DNA of 64,000 nucleotides from Blasia pusilla (GCA_050084515.1 CM114271.1:20646001-20710000), one strand, 5' to 3'. Numbered from the stretch's first letter, positions 1-64,000 are shown. Made by a program: numbers and translations. Notes: a model not told the origin generated them from the sequence alone.

Positions 1-1258
1 GAATAACAGGAGATGGGAGAGCCCATCAGGAATACAAAGAGTGGTGCTCAAGAGTTGAGAACATGAGGGCCACACCCGGCAAAAAAGGATACCTTCTTCT
101 CCTTGTCCCAAGTACTTAGGATCTGTTCTTGCAACACTCCTCTATATGTGGATGGTAGTGTGATCCTTATCGACCTGGCCTACCCGGATCACCTCATCGC
201 AGTTTATCTTTGTAAATCATTTCTTCTCTAAATGAGAATGATTATCTCCTCCCATCCACATAAGCCAAGCCCATTTCCACGGAAACTCCATTACTAAAAC
301 GGAGCCAAGACGAGATTCTGGAGTATAAATAAAGAACTAATGCTTTGAAATCCCTTTTGAAGCAAGTGCTCACAAACAGTAATCTACTCTAAATCTTGAG
401 TACTACTGGACAGAACTGCTTCTAATCACCAGCTCTTTGCCCTCATTTTTAGAGACCTGACAATAGAGCTGGGATGGGGACTGTGGGGGGTAAAAGAGTA
501 TTTCCCAAGGGTCACTCCCAAGAGTACAGGAGGATAAGGACCATATGTCCAGGACTCTCATGGTCAATGCATAACTACAATTGGCCGTCTGCTGATCGGT
601 ACTGGACTAGATAGTGAGAGAAACTGGAGAAGGATAGTGGTTGCATCAACTGGTATGATCAAACCTCGGAACAGAATAAACATGTCCCCAGAATATGTTT
701 CATGCGATAATTGCAAGGGCAGGTGATCCATTAGAATAAGCTTGATCAACCACCAGCATTACTCTGACATATACAGGAAACAAGCGTACAACAGGAAGAG
801 CCTTGAATCAAATATTTTGTGGCCATGGCATCAAGATTCTCTGCTCAGAATGGAAGTTACTTTATCTATGATATGATTCTGCAAGAAATCATTCAAAAGA
901 TTCTTGGGACAGTTACCCACCTTCATCCCGAAAGGATAAGCCCAAGAGAACTTCCAATCACTGGAGTGCCTACGCCTAACTCAACATACCACCTGTTCTC
1001 ATATCTGCAAAGATTGTCTCTAAGTTTTCTACACGCAACTAAGAGGTCCTCATGTTACTGCATCTAAGGAAACCTGTGCGCACTCTTCCCGAAGAATTTC
1101 TACATATTCCAGGCTCAGTGATAGGATTCCTGACTCACATGGCTTGCACATGCATGGAAAAATGCAAGAGAAGCTTATATCACAAGACAAAGGAAACATT
1201 GCTTATCCAGATTATGTCTAATCACATTATTTTGAAGGAAATGGTTGTACTCTACAAA

Positions 1259-3380
1259 TTATATCTGGGGCTTGTTATCCTTTGTAGTATCCTCCTTCCA
1301 GGAAGCTTGCCATTGCTTGTCATAGAAGGTTGATTCCTTGGCCAATTCTTTCAGTGTAGAAAGATCTTCATTCTTTCGGATCAGTAGAACTCCCACAATT
1401 GTGATGAAAAGCAGCAACTTGCCAAAGAAACTACTTTGTTGATCCACAAGGCCAACCCCAGTGGCACTATCCACCAGATACCCGGCCACATACCCAATCA
1501 TAGCTGCACGACCTGTTCCGCCGGGAGCCGAACACCACAACCACGAGACAGCAATAGTCAGGATGATTAATAGCACTAGTGTATCTAAAAACAGCAATCA
1601 TGTTGATTCCTGTGGACAGACAGACTAGTGCTCAAGCTTTCTCTGCTTGCTTCTTGTGCAGAGAAGACAATCTCCAACAATCCTAAAAAGCTCATACCCG
1701 ACATGGATAGGGAAGAAAGTTTTCATGAGATTGCAGAGCACAACTCACACGCTCCAAAGCATATGAAATCAGAAAGCTAATGATCTCTAGCTTCACGAAA
1801 TGTTAGGGTGGTACTCAGGGTAGGTGGTGATGAACGTCTTCAACACATCCATGGATATGCAGTTTGGCGTAAGTGGATACTTCATAATTTCAGATTTTCC
1901 CATATTTCTCACCCAGGACTCCCACAGTCTGTCCGACTAAGACACCCTATTCAAAGACAAGTTCAACTTATTTAAAAAGCCATTCGCTCTTAAATGTTGA
2001 GTCCCTCGCTTTCAAGGACCTCCCACTCTCGTCAGAAAGCTTAGTTGAATGAGTTTCTTGGCAACTGCGTGACCTACTTAAAACCCTGATCTACCCTTCT
2101 CCAAGAACCTGCCCGGAGCTGGGCCAGTTTCAAGAAGGTTGGAAGCCAAAAGGTCCACTTAGATCCTCGTAGCCAAAAGCAGGCGGACCAAACGTGGATT
2201 AGATCCGGGTTCAATGGTTCCAGCGTACAGCAAGCACAATAGTATGAAGCATAGAAGTTAGGGATACCATAATCTCTGGTTGTATATGGGGAGTTAAGAT
2301 CAAAGGGATTTAGCAAACGTACCATTCAGCAGCTCAGCCTCAGGCAGGTGGAAGCGCTTGACCCAAGCCCACCATGGGACAGTAGAAGTCTCAAATAACA
2401 CGGGTTCGTCATTTCTCGACGCCTCAGGGTTTTCCTCCAACCATTTACGCCTTCTCACCTCTGAAAGCTCACACGTGAATGTAAATTTAGCAACCACACG
2501 TTGGAAGAAATTCTACCCTCGTCTAGGCTTTCCTATTCTGGTCAGCATTCACTGAACTATCCGTCAGCAATAAAAATCTCTCTCTCGCCTTACAGGTCCC
2601 CTAGACAATAAATCACTTCATTCTCTCTCGCTCTCACCCACAATCCAGCCAGGGTCAAGACAGGTATTATTTAATGTGTAGAGTCTCTCTAGATAGACTA
2701 GGAGAAGAATCTCGCCCACTTTGGTCCTCAATAAATCCGTTCATCTTCCATCTCTCTCTCTCCCTCTGTGAGTATACCAGGAAAATCAACTCTCGCACAA
2801 AACTGGCACGCAAACAGATAAGGAGCAGACAACGGAGGTACGAACCCGCGTCAATCACACTGTCCCAAGACACCTTTCCGTCCACGGTGAACTTCGTAAG
2901 ATCCCAGTTTCCGCTGACCCATCTAGGATCCTCGAACCGATCTCCTGTCATAACCGACGACGTCTTTCCCAGGGTCGATAAGCTCGGGTCCTTACCCAGA
3001 GCCTGATTACCCTCCAATGTTCCACCTCTCTGTAGAGCACCGGGTTTCCGGCCCTTGGCAACCTCCCCACTAACGGCAATTCCAGGAGTGGCTGGCTCAT
3101 CTTCCAGTACCGCCACCTCGCTCACCACGCTGTCACCTCCAGCATCCGCAGCACTACCGGTTTCTTCTGCTGCTATCACACACACTCTCGAGCATTGGAT
3201 CCTCCTGCCCAGCTGACCCTGCGATTTCACGGCCAACTTCCCCTCCAGAGCCCTACTCTGTGCTACCATGGGTGATTCCAAGCTCACCTTGGTGGACTGT
3301 CCACCACTTTGGATCCCCGCCACTGTCGACATAGCAGCTACGGCTGATACCAGTGTCATCGACGGCGCCATGGCCGCCAT
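1259..3380 (-). CDS. LIL3: Light-harvesting-like protein 3 (LIL3), chloroplast; 3 exons: 2846-3380, 2323-2460, 1259-1512
   Basis: GT-AG junctions join in frame. Ser/Ala-rich transit peptide, then [13 protein letters not shown]...[42 protein letters not shown] (LHC motif) and [13 protein letters not shown], typical of LIL3. Confidence 0.95.
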
Positions 3381-4562
3381 TTCTCACAGATTTCTACAAA
3401 AGAAAAAAAAATAGCCACCAAGAAATTCCTTCAAATGCTGCACAATCAAACTCCCCGCACCATGTCTAACGTCTCACAACCAAACAATCGAGCACACAAA
3501 CGTACATCACACTCGCAACCCACACCGCGGGTGTGCCGGTATGACCTCACCTCGCAAACCACCACCGTGTCTCGCTGTAGAGCTCCCAAGATCGTTAGCC
3601 GTAGAGCTGCGAAGCAGCAAACCAAATGTTTAATCGCGGCCACTCTGCTTGGTGGGCCAGAGCTCGTGGGAACTGCTACGGTCGTGGCGATCGAAGGAAT
3701 GCCTTACCCTGTCCACATGGCAACTTTTCACCTCATAGCCTCGCCGTCTGGATATGGTAGTGCTGACTTGGCCTCATCCCATTGGCTCACGGGACCAGGC
3801 TGGCTCGGCTATTCTGGACGCATGATCCACTGCTAACTGTGGGATTTGCTGCCCGCATCCTCGACCGCTCGGACAGAAGGTGGAGAGAGAGGTGTTCCAC
3901 ATGAAGCTCTCTCTCTGTCGCATGGAGAGTGGTTGGCAGATCCGTGATAGGGTTCCGTGGGTGCCGATGTCCGCGAGGTGATTGACCCACCCACTGCCAG
4001 GAACTGAGCGCACAAGGGCCGAACTTCTTCACCGGAAGCGATCAGCGCATGCTCGAGTTTGAAATCGTGTGGACCCGAAAGAGCTCAAAGCCCGTAGCCG
4101 CTGCGCCTCATGAGCAGTTGCGAAGATTGGCGAGCTACAGTAGATCGTTGAGTCTGTCTTGGTGGAATTTTTGAACATCCGACCACGGCTGATGATTGAG
4201 GCATGGTGTTGATGGCATATCGAAGACCTATATAGTGGCTGTTTACCGCTATTAATAAGTTCGTTCACTTCGAAGGTTCTATTTCCTTTGCCCATCAAAT
4301 TTGTTCCCGAACTGAAACGCCTCTCTGAACACGTTTCTTACAGACCCTCCTCTCCTCACAGACAAGGTTCTCGAAATATCCGTGCTGTACAATAGTTGTG
4401 GGGTTGCCTTAGATGCACGGGACAGAATCAATCTTCGACCCGGGGACGCGACGAAAACGTTATACCGCACTTATCATCTGAGGCAACTCCCAATCATCTG
4501 CCCGGCGTTTTATCGCTGTAGGAGAATTGCGATTCGACGTATGTTTGCGCCCACTTCTACAA

Positions 4563-4637
4563 CTAGTAAGGAACCCTAAACCCGTGCATCGCACCGAAAA
4601 AGTGTTTGAACTGGTAAGGAACCGTGCATCGCACGGG
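4563..4637 (-). mobile_element. Two tandem Helitron 3' termini (hairpin + CTRR)
   Basis: On +: a-CTAG...cccgtgcatcgcacc (4563-4595) and CTGG...ccgtgcatcgcacgg (4611-4636). A possible 5' end (attattatataga-t) lies at ~5457 after an AT-rich body. Confidence 0.6.
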
Positions 4638-6339
4638 AAAAAAAAGTTTGAAGAGTTTTTGGTAGGGTTTACACAAATTCAAACATGTGAAACTTTTTTT
4701 CTTCAATTACCACATATAATAGGACCTTAAAAAACACTTGTTTTTTTAAATTGTGTTTAAATTTTCAAATTTTAAGTATAATTTCACTTTTTTAAATTTT
4801 AAAGAGTAAGAAATTTCATCTTTAAATTACACCCTTCTCCCCTAAATAATTTCAATCCTCCTTACATCAAACAATAACTATCCTTCCCCTTCCTTAATTA
4901 ATCTTAATTAATTAATGAAATCAATTTTTTTCCGTTCAAATTCATTTTTCTTTCCCCAAATATCATATGTGAGTTAATACGATTATTTTTAAAAATTATC
5001 ACGTTATTTATTTCAAATTGTAAATATGATTTCTATTTTCTAAAATCTTAGAAGAGTAATAACATTTCATTGTTCTTAATAATTACAATCCTCCATTCAA
5101 ATTTAAATGATACCCCAAAACACTAAGTAATTTTATCTTTTCATAAAATTTAAAAAAAATCTACTCCTCTATTGAATTTTTATTTCTTTTTTCCATCAAA
5201 TATGAATTGAGGTAAAAATTCTAAAACTTTGGTTATTTATCATAATTATTACATTTTTTTAATACTTAATCACCCATTATAATATTAAATTGAAATTTAA
5301 TTGAGTAATATATATTCGACTCAAATCCCTATTAGTTTCCTTTGTTTGATTTCTAACCAAGGCCAAGGCAACAAAATTCAAGGATGTTGCCTATTTGGTC
5401 TTATTGTCCTGCTATCTTGTCGTATTATGCATATGTGGTCGTCAATTATTATATAGATTAAACTCGCATGCAAGTCGATCCTCTCGTACACAACATAATC
5501 AAGTAGGGTTGGAGGTTTTTGGAAGAGTTAAGGTATCCTTTATTTCTTGGTTGCAGAGAGCATCTCTTGAGTTTGGTTATGATAACTATCCCAACATGCA
5601 CTACTGGCAATGATCCTTGTTTTGGCCTACATTCCAAGAATTTTTATTAAAGTTGTTTTATTTTTCATTCCTGAGAATCGGGACAGGACAAACATTCGAT
5701 CCTTACCGCTAAGCACTTGCAACCCGTTTAGCCCTCACTTGTGAATACTTCATATGGACACTAAAGGCAAAAGCTCTAAAGTGGATGGATGAGCTCCGTC
5801 CACTCGGCACGGCCATTCCGTGGACAGATTGGTGAGTGGACGGAAAGGCGAAACCGTTGCTTACCGCCCCTACAAGAAGTCGGCTCCAAGTGCAAAGCTT
5901 GCGGAATGCAAGTTATTTTGCACTTTCTCCGACCCTACGATATGAGTTTCTAACGGTCGGATGTTAGCATCCATGCTAATATTAATTCTCTCATTAATAA
6001 AGAATAGTATCCACAATGTTATTCCTAGCTTTCTTTAGTTGTCTCCCAATTCGTGTTCTCCGAACTTTGGCAGTGTTCTCCGACCCTTCAAACATATGGC
6101 GCGTTGTGTTACTCCCTATCCCTACTGCCGTGTTAGTCCAAATCGGAATCCGATTCGTATTGTGTACTCCTGGCGGTTCCCAATGTATTCGTGTTTCCGA
6201 ACTCCGTTATAAAACTCAAAACGCTAAAAAGGGCCGCATACTGGTTACTTTCTTTGGTCAACCTGCATGCATAGGACCTCGTGAGGGACGTAACAATCCC
6301 TCCCATGTCTCGTAGAGCTCATACTTGTGAAATAGTCAA

Positions 6340-8378
6340 TGTAACGCCTCAAGAAAATAAAACGCACGCGATCGAATAATCGTCACATTTTAAATGCGTA
6401 TGTATATTCTAAACTTGACAAGGCGATGAAGATTCATACCTCAAGTAAGTTTGATCATCTAAGTCGAGACTTGGAGCCTTAGAAGTCTAAGCTAAAAGAT
6501 CTTGCAACGAAAGTTGTAGTAAAGTCCGAGAGGCACTTCATGTAATACTAACGCGGATATTATAAGTGTTAGCCAAGAAGAAGAAGCATGAAGGCTACAC
6601 TCCCGTAGAGTAAGAATAAGACTTTTGAAGTAAAAAAGGAAAGAAGATAGAAGGTGGAAGTCAATCACAGGGAGCTACAGTCCAAAAAGTAGCGGCGTCG
6701 TTGGAATCTTATCGACGGCCAAAGAATCTTGATGAATATTTGGTCAATAGAAAATCTCAAGAAAAGAGGAGATAATGACTTGAGTTAAATTGACCATGTA
6801 GTAAGATTGACCAAAGAAGAAGGAAAAAGTCCATACCATTTCGGAGATAGCCAAATGGCAAAAGCCCCTTAGAGGTGATTTGGAAAGATAAATTAGGGGA
6901 GAGTAAAATGCATTTCGGAGGAGAAAATAGGAAGCATTTGGGGAGATGAAAGACGCATTGAAAATACAAGAAGGAGGTCCTTTCACGACACAAAGATTTG
7001 AGAGCAAGATCAAAAATAGAGAGTACGGGAGAAGTTGGTAAGTAAAAGGGGATATCAGAATTCTGATACAAAAGTTAGAGATGATATTTTAGAGCTTTGT
7101 GGGAGTTCTATTGGTGACCGTGAGAAGATTGAGGCAACATTGGAAATCTGGAAAGACGAGCGTTGTGTCAGAATTTGAATCTTATCAAGATCATTTCTAC
7201 AACTCTCAAAAAGTGATATTAAGTGCGCAGGGATATTGTAGAACAGTTGATTGCTGATTGAAGGTATTTGCAATCAAGAGAGATCAAGGAGGATTTTGAA
7301 GAGAGAAATTTCTCACATCTTGGAGAATTTGGAGACTTCAGAAGATAAGATCAGTACCTCACTCACTTTTTAAAGTAATTGTTGTTGGGATAAGAAGAGG
7401 AGAGAGAAAGAAGTCTTTGAAGCTTCTAGACTGTCATACCGGTTTGAGAGTTGGATTCTATAGCCTTGGGTCTTGAGCTTTGATGATCAGACTAAGTGGT
7501 CTTCTTATTAAGGAGAATTGAACTGTGAATTTTGTATCTTAGAGTTCATATTTTTAGAGTTGAAAGTGATTTGAGTGGTGAGTGTTGAGTGGCGGGTGGA
7601 AAAGTGCTTTATTGCCAAAAGTTTCAACTTTGTCAATTGTGGTCACCTGATTTTGGCGTTTAGTAGTATTTTTTCATGACATTTGGTATAAGAGCTGGTT
7701 AGATCAAGTGCCTTGTGTGGTTTTTGAATTCTTCCTTGTGTGTGAATCATCTAAGAAGGATGGATCAACAACTTGTTGCATCTGAAGTTGTGAGATTAGA
7801 GTTGAGAGAGCTCTAGGTCTGGAGAGCTTTGAGATGAGGCTAGGGGAAGTAGAGGATGGACTCTAAGACGATAAATTAGGGGTGAGAAATAAATTTTATA
7901 AGAGCACGTGGGAAGCATTCAGGGAGATCAAGCACATATTGGAAAGCCAAGGAGACGCATCCAAGACACTAGATTTGAGAGCACAATAAAAAAACAGAGA
8001 GCGCATGAGGAGTTATGAAGTGAAAGGGGTATAAGAATTCTATTGCAGAAAGTTGGAGAAGAAGTTTTAGAGATTTTTGGGAGTTCCATTTATGAGCGCA
8101 AGGAGATTAAGTCAACTTTGGAAAGCTAGGAAGACGTGCATTCTTTCAAAAGTTAAATCTCATCAAGGTCATTTCTACATCTCTCAGAAAGTGAGATTAA
8201 GTGTGCAAGGGTGTTGCAGAAAAGTTTGATTCTTCAGTGAAGGTGTTTGAAGTCAATAAAGATAAAAGAAGAGTTTGATGGAAGAAATTTCTCTCATCTT
8301 GGAGATTTTGGAGACCTAGGAAGATACACTCAGTGCCTTACTCATTTTTCAAAGTGATTTCTGTCGAGATTGGAAGGA

Positions 8379-8464
<86 letters not shown>

Positions 8465-8710
8465 TGTGGAGCTTGTAGACTTCTACACAAATTTGGTAGC
8501 TAGATTCTAAGCCCTCGATCTTGAGCTTTGATGATCAAACTGAGTGGTCTTCTTATTAAGGAGAAATGAGCCCTGAATTTTGTATCTCAGAGTTGAAATG
8601 TATACTTGAAAGAGATTTGAGCAGTCACTAATGCATGGAAAAGTGCTCTATTACCAAAAGTTTCAATTTTTTCAATAGTGGTGGCATGGTTTTGGTGTTT
8701 AGAAGTAATT
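6340..8710. mobile_element. Degenerate LTR-retrotransposon-like region with an internal ~0.8-kb diverged direct duplication (~6886-7668 and ~7870-8707)
   Basis: Starts TGTAAC. Two colinear copies run from gataaattagggg to ttttgg(c/t)gtttag. Purine-rich, no intact ORF. Confidence 0.5.
8381..8460. repeat. (GA)n microsatellite
   Basis: Pure GA dinucleotide run. Confidence 0.98.
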
Positions 8711-10019
8711 TTCAGAAACAACAAGGGACCAAATTTCAGCAAACAAAACCATTCCACACGTAACTTTTGACGCTATCTGGCCTTAGCTTGCAAGGACTAA
8801 AGTAAATAAATTTCAATGTAAGTCTTTTGGTAATTTTTTGAAAACCTGTGTTTCATAATTTGGAACTTGCTCTTTTTTTGTCCATTTTCTCTTCGTAGTC
8901 ATTACTTCTTTATAACATGCAAACTTTTGTTACACAAGCGGACCACTTACCTCATGGTCGATTCACATTATACCAACCAAGTTCATGTTAGATTTGTTTC
9001 AAGTTATTATTTGCGCAGTTCATTGAATTGGTTTTTTTTTTTCTTCCCTTTGCATTTCTTTTGCCATTTCTTGCTTCCTTCCTTCCTTGGGATATTGTTT
9101 CCTTTCTTTGTCCTTTTTTAGGCTTTTTAATAATAAAGTGGATTTTATTTTAAATACACTTTCCATCTATACTATTATTTGTATTAAATCCTTTATTAAA
9201 CCTTAAAATTTTCTTTCTATATCCTAGTTAATCTTGTATATACTTTATATTGGATTTTTAACTCATGTATGATATTTCCTAAGCCGAAAATGGGCACCAA
9301 ATTTTTTCGTAGTGCTAAAATATCATGATCACAGAAGTACCCATGGGAAAGCCCATCTCAACTAAGGATAGTCCAAACACCCAATCAAGGGCGAAAAAAA
9401 CCTATTAATCCCTTAAATTTGGGGATAAGTGCTCATCTCTTTGATTTATGGTCTATTGAAGGTGAGGTTCATGTTCATATGGTATGTTTCACTATTAGAC
9501 TCAAATTGGCATCTTAAGGCTATGACGAGCACAAAATCATGCGTATACTAGCTTTCTCTATTTGTGCTCCCATGTAGAGAATAGATAGCATCCCACCCCT
9601 TTATCTAAACATTGGTTATTAATTGAAGATTCCAACATAAGTCGAGGCATCAGCCTAAAGGTTGCATCACACAAAACTAGCTCTTTAGGCCACTCCTATT
9701 GTGAGTTGTAAAGTCCAGATTTGGCTCATTTTGGTTGCCTCCATTTGGTAATGTAGACCTTATTAAAGAGTACTAGACCCTTTTTCTTCGTTAGGTCAAC
9801 GATGCTGCCAAGTTCGGTCTGAATCAAGAGAAGTTAGGATGAATGTATTACCAAGCTAAAGAGGCAACTTTCTCACTATATCTTTTATTCCAAATGTATG
9901 ATAGTTTAGTAAGACATTTTTCATTTCCTTTCATTATCTTGCTCATATTTATAAAATTTATTGTGCTTTCAAGCACGTTGTGTAAATCTTCATCAATCAA
10001 GTGATCAATTACATTCTTC

Positions 10020-10470
10020 ATTCTTATGGATCAATTCAATATGTTTTAGTGAAGGAGTGTGTTTTTTTGAAGAAGAATTGCAATAAGCTTTGCTATGTGC
10101 AATGAGGGCTCTTTATGTTCAATTTTATGGTTGTCAAGTAGCAACAAAGTGAATCATTGACAAGAGAAAAAGGACAAAGAAATTTGGATCATACTAAGGG
10201 AATTCATATGGGGGGAGGTCATTCACAAGGAGGTGTGGAATTATGGTAAATATTTTATCTACACTCACATGAAAGAACGCTATAGAATATCCTATTCAAA
10301 CACTAGTAAATTGTTCATGCAAACTACTTTTTAGTGAGAAAGAGCAAGAAGGATAGTTGAATCAACTAAATATGTTACAAAAGTCATTTATCCATTAGCC
10401 CATATTCCAAAGTTGTCACTACTCAATGACTTGCTCGATATTGATAAGTCTATTATTGTCAACTCTACTT

Positions 10471-10519
<49 letters not shown>

Positions 10520-10915
10520 CTTTTGGTGGGTCTCACATCAAACTCAAAACTAAACCTACAATGAACGTCTTTCTTGACCACTATAGGAATTGCCCTTAGA
10601 GAAGCACCATTTGGTGCTTCTCTAAGGGATTTGTGATGTCGATCTAAAATTTATGAGATCTATTTTATATCATATCGATGTCCACATTGATGGTGCAAAT
10701 TTAAGAAAATCCAAAGATTGTACAGCATTGAAGATTAGCATGCTCTAATTCAATAAAAAATTAATTTTCCACCTGGAGATGGAGACAAAGAAATTATATC
10801 CCCACTAGTACTTAAAGATACTACATGTCCACTTTGACCATCATTTTTGGAGCAATTTTATCAACACTCAAATCGAGAAGATACAATGCATAACATCTTC
10901 AACTAACAAATAGCA
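10020..10915 (+). pseudogene. PIF/Harbinger transposase remnant
   Basis: Manual translation gives KVIYPLAHIPKLSLLNDLLDIDKSI (~10380-10455), GICDVDLKF (~10626) and HIDGANLRKS (~10683), resembling Harbinger YRLAHG...DLFDIGKST, QGICD.DLKF and HD...LR.S motifs. Many lesions; boundaries approximate. Confidence 0.5.
10473..10515. repeat. (TA)n microsatellite
   Basis: Pure TA run. Confidence 0.97.
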
Positions 10916-10919
10916 AAGG

Positions 10920-13900
10920 TGTTGGATTCTCAACATCCACTTCTCTGAGCACCATTTATCTGATCGGCCCCCTTTGTATGAGGCGAAGCCTACATTGATG
11001 GTTTCGAATTAGATGTCAAAGGAGTCATAGTAATAGGACGTAGATGGTGTATGGAGTAGTCTTAGTAGATATATGCAAAAAATTTCTATTAATAGAAACG
11101 AAGAAAAATAGGTAAAAAACCCTAGTTTCCCGAGAGTAAAAGAGTCGGGAGCCGTAGCGGTAGTGCATTCTCGTATGTCGAGTTATCTCCATGTTCAGGT
11201 TCCATCGAAGCTCTTCTTTGAGAGCATGGATGGACTAGGCGACTTTGTACTCCAAGTTTTTGTAAAGATTTCAGTGATTTCGTCACTTTCTATTTTCTCA
11301 TATGGTATCAGAGCAGTAGATTTTCCAGTAGTTTGCATCTGGCGATCTAGTGTGTTTGCACAAAATCTTGAGAGATGGCTACTTCTTCGTCAGTTCGTGC
11401 TCTCCCTCCTCTGCTGGGTGAAGGGAAGTTAGATGGGTCTAACTATACATTGTGGAAGTTCAAAATGAGAATTTTCCTTGAATCATTTGAGATGTGGGAG
11501 ACGGCCACTAGGATCGATTTGAATCCATAAGCTACTTTGAGTTTTGCATGTTCATCTTCATCTAGTGATATCGATCATGTTGTATTGCTAGCATGGAAAC
11601 GCGGAAAAACGTTGATGCTCTATATGCAATTGTCACGAATGTAACTCATTCTATCATGACTCTCATTCAACATACGATCACTACTGCTGAGGTGTGGAAC
11701 ATTTTGAAGAATCAGTATGAAACGAGGAATGAGACTCGGATTCAAAATCTGGAGAATGAGCTTACGTCCGAGAAATTTTCAAAAAGAGAAAGCGCAGAGC
11801 AATTTATGACAAGGATCAAGAATCTTCAAGATCAGATGGCGTACGTAGAAATTTCAAAGTCTAGCAAAGATTTGGCACGTCAGTGCATAAGGATTTTTTC
11901 TCCGAGGTATGACAGTTCGGTCACTGCATTAAATACTCAAGTAAGACCCACGCCGCTTACTTTTGAACAATTTAGTGCAATGTTGGTAGAAGAGGAAATC
12001 CGCTTCAAAGCAAGAGATGGAAGTGATACAATATTTAGTGGCAATGTACAGAGAGGTAGAAATCATGATTACAATTCAAATGTCAAGAAGAATTTTCCAA
12101 GGAAAGCCTTCAAATGCTTTTATTGTGGTAAGCTAGATCATCTTATCAAAGATTGTAGAAAGAGGAGTCTGGATGAGAAGAACGATTTTTTAAAACCTAA
12201 GAAGGAGTCTGGAAATTCTGTAGAACTAGGAGAACATGAGATAGATGCTTGGATAGCAATCGAAGAGTTTTGCACACAGGTAGAATATTCCATTAAGTCA
12301 AAGAGTGAAGATGCATGGGTGCTCGATAATGGAGCATCTAGGCATATGACCAATCATAAGGATTGGTACAACTCCTTACAACTTCTACAGGAGCCCATCG
12401 TTGTTATTGTTGGAAATAATGCAAACTACCTCGTAGAAGGGAAAGGCACAATTTCTTTAGTCTCACAAAAAGGAGATGAAAGAAGTTAACTGATGTACCG
12501 TACGTACTAGAGTTGAAGCGTAATTTGATTTCAGTAGCAATATTATGTAATCGTGACTTAGAAGTTCGTTTCAAGAAAACTGGAGCAGTCATTGAGGATG
12601 CCAATGGGAAAGTAGTGGGTGAAGGTATACGACATGGAAATATCTATGAGTTGCATGCTTTCAAGACAAGTGTAGATACAGATCTTAGTAGCAATAAGTT
12701 GTGGCATGAAAGATTTGGTCACCTAAGCTTTCCCTTACTAAGTCAGATGCAGAAATCTGGCATGGTTGCTGATTTATCAACAATTTTTGGAGTGTTGGAT
12801 ACATGTGAAGCTTGTATGATGTGCAAGCAACACCAACAACCATTTCCACAAGAGTCCAGCAATAGAGCAAAGGCTTCTCTAGAGCTGATTCATGCTCACC
12901 TGTGTGGTAAAATGAGAACAGTGGCATTAGATGGTTCTTCCTACTTCTTTTTAGTTGTCGACGATTATAGTAGGAAGATGTGGATGTATTTCCTTCGTGA
13001 TAAGGCAAGTGCTTTTGGAAAATTTAAAGTATGGCACAAGCTAGTTGAGAATGAGACAGGAAAGAAGGTACAGAAGCACCACACCGATCGAGGAGGAGAA
13101 TTCTTATCAATAGAATTCAACAAATATTTTGGGGAGCATGGAATCAAGCGATAGTTAACCATGGCACATACTCCACAACAAAATGGAGTTGTTGAGTGTC
13201 GAAACCATACAGTGATGGAGATGGCAAGATGTATGATGAAAGCAAAAGGTTTGACAAAAGGATTTTGGGCTGAAGTTGTTAATACTGCCGTTTATATTCT
13301 AAATAGAAGTGCTACCAGGTCAGTGCAAGGTATGACTCCTCGTTAATCATACTTAGGTAAGTTACCATCAGTCCAACATTTCATGACTTTTGGTAGTAAG
13401 TGTCTTGTACATATTCCTGAAGCATCCACGACCAAGCTGGAGTCCAAGAGTAGGAAGTGCATCTTCATGGGATACAGTGATGAGTCTAAAGCTTATCGCG
13501 GATGGGGTCCTGAGGCAAAGAAGATGCTTGTGAGTCGTGATGTGGTGTTCTAGGAATAACCTCATCAAGTGACGGATATCAGTGGTCCGTCCACATTATC
13601 ATCAAATGAAGAGATAACCCACTAGAGCACACCACCGATGTTTACACCAGATCATCAAGAAGAAGAATTTGGTGATGATTATAAAGAGTAACCTACTCTT
13701 CCACTACGGTCGTCATACCCTAAATGGATAAATCAACTCTTGGATGGTAAGGATCCACCAGCAACTGATGAAGTTGTTATACATCCAAGGAGATCCAAGA
13801 GACTAGAGGAGCATAATAGAGCTTCCGCACATCTCGTCAACATGGCCTTGATGATATAGATCTTGAAGGTGGAAGGGCCATAATGCTTGGATGAGGCCCT

Positions 13901-15676
13901 TGCTCATCCTCAATGGAGAGAGGCCATGCAGATGGAGATGGACGCTATTCAAAGAAATGAAACTTGGACTTTGGTTGAGAAGCCAAAGGACATGAAGATA
14001 ATACGCACCAAGTGGGAGTACAAGACCAAGTACAAGTCGGATGGTACATTGGATAAATTCAAAGCAAGGTTGGTTGCATAAGGATGTTCACAAATCGAAG
14101 GTTTTGCCTATTGTGGGACTTTTTTTCCTATTGCAAGGATGACAACCATTAGAATTATTCTAGCGGTGGCAGGAACAAGACGTTGGTCTATATACCAATA
14201 CGATGTGAAGTTTGACTTTCTGAACGAGAGTCTTAAGGAGGAGGTGTATGTATCTCAACCACCAGGTTTTGAGATACCCGGATCAGAAGAGAAAGTGTGT
14301 TTGCTCCATCGAGCATGGTATGGGTTGAAGCAAGCCCAAAGGGTATGGTACCAACGAATAGATACATTCTTTCGAGAGAAGGGTCTCATCAAGAGTCCGT
14401 CAGAAGCAAATTTATATGTGTTTTGCGAAGATGGGATGTATATGTTGATAGTCCTGTATGTGGATGATCTGATCATCACAAGAGACCTTAGTAAGAAAAT
14501 ATAGGAAATGAAGGGAGTGTTGAAATCTGAGTTTGAAATGTCAGATTTAGGTCTTTTGCACTACTTTATAGGGCTGGAGATGTGGCAACAGTCAGATTCT
14601 ATTTTTCTCTCTCAGAAAAAGTATGCTAGAGAAATCTTGAAGGCATTAGAGATGACCAAGTGTAAGGCAATGGTCTCGCCAATGGAGGTAGAGTTGAAAC
14701 TCTCAATGGAGGATGTTTCACCATTGGTAGATGAAAAGTTGCAAAGAAAGCTTGTAGGCAATTTGATATTTTTGTGCAACACTAGACCAAATATTAGCTT
14801 CAATGTGGGAGTGTTGAGTTGGTTCTCAACTAAGCCTTGTGAGAACCATTGGAAGGCAGGGACGCGTGTGTTGAAGTACATCAAAGGCATTATCGAGTAC
14901 GGCATCACCTATGGAGCAAGAACAGAAATGACAACCTTTTGTGCCTCGAATTGGGCATGAGATTCAGATTCTCAAAGATCAGTTTCGGGTTATTGCTTCT
15001 TGGTAGGATCAGGTGTGGTGTCATGGATCAGCAAGAAGCAACCTAAAGTGGCTCTTTCTTCTACCGAGGCAAAGTACAAGGCAGCTTGTTATGCTTCTTA
15101 TGAAGCAGTATGGTTGAGATGGATATTAGAGGTCATAGGAGAAGCATCAAAAAGTGCTACTGTAATGTGATGTGACAATCAGAGTTGCATTGCCATAGCA
15201 CATAATCTTGTGTTTCATGCTTGTACGAAGCACATAGAGATCCAATATCATTTTTTGTGAGTTGATCGAGAGAGGTTTGGAAGCCAGTAGCTAAGCAGAA
15301 GCTCGTGAAACTGGCTTGAGAATCATAGTAGTACCACGAGCTATGATTCCCAAGCTGATTGAGTTATTGAAGGAGAAGATGTAGATGGGTATCTTATGTC
15401 CAATAGAGGATAACCGTGTAGACATCTTCACGAAAGCTTTGAGCGGAGATCAACTTCAGCGACATCTGAAGGGTCTTGGCATTGGTCCAAGACGGTAGTC
15501 CACATGAGAGTGGATATTGACGGGGGGGTGTTGGATTCTCAACATTCACTTCTCTGAGCACCATTCATCTGATCGGCCCTCTTATATGAGGAGAAGCCTA
15601 GATTGATGGTTCCGAATTAGACGTCGAAGGAGTCATAGTAATATGACGTAGGTGGTGTATGAAGTAGTTTTACTAG
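10920..15676 (+). mobile_element. Ty1/copia LTR retrotransposon, decayed, 3' LTR truncated
   Basis: 5' LTR 10920-11300 (TGTTGGATTC...CTCA). PBS TGGTATCAGAGC (tRNA-Met type) at 11303-11314. G-run PPT at 15522-15528. The 3' LTR from 15529 matches the 5' LTR for only ~145 bp. Confidence 0.95.
11375..15498 (+). pseudogene. Copia gag-pol polyprotein with stops and frameshifts
   Basis: Gag (LDGSNYTLWKFKM), zinc knuckle CFYCGKLDHLIKDC, protease WVLDNGASRHM, integrase (WHERFGH, TDRGGEF, TPQQNGVVE), RT (YVSQPPGF, LYVDDL), RNase H (DNQSCI, TKHIEIQYH). Integrase-before-RT order defines copia. Confidence 0.93.
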
Positions 15677-16049
15677 GATTATCGAACCCTATATTGCATC
15701 GCGGGGATCCAGGGGCGCAACCCCTGGTATCCCAAGACAACGCGGGGTTCCCAAAGTGTATCTAAAATTAATTTTGCATGTGGAATCTTAGATAACTTTA
15801 TACAACCTATTTTTTCTTGTTTTTGGTTTTTGCATTCGACGTTTGGTCGAATAATGTTTTTGCCATTTTTTTAAGCGGTATTATCTTACATAGAGAATCC
15901 TTATCACATGCTATCAACAATATGGATAAGAGATTGAATGCTAGAGTTCTCCATTTACTTCTAGGATCTCTAGTTGATAAGAGAAGAACAAGTATACATA
16001 AATCAATATCGATGGTCTCATTCAAAACTTTGTATGATATATAAGCTTA

Positions 16050-16692
16050 CTTGATTCATTAGAGATATTAAAAATCTATTCTTCATAGTTAATTCTCATC
16101 ATTAGAAGTAGAAGATAAGACTGTTTCGAGCTTCTCTTCCTCCAACTCAAGCTCCATGTAGCAAAGTTCCAACATTCGAGACATAAGTTCTAACTTCTTG
16201 TCGAGGACTTCTTGTTGGACATTTTTCTCACTTATATCTTTTAGAACTTTAATGAAGGAATTCATAATACTCTCGCTTCTATCTCGCGATTTCTTTTTTG
16301 TGGCTCATCATTTTACAATGGTTAAGAGCATGTTTTCTTTCTTAGACTCTCAATGATTGATGTAGTTTCAGATGAAATAGCAACAAATATGTTAGGTTGA
16401 TCTGCTCGTATTCGATGAATTTCTAGTGAAAATATTGATGATTCACTTGTTGGGTCTATATTTGTCTTACTATACCATCAAGTTAATTTCTCAAATTTTG
16501 TGGCTTATGTGATGGATTAACATTACTTTTCTTGTTCAAACGAATTACAAGAAGACGCCATTGATCTTGGCTTGCATTCCCTTCATTAGAATGGTGAAAA
16601 TAAATATATTCATATAAATCAAGGAAAAGTCTATCATCCTCTTTACTCCACTCCATCTTTAAATATATGTAAGTAGTAGGATCTATGTACAA
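16050..16692 (-). pseudogene. Myb/SANT-like DNA-binding protein remnant, probably the Harbinger second ORF
   Basis: MEWSKEDDRLFLDLY...QWRLLVIRLN resembles a Myb/SANT-like trihelix start, with coiled-coil-like sequence downstream. Convergent with the Harbinger transposase remnant across the copia insertion. Confidence 0.4.
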
Positions 16693-19600
16693 TAGAATGA
16701 TTCAAACTATCAAAATTACCATATTTTGTATCCTTAACCTATGCAAAATCAGAGTTAAATCACCAGATTTGAGGATTCATAATGTGCGAAACTTACCTGA
16801 AGCATGCTTTTTGATCTAAGCTTACTTCATCAAATCTTTTGAATCAAGCACAATAGGGATTTATGGCATTTCTCTAGTCACAATATCTTTGCCTACAATG
16901 ATCCTTATATATTCAAAACCACAAGAAGAATGCCTTGCAAGGAACATGCTCGAAAAATTCTAAATATGACGTAAGAAAAAAACATAAGAATTGACATTTT
17001 ATATATTAGTAAAATTGAAAAATAATAATGTGAGATTCAAGATCATCTAGTTTTTGTCATTTCGTGTGAAATATGACTCTAAATTCAAAAGATAGACAGA
17101 TTTCAAATCTGAAATGAGTAGAGTGATCATACTTTTTATAAAAGAAATTTGCAAGTTAAAAATGATGGGTCACTGGTTCTCTATATTTTCACAAATATGG
17201 TTAAATACAAACTAATTTTCCATTAAACCAAATCCATTATATATTGAGCTTGTCCCATCATTAGGAATCATTAAGTCAGACCGGAGCTTTCCATTAGCTT
17301 CAGCTCTATTTGGGGAATGTGAAACAAAATCCGTCTAAGAGATTCTAACAACCTGGGTTGAAACTAGAGCAAAAAAATATGGCTATATTTGTGTTCACTT
17401 TGATCCACGTGGCAACTTATGAGAGCACATTTTATTGGATTTGCTCAATATTCAACGAGGTTGATGGATGAATTATCAATTATATGGAATCAAGAATAAT
17501 TTTATTCTTTGCTTTATAAATAATTGGATAGAATACAAAATAAGGTGGAGATTATTATATACGTCTTGTTTTGTATTCGCTTGGATTTCGAAATTTACAC
17601 TTACAAATTGTCAAAAGTAGATTTAGAATTCTAATTTTTGATACACATACTTACTTAATTTTCACAAGGGGAGGTTTTTATAATTGTACAGCCAAATTTT
17701 CTATACCCAAATCAAGTTCCAAGCAAAAGGTTCAAAATTTGAGACATTAGCTTTAACTTATTATCTTCATGTTAAGTTTTCTTCTCATTTGTCTCTTTTA
17801 AAACTTGAATGAATGCATTCATTGATCTATAATTCTATCCTTCCTATATCTTGATTGATTGGGTTATAATACTTAATTGAGCAAATATTTTGGAATGTAA
17901 AAATTCACATGAACTAGTTGTAAATGTGAGTTTGGAATGTTCTTATTAATACTTCAATTGGTATATCTAGAGATAGACGAATATGTGGATTACTTAATTG
18001 ATCTACAACCCTTTTAGTCTCATGAAAGAAAATATAAACCAATGATGGTTGAGATTCAAGATTTTCTTACTCTTCGTTAAGAAAATTGAGGAAAATTATC
18101 TCATTCTCTTAACTCCATATAACTTTTAGTTTTTTAGAGTAGGATGATATGAAAACTAGACAATATGATTTATAGTGATCAACATCATCATAGAGGATGA
18201 TCTAAATCAACGCATAAAGAGAACGCTTTTTCAAAGTTTTGACTGTGGGAAAATTGTCATAAGATTAGTTATTGATTTTTCTCTTTCTTTCCATTCCTTA
18301 TAATTCAAGTATGAGAATATATTTTGATACATAAATTTTATTGACTTTGTGATCCAAGAATATTTTTCACCTGAAAAAATAATATAAAAATGAAAGCTCA
18401 TAAAAATATGTTTATGACCCTACATGAAGGCTTTGGGAAATATCTCTGCAAGGGCCTAATCTTAAGTCTTGTGTCTAGGAAAGGGGCATGGGGAAATTAA
18501 TCATATGGAATATATACACACACAAAGTTGGGTTTATCCATAATACAAACACTATCCATTTCAAAAAAAATGTAAGTCCTCTTTACTTATGACAATTAGC
18601 CTTAACTCTTTTCTCCCTTCTTATAACCCAAAAATTTAGTCATAAAATCATTTCCCTCTCCCAAAAAAAATGGATAAAGAGAAACTCTTTATAAATTATG
18701 TTTAAATTTTCAAACTTCAATGGTTTCCATTTCTTTTCTTTTTTATTAATTGGAGAAATTATAGAAGCATACTTACTCCCCTTGACCACGCAATATGAAA
18801 TCGTCCAAAAGTACTCACGTCAAAAAAATAATCTCAAATGCATGTTGGTGTAAGGGGATTGTGCTTATCATTTCTTCGACATTAGTGACCTTTTTCAATC
18901 AAAAAAATATGGGTTTTAAGGTATCCTCATTACTCTCATTTTGGATCTAAATATATTCATATAGTAAACTCCAAATAAAAAAAAATCCAATATTTCAAAC
19001 GTTAAATATCCTCATATTAGACCCGTAATATCTCTTGTAAATATATATTTCCTACTACTCCCTTATATCATCTCCCTCCCCTATCCAAAAAATGATCCTT
19101 ATCTCTAGGATTTCTTCTATCCTCTTATTGAAAATTTATCATCTTCTCTCTTCCCTTTTCCTATTGAAAATTCAATATTAAAGTTTCTCAACATTGGTTT
19201 CTTTCTTGTCGTGAAACTTATCTCTTTCTCTCTTCTTATACATCCATATTAAAATTTTATTCCTTATTTCTTCTTTCTCCCAGATTGAGAATTAAACATA
19301 TTTTTAGAAATATCTAGTGAGGAAACTAACCTTTGTTGAAAATGAATCATTTTCTATCTTCCCTTCTCATTTGGAGTTTTTTATAAAAACAATTTTGAAA
19401 GTACTCCCTCCATATATTGAAAATGAATGATTTAAAAAAAGAAAATCATTATGAAGAAGCCATGACTTGTTATGATGTTATGAGCTACATTAAGGAGATT
19501 AAATAAATGATAGAATCATATAAATGATTAGACCAATCAAGAGAAGATACTTTTGAAGCCTTTTGCAAAATCTCATTGAAGTAGAATTTATATGGAAAGG

Positions 19601-20170
19601 GCTAATGAACTTCATAGAATATATTATGGAGTTAGAAATCTAGAGAATTTCCCCTCTTAACAATATAGAGAAAGATACTGTATTTACATGTAGGATTTTT
19701 AATGATCAAATCATAAAATATACTCTTACTCTTATTAATCGCAAAGTAGTAAGCTCCTCTCTAACTTCAGAGTTTCCAAGTTCAAACTTTTTTTTGGAGA
19801 ATATTTTTTAGATGATATGTGGAACAATCAACAATTAGCTCTTTACAAGCCTTACACCAAGATATAAGGGTGCATTCTCTTCTCTCATTGACGAACTTAT
19901 CTCATGAGTAATTTATATACACATGTCATTTAAAGGTTGAACCTAGGAAGTAGCTAACAAAACCCTTGACCCCATTCAAAAAGTTTAAAAGGTACAACAT
20001 TCATCCCTAAAACTATCTTCCCTGTGCCTAGATTCTAATCTCGTTACTCCTCCCCAACTTCCCTTCCTAAACACAAGGCAAGTCAATTGATATCCATCCT
20101 TCTACACTTGTCTACATCCAATATATGAAGTGAAAAATCTATATAGAGGAGGTTCAAGATTAATTTTATA

Positions 20171-20339
20171 CTAGTATACTGCCCGTGCTCTCCGCGGGTG
20201 AAAAAATGGTACGCTTAGCACTTCATTAATCATACCTTTGGACCCTTGTACACATGTTAACACTGGAAGGCTTTAAAAGCCTACGTGTCGACGTCACATG
20301 AGGGGTTCCCCAAACCCCGTCCTATTTTAATAATATAGA
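20171..20339 (-). mobile_element. Non-autonomous mini-Helitron (169 bp)
   Basis: Minus strand reads A|TCTATATTATTAAAA...hairpin (+: cccgtgctctccgcggg)...CTAG|T. AT target site, no TSD. Confidence 0.8.
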
Positions 20340-21829
20340 TGAGATCAAATAAAATCTAGATATAACAGTAGATTCCAAAGTTGGAGCTTCCATCCACCCT
20401 CAACCAATCATTCCATCTCACTACACAATAAATTTTTTGGAAAAAAGTATGCAATTCCTTAAGGTAGATTTCCGCAAAAATTTTATACTTAATTACTCAA
20501 AACACGATCAAACACTAAAATATGGTTATAAACTCCTTGTTACATCAAGAGATATTTTCATATGCTTGCAAGATTTTTATGAGTTGGTTTTAAGCCAAAA
20601 ATTGATCCAAGTCTAATTTGATTATCTCAAGAGTCTCTAGTGTGACGTAAATTTGAAATTCAAATACGTACCAATGAGAAATAAAACTTGAAAAGAAAAT
20701 ATTTATAAGAGAAAATCTATAATTTTTTGGAAAGCCTTACAATTTTTTTTAAAGTGAAGTTTCTATAAATTACTAGCCAATATGAATTTTCTTGAATCTA
20801 TTTACAAGCATTCAGATTTTTACTTCCATTTATTTTTGTAGCTTTATCTTTCTATTTGAAAACAAGAATTCCATTGTTAAAGTTTATTCGGTCAAATCTA
20901 CAAAAGGAGGATGTTATGGGAGTAGCAGTTCTCTACGGAGTTGAAAAACAAGCACATTGCCTAGAGGTTCTTGTAGGCACAATATGTTATGACATATGTT
21001 GTCAAAATGGAGTGCACAAATGATGATGCAAAATTAGATAAGTGTACAAAGGGTGGAATAAGAAATCATGCGGAATTTGATTTAATTAATGTGTAAAAAT
21101 TAATTAAAAAAAAATTTAAATGAGAAAAGATAGATAAAGAAAAATTTGAATGAATTATTTACAGATATAGAAACATGTCTTAATGGCAAAAACTAAGAGG
21201 AATTTTTTTTTAATTTTTGAAAAGAGAAGACATATTGCTTTCATATAACATTTTCAATATCCAACACTTTAAAAGCATAGAAATAATAAAATGATATTAT
21301 TTTTCATATTTTTAATCAAAATTTTAAGGAAAATTAATAATCAAGATAGGATTCACTACTAATTTGGTACATGTGTGGTATATTTGACGAAAGGGACTGA
21401 ATTGAAAAATGTGGAAAAAATGCCCAAAAAGTGATCTTAGGCTATTTATGATGAAATATATATGTTCATATAAATATAATTTGAAATTTCTCTAGGATGG
21501 ATGTTTTGGTTTGAATAATTTTGATTATGGAAATTGGATGCGAAAACATTTTGTATTGAATTTTAAGCATGCCCAAAAATTTAAGGATTGTCAATATGCC
21601 ATGTGAAGTCTTTGAACACATATCGTAATTTGGAAGTTTAACATGTAAGAAGATAACATAAATATAAATACATTTATAATTGAATATTTTTATGATGAAA
21701 ATATGACTTTAAATCCCTTATTCGAGGAAAAACTTTCTTATCCTTTTCTTTGAAATTTTTTATCCCTTTTCCCTTATTGATTTGGGAAAAGGAAATTCCT
21801 CTTTTCCTTCTCCAACCCACTATATTTCC

Positions 21830-22043
21830 CAAGGGTCACAAAGGCAAAGTTCGTGTTTGCGGACTTATATCCGTTCTAGGGATAAATATGTCCACGGGAC
21901 CACCTTGGTAGGCCTTGCCCACAACCCTGTTAAGCATGCGCAAGATGAGTGGGAGTTGGAGTTGTAGTAGGGACAAGAGGCACAATGTGTGAACGAATGT
22001 GGGATTGGGTATGGGATGGCATGTTCGTTTTTGTGCAACCTTG
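21830..22043. mobile_element. MITE, diverged member of the CA(A/T)GGTTGCAC TIR family
   Basis: caagggtcac...gtgcaaccttg ends. Internal ggac/gtcc motifs shared with 37785-38114 and 52464-52839. TSD only approximate. Confidence 0.55.
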
Positions 22044-22425
22044 TATGTTCCTACGTATTAAAAGAAGCACCTTCACTATTTTGTGAATCAATTCTTGTAG
22101 TATCATTCTCCTATTCTCATTTCTTACCTTTAACCTAAAATTCTAATTTTCCTTATCATAGTTAAAATTTATGATCCAAATAGACTTGAATTTTCCAATT
22201 CTTTTAAATATGTTTTTGTTAAATATGGGAAAGAACAATGAAAAATAGAGGGAATGGGGAAAATTGAAAGGAGATTGGGCAAAAATTTCAATTAATTCAA
22301 AAATTAAAAATACCCTATTCTTACTTATTCTCTTTCTAACTCAGTCTACAAAATTTAAGAAAAAGTTGGAAGAGAATGTGCTAAATCAAATACTTATATA
22401 AATTAAGTAAAAAAACCTATCCTTC

Positions 22426-23429
22426 TGTCGTGGCCCTACTCTCCTTGAACGTCAATCTTTAGTGTTGCGGAAGCGTACGTTCAATAGGTCACGATCCCAT
22501 CGCCGATCTGCACCCAAACACGCACTCTCGTTAGTCGGGTCTGGGCCAACCAGCGTTCCAACTCATCGAGTTCTCAACTTGGCGTCTCATCAAGCTCAAC
22601 CTTCCTTAGTTTCTAGTTTCCAAAACACGGCAAGTCCTTCAAGACTTGGAACAGACTTCCTGGTTAGTCCAGGGATTTGAAACGGCACCTGCGCGCCTAG
22701 CGATCCCAATTGTTCATCGGACCTGGTGTGAGTTCCAAACCGAGACCCAAGTAATTGAGTCGCGGGGTGAAATCCAAGAGGGATGTCTAAAATCGCCTCA
22801 ATAGACTTGGTGCAGGTTTTCTAACCCAACCCCCAAACTCGCGTTCTGTTCCATGCCCTTGAGCCGCCCCGTGGCGCCCAAAGTGGGGTTCGGGTTCCAA
22901 GCACTCTTGAAGACCTCCCCCCTTACTAGTACTTCTGGGGTTCTCCAATAACCCCCTCCCTTTGGAAAAAGAGGGTCGGGCCCTTCATTGTGGCCCTCAA
23001 CCCGACTCTACTTACAGTCGTTTCCGGGTTGTTTCTCAGCTGCTATTTAAGCGTTTGTAGAGATCTTTAGAGCGTTTGAACCGGCTTTCCATAAGCTTTC
23101 CAATGCACCCTTATTTAATCCAAACGCATCTCGGCGCTAAAAGTTATGGCCATAAATACAGTCGGAAACTCTCAAATGCTAGTGGCGCTCCAAATCCGGA
23201 TTCTTCCTTTTGGCAACCCACTTTCTAGACTCGACTTCTTTCAAGTCTCATTCCACGTTTGGTCCAGGTTTTTCAATCGCGACCACAACATCTGAAACGC
23301 GAAGCCTCGCTCGCGTCTCATCTCTTGTCTCCTCTTTGAGACTACTCCAACGCGCAAACCATCTTAGCGTGAGCCTGCTAATGTTCCGATGTTCCGCTTG
23401 GCACTCGTTTGGTCATGAGGGTCGCGACA
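22426..23429. mobile_element. Solo LTR (~1.0 kb)
   Basis: TGTCGTGGCCCT...AGGGTCGCGACA inverted TG..CA ends flanked by a perfect 5-bp TSD CCTTC (22421-22425 and 23430-23434). No internal coding region. Confidence 0.9.
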
Positions 23430-23604
23430 CCTTCCTCTTTATAAAATTTTAACTCATGCAATTGATTAAATCCTTCTCCAAATAAGTACTAAGTAAAATC
23501 TCAAATTAGTAGATGTGGTTCAAACTACACAAAATTTTAAAACGATATTATCGTTCATGGTGTTTGTTTATCATGTGGAAAGAAACAAATCCATCTTCAA
23601 ATAA

Positions 23605-23792
23605 TCCATATTATTATCATAGGAGGGATTTTCAAGTGGCGATAAGGGATAGTCCACCACGTGTCCTTTGAACGTACTGCGTAGCATGGGCATTCGGATA
23701 GAGGGGCATTCAAGTAACATTCAAAGTTAGGGACTAGGAACGAGGCGTTTAGGGACCGTGCATCGCACAGTCCCCTCACGGGTCTTAACTAG
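23605..23792 (+). mobile_element. Non-autonomous mini-Helitron (188 bp)
   Basis: A|TCCATATTATTATC...gggaccgtgcatcgcacagtccc hairpin...CTAG|T. Confidence 0.7.
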
Positions 23793-25392
23793 TGTTATAA
23801 ATTGGAATTCCAATTCCCATTGCATTAATGAAATGAAGTTCTCTTTAAAAATGAACTGAATTATTATGAGAAAAGCAAACCAATCTTCTTTTGTTTTTAT
23901 AATAAAGTGATTTTAACATTAGAAATCAAGAGTATCCTTTTTTAAATTTCTTGTTGTTTTTTCAGGTACTCGACCATTTTAATCCCTCTTTTGTACTTCG
24001 GATGGTTTTCCATCACTCATTTTTATTGAGGTTCATTACTTCTTCTTAATCTACCTTAAACCTTTCCACATCATACTATTAATGGCATCAGCTCTAGCTA
24101 AGAAGCTCCCCGTGAACGCCACGTGTGAAGCATGTTAGATACTTAATTACTGTTTAATTTTCTCTATATTGAGCTAAGATTTGAATACAATTTTTTTAAA
24201 ACAATTACTAAATTTTTTGGAAGATAAATTTAAATTATAATGATTTGAATCCCAATTTTTTTAACCTCTTTTTTTCATTTTAGAAATTAAAATTATTATT
24301 TCAACATTTAGAAAAAAACTAAAACTTATAATTTCAAGTTTATTTTGGAAGGGAAATTACATATTTTTTTAGAAATATGTAATTTAATCTCCTTGTAAAT
24401 CTTTAAGTGTGAAGGATTGAAAAAAATATTTTGAGACAAACTCTGAATCAAAATGAGTGAATGTTTTTATTAATTGAGAAACTTTGAAGACCCCAATCAA
24501 AATTTTCCATGAATTCATGAAATTTTAAAATTTCACCCTATACGAAGTAAAAACAAGAATGGTAAGGTTTCCATGATAATTAATTATTTATAATTAACTT
24601 AAATTCATACATCTCCCTTATGAAATCTTCTAGAGTCTCTTTCATTGTTTTTAATCTTTTCTCATTTGAAAATTTAAAATTAGTTTCTCAAGGCTCAGCA
24701 AAGAAAATTTAAAGTTTAGTTTTGAGGGGAAATTAATTTTTCTTTTGGGAAAAAATGAAATGGATAATGGGATACTATGGGACAAAAATTACTCTTCAAA
24801 ATAAAGGAAGACATATTATTTCTATGTTATTTTTAACTTTCAAGTTAGATTGGACGAAAAATTTAATCCCTCTTTTGGGAAAAGAGTTCATCAAGATAAA
24901 TGATTTTATTTTATTTATTGAAAGACGAGGATTGGAAAAAAGAGAAATTAATTTTTTCAAAATTAATAAAAGAAAATATATGAAAATTGTTTTGAACCAA
25001 ATTAGATGTATTATAAAAAAAATGGATGTTTCTTATTTTGTATATCATCGCACGGGGAAAAAGTAAACAGTATTATTTATCATCCGTGCTGAAGATCCGC
25101 AGCAGCTCCGTTCCGTCTCCGTCCTTGCTAATCGATGGAATCTTGTCTCCTAGCAAACCCCGCGGGACCGAAACAGCCATCGGGACGGACGGAGGACACC
25201 GTGAGTTTGTTCGTTCGCATTTGGAGCCATATGAATCGCTCGGGCGTTGAGCGCTACAAGCCTCATCTATCCTTTCACTTTGGCTTGGATTTGGAAGCCG
25301 CTGCGCCATAGCCAAAGGGGACAGGAACTCGGACATTTCCCGTGAAGTGGAAGCAGCACGAGGCATTCGGTGTGACTGTGGGGGAAAGGGAG

Positions 25393-27030
25393 ATGGCGTC
25401 CGCAACCGCAGCGCTGGTTGGGGCTTTCAGCTTGCTGACGCTGCAGAAGGTGAGGATCAAAGGGAATGAGTCATCTGTGCTTTCTGATTGAGCGCGTCGC
25501 GCGTTTGCTTTTCTCCTCGAATACCTCGAATTTCTGTGTTTTAATGGCGGAAAGTTTGTGGCCTTGAGATCCTCCTGGTCCAGACGATCAGATGCAAACG
25601 GGTTCCTCTGAGGGCTTCTGTTTGGCTGAAATGTAGAGAATCCGAATGTGGCATGGCGAGGAGCCATATTTGGAATGCCCGCGTGCGTGACTGAGCAAAC
25701 CCTTAGTAACGAGCGGAATTTTCACCTGGCAGCATGAAAGTGGTGTGCTTTATTTTAATGAAATGAACCAAATTGTAGACCCCGGGTCTCCTTTCCAGAT
25801 GGAATAGAACGAGCTCCGAATAGCCAGGACACGGCAACACTGAAAATTCCCCAGTGTTCTGTCAACCGTCATGCCATGAATTAGATAGAATGTAGTAGAA
25901 TAACGTAGATTTCGTTTGCGAGTGTGGTTGGGAGTAATTGCTGATGGGGCGCGAGTTGTGCGAGTGAATCAGGGTCAAGTAGGCAGCAGCTGCAGTGGCT
26001 TCAATGGGAGCAGGCAGATGCAGGTAGCTTCGACGGTGAGAGTAGCCACTCGTAGGCCCTTGGAAGTTTCAGCGATGGCCAAGAGACAGGAGGATCTCGT
26101 AAACATCAGGCAGATGAGCGACGAAGACATTGGTACGTCAGTGGTGGAGCTTAAAGGAGAGCTCTTCGTCTTGCGTTGCAAACAGGCGACAAGACAGGAG
26201 TACAAAAGCAGCGAATTCCGTCGCATTCGTAAACAGGTACGTACGGCTTCCCTTTATTCCAGTTAACTCGTCTTTCTGCGGAGCGTACCTGAGTTCTTTC
26301 GTGTCCGTCAGCCATTTGTAAAACAGTTTGGAAGCTCCCAGTGGACTTTTTGTGGGTTCAGGTGCACCACTCCTAATTGCAGGACTCTCAATTGCGAGGT
26401 AGCGCATGAATGGAACCTGTGATTTAGAACTCTTCACCATGCATCCTGCTCTTCTGATTCTGTAAAGGACAGTTATTCTATGTTGTTTGCTAAAGCTAAA
26501 ATAATCTGGTTCAGCTGCCCAATCGTCCATAGCCCAACTGTGACGGTCTTTGATAATCATCTCAGTCCCTGAAAACTTGGGGAGCCTCTGGGATAAGTGT
26601 CACCTTCCTGCTCTGCAAAGACTATTTGACATTGGATATTTTATATGTTTTTGGTCTGTCACTGACCTCTTGTAAAGCTTTAGGGTTTAGTGTTACGGGT
26701 GCTTCTTTGGGCGCTAACTCATTACATGCTGGAATTAAAGTATGCATAGTACGATTTGAGGAGGATGATATTCAATCTTTGGGCACCATGGTGGATAGGA
26801 CTCTTGCAGTTGGTAGCATGGCGGTATCCTGGGAGTGACAGCAAGATCTAAACACTATCCCCGGGTGCTTGCAGATTGCGAGAATGTTGACCATAAGGAG
26901 AGAGAGGGAATTGGCGAAGGGAATATCGGTGAGGGACTCTAGGAAGCTCGATAGGGAGTGGAAGAAGAACGTTGTTATCAAGCCCCCGGCTTCTCTTGCA
27001 AGTCTTACGAAGTCCGAGTCATCTAGCTAG
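25393..27030 (+). CDS. RPL29: Plastid 50S ribosomal protein L29 (uL29c); 3 exons: 25393-25449, 25973-26236, 26875-27030
   Basis: In-frame GT-AG splicing. Transit peptide followed by MAKRQEDLVNIRQMSDEDI...ELKGELFVLR...SSEFRRIRKQ/IARMLTIRREREL...SRKLDREWKKNVVIKPPASL. Confidence 0.95.
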
Positions 27031-28450
27031 GCGCAGTTCCTGTAGAGATTCTTCCACACGAATCTAACTCCTCCCGGGAGCTGGCATTGAATTGTTCCCT
27101 AGTTCTTCCCACACATGGAGTATCAGACTGAATGAAGGTCAATTATACCATAGTAAAGATCCAATTACCTCAACAAGGGCTAGAAAAAAATGATGGGAAA
27201 AACTTGTGTGTTTTCACTTATCTGGGAGGTCATGTGCTTCATGGGGTCTCTTGGACATGTAATTTGCTTCCGTTGCTGAAACGCAGTTCTGAATGAGCAT
27301 ATCTGGCCAACTGCCAACATTACAATACGGTCGGCCAGGTGATAAGCCTCGCTCCCATGGGGAACAATTCTTCCACGTAGATGTAGATATACAGAAAAGC
27401 TGGAGGTACATAGACTCCAAGATTTCACCACATCGCAGATCGTGATCCGAGGTGTGTATGTCAACCTCGCATCTGACGTCCAGTTCGGAACCTCTCGGAG
27501 TTCATGCTCACGATCAAGTACATTGAAAACATATCTGAGTACGCAATTTCTTCTGGAATATGAGACAGTGAGATAATACGTTGACAAGAGGATTGAAGGA
27601 AATGGGTTTCCGCTATATGCAGAATCTCGGGAAGTAATCTGTACGAACCATAAGTACATCCGGCTTTGCATAAGCGACCCGCATAAGAAACTTTGCACAC
27701 CCAGTCTGAAAGGTTCGGTGCCTTGAAAAGAAAATGGACGACCTTTAAATGAGCAGGACTTCCTTTCTAGCAATTTCAATTAGATTCCACAATGATATAT
27801 TTGGGTGACACAAGGTTAAAGACATCACTAGTATCACTCTGGAGATACCAGTTGGGTGCCAGACGAGCCTCTCCGTCTGCTAAAGAGTCGGAGTCTCTCG
27901 TCTGCTAAAGCCTGGTAGATTCATAATAGCCGAATGGAGTCAATTCTATGATTTGATCACAACCACATTCATTCTCATCAAATTTCAAAATAGTTTCTGT
28001 ACGTTTCAGGCTCACATGCCGAAGATCGGGTACAATGCAGCGGCCATTAAAACACGACCTTTTGAGCCCCATGTGGATTTGCGGATGAGAACAATCGGTT
28101 TCATACAAATATTTGGGGTCCTCCTGGTCTACTTTAGCACAGAGGAAAGTGAGCCCCCCTGCTCACCCAGATTGTGTTGGGATAATATAGACTCTAGGCA
28201 CAGTGCAAGACGAATGAAGATAGCTCCGTGATTGACATAGTTTATGACATAATCTACACTGCCTGCACTGCACTTTCAAAACTTACTCCTAGATTTGTCC
28301 GCAGGGGCTATCCACTTCTACTGGTCTGAAAACCATCCCCTGCTTCTGTTCAAGGAGTCTCCCGATGTGCTCAAGGCAAGCTACCTAATCTAAGCATTCG
28401 TTCCATAACACAAAATCCTGGACATAGAATACAACACCTACATCATTTTT

Positions 28451-30096
28451 CTAGGGCTTCACGTACTCTCTTATGAATTGCTCAATACTCCCTGTCTTGC
28501 CACCCACTACTGAAGCTTCACAAACCGAAACTTTATTAGTGCATTGAGTAAATTGGAAAGGACCATTATCTGAGCCAATCATGATGTCAGCCCCAACATC
28601 GGCATCTGAAGTAGCTTTCCGTGTTGCACGTAGCTTCTCTCTGTCAAAACCCATCAAACTCGTAGTAAGTTCCTAGACCAACCCACCATAATCACTGGAG
28701 AGATTTACTTGTTGGGAGTTCAGAGAAAATACTTGCTGAAAGTGCGAGTCTCTTTGGCGAATTCTTTTAGTATGTTCTTACATCTCTTTCTCCAGTTGCT
28801 TCCTGATAAATTCCATTGAGTGGGCAGTGACTTTGTCAATCTTGTTGCAGGTCAAGAGCACTGGGATCTTCTTTTTCACCACCAAAGCCTTAGTCAGCAC
28901 ATCAAATAGATATCTGTAGATAAGAGGAATAGAAGAGTTAGCCACAATTGTTCCCCTTGAAGATTGAATGAATCAAGTACATAGAGATGATAGGAGAAAG
29001 AGACATGGTAAAAACTGCCCCCTGTGCCCTTCGAGAAATTCTAGAGGGGGCGGGGGAGTTTGAAACGTGGACGGAGGGAGAAAGAATTAATGAATGCGCG
29101 TTACAGGAGGGAAAAGAAAGTGAGTACTCTGCAGTCTGTCGAAGTTGAGGCATAAAGTCCAGTGCATCAACAATATACACGATTCCACATGCTTGAGGCA
29201 GAAACTCGTCAATCTTGGGCTTCAACCGAGGGTGACCTGGAACATCTACTATATGAACAGGATTGACCTTCTTTCCCTTCTGCCACGAAATTTCAGAAAT
29301 TATGATACGTCACACACTTCATCCGACATGCTCCACCATTTCTAAGAATATTTCACCACAAGATATAGTAGACGTGAAGCGGTGAAGTAGTATAATAGTT
29401 CAGGTGTTTCACCTTTCCACCCGATTCAGAATTGAGAACAAAACGGCCTTCATTAGGCTCCATGGACGTTACTGTCCCCTGGTGATTTGATCCATCCCGG
29501 AGCTGTATGGAACAAAAAAGAGAGTCATGATCCGCTTACGAGATGGGGAAAAATAATTGGACAAAACTAGTGCAATGTGAATTACCTGGTAGAAAAGTGC
29601 AGTTTTGCCTGCTCCGCTCAGTCCGAGGAGCAAAATTGTATCCCTTTTCTTCCCTCTTAAAGCACCTCGGATAACTGCGTGAACAAATCAACCTCGTCTG
29701 AATCAGCTAGGACTCATCAATTCTCCTCGGCAGAAATGAAAGCACAGTAACATGACTCTGGGAAATAGGGTTCCGGAAAAAGAAAAGAGTTCGCCCCAGA
29801 AAACCAAGACGAGAAGAATCAAAGCTCCCGAACGTGATGTAAACTAGATACTTCCAGCACGCAAGGCGAGAACATCTACTGCTCCCTAATATGCAGCCAT
29901 TGCACAATCCGTAGAAGTCAAGAAAATTACCCAAATAAACCAGCAGAAGCGTGAAAACCAATGCTCCAAGAGTCACCAAGAGTGCCGTCTGTTCATCCTT
30001 CACCTGCAACTGCTGCTGCAGTTCCCACCATTGCTGCTGTAATTGATCCATCAGAGACGCGTCGCCACCGATCCCCTGCTCCAAATCCTTCTCCAT
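28451..30096 (-). CDS. SRPRB: Signal recognition particle receptor beta subunit; 6 exons: 29931-30096, 29586-29674, 29413-29502, 29128-29279, 28782-28913, 28451-28640
   Basis: All junctions GT-AG with frame preserved. N-terminal TM anchor, P-loop GLSGAGKT, HQGTVTSMEPN, DVPGHPRL, CNKID, FIRKQLEKEIEKLR. Confidence 0.95.
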
Positions 30097-31226
30097 CGCC
30101 GTTTCCCACTCGCTCTCTCTCTCTCCCTTCAGCCCGCGGTTTCACAGATCATCCACGAAACCGCGACCAGATCCCCGGCAAGGCAGCGCGAAAATGAAGA
30201 GACAAAAAGAGACGCACGCAGATCAAAAGCCAGGATCAAATTCTTGATGAATCAATCTCTGAGCCCCCGTGTAAGCGCAAGGCTTAATGCACGAGGTCGG
30301 AAGCAGGAAACAGTGACGCCAGCTGTGACAGAAGACACTCGACTTTGTCTACACCTGGGTCTTCGCAAGTTCGGAGTTCCCGACTATTGGTCGGCCGTAA
30401 GGATGAAAATGCAGGACCAAGAAGCTAAACTTTGTGGATGGGATCTGACCCGAAATATACAGATTAGTAGTGGGAACTCGTGAATCCCTTCGATTTTTTT
30501 CACAATTAATCAAAAAATTTAAATATCATTGTAAATCAATTTTGATTGATTTCATTGGTTGAAAGGTTAGAAGAGAGGATTTTGCAAAATGAAAGGGTAT
30601 TTTTCAATAATGATTCTAATTATTTTTAATAAAGAATAATTAGATGGATGAAAAATTTTGTACTTAAGAAAATAGAACAAGATAATTTGATTTAAAAAAT
30701 AGATAAATTTAAATAATTTATTTTGAAAAAATAAGAGCGGATAGTTTTTTTCAATGTTTACTAAAATTTCTGTTTCAAAAAAAATTTGTTGACATGATGG
30801 TCTAGGTTAGTAAAGACAATCTTTTTGAAAAAAAGTATAGTTCGTATTGTGCATACAAACACTTACTAGTAGTGTTTAAATCCCTTGACCACTAACTCTG
30901 ATTATAGTAAAAAAATCTAAAAAATTAGGTAAGAAATTTTGTGATATGAAATAATCATTTGCTTGAAATGATCTCCAACAAGAGAAGATAATATATATCA
31001 TTATTGCAAAGTGCCATTATGGTCTTCAAACTCCTCCCAAACTAATATTTGGCATTTTTAGCCATTCATATCTTGATACGTGACCTTGATAATTTAGAGT
31101 CAATTATGGGATCAGTCAAGTTAAGGGTTGGTTTGGAGTTTGTGGGATCCGATGGGAATAGATTTTGGGTCAATTACGTGGCCTAATAATGGGTAATTCA
31201 AATTATCCATCATTTAGCCCTCTAAC

Positions 31227-31350
31227 CATGGTTGCACAAAAAGAGACAAGTATGTCATTACGACAGACGCATACGAACAAATTTGGATATCTCCACGGAC
31301 ATGGATTGCAAGAGGTGGGGTCCACACTCATAGGTCATGATGGAACGTAG
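31227..31350. mobile_element. One end of a MITE-family element (CATGGTTGCAC terminus)
   Basis: catggttgcacaaaaag followed by ggac-type subterminal motifs. Other end not located. Confidence 0.4.
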
Positions 31351-34249
31351 GGCAAGGCCGAGTGGGACAATAAGGGGGTGGGAGTCAGGGTGGATGGAGG
31401 AAGAAAATAATAGTTTTTCTTGCAATGCACATGACATTAAACTAGTCTAATAAAAAGAAAGTGGAATAAAAATTCATGTTAGTATTTATTTTTAAAGCCA
31501 AATGTATATATATTTTTAGTAGCCAAACTTGAAGACTTGAGCATGAAGGATTAAGGGATGAGAGCAAATTTTAGGGAGTGAAGAGTGACTATTAAATAAT
31601 GGAGCGTGTTTTAAAATTTTTTGAGAAGGAGTTTCATTATGAGGGAATATGAAATCTTACAACATGGGAGTAATTTTTGGAAAGTTTATTGTGGGTCTTA
31701 AATAATAGAAGTTTCTCATAACGTTTGGGGATTACATTTTATTTTTTTGAAATCGATAATTATCGCAATAGCTAAGTCTTAGCCATTCGTAGTAGTGGGA
31801 AATTTGGAGGTGACTCAAGTGAATCATGGTCGCGGGTGAAAAGAAGATCAACCTTGGTGGAAATATTGAAGATTGAGTTATAGTCAAGCTCATCGGAAAC
31901 CCGAACGTCTACATTTGGTTCTCACACGAAGTATGAAAGTTTAATCTTGGTTAATCAATTAAGCACGATTATCTTAACTATGGTTAGTTAATCATAGTTA
32001 GTCTAACTTAAGACTATCGTTAGGATTAGGATTAGGATTTCTTGTACATACCCTATATATTTGAGAAGAGGACCAACCTCCACTCATTCTTTCATTGCAA
32101 AATTTTGTTCTCCCTGGTGGTGTATGAGTGTGAGAGTCATATCTCATACTCTACTATTTTATATATATTTAGCAGTTTTCTACAAGAAATACTATGGAAA
32201 AACCTAGAATAAGTAGTTATGAGACAATGGAAAAGTGTGAAGTCTTGGAGAACTAAGACATAAGACAAAAAAGAAGAAGAAGAGAGTCTCAATATCAAAC
32301 AAATAAGTGGAGAGATCCACCAAGGGAAGTGGATAATCAAGATGGGAAAATAGCCTTAAAACTAACTCAAAAGACCGAAAGATGGTACAGTAGGCCTCGA
32401 GTCTTGACTAATCAAGATCTTATGCACTTTGAGAGAAGTCTTAGGTGTGAGAGGTGGAACCATTCATGGGAACTTAGAAATAAGGCAAGATGGTCAGGAA
32501 AGCCTTGAAGAGAATTCACAGTTAGGGGCGAGTGGCTTGGGGAGTTAGGAGTAGTCAAGATAGGCATTGGTTTCATAAGACTAGTCACAAATTAAGAGCG
32601 GTAACAAGACCAATTATGAGATGCCAAAGGCTTCGGTAAAGAACGGCGAATAGCCAGTAGACTCACCAATCACAAGGCAAGTGGCCAAGGTGATTTTTGG
32701 GTGTCAAAATAAGGCTAAAAAAAACCCATGAGACTCACCTAAGTCATCTTGTGGAGTTTAGGTAGCCAAATCTAGGTTGGGACTTATGATCCATGTTTGG
32801 CTTGTGGGTCAAAAGTAATGACTTATATAGGATACTTATGAAGGAGTAAAAATAATCCAAAAAGTATTTATGGGGAAATAGTGGAACACTCTCCTTGCAT
32901 ATCCATTCAACTCTTAGAATTAGGAATAACCATGTTTTGTGTATGGCCATATTTACGTTTCAGGTTGAAAGGTGGCAGACAACTAAAGTTTTATCTTCAG
33001 GATTTAGCCGTCATGCTCCAACTTGGGTAAGAGACAGAGAAGCTTGAAGGGAAGATAGGATGAGCATCCTTAGGGAGGTAGTATGAATCTTATGATTCAT
33101 GGAACTAAAGATTGAACTTCAAATTTCTCTAATTCTGAGAGTCTACCTTGTGGAATTTGTGACTAATTTGGTCTTGAAGATCCAGCCCAAGTATTACATT
33201 TGTAAGGTTCAAGGTGCAAAATTCTTTGCAAGGCTTGCTTGGAGAAGTAGAGAAGGAGATTCTATGATCACCTTAAACTTAATGCATCATTTTTTGTGAT
33301 ATAATACCAACTCTAAGAGTTTCTCTTAATTGTCTTACTAGGATAGGAATATGGGATCTTGCTTATCAATTTTTATTAAGACTTATTGATCAATCATAAG
33401 CAACATTTTATGCTACTACATGTTGATATATGTTCAATTAAGCTCAGGATAATATGACGCCATTTTATTCATAGGAAAGCTTAATTTTGGAGAACTATTT
33501 CATTCTAATTTTTTTGTGAGATTTATATCCAACAATAAGATAATAGAAGCTTTTGCATAATGGATCATAAATTTAGTGGTTATTTTTTCTACAGATGGAT
33601 CACAAGTCCAATTTCACTTTTTTAAACCTTTATTACTTAATGTTTCTAATGTTACTCGATTTCCACGATGTCTAAATCAATGTATACCATAAATGGGGAG
33701 AAATTGGATTAAAAAAACTACTCCACATGGAAGTTAAGGATCAAGATCTTCTTTATGCATTATAAAATATGGGATCTAATCATAGGAAAAACATCCAAGC
33801 CCATAGGAGACTCCACCAACTCCAAGCTTACATCATGGAATTACAAGCTAGAGGGAAACATAGGTAATCCATCATGTTTTGATTACCATAAATATATCTA
33901 TGATAGGTCGGATTTAAGATGCAAAGATACCCGAGGAATCATGGGATGCACTCTCTAAAGTATTCAAGTCATCTACTAAAGAAATACCTAAAGAATTATG
34001 TAAGCGTAGACCAACAAGACTCAGTAAAGTGGCTAGGGATACAACTCGACCAAGAAATTTGCAATCAATAATTTTCCTTTCTTTTGGATTTTGGACATGA
34101 GCTAGAAGGTCCTCTTGGCTTAGCTCCTTTGGAGGGTTCTACATCAACACAAACATGAGAAGCAATGATAGATGATTTGTAAGTGGAAATGCGAGAACGT
34201 GAAAAGAGCATGAAAGAGTCTTATAAAGTTTGACTAATTAAGTAATGTG

Positions 34250-34714
34250 AAGCAAGCTAACAAAATTCCAAGCCAAGTGAGATTCATATGGGAGAACAAT
34301 TGTCATTGAGTTGAAAGAATTTCACTCTTCTGAAAGAGTTGTCTCCAAAATTTGTTTCCAAGTATGCCAGACCTTGTGTAATCTTGGCCAACCTGTTTGA
34401 GAAGTCTTACATATTTGAGCTACCAACTGAGCTCAAGATCCAACCATCTTTTCATGCATTATTCTTGAAGAAGTTCTTAAAAATAATATGGATTATGAGC
34501 AAGGCAAATGTTGAGACTCCAACTAATGATTATCAAAGATGAACTTGAGTTTGAGGTGGAGATCATCTTGCGTTCAAAATACAAGGCCAAAAAGTATGAG
34601 TATTTGGTTAAGTGGAAGGGCTACAATGTGAAGGAGACTTCATGGATTGTAAAGACCAATTTAAAACACTCTCAAGAGGTGTTACAAGACTTCAAACGTA
34701 TGCAAGGAAATTAA
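34250..34714 (+). pseudogene. Ty3/gypsy (chromovirus) integrase C-terminus and chromodomain remnant
   Basis: PKFVSKYARPCVIL...SYIFELPTELKIQPSFHALFLKK (GPF/Y region) and FEVEIIL...YEYLVKWKGYNVKETSW (chromodomain), frameshifted. A PPT-like aaagagggatgaa precedes TG at ~35625. Confidence 0.85.
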
Positions 34715-34857
34715 AACATATTTGTTGGTACATGGAGATGCTAGAGACATGACTTCTGACCATTGAAATGTTGGGCTCAATAACCATTGTTACTGGAATA
34801 TGCTGCTTTTGCAATAAGTTATACATGGTTTTGGAGATTCGATGCATAGTCCAAGGA

Positions 34858-35002
34858 TTGCAAATTTTTAACATCCTCCAATTGTACATTAAATCTTGAA
34901 AACCATGTATCACTTATTGCCATTTGCAAATTTTTAACATCCTTCAATTGTACATTAAATCTTCAAAACCATCTATTACTTATTGCCATTTGTAAATTTT
35001 TG
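34858..35002. repeat. Short tandem repeat, ~66-bp unit, about 2.2 copies
   Basis: ttgcaaatttttaacatcc...cttattgccat repeated. Confidence 0.85.
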
Positions 35003-36444
35003 ACATATATGAGTGAAGGTGCAAATTCACTACCATAAACAATTTCCAAATTCTTGACATATATAGTAAATACATGAAGAACTAATCATGTTTAGGATGT
35101 ACTTCAAGAGGAGATGCAAGGCATATTTAAGGAGAGCAGTGGAATTTAGATAAGCACATAGAACTAAAATAAGTCTTGGATGACCAATGCTTGGACTCTT
35201 CCTTGCATAAGCGAGGTAGATTAATTATTTTATCTTGGGGTTTGGGGTGATCTTACTTGTGATCATGAAATGATAGGTAAAGCTAGTGATGCACATAATT
35301 TGGATTCAATGATGATCCAAAAGTGATTCACCTTAAGGATGTTGAAACATGTGGGATACTTATATGTTGAGAAAATGACGTATTAGGGGGAATGATACGC
35401 TTGTTAGGTTAGCTAAGATTAGCTTCAAGAACATTGATCTAGAAGCAAACTAGAAAGAAAAACATAATGGTCTCTAAATATTGGATAAAACAACCTAAGA
35501 CCTAAGCCAAAAGAGGAATTATTGCTTAGATACCATAACAAGATTTGATAGCTAAGCCATAGAAGAGTGCTTAATTTAAAAAAAAAAATTTATGAGGGCA
35601 TCAACCTCTCTAAAGAGGGATGAATGTCGAAACTCTCATAATCAAACACACGCCAACGTGGATCATAATAACTCTAGTGGGCTCACACTAAGATAAAAAA
35701 GCGTGGGAGTTTCATGAGCATGATATGAGTTGAAGAAGCAAGAAGTGAGTCTAATTCATGCGACTCCAATGCAGCTCGACGCATTGTTTGTAATTTGAAG
35801 TTGTTTCGAAAGTCCATATTTTTTTCTATATTTGTGACTCGCATTGAGCTCCTAATGAACTTGCAAACATAATTGCAATTTTGACTTGAAATTTGACCAT
35901 AGATAGCAACTACTTAGACTCACACTTTGCTACTATAGGATCTCACATTGAAGTTGCAAAAGACTTGCAATTAGATTGTCACAACTTTTAGGATAGATTG
36001 ACAAGCTTTGGTAGAGCGCCTCCATGGATATTGGAGGACAGCCTCAAGAGGTCAAGGATAACGTGTTGAGGCCTTGGATAAATTGAGAGATCACGTTTTC
36101 CTTTCATTTTGGCTCATTTGGAACTATATAGAAAAACTTGCTATTTTGGATAAGTTACCATTAGGAGTAACGTGGGCTTTGCACTTTAGGAAGTGGCTCT
36201 TGATCCCCTGCAACAAGTCAAGAGCCAAGGAGGTGACTTGCAAGCATAGACTACCATGGAGATATCTTGAGATAAAGAAGGGGGTACACTCAAGGAGAGA
36301 ACGCTACACAACATGCATCGTTGTTACCAAATATACACTCAAACACACAAGATACCATCTCACTCATGGCATCTAGACGTCGAGACGATTGTGTATCAAA
36401 ATATCTCCAATAAATATAAAGTGCATAAATGTCTCTCACACAAA

Positions 36445-36974
36445 TCATCTCTCTCTCCTATCAAACCAAACCCACTCTCTTAATAAGAGTCTTGGGTTAC
36501 TCACGAGGCAAGGAGGACCATAGCATTTACGTCTCATGCCAATCTTGTATGTTTGAATGTGTATTCGATAAAAACAATGTGTATGCACATAACAAAACTT
36601 CCTAGAGTCACAAATGGGAAGTTGTCTTCCATTCCTCATAAGCCTCACTTTGAGAGGTAGGATCCTCATTTTATGTTCTTGATCTTTCTTATTGACAAGG
36701 GATATGGGAAATACCTTCAACATTCAAGTGAGAGACATTTTTTTTCTAATGGCAATATGGTCAGTTGGGAGTGGAACGAGGTACAAGAGATTCTATTTTT
36801 GTTGGTTCTCTTGGAAAGACGGGTGGAGTCACCTATGTGTATAGAAAATGAAGTCCAAATATCAGGTTTATTACCTCCTAAAACATCATGATACCTAAAG
36901 CTATGAATTTGGGCTACGGCCGCTACGTTTGATGTTGAGCACATGATGGAAAGACTTTGAACCCAAGAGCACAC
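36445..36974 (-). pseudogene. Ty3/gypsy RNase H / integrase-linker remnant
   Basis: AVAQIHSFRYHDVLGG resembles the gypsy AIVHAL..WRHYLLG motif. Heavily degraded. Confidence 0.35.
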
Positions 36975-37245
36975 GAAAATTTTGAAAAGGAGGGAATGTG
37001 AGTTAGGTTAGGGACTTGGTTAATTATACATGTAAATTATCCATTTTGGATTATAGTCAAAAGGAGTGATTTTCACATAATGTGTTAGACATATATCTAT
37101 TACCCTATATCATGACACACATAGTCCACTTTTTGCAAAGCATGTCTACTCCCAAGGAAATGCAAGTGTCACAACAAACTTCCGCCAATGAGGGATGGGT
37201 GATCAATGTAAAACACTACAACGCTTCTGACAGAAAGAAGAAGGG

Positions 37246-37447
<202 letters not shown>

Positions 37448-37784
37448 GGTGTATCCAATATCATCTACACTGCAAGGCAAGCACTTGGAAGGTACAAAAG
37501 TCTAACCCTAATACCTCTTCCAAAACTTCAAAATATGGGGCATCCCCTTAGACAATATTTGTGCTATGTATGGATGCTCGTGACTCTTGCTCAAAAGTTC
37601 AGCACACTCTATAGTCTTAAGTTTGTGAACGTCATTTGCCTAAAGCCCTAATAAAAAAATTTCAGCCAATTAACTCCTCATAGCAATGTTATAATGTAAA
37701 TAACCAAGCATCAACAAGAGGATCCATAAATTTCCCCACAATATCAAGGTCCCATGCAAGGTAATATCCCATGTCCTCTCCAGC

Positions 37785-38114
37785 CAAAGTTGCATATGGA
37801 AAAAGTCCGTGTCCGTGGACATGTCCATGTCTGTGGACTTATGTCCGTTCTATGGAAGGATTTGTCCGTATGGGCCTTATCTTTCCCTTCTTTCTAATTC
37901 CCATTATTTGCCTTTTTGTTCCATACTCCCTCATTTCTTCCTCTCTCCACCTCCACTCCCTACTCCCTCATTACTCCTCTCATCCTTGTCTTGCCTTCCA
38001 TCATGGACTAAAAGTATGGGTCCCAACTCTTGGAACCCATGTACGTGGACATGTCCAAATTTTTCCGTCCATGTCCGTCCTAAGAAAGGACTTGTCCGTT
38101 GTTGTGCAACCATG
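37785..38114. mobile_element. MITE (330 bp) with 8-bp TSD
   Basis: Ends caaagttgca / tgcaaccatg. TSD tctccagc / tctccaac (1 mismatch). Repeated gtccgt/ggacatgtcc subterminal motifs. Confidence 0.8.
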
Positions 38115-38199
38115 TCTCCAACATGATGTCGTTGAAGATTATTGATCATGGAAGTTTTTAACCAAGGTTATCGCACTTATGATGTTGTAGTGGGGCATG

Positions 38200-40450
38200 C
38201 ATTCCTCTAATGGTCATACCGATCTAACAACTCCATCATGCATAGGTTGTTCATAAGAAAAAATGTGTGCGCTTGGCAGGGGTGCATGTCAATAAAATAT
38301 AGTATATACCCTTGTACATGTTGTATATGCTCTCTCCTCGTGGTCATCATCATTGTCCTTATCATCCATCATCACATGTGTTCATGCCATTGATGCAACA
38401 ATATGAAGATGACCCAAAAATTTGCTCCCCAACAACTTGGTTGTGTGGAACATGGCCACACCTAATATGTAGCCCTTATCCATGTTGCCCTACAGTTAAG
38501 GTTGGTTTATGATCAAGTCCTTCAATTAGTGCATGTAACGATTCACCAAATACATCGATCCACAATACTCACATCCAACTATGCCAACTTGATTTGGCCA
38601 AATGGATGAGCCAATGACTCTAAATGCCTGATCATGAATGAAGGTGGAAACACCTTCTCCGACTATGTGATGACCACAACCACCTCCAAACCACCTCCAC
38701 CTCCATCTATATGATTGCAATCCTCAAGACATATCTCCTTGCTACATTACCATCTATCCATGGATATCAAAACAAGATTATTCAAGCTTACTTTTTTCTA
38801 TGATTGCGTGAATTTCTAGGGTCCTCATTTTATGGGTGCCCCAATAGAGTTACGCAATATCTCAAATAAACCGACAACCTGTATATGTCCTCCTTGAGAC
38901 ATGGCGGTGCCAAACTATGCATTGATATGAGAAGCACATCATACATCAGTTGATGCAAGTCATAGGTGTTTGATCCCTTCCCCCCAATTTCTTGGGACGT
39001 CTTTGATAAAGGTTGTTTGCAAGTATGCACCATATTGTGTGGGCATCCAAGTGGAGGCAAGTTCTTCTCACAAATGTAGTTGCTCCTTCCTACTCAAAAT
39101 CCCAAATGCATGTGGCCTACACACTCGACGAGTCGAACTTCTTCCTCAATCGACCACACCTCCGAATGCACAACCATCTCCTCATATACTCATTTGTGAG
39201 ATTCGTGTCTCTTTGGCCAAACAACTAGTCCATCAACAAGCACATGATATTATCCTTAATGTGCATAAGATTCTTTAGGTGTTGAATCAACATGCCCCAA
39301 ATGTTTGTGAAGCTAACCACAAGCTCATATAAGAAGAAACGTCAACTCGTAGAAAATCTTTTGTATGATCGAATACCTCATGATTTCCAAATATTAAAGT
39401 AATGACATGTTCTCACATTCTAATAAGGTTTCCTATTGAGGAATTACTCTAATTTTGTTCCTAAATGCATGTGTGGTATCTTACCCATGTGCACACGATC
39501 CTGCTGGACCAACCAATCCAAAAGATGGAACGTCAATATCATCCATTGGCTCTTCTTCTAGGTCTAACCTCATGGCATGTCCATGAGGCCCTTGTATCTT
39601 TAGGGAAATCAATGCTCATATCTAGAGCACAAATTCCCCCCCATAGGGTGAATTACTCCTCCATAAAAAATTTAAGGTACATATCTAGATAACGAGTCAA
39701 CTTTGGGCCTACAACATGTAGAACACATACACCATGTATGAGCAAGTGTCTGGTCGATACTTAATCTAATATATCACATGGAGATCAATTGGAAATCATA
39801 TGCTACAAAACAAGAGGAATCTAAATTTCTTACTTTGAATGATCGACCTTACAATCAAAAAACCCCTCTTCATGGCAAGCCAAGATGGAATGTTATAGTT
39901 CTCCAACATAATTTCCCACACTAAATAGGATCCTTGCGTCAGGATGTATGGGGACATCCCATCGGCGAAAAGACCCAATCACACATTTTGAGGGTTTTCC
40001 CACCAATCCGATCGTGCGCTCTCACATGTGAATGGGTTGAAGAGTCAACCATCAAATGTGTGGCATCATCTATGGATTGATGGCATTTTATCCATTGTGC
40101 TAATGATGACATCTATATGTATGCAAAAATTCATGGAATGATGGGAGTTGATAAAGAGCCTTTCAAGGCACATCTCCTCTAGTATCATCTCGATTACGTG
40201 TGGCTCTAAAATGTGGGCAAGACCTAAAGGATTTTCTATGCCTCTGATATAGAAGTTGGTCACAAGGACATGCATGTATAATCTCATAGTCTAATTCCAT
40301 ATTGCTCAATAGTTGTCAAGCTGCTAATCTAGAGTTGGGGAAGCATTCCCCTTTAGTAGGAGTCTATACTAGAGTCTATCATTCAATAGGTTGAACAATG
40401 CATCCTTCAATAGGCTGAGCAAGTTCTTAACATACAATCACTCTTGTAAG
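38200..40450 (-). pseudogene. CACTA (En/Spm) transposase remnant
   Basis: LGLFADGMSPY...SYLVWEIMLENYNIPSWLAMK (Transposase_21-type motif, 39796-39980), TYDLHQLMYDVL (~38930-38965) and EKVFPPSF (~38640-38660). Fragmented; boundaries approximate. Confidence 0.75.
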
Positions 40451-42949
40451 TTCAAAGGAAGTAAGTTACCAGCCATGAGAGACATCCAAGAAACGTAATA
40501 TTATGGAACTCGCTCCTCCTTATCCAAATGACCTCCACGCACATCGCTATCAACGTCGGAGGAATGGTCATAGAGAAAATCCTCTATCCTGTTGTTGAGG
40601 AACTCATCAATTTCCTCCTTGGGGCCTTTTTTGTTTACCCTCCTCTTTGTGATCCAATTTTCCATCCTTGTCCATGAATCCTCCATCATCCTAGTATTGT
40701 CCCTCGTTGTCACTGGGTGGAGTGTTAGGTCAATCCTCGGTCATTATCCCAACCTCCATCTATTCCTCTAATGAGGATGAAAGGGCACCCTCTACCTTGA
40801 AAAGACCATCCAACTCGTGATGCCTACGAGATGGGAGGATCCTCTTTGTATGGGTGATAGACATATTGGACTTTATTTCGGAGTTAGAGTTTATGCACCC
40901 TAATGAGTAAGTAAATAGCAACATCCACAAAAAACATGGAAAAAAAAATTCTGATACATTTCTACATGACAAATATGTACAATTTTTTCATGGGTCTTAC
41001 ACATTCGCAACTAACAAATGTCTCCTCACCTATCTCTATAATTTTGTAGCAAGAAATGAAATGTTAAAAAATCTTCATCCCAATTTGAACCGAAGTGCTC
41101 ATGTTATCACTCCACATACTTGACCAAATAATTGATTGTACCCAAGTTTGTTACCCTATTGTACAAGATCATCATCAATATAATATCAAAGATGAGAGTT
41201 TCTCATAGTAAGAGCGTGTGGGGAAAAAAGATACTCCAAGAAAGATGGGGTCATATTCACCAACTCCCTCTATATAGTGAGGGAGTATATGACACCAATG
41301 TAAGGGAATAAGATGGGTTTATCATCCATGTCACATTCTTCATTATTGAGTTTCTTGTCTAGTGCAATTATCCCAAGACCCATCCCAAGACCTAAAGTTG
41401 AATATTTCATTGTGTATCTTCTACCCCATACGGTCCATACCTCTATAGACTCAGTATCGGGGATGGTATAAGGACATCCCTATAGGGTCGTATTGCACTA
41501 CAAGTAGTATTCTATTGAATGACATATCAACTCCATAGGATCCTATTTGTTGGTAACGTTAGGTACATACTTAAATATCCAAACTTAAGGTTGTGTCTCC
41601 TTGCTATGGGATCTAATGACTTGATGGCCAACATCAGATGCTCAAGTGCTCACCATTGGTTGGTCGACCTCAATTTTAAGGAAGGCGGTGGTGGCATTGA
41701 TGTTCTGGCCCTATGGACAAGGGCACAAATATTTTCCCCTATCATCCTCAAAGTCTTCATCTCAGATGCAACAAAGCCCTTGCCATTTTCTATTACATAT
41801 TCTCTTGTCTTTTTCTCCCCTTTTGGCATAGGTTTAGCCAAGGAGAGGGTTTTGGGTGTGGTTTGATAAGACCACCACATTGAGAGTGTGTGTTACTCAA
41901 AGTAGCACTCTTGAGCGATACATCTCCACATAAGTGGAGCATTGTGTGTCGTGGATTATAACACAATAGCATGCACTCCACATGTCAGAGTGCTAGGAGC
42001 AAGAGGTATGGTATCATGCTTGGAGGAGGCATTAGAACATCTTTCCTATGCACATGGATATAATCTACAATTTCCTAGTTCCATTGCTATGTATGATAGT
42101 GTGAGATGCGGAAGCAAAAGTAGTGGCTTCAATAGGAGGGCCTACTGTAGTCAACTAGGTAGTAAGGAACCCCATTGTGGAGTAAGGGTAGACCAAATGT
42201 GGCAATTTTGTTGAGCCAATTTGGATATTATGCAATATCAATGGTGAAGAAGTTTTTTCACTTGATGGTGTGACTTATCTTTGAGTAGAGCTTGCTTGTG
42301 TAAGTTGTGTGGGTGGAGCGGCCATCAACATATTTTCAAGCTATCGGGAACAAAATTATATCTGAGTTCAAGAATGGGACCAGAATTGTTTTAGAGTGCA
42401 TGTAAACAATCATCAACATATTCACTTGGGATCGTCGTCATTACACAATGAAAACGGTATCTGAGGCAGTATAGGGGTTCCAATGTCAGAGGAGGAGCAC
42501 AAAACATGGGTGTTGGCTACACCATTACCCACAAACATAAATTTATCCTCATAGATTTTCATCTTACTGAGGGAGTTGGCAATAGCAAGAGACTTGTGTA
42601 GAGACCAAGTGGACTGACTAGTGAAGATGGGCAAGATGCTATATACGAGACTAGTCACGAAATGCAAAGGGCATAAAGACAACCATGAGATGCCAAAAAA
42701 TAAGTCAAAATACAAAGATGGGCACTAGCGATGAGACACATGAAATGTAGGCCCAAGGTCCAAGATGCATTTGCGAAGCCAAGAGTTGCATAAGCTGCAA
42801 AAAGCCTCCGCCAAATCATGTTGATGGATAACTAGTCAAACGTCGATCTGCGGGTCATGAACTACGTTTGGGTTGAGGGCCCAAGGGGGGAAATGAGAAA
42901 GGTGGGGTTGTGGTAAAGAACCCCAAAATTACCTATAGAGGAGGGGATA

Positions 42950-42954
42950 CTCTC

Positions 42955-43046
<92 letters not shown>
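42950..43046. repeat. (CT)n microsatellite
   Basis: Near-pure CT run. Confidence 0.97.
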
Positions 43047-43050
<4 letters not shown>

Positions 43051-45899
43051 CAACTCAAGCCCTTGAACTAGGAACTAGCCATGATGTGTGTGTGGCCGTG
43101 TTTTAGGTTTGAACTAAGGGACGCACCTTTAGGAATTAACCAACGCATTCCAGTTTAGGCAAGCGACTTGGAGAGATTGGCCAAGGATTAGAGAAGAGGA
43201 TTCTTAAGGAGATGATACGCACTTGGGGAGACTCATCTTCAGTAGTGCTTGGTGGCTTTTCGGCTCCTATGGAATGCGCAACCAGTTGAGTCTTTAGGAC
43301 TCAATCTGAGTCTTCCACTTATAAATCTAAAGGTTTGGAGTACTTTGAGGTGAATCTATATGAAGTAGAGGATGGAGTTGATGGACTCTACGATGCTATC
43401 TGGGTCCCTTATGTACTTTACCAAGTATGGGGATATTCTAACTTTTGAGGTCATGGATTATGTGTGGCTGGTCAAAAAGACATAAGAGGAGGCCTTCACC
43501 AATTTGGAAGTCTTAGCCTCAATGGTAAGTTCTTGAAACTGTAGTACTCAAGTAGTCTCTTTTGTTTACTTATTTTCAATAGAGATAATAATTCCACATT
43601 GTGTGTATGGTATAGCATGATATGCTATATCTCACTTTGTGGACTTAAAGTTGAGTAGAGTATGTGTGTCGGTGTGAATTGACTTGGATACCTACACCTC
43701 CTATGATCAGATTGCAAGAGGAGACAAAGATTCAGATGATGGCTCTTACAAGGAGGGTGATGCTGAGGAGATCCTTCTCATAGAATGTCTAGCTATTGTA
43801 AGGCAAAGTAAGAGGTCCATGTTGGATAGTGCACCGAACGGACACATAAGATCTATATGTCGTAGATGTTGCCACATAGGATGGGGAAAAATTTGGCAGG
43901 GGACAGATGCAGGAAACAAGAGATTGGGATCCATGTCTTTGAGCGCTAGATCTTCTACAAGTTCAGTGTAGCCCCGCTATACGACCCACATGCACGCCAA
44001 CAATATAGGTAGGATTTCTAAAACTAATGTTGATGGCATTGCATAGAATTTTATACACAAATTAAAATCTATCACATATGTTAATAGTTCTCCTTTGTTG
44101 CATCATACAACTTTTGTGATTGTGCAATGGGTAAGTAAATCTACTCCACTTCTGCCTCGTATTTGGCTCAGATTCACAATTGGCTTATAGTGCAATTGCA
44201 ACATTGCAAAAAAAAAATTGAGTCTTCTGCACTCAAGCCAAACTAGTGTCATCCGATCAAATATGTTTGCATCGAGTGCAAATGGATATAGTGTCAAACT
44301 TGGTCCACTATCAAAAACGTCCCTAAAATGTTTTTTAGAGATGCGATTTGTGATTTTCTAGGATAGATCTCTACCTTCATGTTAGTGTCTACATTGACCT
44401 TGACATCCTCTTCTGTATTGGAGAAGAAATCACTATCCTGCTCGTCTAAGCAATCCATAAGTAACCCTACTCTACTCCCAAAGCGACCAAATCCACAAGG
44501 GCGAAAATTGATGGATGCAGCATAAACTTGGTTTTTGTCCTTAGAACCCTTCCCCTTGCCTAGGTGCTTAACCACATGCTACACCATACGTAGCCATAAA
44601 TTCTAGTCTAGATTAAAGTTGTTCAAGGCTTCAATTCTAATGGGAAAAAAAAGAATTTGAAATTTGAATACCACCCATGTACAAATGGACATGTCCAAGT
44701 CTGTAAAGACTTACTTACGTGTCATCCTAACATGTAAGATTTCATCTATCAATCTCACAACAAAATGTACCTCATATTATGCAAATTTTTCATAAAGGGC
44801 AATACAACCACTACTACATATGAGAAAAAAATTTGAGTCTCAAGAGCCATCTTATACTCGTAGTACACTTGCAACATACACATAGAATACTCATAAACTT
44901 ACAAGTACAACATTCACGTGAAACTCAAAAAATGAGTTCGTTGCAAGTCTTGCAGTCACGTTTTCCTACTATCATAGCATCATTGTAACATACTAGAAAA
45001 TAAATCTCAATGTCCTTGCAAAGTTGCAAGTATGACAACTATTGGACTCACAAAACTACAAGTCTAAAACTCCACAAAGTACTTGCAAAGTGCTTACACC
45101 CTGGTTTTGCTTTTTAGCAAATAAATTGAAATCAACCATTCCATTCAACGATTCATCCAGAGGCACAAACAACATAGTCAATTATCCTATTCCCCAAAAA
45201 TTCAACATATGTACTTAAGATTTTTTTATTCACAAAGTGATGAGTTGTAGAACTACCGACTTCTCCTATGTTGCTATAAAGGAGGTATATGATTTTGCAC
45301 CTACATTCATGGTACGTGAAAATTCATATACCTCCTCTACTCCTACATGGAGTTGGATAGACATGGAGCCCATACCATGCGATCAAATCCTAGAATATCA
45401 ACATTGTTATAGATTCGACTAGTGGTAGGTGTCACATCCCTACGACTATGATCAAGACTCTCAAATTAAGCATGCATTGCCTAGCGCATTGCACAAATCT
45501 TGCTATCCACATTGAGAGCAAGGCTCGGGGGGGACACTCTATGTATACCTCCTACATTACCTACGACGTTTTGGGGTCGGAAACCCCTAACTTATAAGTG
45601 AAATTTATTTTTTTCCTCCCCCTTACTTACTTTCAAATCGCAATTTTTTAAAAATTATGATCCCTATATTTTGTTAAGTAAATTTGTGTCCTTGATTTGT
45701 TTAGGGGCTTGAAAGTAAAGATAAGTACCCTTCGTGGGGCGGTCTTGTATTGTTGCACTTGATAATAGGCTATCAAAAGCTTTCAGCAATACCCAAGCCA
45801 TTGCCAAACATAGTATGATATGTAAGGTGGAATTATGTGCATGTTTCCATTGAATCAATATTTAGTGCAACTTCCATTTTCCCCATTACTTTGACACCT

Positions 45900-45958
45900 A
45901 TGACGGAGAGGAATTGAACCTCTGTATGGGCAGGATGCTCATATGGCCACTCCGTCAT
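45900..45958 (-). ncRNA. Putative tRNA-like structured element (not a canonical tRNA)
   Basis: Minus strand ATGACGG-AGTGGCC-ATATGAGCA-TCC-TGCCCATAC-AGAGG-TTCAATT-CCTCT-CCGTCAT: 7-bp acceptor-like stem plus 5-bp T stem with 7-nt loop, including the B-box GGTTCAATTCC. Confidence 0.35.
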
Positions 45959-46031
45959 CCCCCTAATCTATCCCCTCCCAAAACTAGCCTATCATAAACT
46001 CAGAAAATGACTTCACACTATAACATGCACA

Positions 46032-49000
46032 TCACTTGGCAAAAGACGACAAGCTGCGGATGTAATCATTGATCACTTGTAAATCACTGTTATCCAATTC
46101 ATATATCCTCGATGTAAGACTTGGTTTCATGGACAAGCTCACATTTGAAATTACCATTTCAATGTCTATATATTGGCCATCACATGCATCATATGTGAAC
46201 AAGGTGTTGCTCTTACCTGTGCGCCGATACCAATTGCACAATATCTGACAAACATTGCCTGTCTGTCCATCTTTTGGGACAGGTCGGTCCAAAAGATCAA
46301 TAGGAGATCTACATCTACCCCATTGACTATGGTATTTTTTTTTTATAAATAGAATGCGACCTAACCAAAACTCTTTTGTAGGAACTATTCTGTTCTCATC
46401 CAAGTCTTTTTGTTTTCTCTTCTTTGACTTACTTGATCTAGTAGAAGGTCCAACTTGTGTAGTAGACTCAAACAAAATAGCTACATCACTTCCAATGTCA
46501 ACATAACAAGTTGGGCAATCTAGATTACTTGGTTCTTTTACCTTACCTATAGTGTAATATGTTTTCTGTGACATCCGTGTTAGCCTATCTTTAGAAATGA
46601 AATGATTGCAGGCCCAATCACTCACCAAAGTGGACTTGTAGTATATTCTGCCTTGAAATGTCACAGTAGGCACAACTTGACAAGGAACTCCATCTGTGCA
46701 CTCCTGCAGAATTGAACTGAATACATGCCTTACCTCATGTCCCAATATTTCTGTCTCTATGGATGGATTGTTATCTGCATCCTCAGCCAAGTCCTCACCA
46801 ATCACTCTAAACTCAACAAAGGTTGGTGCATCACTTTCCCAAGCATCAAGACTATTGAAATCCCTCTGCATTGGGTTATCAATTTTTGTTTCATCAACTC
46901 TAGACTCCTTGGGTGGGCAAGGACCTACTGTTGGTCTATGTTCAACGAAATCCTCAGAGTCATCACATGCAACTGCCTCATTTATAACAGGAGAATCAGG
47001 ACACGTCTCTGCCTCCACATCTTGTGGATGCAACCACCATCGCCTCTGACTTGTAGGCAAAGAGGACCTAGGAGACCTACTCAACGTGCTCAATATTGAT
47101 TTTGCTTCTTCCAAACCCTCTTTAAGGGCATGAACTACCATCTCATTAGTCTGAATTAATGAATAGTCAAACAGATTAGGAGCATCTTCTCCTATACCTA
47201 ACGGATGGAGAGTTCCCCACACGTGATCTTGCTTTGGATGAGACCGGCCAATCTTTAATCCTTCTGGTCCAAATTCCAAGCTAGCCAGTCTATTCAACCC
47301 CACTGCACTATCCAACAAAGACCCAAAATCATAGTTCCGTTCATGGCCACTCATTCCATCTACCTTGCTGAAGAAGATCTCACAACGATCAAATCCTAGG
47401 AGGTGAAATGGAACTTGCAAGTATGGATACTTGTCACGGAAAGCACACATTAGTAATACAATAAAATGGCAAGACATGTTGATATCATGGAAAGCTTGCA
47501 CTAATATCATGTTCTTCTTTGTCACAGATCCTACACTCCCTGTCACAGAATGATCACCATGTCTCAGCCAAAGTCTCCAGAGTCGAAAGAACCACGACAC
47601 TTTAGATGCCAAAACTACACGACTCCTCAAGTCATGCTTACGTGAGAAGAAAATATCAATGTAATTACCACAAACCTCCAAGTATAGTTGGGTCCCTAGG
47701 CTTCTGTCATGGCGAACATCCATTCTCTCAAACATATCCTGCAAACAAGCTTGCACTCTCTTTGAAGCAATTCGTTGAGGCCCAGCCCAATTTTGCCTAT
47801 CAGTCCTATTCACATCATCCCACTTCAAGCCATGCTCGTGAATTTTTTAGTGGTTATAGACATTTGTCACATATGACAAAGATGCATGTTGATTTCCAAG
47901 GACACAAGTAGTTAAGCATCTATCTAATGGATTAATTGCTTTCTTCCCATTGTGAGGTGCATCTTGGTCTCCAAAGCCATACAGATCACCATTAGGAAGA
48001 ATAGAGACAGAATATTGCTATCCTTCCCACCCCACACTATACCTACGTGTAGTAGAGCTAACACCCCTAAAATCCTCCATCATTAGTTTTCTACGACGAG
48101 CATCCATGTCACTAGCATGTCCTAATAACGACCCGACATCAAGCCGACAATACTCATCCTACATTTCTTTCAGCTGCACCCACTGTTGTCTCACCCACTC
48201 TGCACTGAACTTGTTACACGTGACAGTAACACAGATGGCCAATTTAGGCATAGATTCATGAAGAGGATTTACAATGACAACTCTTGCATACATGCCTTTA
48301 CAATAACCTTGGAAAGTACTTACAATCTTGTGGTAGCCCTCATCACCCTCCCCGACCAGTACTTCCATTCCATATGAACATTGGTGTGCCTCTTTGGGCC
48401 CACAAAACCCAATCAGGGTATCATACTTGGCCTCCCATATGTCAGTCATGACTCTTTAATGTTAGGTTGTATTCACAAGGAAAAAAATTCTCAAAGGCTT
48501 ATAATTTGTTGTATTGAATCTCGCTTATAATTTTTTGTATTGAATCTCAAACACTCACCTGGGCCTCTCCTTAATCCTTGTTTCATCCTCTGCAAATATT
48601 ACAGGGACATCTCCTTCAATTCCAAGAGTTTGCTTTGATGCAGACAAATTTCTGCCAACCTCCAAGAATATCTCTTTGCGTAATCCAGCTCTGAAGGGTG
48701 GTATCTTGGCTCTATCTCGCTTCAATGTTTTTAGACTTGGACCACCTAAGTTCTTCTGAAAGCAGTGGGCCACTTGCCTACCACCAAATTGTAGCATTGC
48801 TTGGGCTATGGCTTTGGTTCTCTTACCGTACCTAAAACCCTTGGCAGTCGTGGTTAGATTTCTAGCAACATCTGTCATGAAATCCCATAACCCTTCTTTG
48901 CCACCAAATGCTCCAGTCCTATGCCCATTCACTATATTCCTAAGGAATAGTCTTAGATCCTTCCTATCTGTAGCTACTCCTAATAATTCCTCTAGCTTCC

Positions 49001-49830
49001 TTCGCCTAGTATTCAAGGCAGCTACTTTGGCAGCATACTGTGATAGAAGCCATCGTTGCTTTTGAATTTGGAAGTTAAATTTGCAACGTGCTTTCTGTGC
49101 TCTGTCTTGGTAAGACAATCCAACCGTATCCCCCCACTGGTATCTCTGGCTCCTCTTTGCACTAAAGCTTCTGCTTCCCTGTGCACCCGACCACGAAAAT
49201 CATCCAATCGCTTTACTGACTCACATTTACTACACGTTAGGTTCATAAACCCGCCACCATTGTAAGACAACCTTTCACATTGCTTGTGTCTAAAACAACC
49301 ATGAATGGTCACTATAGACTCTAGAGTAGGATTGTAAACCTGTACACAACAGGTTAACTCACAATCCCACAAGGCCCCTCCCTCTTGATCATCAAGAACA
49401 GCCTTGACATCCATCGGATCTCCTCTCCACTTTACCATTTCATCCCAAAATCCCCAACAAAGCAAACTTAGTCCTGGATCTATTGTTGGATCTGACCCAC
49501 CTTTCCCTGAAGAGCTCCCAACGTTGGACTTATCTCCTGTAAAGAACCTCAAGATTGATCCTGTGATCGGTGTTGATCCCTAGTATCTGCTTTCCTTGGT
49601 CTTCCTCTCTTCTTCCTGCACCTCAATGCAATCTCCACGAAGCCTCCTTGACCTCAGAGGCATCCAAGTGATCGCTAACCATGTGTTGTCTCAAATTATG
49701 ATCCAAATTCAGTTTCTCTGGGCACATGTCTGTATGCAACTTTCCTGGACCCTACACCGACCTTAAATAGGTATGACATATTGGCATGCTTTGAGGATCT
49801 GTGGGAGATGGTGTCACAAAGAACACCTCC
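46032..49830 (-). pseudogene. P-element-superfamily-like DDE transposase with stops, one frameshift (~49080) and a probable intron (~48440-48558)
   Basis: Motifs in P-transposase order: GPSLKTL, FAEDETRIK (~48586), GHASDMDARRRKL (~48109), DQDAPHNGKKAIN (D-x2-H), DRQNWAGPQRIAS, DRCEIFFSKV (~47380). 5' start approximate. Confidence 0.7.
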
Positions 49831-49973
49831 CTATCACCCCCAACATCCTCATTCAATTGGGAGACAATCTCTAGTCCTCTAGAGATTGTCTAGAGGACTA
49901 GAGATCATCCAATGGTTGGAACAAAATCCAATCCAATGGTTGGAACAAAATTTGAACATGAATAAAAAAACAA

Positions 49974-51925
49974 ATCCAATGATTGGAACAAAATTTGAAC
50001 ATGAAAATAAAACAAATCCTTGAAACATTTCTACTAAGAACCATCCTCTACCGTCTTGAACCCTAGTTTTCTTCCCTCCCCCTCAACCAGGGTTCCAAAA
50101 ATCATGAAACATTTTCCAAAGAGGCAATCCAAGCCTAGTAACACAAGAAAAAAATCTAAACTTGAAATGACCACCCACGCATGAAAATAGAAATCGTAAA
50201 CCCTAAAAGTGGTCTCTTATTATTTGTTTGAGTATAGAAGCCAAGAGAGCGGATCTGAACCGTTGAAGTTTGCAACGCATTAAATTCAAAGTCACGTGCC
50301 AAGTTTCAACATCATCCAATGGTTGGAACAAAATTTGAACATGAAAATAAAACAAATCCTTGAAACATTTCTACTAAGAACCATCCTCTACCGTCTTGAA
50401 CCCTAGTTTTCTTCCCTCCCCTTCAACCAGGGTTCCAAAAATCATGAAACATTTTCCAAAGAGGCAATCCAAGCCTAGTAACACAAGAAAAAAATCTAAA
50501 CTTGAAATGACCACCCACGCATGAAAATAGAAATCGTAAACCCTAAAAGTGGTCTCTTATTATTTGTTTGAGTATAGAAGCCAAGAGAGCGGATCTGAAT
50601 CATTGAAGTTTGCAACGCATTTAATTCAAAGGCACGTGCCAAGTTTCAACACCATCCAATGGTTGGAACAAAATTTGAACATGAAAATAAAACAAATCCT
50701 TGAAACATTTCTACTAAGAACCATCCTAAAGTCTTGAACCCTAGTTTTCTTCCCTCCCCTTCAACCAGGGTTCCAAAAATCATGAAACATTTTCCAAAGA
50801 GGCAATCCAAGCCTAGTAACACAAGAAAAAAATCTAAACTTGAAATGACCACCAGGCATGCATGAAAATAAAATCGTAAACCCTAAAAGTGGTCTCTTAT
50901 TATTTTTTGAGTATAGAAGCCAAGAGAGCGGATCTGAACCGTTGAAGTTTGCAACGCATTAAATTCAAAGTCACGTGCCAAGTTTCAACATCATCCAATG
51001 GTTGGAACAAAATTTGAACATGAAAATAAAACAAATCCTTGAAACATTTCTACTAAGAACCATCCTCTACCGTCTTGAACCCTAGTTTTCTTCCCTCCCC
51101 TTCAACCAGGGTTCCAAAAATCATGAAACATTTTCCAAAGAGGCAATCCAAGCCTAGTAACACAAGAAAAAAATCTAAACTCGAAATGACAACCCAGGCA
51201 TGAAAATAAAAATCGTAAACCCTAAAAGTGGTCTCTTATTATTTTTTTGAGTATAGAAGCCAAGAGAGCGGATCTGAACCGTTGAAGTTTGCAACGCATT
51301 AAATTCAAAGTCACGTGCCAAGTTTCAACATCATCCAATGGTTGGAACAAAATTTGAACATGAAAATAAAACAAATCCTTGAAACATTTCTACTAAGAAC
51401 CATCCTCTACCGTCTTGAACCCTAGTTTTCTTCCCTCCCCTTCAACCAGGGTTCCAAAAATCATGAAACATTTTCCAAAGAGGCAATCCAAGCCTAGTAA
51501 CACAAGAAAAAAATCTAAACTCGAAATGACAACCCAGGCATGAAAATAAAAATCGTAAACCCTAAAAGTGGTCTCTTATTATTTTTTTGAGTATAGAAGC
51601 CAAGAGAGCGGATCTGAACCGTTGAAGTTTGCAACGCATTAAATTCAAAGGCACGTGCCAAGTTTCAACACCATCCAATGGTTGGAATAAAACATAACTC
51701 AATGTGAAGATGAAAATGAAACAAACTCTTGAAACATTTCTACTAAGAACCATCCTCTACCGTCTTGAACCCTAGTTTTCTTCCCTCCCCCTCAACAAGG
51801 CTTCCAAAAATCATGAAACTTTTTCCAAAGAGGAAATCCAAGCCCAAGAATAGAAGGGAAAAGTCAAAACTTGAAATGACCACCTATACATGAAAATAAA
51901 AATGTAAACCCTAAATTTGGTCTCA
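49974..51925. repeat. Tandem array, 340-bp unit, ~5.7 near-identical copies
   Basis: The anchor atccaat(g)gttggaa recurs at 49974, 50314, 50654, 50993, 51333 and 51673. Confidence 0.97.
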
Positions 51926-52463
51926 TCTTTTTTTATCTGCCTCTTACTTCCTTAAACATCTTCCATGTACTGACTTATAATTAATAATGCCCTATTGTTA
52001 TTATAAGTGTTTCTCTATATTAAAAATATCCTTAAGTTCTTCCACAAAACTTTATAAGTCTTCTCTGGAATCGAATTAAAAAACCCTATACTTTGTCATA
52101 CGTGATGGGTCTCTTCTGTGGAAGTGAGACCCCCGAGGAGCAAGGAGGTGGAAAACGTTGAGGTTGATGTCAACATGGATGTTGACATCAACCTCAACAT
52201 TGTTTTCCTCCTCAATCTCAAATTTTGAGTAGATTTATAACTCCAATTTTCTTACAAGCCTCCTCTCGGACCTTCTCTACCCATCACTTGTATCATGCAT
52301 GCACTTCCTTGAATTTCGGTCTTATATATTGCAGAAGCTTGTATTCAATAAGTCAATCTTTCCCAAGTCCTTACTGATGTGCATCCAAACATACTTATAT
52401 TAGCCATGGTTTTGGTCAACCACCTTTTCCTCTTCCAAGTCTAGATCTTGGGTGATCCTTTAA

Positions 52464-52839
52464 CAAGTTTGCACGGAAACGGACAAGTTTGTTCATGGGA
52501 TGGACATGTCGCCCAAGTACCCACATCCGAGCACGCGTGCCGAGCCCATAGCGGGCACCCAGGTTGGCCGAGCCTGTACCATTTTTATGGCCCATTTGGA
52601 GCCACGTCTGCAGGGCGGGCTCAAGCCTCCGCATGGTCTGTGTGCGGGCATGAGCCTGCCCTGCAAGCTTGGCTATGGGCCTAGTGCACGCTACATACGG
52701 GCCACAAAATTGGTGGGGGCTCGACGGGCTTGGGTACAGATTTTGCGTATCGAAGCCCGCATGTACATGTCTACCCTAGGGACAGACATAAGTTTGCGGA
52801 CATGGTCACGGGCATGGAATTTTTCCATGTGCAACCCTA
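52464..52839. mobile_element. MITE (376 bp) with perfect 8-bp TSD
   Basis: TSD TCCTTTAA at 52456-52463 and 52840-52847. Ends caagtttgcac / gtgcaacccta. GC-rich interior. Confidence 0.88.
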
Positions 52840-53499
52840 TCCTTTAACCTTGAAAAATGTAGACGGGGTCAGATACTGACCTAATCCCTCACTCCCAACC
52901 ACATTGTGCAAGTCATTCAAGACTTGAAACATAATTCCTTGATAGTCTAGGGACCTAAAACAATGCTAGCGTTTGTGATGGTCCTAACTAGCTAATGGAC
53001 CTCGAACAAGTCTCCAATCTGAACTCAATGTTTGAGCCCCCAAGTCAAGGTCTTAGATTTGCATCAATAATTGGACTATTTGGACTTGGCTTGGTCTCAA
53101 AAATGTAATATCAATCTCTCTATTCCATTTCATGTCCTTGGTTCATCCCCTTAGTTCCCTGAGTGGGGTTTAGGTTCCAAGCATCCTTGGAGACCCTCCC
53201 ACATTGGAAAATCCACCCCTCTTTTTATGCAAGGAATTCCTCTTTGGATACTCCTTGTGGCCTTCAACCCAAGACTTTTACTTGTGCTTTTATCCAGATG
53301 TTTTGTGCTTTGGAGCCGTCTTCTCACAATCTTTCCCATGCCATGTTATTCATATAAAATGCATCTAGGATCTACCGATTATGACCTCAAACATGGAGAA
53401 CAACAAAGACTCAATCACTTTCCAATCTAGTTTTAGCCTAGGAGGTGCATCCTTAGGTGTGCTTGGTTGAGGAAGAAGATGGTTGGGTGCATAGCCCTT

Positions 53500-53970
53500 A
53501 CGTAAAATATATTTTGAATAGGGTGGAGCTACTGATTTTGTTGGAACAATTATCCTCGGCTTGGATGCCTACATGATGGTACAAACTTGCAAATGACCTT
53601 TCCACAACATGATGCAAGCAATAGGGGTAGGGAACCAAAGAGTCATGACCCACATCGACTGATGCATTGAGATGCATAGCATTGTATCCCTACATCTTAA
53701 GGAGGCCACATATGGCTTGTTCGCTTATTGGAGGTAATACTTAACTCTATAGAGAACCTATGAAATAAGGACCTTCAACATTCATGGAATCATAGAAAAA
53801 TAATGCTTGTCTAACCTCGTTTCAATATCCATGGATGGTAGAAAGTTGAGGATTGTGGCCATATGGAGGTAGAGGCGGTTGTGGTCATTACACGCTTGGA
53901 GAGGATCTTCCACCTTCATTCATGATTATGAAGACTCCTTGTGGTCATCCATCTAGCTAAAAAGATTAGC
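53500..53970 (+). pseudogene. Second CACTA transposase fragment
   Basis: 53840-53920 aligns by eye with the reverse complement of 38640-38730 (the ..IFPPSF.. region). Confidence 0.6.
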
Positions 53971-54292
53971 ATATATATCAAGCTCCTTTGCTATATAGCC
54001 ACATCTATTCATTGTAGAAAGTGATGAGCTCTTTGTCTTTCCCTCAAAATAAAGCAATGTTTCTACATCATCGAAAAACCTTCCTCACATGTTGACACAT
54101 GTCCTCTAAAGACTCTAATGATGTCGACACATGTCACTTTGAGAGAGGGAGTTGAATTAAAGAGAGATAATAAAGAAAATTAAATATCACCCATGCATAA
54201 TACAAGCGCCGGTTAGTATGTAATAATATAAATTATATTATCACTAGAGAGATAAATATGTTATTTTTAAAATTAATGTCTAATAATTTATA

Positions 54293-54531
54293 CTAGTAAT
54301 TTATACTATTTTATTTTCTGTGCATGGCCCGTGCCATGCACGGGAAATGGAAAAGTGTTGAAGAGCTAATGTATAGCTTGTGAAGGGAAGAAATTAATGA
54401 TGTTGCACACACATTCAAATTTTTTTCTTGTTGCCCGTGGCATGTGAAACATTTTCTTGATGCCTAGTTGCCACGTGTCAAACATAGAGATCTTTGCAAA
54501 TCAAGAAAGCACTCTCCCATAATAATATAGA
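54293..54531 (-). mobile_element. Non-autonomous mini-Helitron (239 bp)
   Basis: Minus strand A|TCTATATTATTATGG...hairpin cccgtgc-cat-gcacggg (54328-54344)...CTAG|T. Confidence 0.75.
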
Positions 54532-57500
54532 TTATTACAGGAGAATAGCCCTCCAATTTGTAATTTTGTTTTCCTTTTAATGCTTTGCGTTTTGAGTCAA
54601 TAAAGTTGTTCGTCTTCTAAATCAATAGGATAATTCAAAATTGATTTAAAATGGCATTTGAGAACCTTTAGAGCTAATTATGGAAGGTAATTTAAATCCG
54701 TGTCTAATTAATTAGCATTTATCATAATAAAGAGAATCCATCCTATAATCGAAAATCAAGAGGACACTCTCCCATAATAGATGTCTTCATTCTAAGATCC
54801 CATTGCCTTTTCCTCTAGAATCCTTTTTTCACGTGATCCTCACTTTAAAATCCCACCTCCCCTTCTTCTCATTCCTTCGCAAAATTTCATTTCTTTTTTA
54901 TTTTGGGAAACTAGCATAACACTTTATTAGACTTTCAACCCTTAGCTTCATACTTAACACTAGTTACAAAAGCCATTTCTAATTTCACCTAAAGTCACAT
55001 TGAAACGTTGAGAGAGAAGAACACGGGGGAAATACAAGGTGGAGGTTAATTAATACTAACATTAATTGGTTAGGAAAGGAAAAAAAATTATAGAAAGTCC
55101 AAAATTTCACGGTGAGAAATCTGCAAAAGAATTTGTATTGTACTGTGCAGCTTCTACAATCAAGGATTCGATTATAGTAGGAGCCGTAAATATACATAAA
55201 CGAGTGTGGGCTCCTATGAGAAGGGGAACTAGTTACTAAATTCGTGTGAAGGACACATATTCCCTCCCTTCCAAAAATGTTGGAAGGGAGGGAATATGTG
55301 TCTGGTATGAAGGAGCCTCAAACCTTTGAGAAGTATGGTGATAAAAGTACATACATCATGCCAAGGAGAGTTGATGATAGACTCAATATTCAAAAAAGCA
55401 TACCAATGAAGGCAATTATGCAAACTTATGAGTGATTAAAAAAAAATGTCATATGAATTTGAGGTAGATTATGGACTTAGTTGATTATACACGTAAAGTA
55501 TCCCTTGGATTGTTAAAAAAATGTGTAATGCTAATGTAATGTGTTGTGTTAGTTAGTGTAAATCTTGAGTCATATTGGACACTTCTACTCCAGACCCTAT
55601 CTACTCCTAGGGATGTGTATCAGGACATATTTCTACCCATGAATGGACGGAAGGACTTTATACCGGTGCTACTTGCCACGTGAATTAAAAAAATCATGTC
55701 TGCATGCAATCTCCACTCCATGAGCAGGTCCTTCGGAATGTGACCAATCTCGAGGTCCAAGAAGTGTCCTTACCTCATGAGGGGGGGGGGGGGGCGTTGA
55801 AGCTACGCAGACAATGGAATCGGGCATATCATGAATCATGACACTCGTTTCCTCGGTGAATTCTACCCGATCTACTACCGGAGTGGAGTCAATTCTTGAA
55901 TGCTGCAGGTAGGGAGTACATGGAGTAAATCGTTTCGGGCGAAACATGCAACGGGTGCTTAGATTCTTTGGAAGAAAAATTGAAGGCATCCAGGATAAGA
56001 TATAAATGGATATGAGTGTAAGGAATGCGAGTAATGTGATCTGTGCGAATATACCAGCTGCCGATCTCGTGGCCACTAACGATATCCTCATGGCCATATC
56101 ATCATGATATTTCTCGTTTGCCCCGTGAGAGCTGTCCCTAATTCGTCCAGTTTAGCGGACGACCTACTCGTTCACCAGCAAGTAATTCAAGGTAGATATG
56201 GAATCCTTCCAAACAATTAGTTCAAGTTAGTCGTTGGAGCCCACATGTAACAACCAGAAGCGATGAAGTACAGAAAATCCTAATCCTGAAGAAGATGTGT
56301 CGCAGTGATGGGGCAGTAGAGAGGGAATTGGTCGAACATAAAAAGTTGAGCAAGGAGAGGGCGCCAAATGACAGCGTAGTGTACAAAGTTTTGACCGGAA
56401 AACGATAAAGCAAGTAGAGAATCTCTTGTGCTCCTCTGGTGCCTGGCATCTCTCCGATTTACCTCACGACGGCGATGTTTTGACAATTTCATTGTGATGC
56501 TGTATTGCTGCGCCTCCATAGCATCATATATTTTGTTCCATAAGCTCTGCATATGGTGGCCCGGATTCAAATGAACTGACATCATGAACACGATTGGCTT
56601 GCTCGTGTGCCCGTTCGCTCCAATAGTGAGAAACAGGTTCTTCTGTGTTATTCTGCCCATCGTTCACTCTCCTTACTACAGCCACGGCTGTCACTTCTGT
56701 GCTCAGATTTAAGGCCACGGAGCTCCATCAAGCTCGTTCTCGCTAGAAGTAAGAAAATCTGACATATTGGCATAAATGTGTTCGACAAGGCGGAAGCAAA
56801 ACGGAGCATGAATCGCATGTGAAGATTTGGAATAATTGATCTGGGCTGTTCAAAGATTTCATGGACGCCTCAAATAGAAACGATCGTTACTCGTGCAGTG
56901 TGGATGTGGGGGAAACCTTGAGTCACGTGAAAAGGAAAAATCAGGAAAATCAGATCTAGGGCATAAGCCAACATTGGAATTGTGCTGCTACATCTTTCGG
57001 TTCAAGCGTAGTTCACACAAGCGACGGCAAGTTGCGGGCTCTCCAGTTGAGATCAATCCATCCAACAGATGACAAAATCTCATAACTAGTGACGCTGTGC
57101 TACGACTGAGCGTTGAACGGGGGGGCTCCACATCTTTTCCGGTCTTACGAGCGCTCACTGGGAAAATCTGCTTTCGCCGTTCTATGCTGATTTGCGCGGG
57201 TTGTTTGGACGCCCCGAGCAACATCCGGTCTTCTCTTTCTACGCAGCGAGCCAACGAAGGTGAAGATTGCGTAGAATACGAAGATACGGAATCTCGGCTA
57301 ACTTACCCAGTACGACTGATTCTACAAATATGTGTGGGGGAAGAAACCGCGAAGGGAATATATTGAAACGAGGGCTGTAGACTCCTAAGCAAAACAGCAT
57401 GCGTCAAAGGTCTCCTTAAAGAGAGAGTCCGACTGTAGATTGACTCTCGTATCCCTGGCGTGTGCGGCATGACTCAGGTAATCAGGGGAGAACCACGAGG

Positions 57501-60500
57501 AAAACCTAGGAACACGAGCTTCTAGGACAGGAGTTCGGGTGGGAGATGACAGCGGTGAACAGTCACCGAGGCACCGTGCTATACACCTCGATTCTTTTCT
57601 TGAAGCAACAGTCGATTCGTATCTCCCAAGTCAAGGCAAGGGTTCCGCACGACAATAAATCAGGGTCATACGAGAGTCAGTGTTCCCATAGACCTAGACT
57701 TCATTTACGTAGATTTGGAAAACAAATCTCTTTTTCTAACTTTGTGCGTGACGGTGAGGGCTCTTCTTTTTTATCTTATTCTGACTTGTTCTAACCCTTC
57801 GCTGTGTCCATCTGTTCCTCGCTCTTAGTCTCAATCTTGACCTTCTCTTCCGCAGTAGATGTTCGCTTTCGACACGATGAGCTTACTAGCAACGTAGGTA
57901 GTCCATCGTGAATTGTTTGAGAACGATACCAACATGGAGCGCTCGGTGTTTGTTAAAATTTCACCCCCTGTAAACGTGATTGCTGCTCCATCTATCGACA
58001 GTTGATGGTTTTGAGTTCGAGTGAGTAGCCTAGCGAAGAGCGCAGGGCCTTGTCAGCTCGTCGTTGCGGTCGGTTTGAGGATGTCGAGAGTCGCCAACGA
58101 CAAGTTAACAAGGCCTTCCATTCTGCGTGCGGGATAGGAATCATCAGGCCTGCATCAATTCTTCGATCACGTTAGGATTAGTTACCAGTGCTTGATAACC
58201 CTTCCAATCTTCATTTCTTGAGCCGATGCTCGCATTGAAGGGCAAACTAATATCGCGGTCATGAAGGTGCCGGTTGCCCTAATTCCTGTCAGAGAATGAT
58301 GCTATGCTTGTTTCTTTATATGGTCTGCTAGTCACTCATGTTCTCGTCTTCTTCCGCAAACTATTTCCGGTCTTATCTGCGCCATAAAACGGTGCTGCCA
58401 ATTTCATGACGCATTTGTTATCACTCTTTCCTGAGCCGGAGGTTCCGACCCAGTGAAGCACGCTTCATGTTCTCACAACCATAAAATCATAGCAAGATCC
58501 CGAGTAAAAGGTCCCCCGTAGACTAGAGCGCAACTCCCACACACCAAGGAAATTGAAAGTTATGGGAGAGCAATTCTTGGTGAAGAGCATCATCAAAGAC
58601 CCGGAGAGAATTCTTGATCGATGATGCCGAAAATTTGTTATCACTAATGACTTCACCGAAAGTACTCAGTTAAAGAGCGTAGCGTCGGTCGAAAGATGAA
58701 CTACTTCCAAGAATCCCAACAAGCGTAGCAGAATTTAGCAGCCACTCAAAATATTTGTATGTGAGGCGTAATTTCTGCAACAGATGTTTCGGATGGCAAA
58801 GCAGGAGACTGCCAGCACTTGTCAGTTACCCTGCTCATTAAAATTCTCCAGAAGGAACGACCTCACATTCTCTTTCGAAGAACGCCATGCACATCATTGA
58901 GTCTCTGGGGATTCTCTAATAAATATCTCCACTACATCGCAACTGAAAGCCTGGAGAGTCGATAGTCATGCTGATGCAAATCTGACAGAGAGTAGAAAGG
59001 CCTGACAGATTTCAAATTTTTATTGCTGTGATTGACCAACTCCAAAAGTGCTGGTTGGAGAATTCGTGAAAAGCGCATGAGGTGATCAGCGCAAGTTCCT
59101 CAGCACACATAGGGAACGTGCTCCTCCTGGAAGTGCTGTACGTCAGAGCGTCTCAAAAGGAAGCGGTAAGCGAAGGGACAAAGTGATGACAGCTCGATGG
59201 CCCAAGGAGAATGTTTTGACCTCCTCTTTACCTTGCGAGAGTGCGCAGCGACGCCTCAATCGCTACTTGAAAGCGAACTGAGGATCGATTGACCAATGCG
59301 ATAATATGTGGTTCCACGTCGTCTCCATATGAAGATGACACCGGAGACAAACTCTAATAACTACCAAAGCGATAACGAGTTTGGCGATGCACACTGGCGA
59401 CGTCCGAAGATTTAGAAAGAGGAGCAATAAATTGGGCAAAAGTACTTTTCTTTTCCTTTCTATTCAATTTTCAAAGTTCGTCTTCCATCATCTTTTCCAT
59501 TCTCCAGCGGTACGCATCCAACCAACTTCTTCGTGACTACGCCCATCGTATCTGGACGCCGTGTCATGAGCTTCATGTCATGGTTGAAGGGGATTTCTAG
59601 GCTACTTTCGTCTCAACTGTCGGTCGAGCTGTCCACGGGCTGTGGCGACGACTCCTTAGGAATCCGCATTCGCGAGAGTTAAGACCGACAGCATTTCGAT
59701 AGCCACCCGCGACGCACGAGCCATCATACAGCCTCGCGGCATTGAAATTTTCGTGGACCGGGTCAGCAAGCTTGACTGGTGTCCGTCCTAACCTCAACGC
59801 AAGTCACGCACCCGGGATAAGCTTCGGGAGGTTCCGCGATCTCGGTGCGTTGGTTCTTCGGCCTCACGTGAGTGCAAAGCAACCGGGAGCCTAAGGAAAA
59901 ACGCGCAATAATGGCAGTGCTCGACAAATCCACTCAAAATTTAGCTGTCGACGAAGACCTCGCGAAGACCTAGATGCTATTTGGTGTCTAGTCGCCCCAT
60001 CAGCTCCCGGATTCAGCGGTGTCACTCGGTACGGGCAGCTACGAGGTCCGCTGTGCATTAACTCCTCATGTTCCGAACCTCATTACTGCAGTTACCACCT
60101 TGTCAAGTAGTGTAGCGGTATAGTTACGACAACGTACCACTCCAATTAACCCACTCACAGTCGGTCTCGACCATCCACTCCCTTCTGGAAGACTCGCTCC
60201 CCGTCAATCGGTATTCCCGACGAAATGGGACGGTTTCCCGACGCTAGGAGAGTGTGTAGGTCGGCTACCGCACGGCCCCTGAAGAAAGACGGTGAGAAAG
60301 CAGGAATCAGTTTTGCCTCGAACAGGTGCTAAGCGGTGGGCGCGTTGCATTGCACGGATCCGATCGATATTGATCCAAAACTATCATGCGGAGATGTCAG
60401 CCAATATCATACTTTGGCGCGAATGGTAACGTAAAACAAATTTCAGTTTGAATTGGCGGTCTGCTGACGATCACGTCGTTTGCCAGACGTTGTGGCTGAA

Positions 60501-61751
60501 CTGTTACGAAAATCGAATCTCTCCATGTCAACACGATTCGCTGCATTTTCCCACCGTCTTTGATGGAACCGGGACACATGTATCGCATTAAATGGTAAGT
60601 ACTGCTCAATTATGCCCGACGCGTCATCTTCAACTCCTAGGGTCCTAGGTCGGCCCTGGCAGCACAAGTCAAATCAAATCCTATTCATGGTCAACCACCC
60701 GCAAGTACATGTCACACACCGATCTGCAGAACGGTCCTTACTGCACAGACTCTATTCTCTTCGTATTCCTCGGCCAAAGTAGACTCGTGTCATCTCAAAT
60801 ACTGTCATCGCTATGGACGGAAAGAAGCCAGCTTGTCGATGGTAAGAATGATAATGCACTTAGATGTAGTGTGTGTACTGTCACTGCCAGAATGCTCGGT
60901 CAGGATTTTCAGCGTTTTCATTGCTCATACGAGAGAATTTTCAAGACAGTCAAAAATCGTCAATCTAGCTGGTTTACTTATCACCAAAGGAACTCCGTTT
61001 TCGCGTCGGAAATTTGACTAAAGTTTCAGATTTCATCCGGAAATCACACGATTTTGACCGGCTGCTTTTACAAAAAATGCCAGTTCTTGCCGAGGATAGC
61101 CCTGCCGTACGGTGGCTTGTTTCCTCCGGTCGCTAGAGCTTTCGGATGAGCCGGGAACGAAGATTTTTTGTCCCTTAGAGTAGGACTCACGTCAACATGG
61201 TGATGAGACAGAAGTGGTCAAACATTTCCATCGTGTCCAAGAAACCAGAATAACACATCCCATTTAGGAACGACAGCTTTACTTCATGTCCGGCCGTTAG
61301 CGTTAGCAGCGTATGGCATGTGGTAAAGTATCTGGAAACAGGACAGCAGATCCGAATGGTCTGATTGCTAACGTGACGGGACAGTAATAGACGAGTCGCT
61401 AAACTGGCTCGAAGGTGGCTATACTTCCATTGTACCTACTTGGACTATTTTCTTCGGCGAAGCAGACGGGATTAGTGATAGCCTCAATATCTTCTTTAAA
61501 ACGGCTAGACTAAATTTTCTTCCTCCTCATCATCCCGAGAGAGAATATCGAACGCTCTACATACAACCTATTGATATATCATCGTACAATTCTATATTTC
61601 TCGGGTCTAAAGCATGAGAGGATATCGAGCGTTTCGGATCACTCGTGTTAAGATGTTCCCAGGGGACTCGAAGAACGGTGCTATGGCACAACCCCCATCG
61701 CCTGCCCGCTCGCAGTTGGTATGAGGCTCTGACCTAAGTGTTGCGAACCGA

Positions 61752-63911
61752 TTACGATTGGGGAACGCTGCCATGGTCATCACCGCCACCATCGCCCCCG
61801 TGATCACCATGATCACCTTCATCTCCACCTCTGCCCCGATCATTTCCGTCGTGGTTATCATTGCCGTTGTTATCGTTTCCACCCCGGTTGTCGTTGCCTC
61901 CATGGTCGTTACCGCCCTCATTGTTGTCACCGCCCTGATTGTTGTTGCCTCCTTGATTGTTGTTACCGCCCTGATTGTTGTTACCGCCCTGATTGTTGTT
62001 ACCGCCCTGATTATTGTTGCCGCCCTGATTATTGTTGCCTCCCTGATTGTTGTTGCCTCCCTGATTGTTGTTACCACCTTGATTGTTGTTGCCGCCCTGG
62101 TTATTGTTGCCGCCCTGGTTATTGTTGCCGCCCTGATTATTGTTACCGCCCTGATTGTTGTTGTTACCTCCCTGATTGTTGTTGTTACCGCCCTGATTGT
62201 TGTTTCCGCCCTGATTGTTGTTGCCGCCCTGATTGTTGCTGCCGCCTTGGTTATTGTTGCCGCCCTGATTATTGTTGCCACCTTGATTGTTGTTGCCGCC
62301 CTGGTTGTTGTTACCGCCCTGGTTTCCGGCACCGCCCACGTTGACACGGGTGCAGTCTGTTCGAATCTGACCTTGACCTCCGGTCAACACGTTGAATTGA
62401 GTCAACTTACTGTACGCCCCCGAGAAGACGCTGAAGAATTGATTTGGATTAGCTGCGAAGGTCCGGATGTATCCAGATGTGCGGGGATCACTTCCGAGGG
62501 CGTCGTCGATGGAGAGTAGAGCCCTTGCCGCGATAACGTCTTTGAAATACTGACTGTCGAATATGAGATTCGTCTGGTCGTTTTGGACCACAGTGTTGGG
62601 ATTATTCAGACCTTGCGGACACTGTGCTCTGAGGCCGGTTCCGTAGAGGGCATTCTTTTGTAGAGTTGAGTCGAATTGAGGGTACAGACGATTCTCGAAG
62701 TTCGCGCAGTGAGCAACTCCTACCGTGTGAGAACCTGATTCACAATAGAAATATCAAATTAAGTACGCGACGAGGGCAGAGTCCAACGAGGCATGCATCG
62801 TTTCACCCCTCGGCAGATCGGGATATGAGTAGCAAAATGATTTCTTTCTAAAATAGTGCGGACCCATCTCATCATTTGAAGTACTCGGAACCGTGGCTGG
62901 GCTCACCTAGTAGCGCGACTGTCTCTTGGTCACTCATACCCATCTGAGCGAAAGTGCTCAACACGGTGGAAACGGAGGCGTCGCCAGGAAGAAGAGAGGA
63001 TTGTGCAAGACTTGTGCTAGCGGACGAGCCGTCTTCACGACCGAGCGGAATTGCGATAGTAGGTCCTCCAGCCTGAACAAGAAAATTCATGAGTCGTTGA
63101 AATCCCCGCCTAATCCAGTGGCAATGCCGGGGATTCACAGGAACGAAACGAGACGGAAATTGAGGACCATACGGTTGTCAAAAGCGAAGGAAACTCACCA
63201 AGGCCACTGCCTCGCGACCGGCCAAAGCCACGATATCAGCGCATGAGACCACACCGGGGCAAGTGCTCTCCAATCTTTGTTTGATGGCATTGATGACGTT
63301 CAAGTTCCCGATTCCCACATTCCTCTCAGCATTCTTCTCATCCGTGATTCCGGCCCCGTCCGAATTCAGCATGATAGATGCATCGCAACCCTGGAAAACA
63401 GAAAATGACATCACAGACTTCAGCACTATTCAGACATTCGAGGAAGTGTAACGCCCTCAAAAGAGAAGATCTGATCATACTCTGTCGCGTCTAGTTGTCA
63501 AGACAATGTGAAGCCTACATCAAGTCATCCTTACACCGGGTGGTTTACTAACACACTCCTACGAACTGTAATGAACACAGAGTTGGTCGTGAGCGATCAA
63601 CAGCGGAGAGCGCTAACTGAAACAACCCGCATTACAACGTAGCGAAGTCACGTCAGACATGAGATATGCGTTACCTGGACAGCACAGTCATGGAAGGCAA
63701 GTCGGAGAAGGGAAGCAGGAGCAGTGAGTACGTTCAGCAGATTGATTTGCTGAATGAAAGTAGTCTTCACTATGGACTCTACGTTCGGGCACGAGCTAGT
63801 GTAGTAACCAGCGCTCAGCTGGGCATTCATTCCTCGAAATCGACAACTCAACGCCAACACGAAGACCATGAGACAGAGAGTCATTTTACATGGCTCGTGC
63901 CGGGCTGCCAT
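61752..63911 (-). CDS. Class III secretory heme peroxidase with a long Gly/Asn/Gln C-terminal extension; 4 exons: 63675-63911, 63199-63390, 62907-63072, 61752-62734
   Basis: Signal peptide, QLSAGYYTSSCPNVE, LLRLAFHDC (distal Arg/His), GCDASIML, CPGVVSCADIVALA, LGREDG, VALLGSHTVGVAHC (proximal His), FDSQYF, GQIRTDC. Typical 3-intron layout with 192- and 166-nt internal exons. Confidence 0.96.
61850..62335 (-). repeat. Coding 18-bp tandem repeat encoding (GGNNNQ)n, about 21 units plus degenerate units
   Basis: Visible directly in the DNA and in the 61752-62591 translation. Confidence 0.97.
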
Positions 63912-64000
63912 TGCTGGATCTCGTGTTGTGCTTCTACCAGCGCAAACCTCCGAGCTGTTGTGGACGTGTGAAACTCGAAACACCTGTGTTCTTAAGCAAG

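Follow-up and report, generated by a model that had tools for sequence, protein, structure and literature searches.

A decayed, rearranged copy of a multi-copy inverted-repeat transposon family with a probable P/THAP9-fold transposase in a plant genome

Structure and boundaries of the element

The analysed window is a 64-kb stretch of a plant genome. At 45524-52137, it holds an element with inverted ends, a long decayed gene on the minus strand and a region of palindromes and tandem repeats at the gene's 5' side (Table 1). The gene runs in a single frame from 49199 to its stop codon. One long decayed minus-strand gene with five motifs had been described in an earlier note on this DNA, and all five were found in the order given there: PSLKTL (48723-48740), AEDETRIK (48570-48593), HASDMD (48102-48119), DQDAPH (47952-47969) and CEIFFS (47367-47384). 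In the main part of the gene, HASDMD marks the region of the second predicted catalytic Asp, DQDAPH forms the D-x-x-H motif and DRQNW is also present. The helical insertion and the predicted catalytic Glu in CEIFFS are located there as well, together with an acidic linker and a C-terminal domain rich in beta structure. The upstream part contains AEDETRIK with the first predicted catalytic Asp, a Cys-rich region and what is left of the second zinc finger; PSLKTL belongs to its putative helix-turn-helix region.

Table 1. Features of the element and its immediate flanks (window coordinates).
Feature	Position	Strand	Evidence or remarks
Left target site duplication (TSD), 8 bp, GAGCAAGG	45516-45523	.	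identical to 52138-52145
Terminal inverted repeat (TIR), end nearest the gene 3' end, CTCGGGGGGGACACTC	45524-45539	+	read break-offs; same motif ends L003, L002, L009 and L010
Non-coding subterminal region downstream of the gene	45540-46031	-	without protein-family homology; X14 depth 31-70, i.e. family level
Main part of the decayed transposase gene	46032-48453	-	stop codon 46032-46034; three in-frame stops
Candidate intron or in-frame insertion, 105 nt, GT..AG, AT-rich	48454-48558	-	homologues read straight through (AEDETRIKxRVxWE..)
Upstream part of the decayed gene	48559-49886	-	protein-family similarity
Nested palindromes where the window copy departs from most other copies	49862-49905	.	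17-nt arms, 100% complementary; X14 reads
24/43-bp short repeats, then 340-bp tandem array	49907-51924	.	array 5.7 copies, 95% matches
Subterminal region and inverted repeat, end nearest the gene 5' end; inward reading CTCGGGGGTCTCACTTC	51925-52137	-	sequence, X14 depth
Right TSD, 8 bp, GAGCAAGG	52138-52145	.	sequence

The TSD is perfect on both sides, in agreement with the earlier note, as are the inverted ends over 8 bp (CTCGGGGG at 45524-45531 and CCCCCGAG at 52130-52137); over 16 bp, 12 of 16 positions agree (CTCGGGGGGGACACTC vs CTCGGGGGTCTCACTT). The terminal 8-mer or its complement occurs three times in the window, twice as the element ends. When 16 kb around the element were scanned with one mismatch allowed in the ends, a decoy pair of equal quality was obtained (TSD TCATCCTA at 40686 and 48154), one end of which falls inside the transposase gene. 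The number of chance pairs of TSD and inverted ends was estimated arithmetically at ~0.7 per 16 kb, and a blind scan would not single out the element by its TSD and 8-bp inverted ends alone.

The boundaries 45524 and 52137 are real on independent evidence, since 45524 is the exact point of divergence for reads from many copies and the same termini recur on unrelated contigs. Before 45524, 15 raw WGS reads (X14) had loose ends with an agreement of just 0.44, so that many copies with different flanks end at this position. At the other end, the X14 depth was 17.5 in the bin 51976-52217 and 1.6 outside that bin. No read or contig from four runs joined 45523 to 52146 as an empty site would.

Termini of the same type as in the window element were present in five further element ends on four metagenome contigs, which bears out the terminal signature of its own that the earlier note had proposed. 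L003 contains a 6,096-bp element with the 8-bp TSD GTTTTCAT and one intact 1,493-aa ORF. Its ends, CTCGGGGGGGTCACTC, are identical on both sides and are the same CTCGGGGGGG.CACTC ends as those of the window element, while L002, L009 and L010 each showed one end of this type. Seven ends on five sequences begin with CTCGGGG and the ends of L001 with CCCGGGG. In L001, an intact 1,514-aa ORF lies between perfect 15-bp inverted CCCGGGGGGAGCACT, with flanks that do not match (GTTCATAC vs ATCCACTT). An 8-bp TSD was thus found in two of the three elements with both ends, namely, the window element and L003.

Copy number, decay and rearrangement

In genomic reads with the same species label, the depth over the element was 35-150 fold above that of the flanks. 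For X14, it was 56-88 across 45926-49555 compared to 0.58 and 1.62 in two flank bins, and the size of the family in one plant genome is given as roughly 50-100 copies. Among 2,388 reads, 59 had an identity of at least 99%, 876 of 95-99%, 1,118 of 90-95% and 335 of less than 90%. From this spread of identities, the family is old, diverged and multi-copy.

The three in-frame stops in the main part of the gene are located at 48159-61, 48018-20 and 47847-49. The window has T at positions 48160 and 48019, while C was read there in 71 of 73 and 79 of 83 X14 reads, respectively, and most copies therefore have TGG (Trp) at both codons. These two stops, the ones compared with reads, are private to the window copy. 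The upstream part is shifted in frame near 49055 and interrupted by stops at 49752-54 and 49623-25; in the candidate intron, there are four more stops and a tandem duplication of 26 bp. Out of 145 invariant columns of alignment A2, 15 are altered in the window copy.

Transposase similarity extends as far as 49886, a position aligned with residue 302 of the 1520-aa relative P0033 (tblastn E 0.024; aligned by eye). The window gene lacks about its first 290 codons and has a tandem array in their place. The element, called complete in the earlier note, is so at both ends but not inside. Within the nested palindromes, 15 X14 reads at 49883 and 25 at 49886 continue into different, mutually shared sequence (agreement 0.96 and 0.90). 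The repeats that follow occupy the place of the gene's 5' third. X14 depth was only 0-6 across 50040-51491 compared to 56-88 in the gene body, so that the array is limited to the window copy or to few copies. The window copy is unable to move by itself due to the ~290 missing N-terminal codons, the stops, the frameshift, the changed invariant residues and the 340-bp array. With both ends kept, it could in principle be mobilised by a transposase from another copy.

Fold and domains of the transposase

The intact relatives encode a single protein of about 1,500 aa. An AlphaFold2 model of the relative P0038 reached a pLDDT of 80-98 for residues 300-820. With its core, the top Foldseek match in the PDB was the P element transposase 6p5a_A (E 4.6e-9, probability 1.00, TM (target) 0.61, 537 columns), followed by a second structure of this enzyme, 6pe2_A (E 4.9e-9). 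The next families were RAG1 (E 7.5e-4, TM 0.25), Hermes (E 7.8e-4, TM 0.24) and Transib (E 2.7e-2), and these next families had E-values of 7.5e-4 or worse and TM scores of at most 0.35. In this comparison, which the earlier note had proposed, P is thus the closest solved structure by a wide margin, with RAG1 and Hermes far behind; as no solved Kolobok, MuDR or Dada transposase was among the matches, this ranking does not place P closer than these three.

In the P0038 model, a strand carries AEDET, and SDGD comes directly after a strand; a helix begins at D-x-x-H, and CEIFFS is part of a helix. Residues 527-690 form an all-helical insertion of ~165 residues within the 537-column match to P. 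Based on secondary structure and conservation, the Asp, Asp and Glu would correspond to the active-site positions of P. Across 47 diverse members, little or no variation was seen at D71/E72, S189/D190/G191/D192, D237/H240/K243/K244 and G427/D429/E432. In the D-x-x-H motif after the second Asp, which reads DQDAPH in the window, D237 is nearly invariant and H240 invariant among these members. According to PMC9587614, D-x-x-H is common to hAT, MuDR, Kolobok and Dada and hence not P-specific. Every protein-atlas neighbour with a Pfam assignment is P/THAP9-like (0.95 for the core).

None of the proteins scanned matched a Pfam model at threshold. PF21787, PF21788 and PF21789 were absent from six window ORFs, from 10, 7, 5 and 3 relatives and from the first 25 of 36 families listed for 47 members (E<=10). 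PF12017, the helix-turn-helix model of P, was matched by four of the 47 members and thereby more often than any other Pfam family; the best match (E 0.0063, 17.3 bits) was below the cut-off of 23, and 43 members were without a match. One of these matches (P0158, residues 200-239) was located at the column of GPSxxTxxR / LPDQRT, ~60 residues before AEDET, where the window has GPSLKTLKR. Against PDB sequences, the family profile A1 gave no matches at E<=10 and profile A3 spurious low-complexity matches only. The THAP domain (PF05485) was detected neither in seven full-length relatives at E<=0.1 nor in P0207, nor among those same 25 listed families of the 47 members. With a model of the N-terminal 450 aa, the 44 Foldseek matches listed were ubiquitin-like or other folds with no THAP among them, and none reached E 0.001. 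The relation to P claimed in the earlier note consequently holds for the fold, but not for the Pfam P models, which stayed below their cut-offs, or for THAP; on these tested features, strict membership of the P family fails.

Full-length relatives share conserved C-x2-C-x26-H-x5-H (C2H2-type) fingers, which would presumably bind DNA. According to the models, a ubiquitin-like domain and these fingers probably take the place of THAP upstream of the core, while a beta-rich C-terminal domain lies downstream of it in the intact relatives. In a library of 1.84 billion proteins, the family profile found 4,061 protein clusters at E<=0.001, and the named relatives come from liverworts, a fern, a brittle star and a hydrozoan.

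Classification and comparison with known systems

The most probable reading of the element at 45524-52137 is that of a dead copy, rearranged internally, from a multi-copy family of class II cut-and-paste elements with TIRs and a DDE transposase of the P/THAP9 fold. Such an enzyme would consist of a helix-turn-helix followed by an RNase H-like core that is interrupted by a large all-helical insertion. AEDET would provide the first catalytic Asp, SDGD, ahead of D-x-x-H, the second, and C-E-IFFS the Glu. By analogy with the mechanism of P, the transposase would bind to the conserved C(T/C)CGGGG...CACT termini and excise the element by staggered double-strand cuts. Insertion would then proceed by an 8-bp staggered attack, and repair of the stagger would leave the 8-bp duplication.

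An unlikely alternative of some weight is that the family forms a superfamily of its own or belongs to Kolobok, MuDR/MULE, Dada (C/DxxH, no solved structure) or Novosib, with P merely being the nearest solved fold. Novosib was first found in a green alga and makes 8-bp TSDs, as seen here. The lack of a fitting Pfam model and the N-terminal architecture unlike P would also agree with this, and PMC5751038 describes the cores of Kolobok, Novosib, Dada, Sola, Zator, Academ and KDZ as having no Pfam similarity and the RNase H domain of Novosib as poorly defined and without a Pfam model. However, the TM score of 0.61 to P spans both the core and the insertion domain, the one weak PF12017 match that was located lies at the right position, and MULE and hAT are missing among the atlas neighbours with a Pfam family, all of which are P/THAP9-like. 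For MuDR/MULE in particular, no MULE Pfam match was obtained. Kolobok was rejected by its TSD, which is 4 bp long and specific for TTAA (PMC9587614) and thus differs from the 8-bp GAGCAAGG and GTTTTCAT.

That the flanking repeats arose by chance around a decayed host gene or a domesticated THAP9-like gene outside any mobile element is hardly conceivable. The decoy pair of equal quality within the same 16 kb and a TIR that is perfect over just 8 bp would allow for it, but the excess in read depth ends at the proposed boundaries, L003 has the same termini and an 8-bp TSD around an intact ORF, and the two checked stops are private to the window copy. Elements of the hAT superfamily make 8-bp TSDs, often have zinc fingers of the BED kind and carry their catalytic Glu in an S..E..FS-like motif. 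In favour of a divergent hAT element are the TSD length, the conserved C-x2-C...H-x5-H fingers of the full-length relatives, the resemblance of GSDxCEIFFS to that motif and the occurrence of Hermes among the Foldseek matches. The match to Hermes was far weaker than that to P, though; neither a hAT dimerisation domain nor BED was matched by Pfam in any member, no hAT cluster occurred among the atlas neighbours and the ends differ from those of hAT elements, which makes this assignment very improbable.

Besides the preferred reading of a P/THAP9-fold family, it is tentatively considered that an ancient, unnamed transposase clade may be represented which is sister to P/THAP9 at superfamily level. 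It would have its own DNA-binding architecture with a ubiquitin-like domain and C2H2-type fingers replacing THAP, the terminal signature C(T/C)CGGGG..CACT and a C-terminal beta domain. Its range would extend from liverworts and ferns as far as echinoderms and cnidarians, and transposon annotation based on Pfam would miss it. In the host of the window, it may still be active, with Trp codons in most copies at the two stops that were compared with reads.

The lineage had been called possibly undescribed, which applies more narrowly than implied: the P superfamily element P-2_cRei of Chlamydomonas reinhardtii is described as curated and active, with one excision and one insertion in mutation-accumulation lines (PMC9977147), and P-type MITEs are reported from 'lower plants' (PMC3964958). 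That standard domain libraries miss the family would account for the lack of annotation of such elements in land plants. In a screen of 1,007 plant genomes, as described in PMC12973397, P was sought with Pfam models and recent activity is given for just seven other superfamilies. Surveys of plant DNA transposons that are built on Pfam transposase models are blind to this family, and a profile of it would close this annotation gap and show P-like transposases to be more widespread and more diverse in domains than known so far. Intact elements, for example L003, could be used to ask if the GTP dependence of P, which the family may share, and its unusual staggered cleavage are ancestral.

The best structural match is the Drosophila P transposase (PDB 6P5A/6PE2) of P/THAP9 (PF12017, PF21787, PF21788, PF21789). 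The predicted order of helix-turn-helix, first Asp, second Asp, D-x-x-H, long helical insertion and Glu in ..E.FFS is that of P, and the 8-bp TSD falls within the 7-8 bp of the P superfamily. Unlike P, the family has no THAP and a predicted N-terminus with a ubiquitin-like fold and C2H2-type fingers as well as an extra beta-rich C-terminal domain. Its protein is about twice as long (~1,500 aa compared to 751 aa for P), and 120 residues lie between the starts of the AEDET and SDGD motifs compared to ~70 between the Asp motifs of P. The termini begin with C(T/C)CGGGG and not with CA as in CATGATG of P. With hAT (Hermes, PDB 2BW3), the family has the 8-bp TSD, the C/DxxH motif and an RNase H fold with a large insertion in common, but it differs by the much weaker structural match (E 7.8e-4, TM 0.24) and the lack of hAT dimerisation and BED domains by Pfam. 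P-2_cRei, compared by its description, is likewise a cut-and-paste element of the P superfamily in the green lineage; its host is a chlorophyte alga, while that of the window element is a land plant.

Boundaries of the element and its termini on other contigs

The element, a putative P-like DNA transposon copy, is bordered by a perfect TSD and by inverted ends. The latter match perfectly over 8 bp and at 12 positions out of the first 16. Its limits follow from the flank sequences with this 8-bp duplication and are listed below together with the other features. An earlier note had described the TSD, the inverted ends and a minus-strand gene with motifs in a fixed order, all of which the window sequence confirmed. 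The terminal 8-mer or its complement was found three times in the window, two of these being the element's own ends, and no further copy of the element was found within the 64 kb. A scan of the window with Rfam yielded no matches. An inverted repeat begins within the right TSD copy, which places the insertion on the border of a sequence able to form a hairpin. A Ty1/copia remnant and a peroxidase-domain ORF are also present in the window. Together with the liverwort relatives of the transposase, both are consistent with, though no proof of, a land-plant host, probably a bryophyte.

Features in and around the element (window positions)
Feature	Position	Strand	Description
Ty1/copia LTR retrotransposon remnant	11569-13154		gag, zinc knuckle, GAG-pre-integrase and integrase core domains
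Decoy direct repeat	40686-40693 and 48154-48161		TCATCCTA, perfect 8 bp, beside perfect 8-bp inverted GTATTGTC
TSD	45516-45523 and 52138-52145		GAGCAAGG, perfect 8 bp
Left flank junction			...ttgaGAGCAAGG/CTCGGGGGGGACACTC...
Element	45524-52137		6,614 bp
Right flank junction			...GAAGTGAGACCCCCGAG/GAGCAAGGaggtgg...
Transposase frame	49199 to stop 46032-46034	minus	single frame
In-frame stops	48159-61, 48018-20, 47847-49	minus	
Candidate intron	48454-48558	minus	GT..AG, 105 nt
Frameshift	near 49055	minus	
Nested perfect palindromes	49862-49905		17-nt arms, 100% complementary; at departure point from rest of family
Tandem array	49974-51924		340-bp unit, 5.7 units, 95% identity; inside element, after short repeats
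Inverted repeat	52143-52212		34 nt, 85% complementary, 2-nt spacer
Peroxidase-domain ORF	61607-62753	minus	PF00141, E 2e-18, ORF at 61752-62753; several long ORFs overlap, both strands

A 16-kb slice was scanned for perfect 8-bp TSDs adjoining 8-bp inverted ends to see how such a pair compares with chance. Besides the real pair, it yielded one decoy, which starts outside the element and terminates within the transposase gene. Thus, a TSD with short inverted ends is weak evidence when taken alone, and by themselves these features are not clearly above chance. That the element goes beyond chance was settled by three independent results, namely the raw whole-genome reads of run X14, which carries the same species label, an intact element on the metagenome contig L003 and the termini on the contigs L002, L009, L010 and L001. 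About 1 in 100 of the reads of X14 was used. Over 45926-49555 their depth was 56-88, and the flank bins had 0.58 and 1.62, an excess of 35-150 fold that varied with the flank bin chosen as baseline. From this excess, the copy number of the family is put, very roughly, at 50-100 for ≥88% identity. Furthermore, 15 reads with dissimilar flanks (agreement 0.44) ended abruptly at exactly 45524. The joint of an empty site (45523-52146) was not seen in four runs, which says little since raw reads covered single-copy DNA only ∼1x.

The element on L003 comprises 6,096 bp with the TSD GTTTTCAT and the ends CTCGGGGGGGTCACTC on both sides, and it encodes a single uninterrupted ORF of 1,493 aa belonging to the same protein family as the window transposase. 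L002, L009 and L010 each contain one end starting with CTCGGGG..CACT. On L001, an intact ORF of 1,514 aa is flanked by the perfect 15-bp inverted CCCGGGGGGAGCACT (308-322 and 9051-9065), with 3.3 kb behind the ORF; the 8-bp flanks mismatch (GTTCATAC vs ATCCACTT). The 8-bp TSD was therefore present in two of the three elements with both ends. These shared ends mark C(T/C)CGGGG...CACT as a terminal signature of the family. Further TSD and inverted-end candidates on L020/L022 and L004-L007 were rejected, as they lay inside the gene match, had poor extended ends and represented one sequence repeated across assemblies. On L010, the element end at 1-52 (CTCGGGGAGTTCACTACG, reading inward) adjoins a transposase gene fragment of another copy (56-997), an arrangement that suggests a nested insertion.

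Decay of the transposase gene in the window copy

The motifs PSLKTL, AEDETRIK, HASDMD, DQDAPH and CEIFFS follow each other in this order along the gene. The candidate intron was assigned because homologues lack this segment. In the window copy, 15 of 145 columns that are invariant in 13 relatives are altered; within SDGD, the Gly between the two Asp is replaced by Met, and the acidic residues are retained. Two of the in-frame stops are peculiar to the window copy. In the reads of X14, C was found at 48160 in 71 of 73 and at 48019 in 79 of 83, each time with T in the window, so that most copies have TGG in place of the stops 48159-61 and 48018-20. Among the variable places in X14, 374 of 589 were transitions, a share that fits the decay of methylated repeats.

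The similarity to transposases ends at 49886, aligned with residue 302 of the relative P0033, where the decayed stretch ISRGLEIVSQLNED...CPEKLNLDHNLRQH aligns to IADGIDIVKKVNAD...CPPKRNLEHILTAH of this protein. At this point, the reads of X14 continue into another, mutually common sequence (15 reads at 49883 and 25 at 49886). Its reverse complement, translated by eye in the frame of the gene, reads H-R-P-H-F-D-H-G-E-A (30 letters) and resembles the ..TPEDHAKL.. stretch before residue 302 in P0033. From the resemblance of these 30 letters, we infer that other copies may retain the N-terminal coding region lost here. The palindromes at the departure point look like a scar of repair or template switching. 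Each unit of the tandem array holds the near-palindromic ATCCAATGGTTGGAACAAAAT. X14 depth over the array was only 0-6 compared to 56-88 in the gene body; the array is thus private to the window copy or to few copies. In Drosophila P elements, interrupted gap repair leads to internal deletions with filler or palindromic sequence, and by analogy the window copy is likely to have arisen in the same way.

Concerning expression, 58 reads of the RNA run X17 aligned to the element, all of them less than 95% alike and 56 only in part. They matched only 47786-47819, with the DRQNW codons, and 49152-49205 and then continued into unrelated sequence with an agreement of 0.99-1.0. These reads were taken to derive from divergent relatives and not from expression of the window copy. 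It thus seems that the same species transcribes a divergent transposase relative.

Protein family and superfamily placement

For the window ORF of 604 aa, 30 relatives were found. Among the named relatives, those of the liverwort Riccia sorocarpa, annotated as hypothetical proteins, are closest with 42% identity. Other named members of the family, from Calypogeia fissa, Adiantum nelumboides, Amphiura filiformis and Clytia hemisphaerica, are labelled hypothetical, uncharacterized or unnamed. Full-length relatives have 1,475-1,530 aa. Searched against 1.84 billion proteins, a profile built from 37 members matched 4,061 cluster representatives (E≤0.001), of which 627 passed E≤1e-30. Across 47 diverse members, little or no variation is seen at D-E-T (AEDET), S-D-G-D, D..H..KK and G.D..E (GSDxCE). 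At threshold, Pfam gave no explanatory family for the six window ORFs or any relative scanned. Against PDB sequences, the family profile A1 gave no hits at E≤10, and the profile A3 gave 19 weak hits (E≥0.082) with no transposase among them.

The superfamily was approached by fold. The relative P0038 was modelled with AlphaFold2, with a pLDDT of 80-98 for the core (residues 300-820), and searched against the PDB with Foldseek. The Drosophila P element transposase ranked first with 6p5a_A (E 4.6e-9, TM (target) 0.61, probability 1.00, 537 columns) and 6pe2_A (E 4.9e-9, TM 0.60), followed by the best-ranked RAG1 chain 9jpu_C (E 7.5e-4, TM 0.25), Hermes of the hAT superfamily (2bw3_A, E 7.8e-4, TM 0.24) and Transib (6pqx_A, E 2.7e-2, TM 0.32). 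In this comparison with P transposase, which the earlier note had suggested, P thus led by five orders of magnitude in E-value among the matched solved structures, which do not include MuDR, Dada and Novosib; as far as fold goes, the family may belong to one of these three. Kolobok is ruled out by the TSDs observed here, as its own is TTAA. AEDET falls on a strand of the model, SDGD comes right after a strand, D-x-x-H starts a helix and CEIFFS is within a helix, with ∼165 all-helical residues between the latter two. This predicted layout corresponds to an RNase H core that carries a P-like insertion domain.

Two weaker lines of evidence point the same way. All protein-atlas neighbours with a Pfam family are P/THAP9-like (0.87-0.94 for P0004, 0.95 for the core alone). 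At a lax threshold, the P transposase helix-turn-helix PF12017 matched more members than any other Pfam family, with 4 of 47 (best E 0.0063, under the cut-off), and the match of P0158, found among 20 members checked, falls on the column of the LPSxRTL-type motif. The window element is probably a copy, decayed and non-autonomous, from a family of P-like cut-and-paste transposons. The P-related interpretation of the earlier note held for fold and anatomy; the element is neither a canonical member nor internally complete.

Comparison with known P elements

The green lineage is known to have P elements: in mutation-accumulation lines of Chlamydomonas, excision and insertion of P-2_cRei are described (PMC9977147), and P-type MITEs are mentioned from 'lower plants' (PMC3964958). 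No description of a P element in liverworts or bryophytes was found in open-access full text, which does not cover Repbase Reports. Judging by its Pfam-based approach, a screen of plant genomes (PMC12973397) would miss this family because it has no Pfam matches. It is a real possibility that the family is already in Repbase or Dfam.

The first ∼80 residues of the L003 transposase (L003 875-1120) are predicted as a ubiquitin-like beta-grasp (pLDDT 82-94), and Foldseek matched the model of its N-terminal 450 aa only weakly, to ubiquitin-like folds over these ∼80 residues (best E 8.2e-3). To our knowledge, such an N-terminal domain is unusual for a transposase. Behind it, conserved C-x2-C-x26-H-x5-H and C...C...H-x5-H modules are followed by a Cys-rich region and then a helix-turn-helix. 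The C-terminal domain is beta-rich in the P0038 model and follows an acidic linker. A Tudor domain (PF21743, PTM/DIR17-like) was detected in P0068 (1066-1119, E 9.7e-10) and P0236 (1160-1217, E 1.6e-8). It was rejected as the common C-terminal domain of the family, being a lineage-specific C-terminal extension in distant members, where it may serve as chromatin-targeting module.

Canonical P carries a THAP domain, whereas the relatives of the window family have the ubiquitin-like N-terminus and the finger modules, and the Pfam scans of relatives detected no THAP domain. The termini differ as well: canonical P ends start with CA, while those of the window family start with C(T/C)CGGGG.
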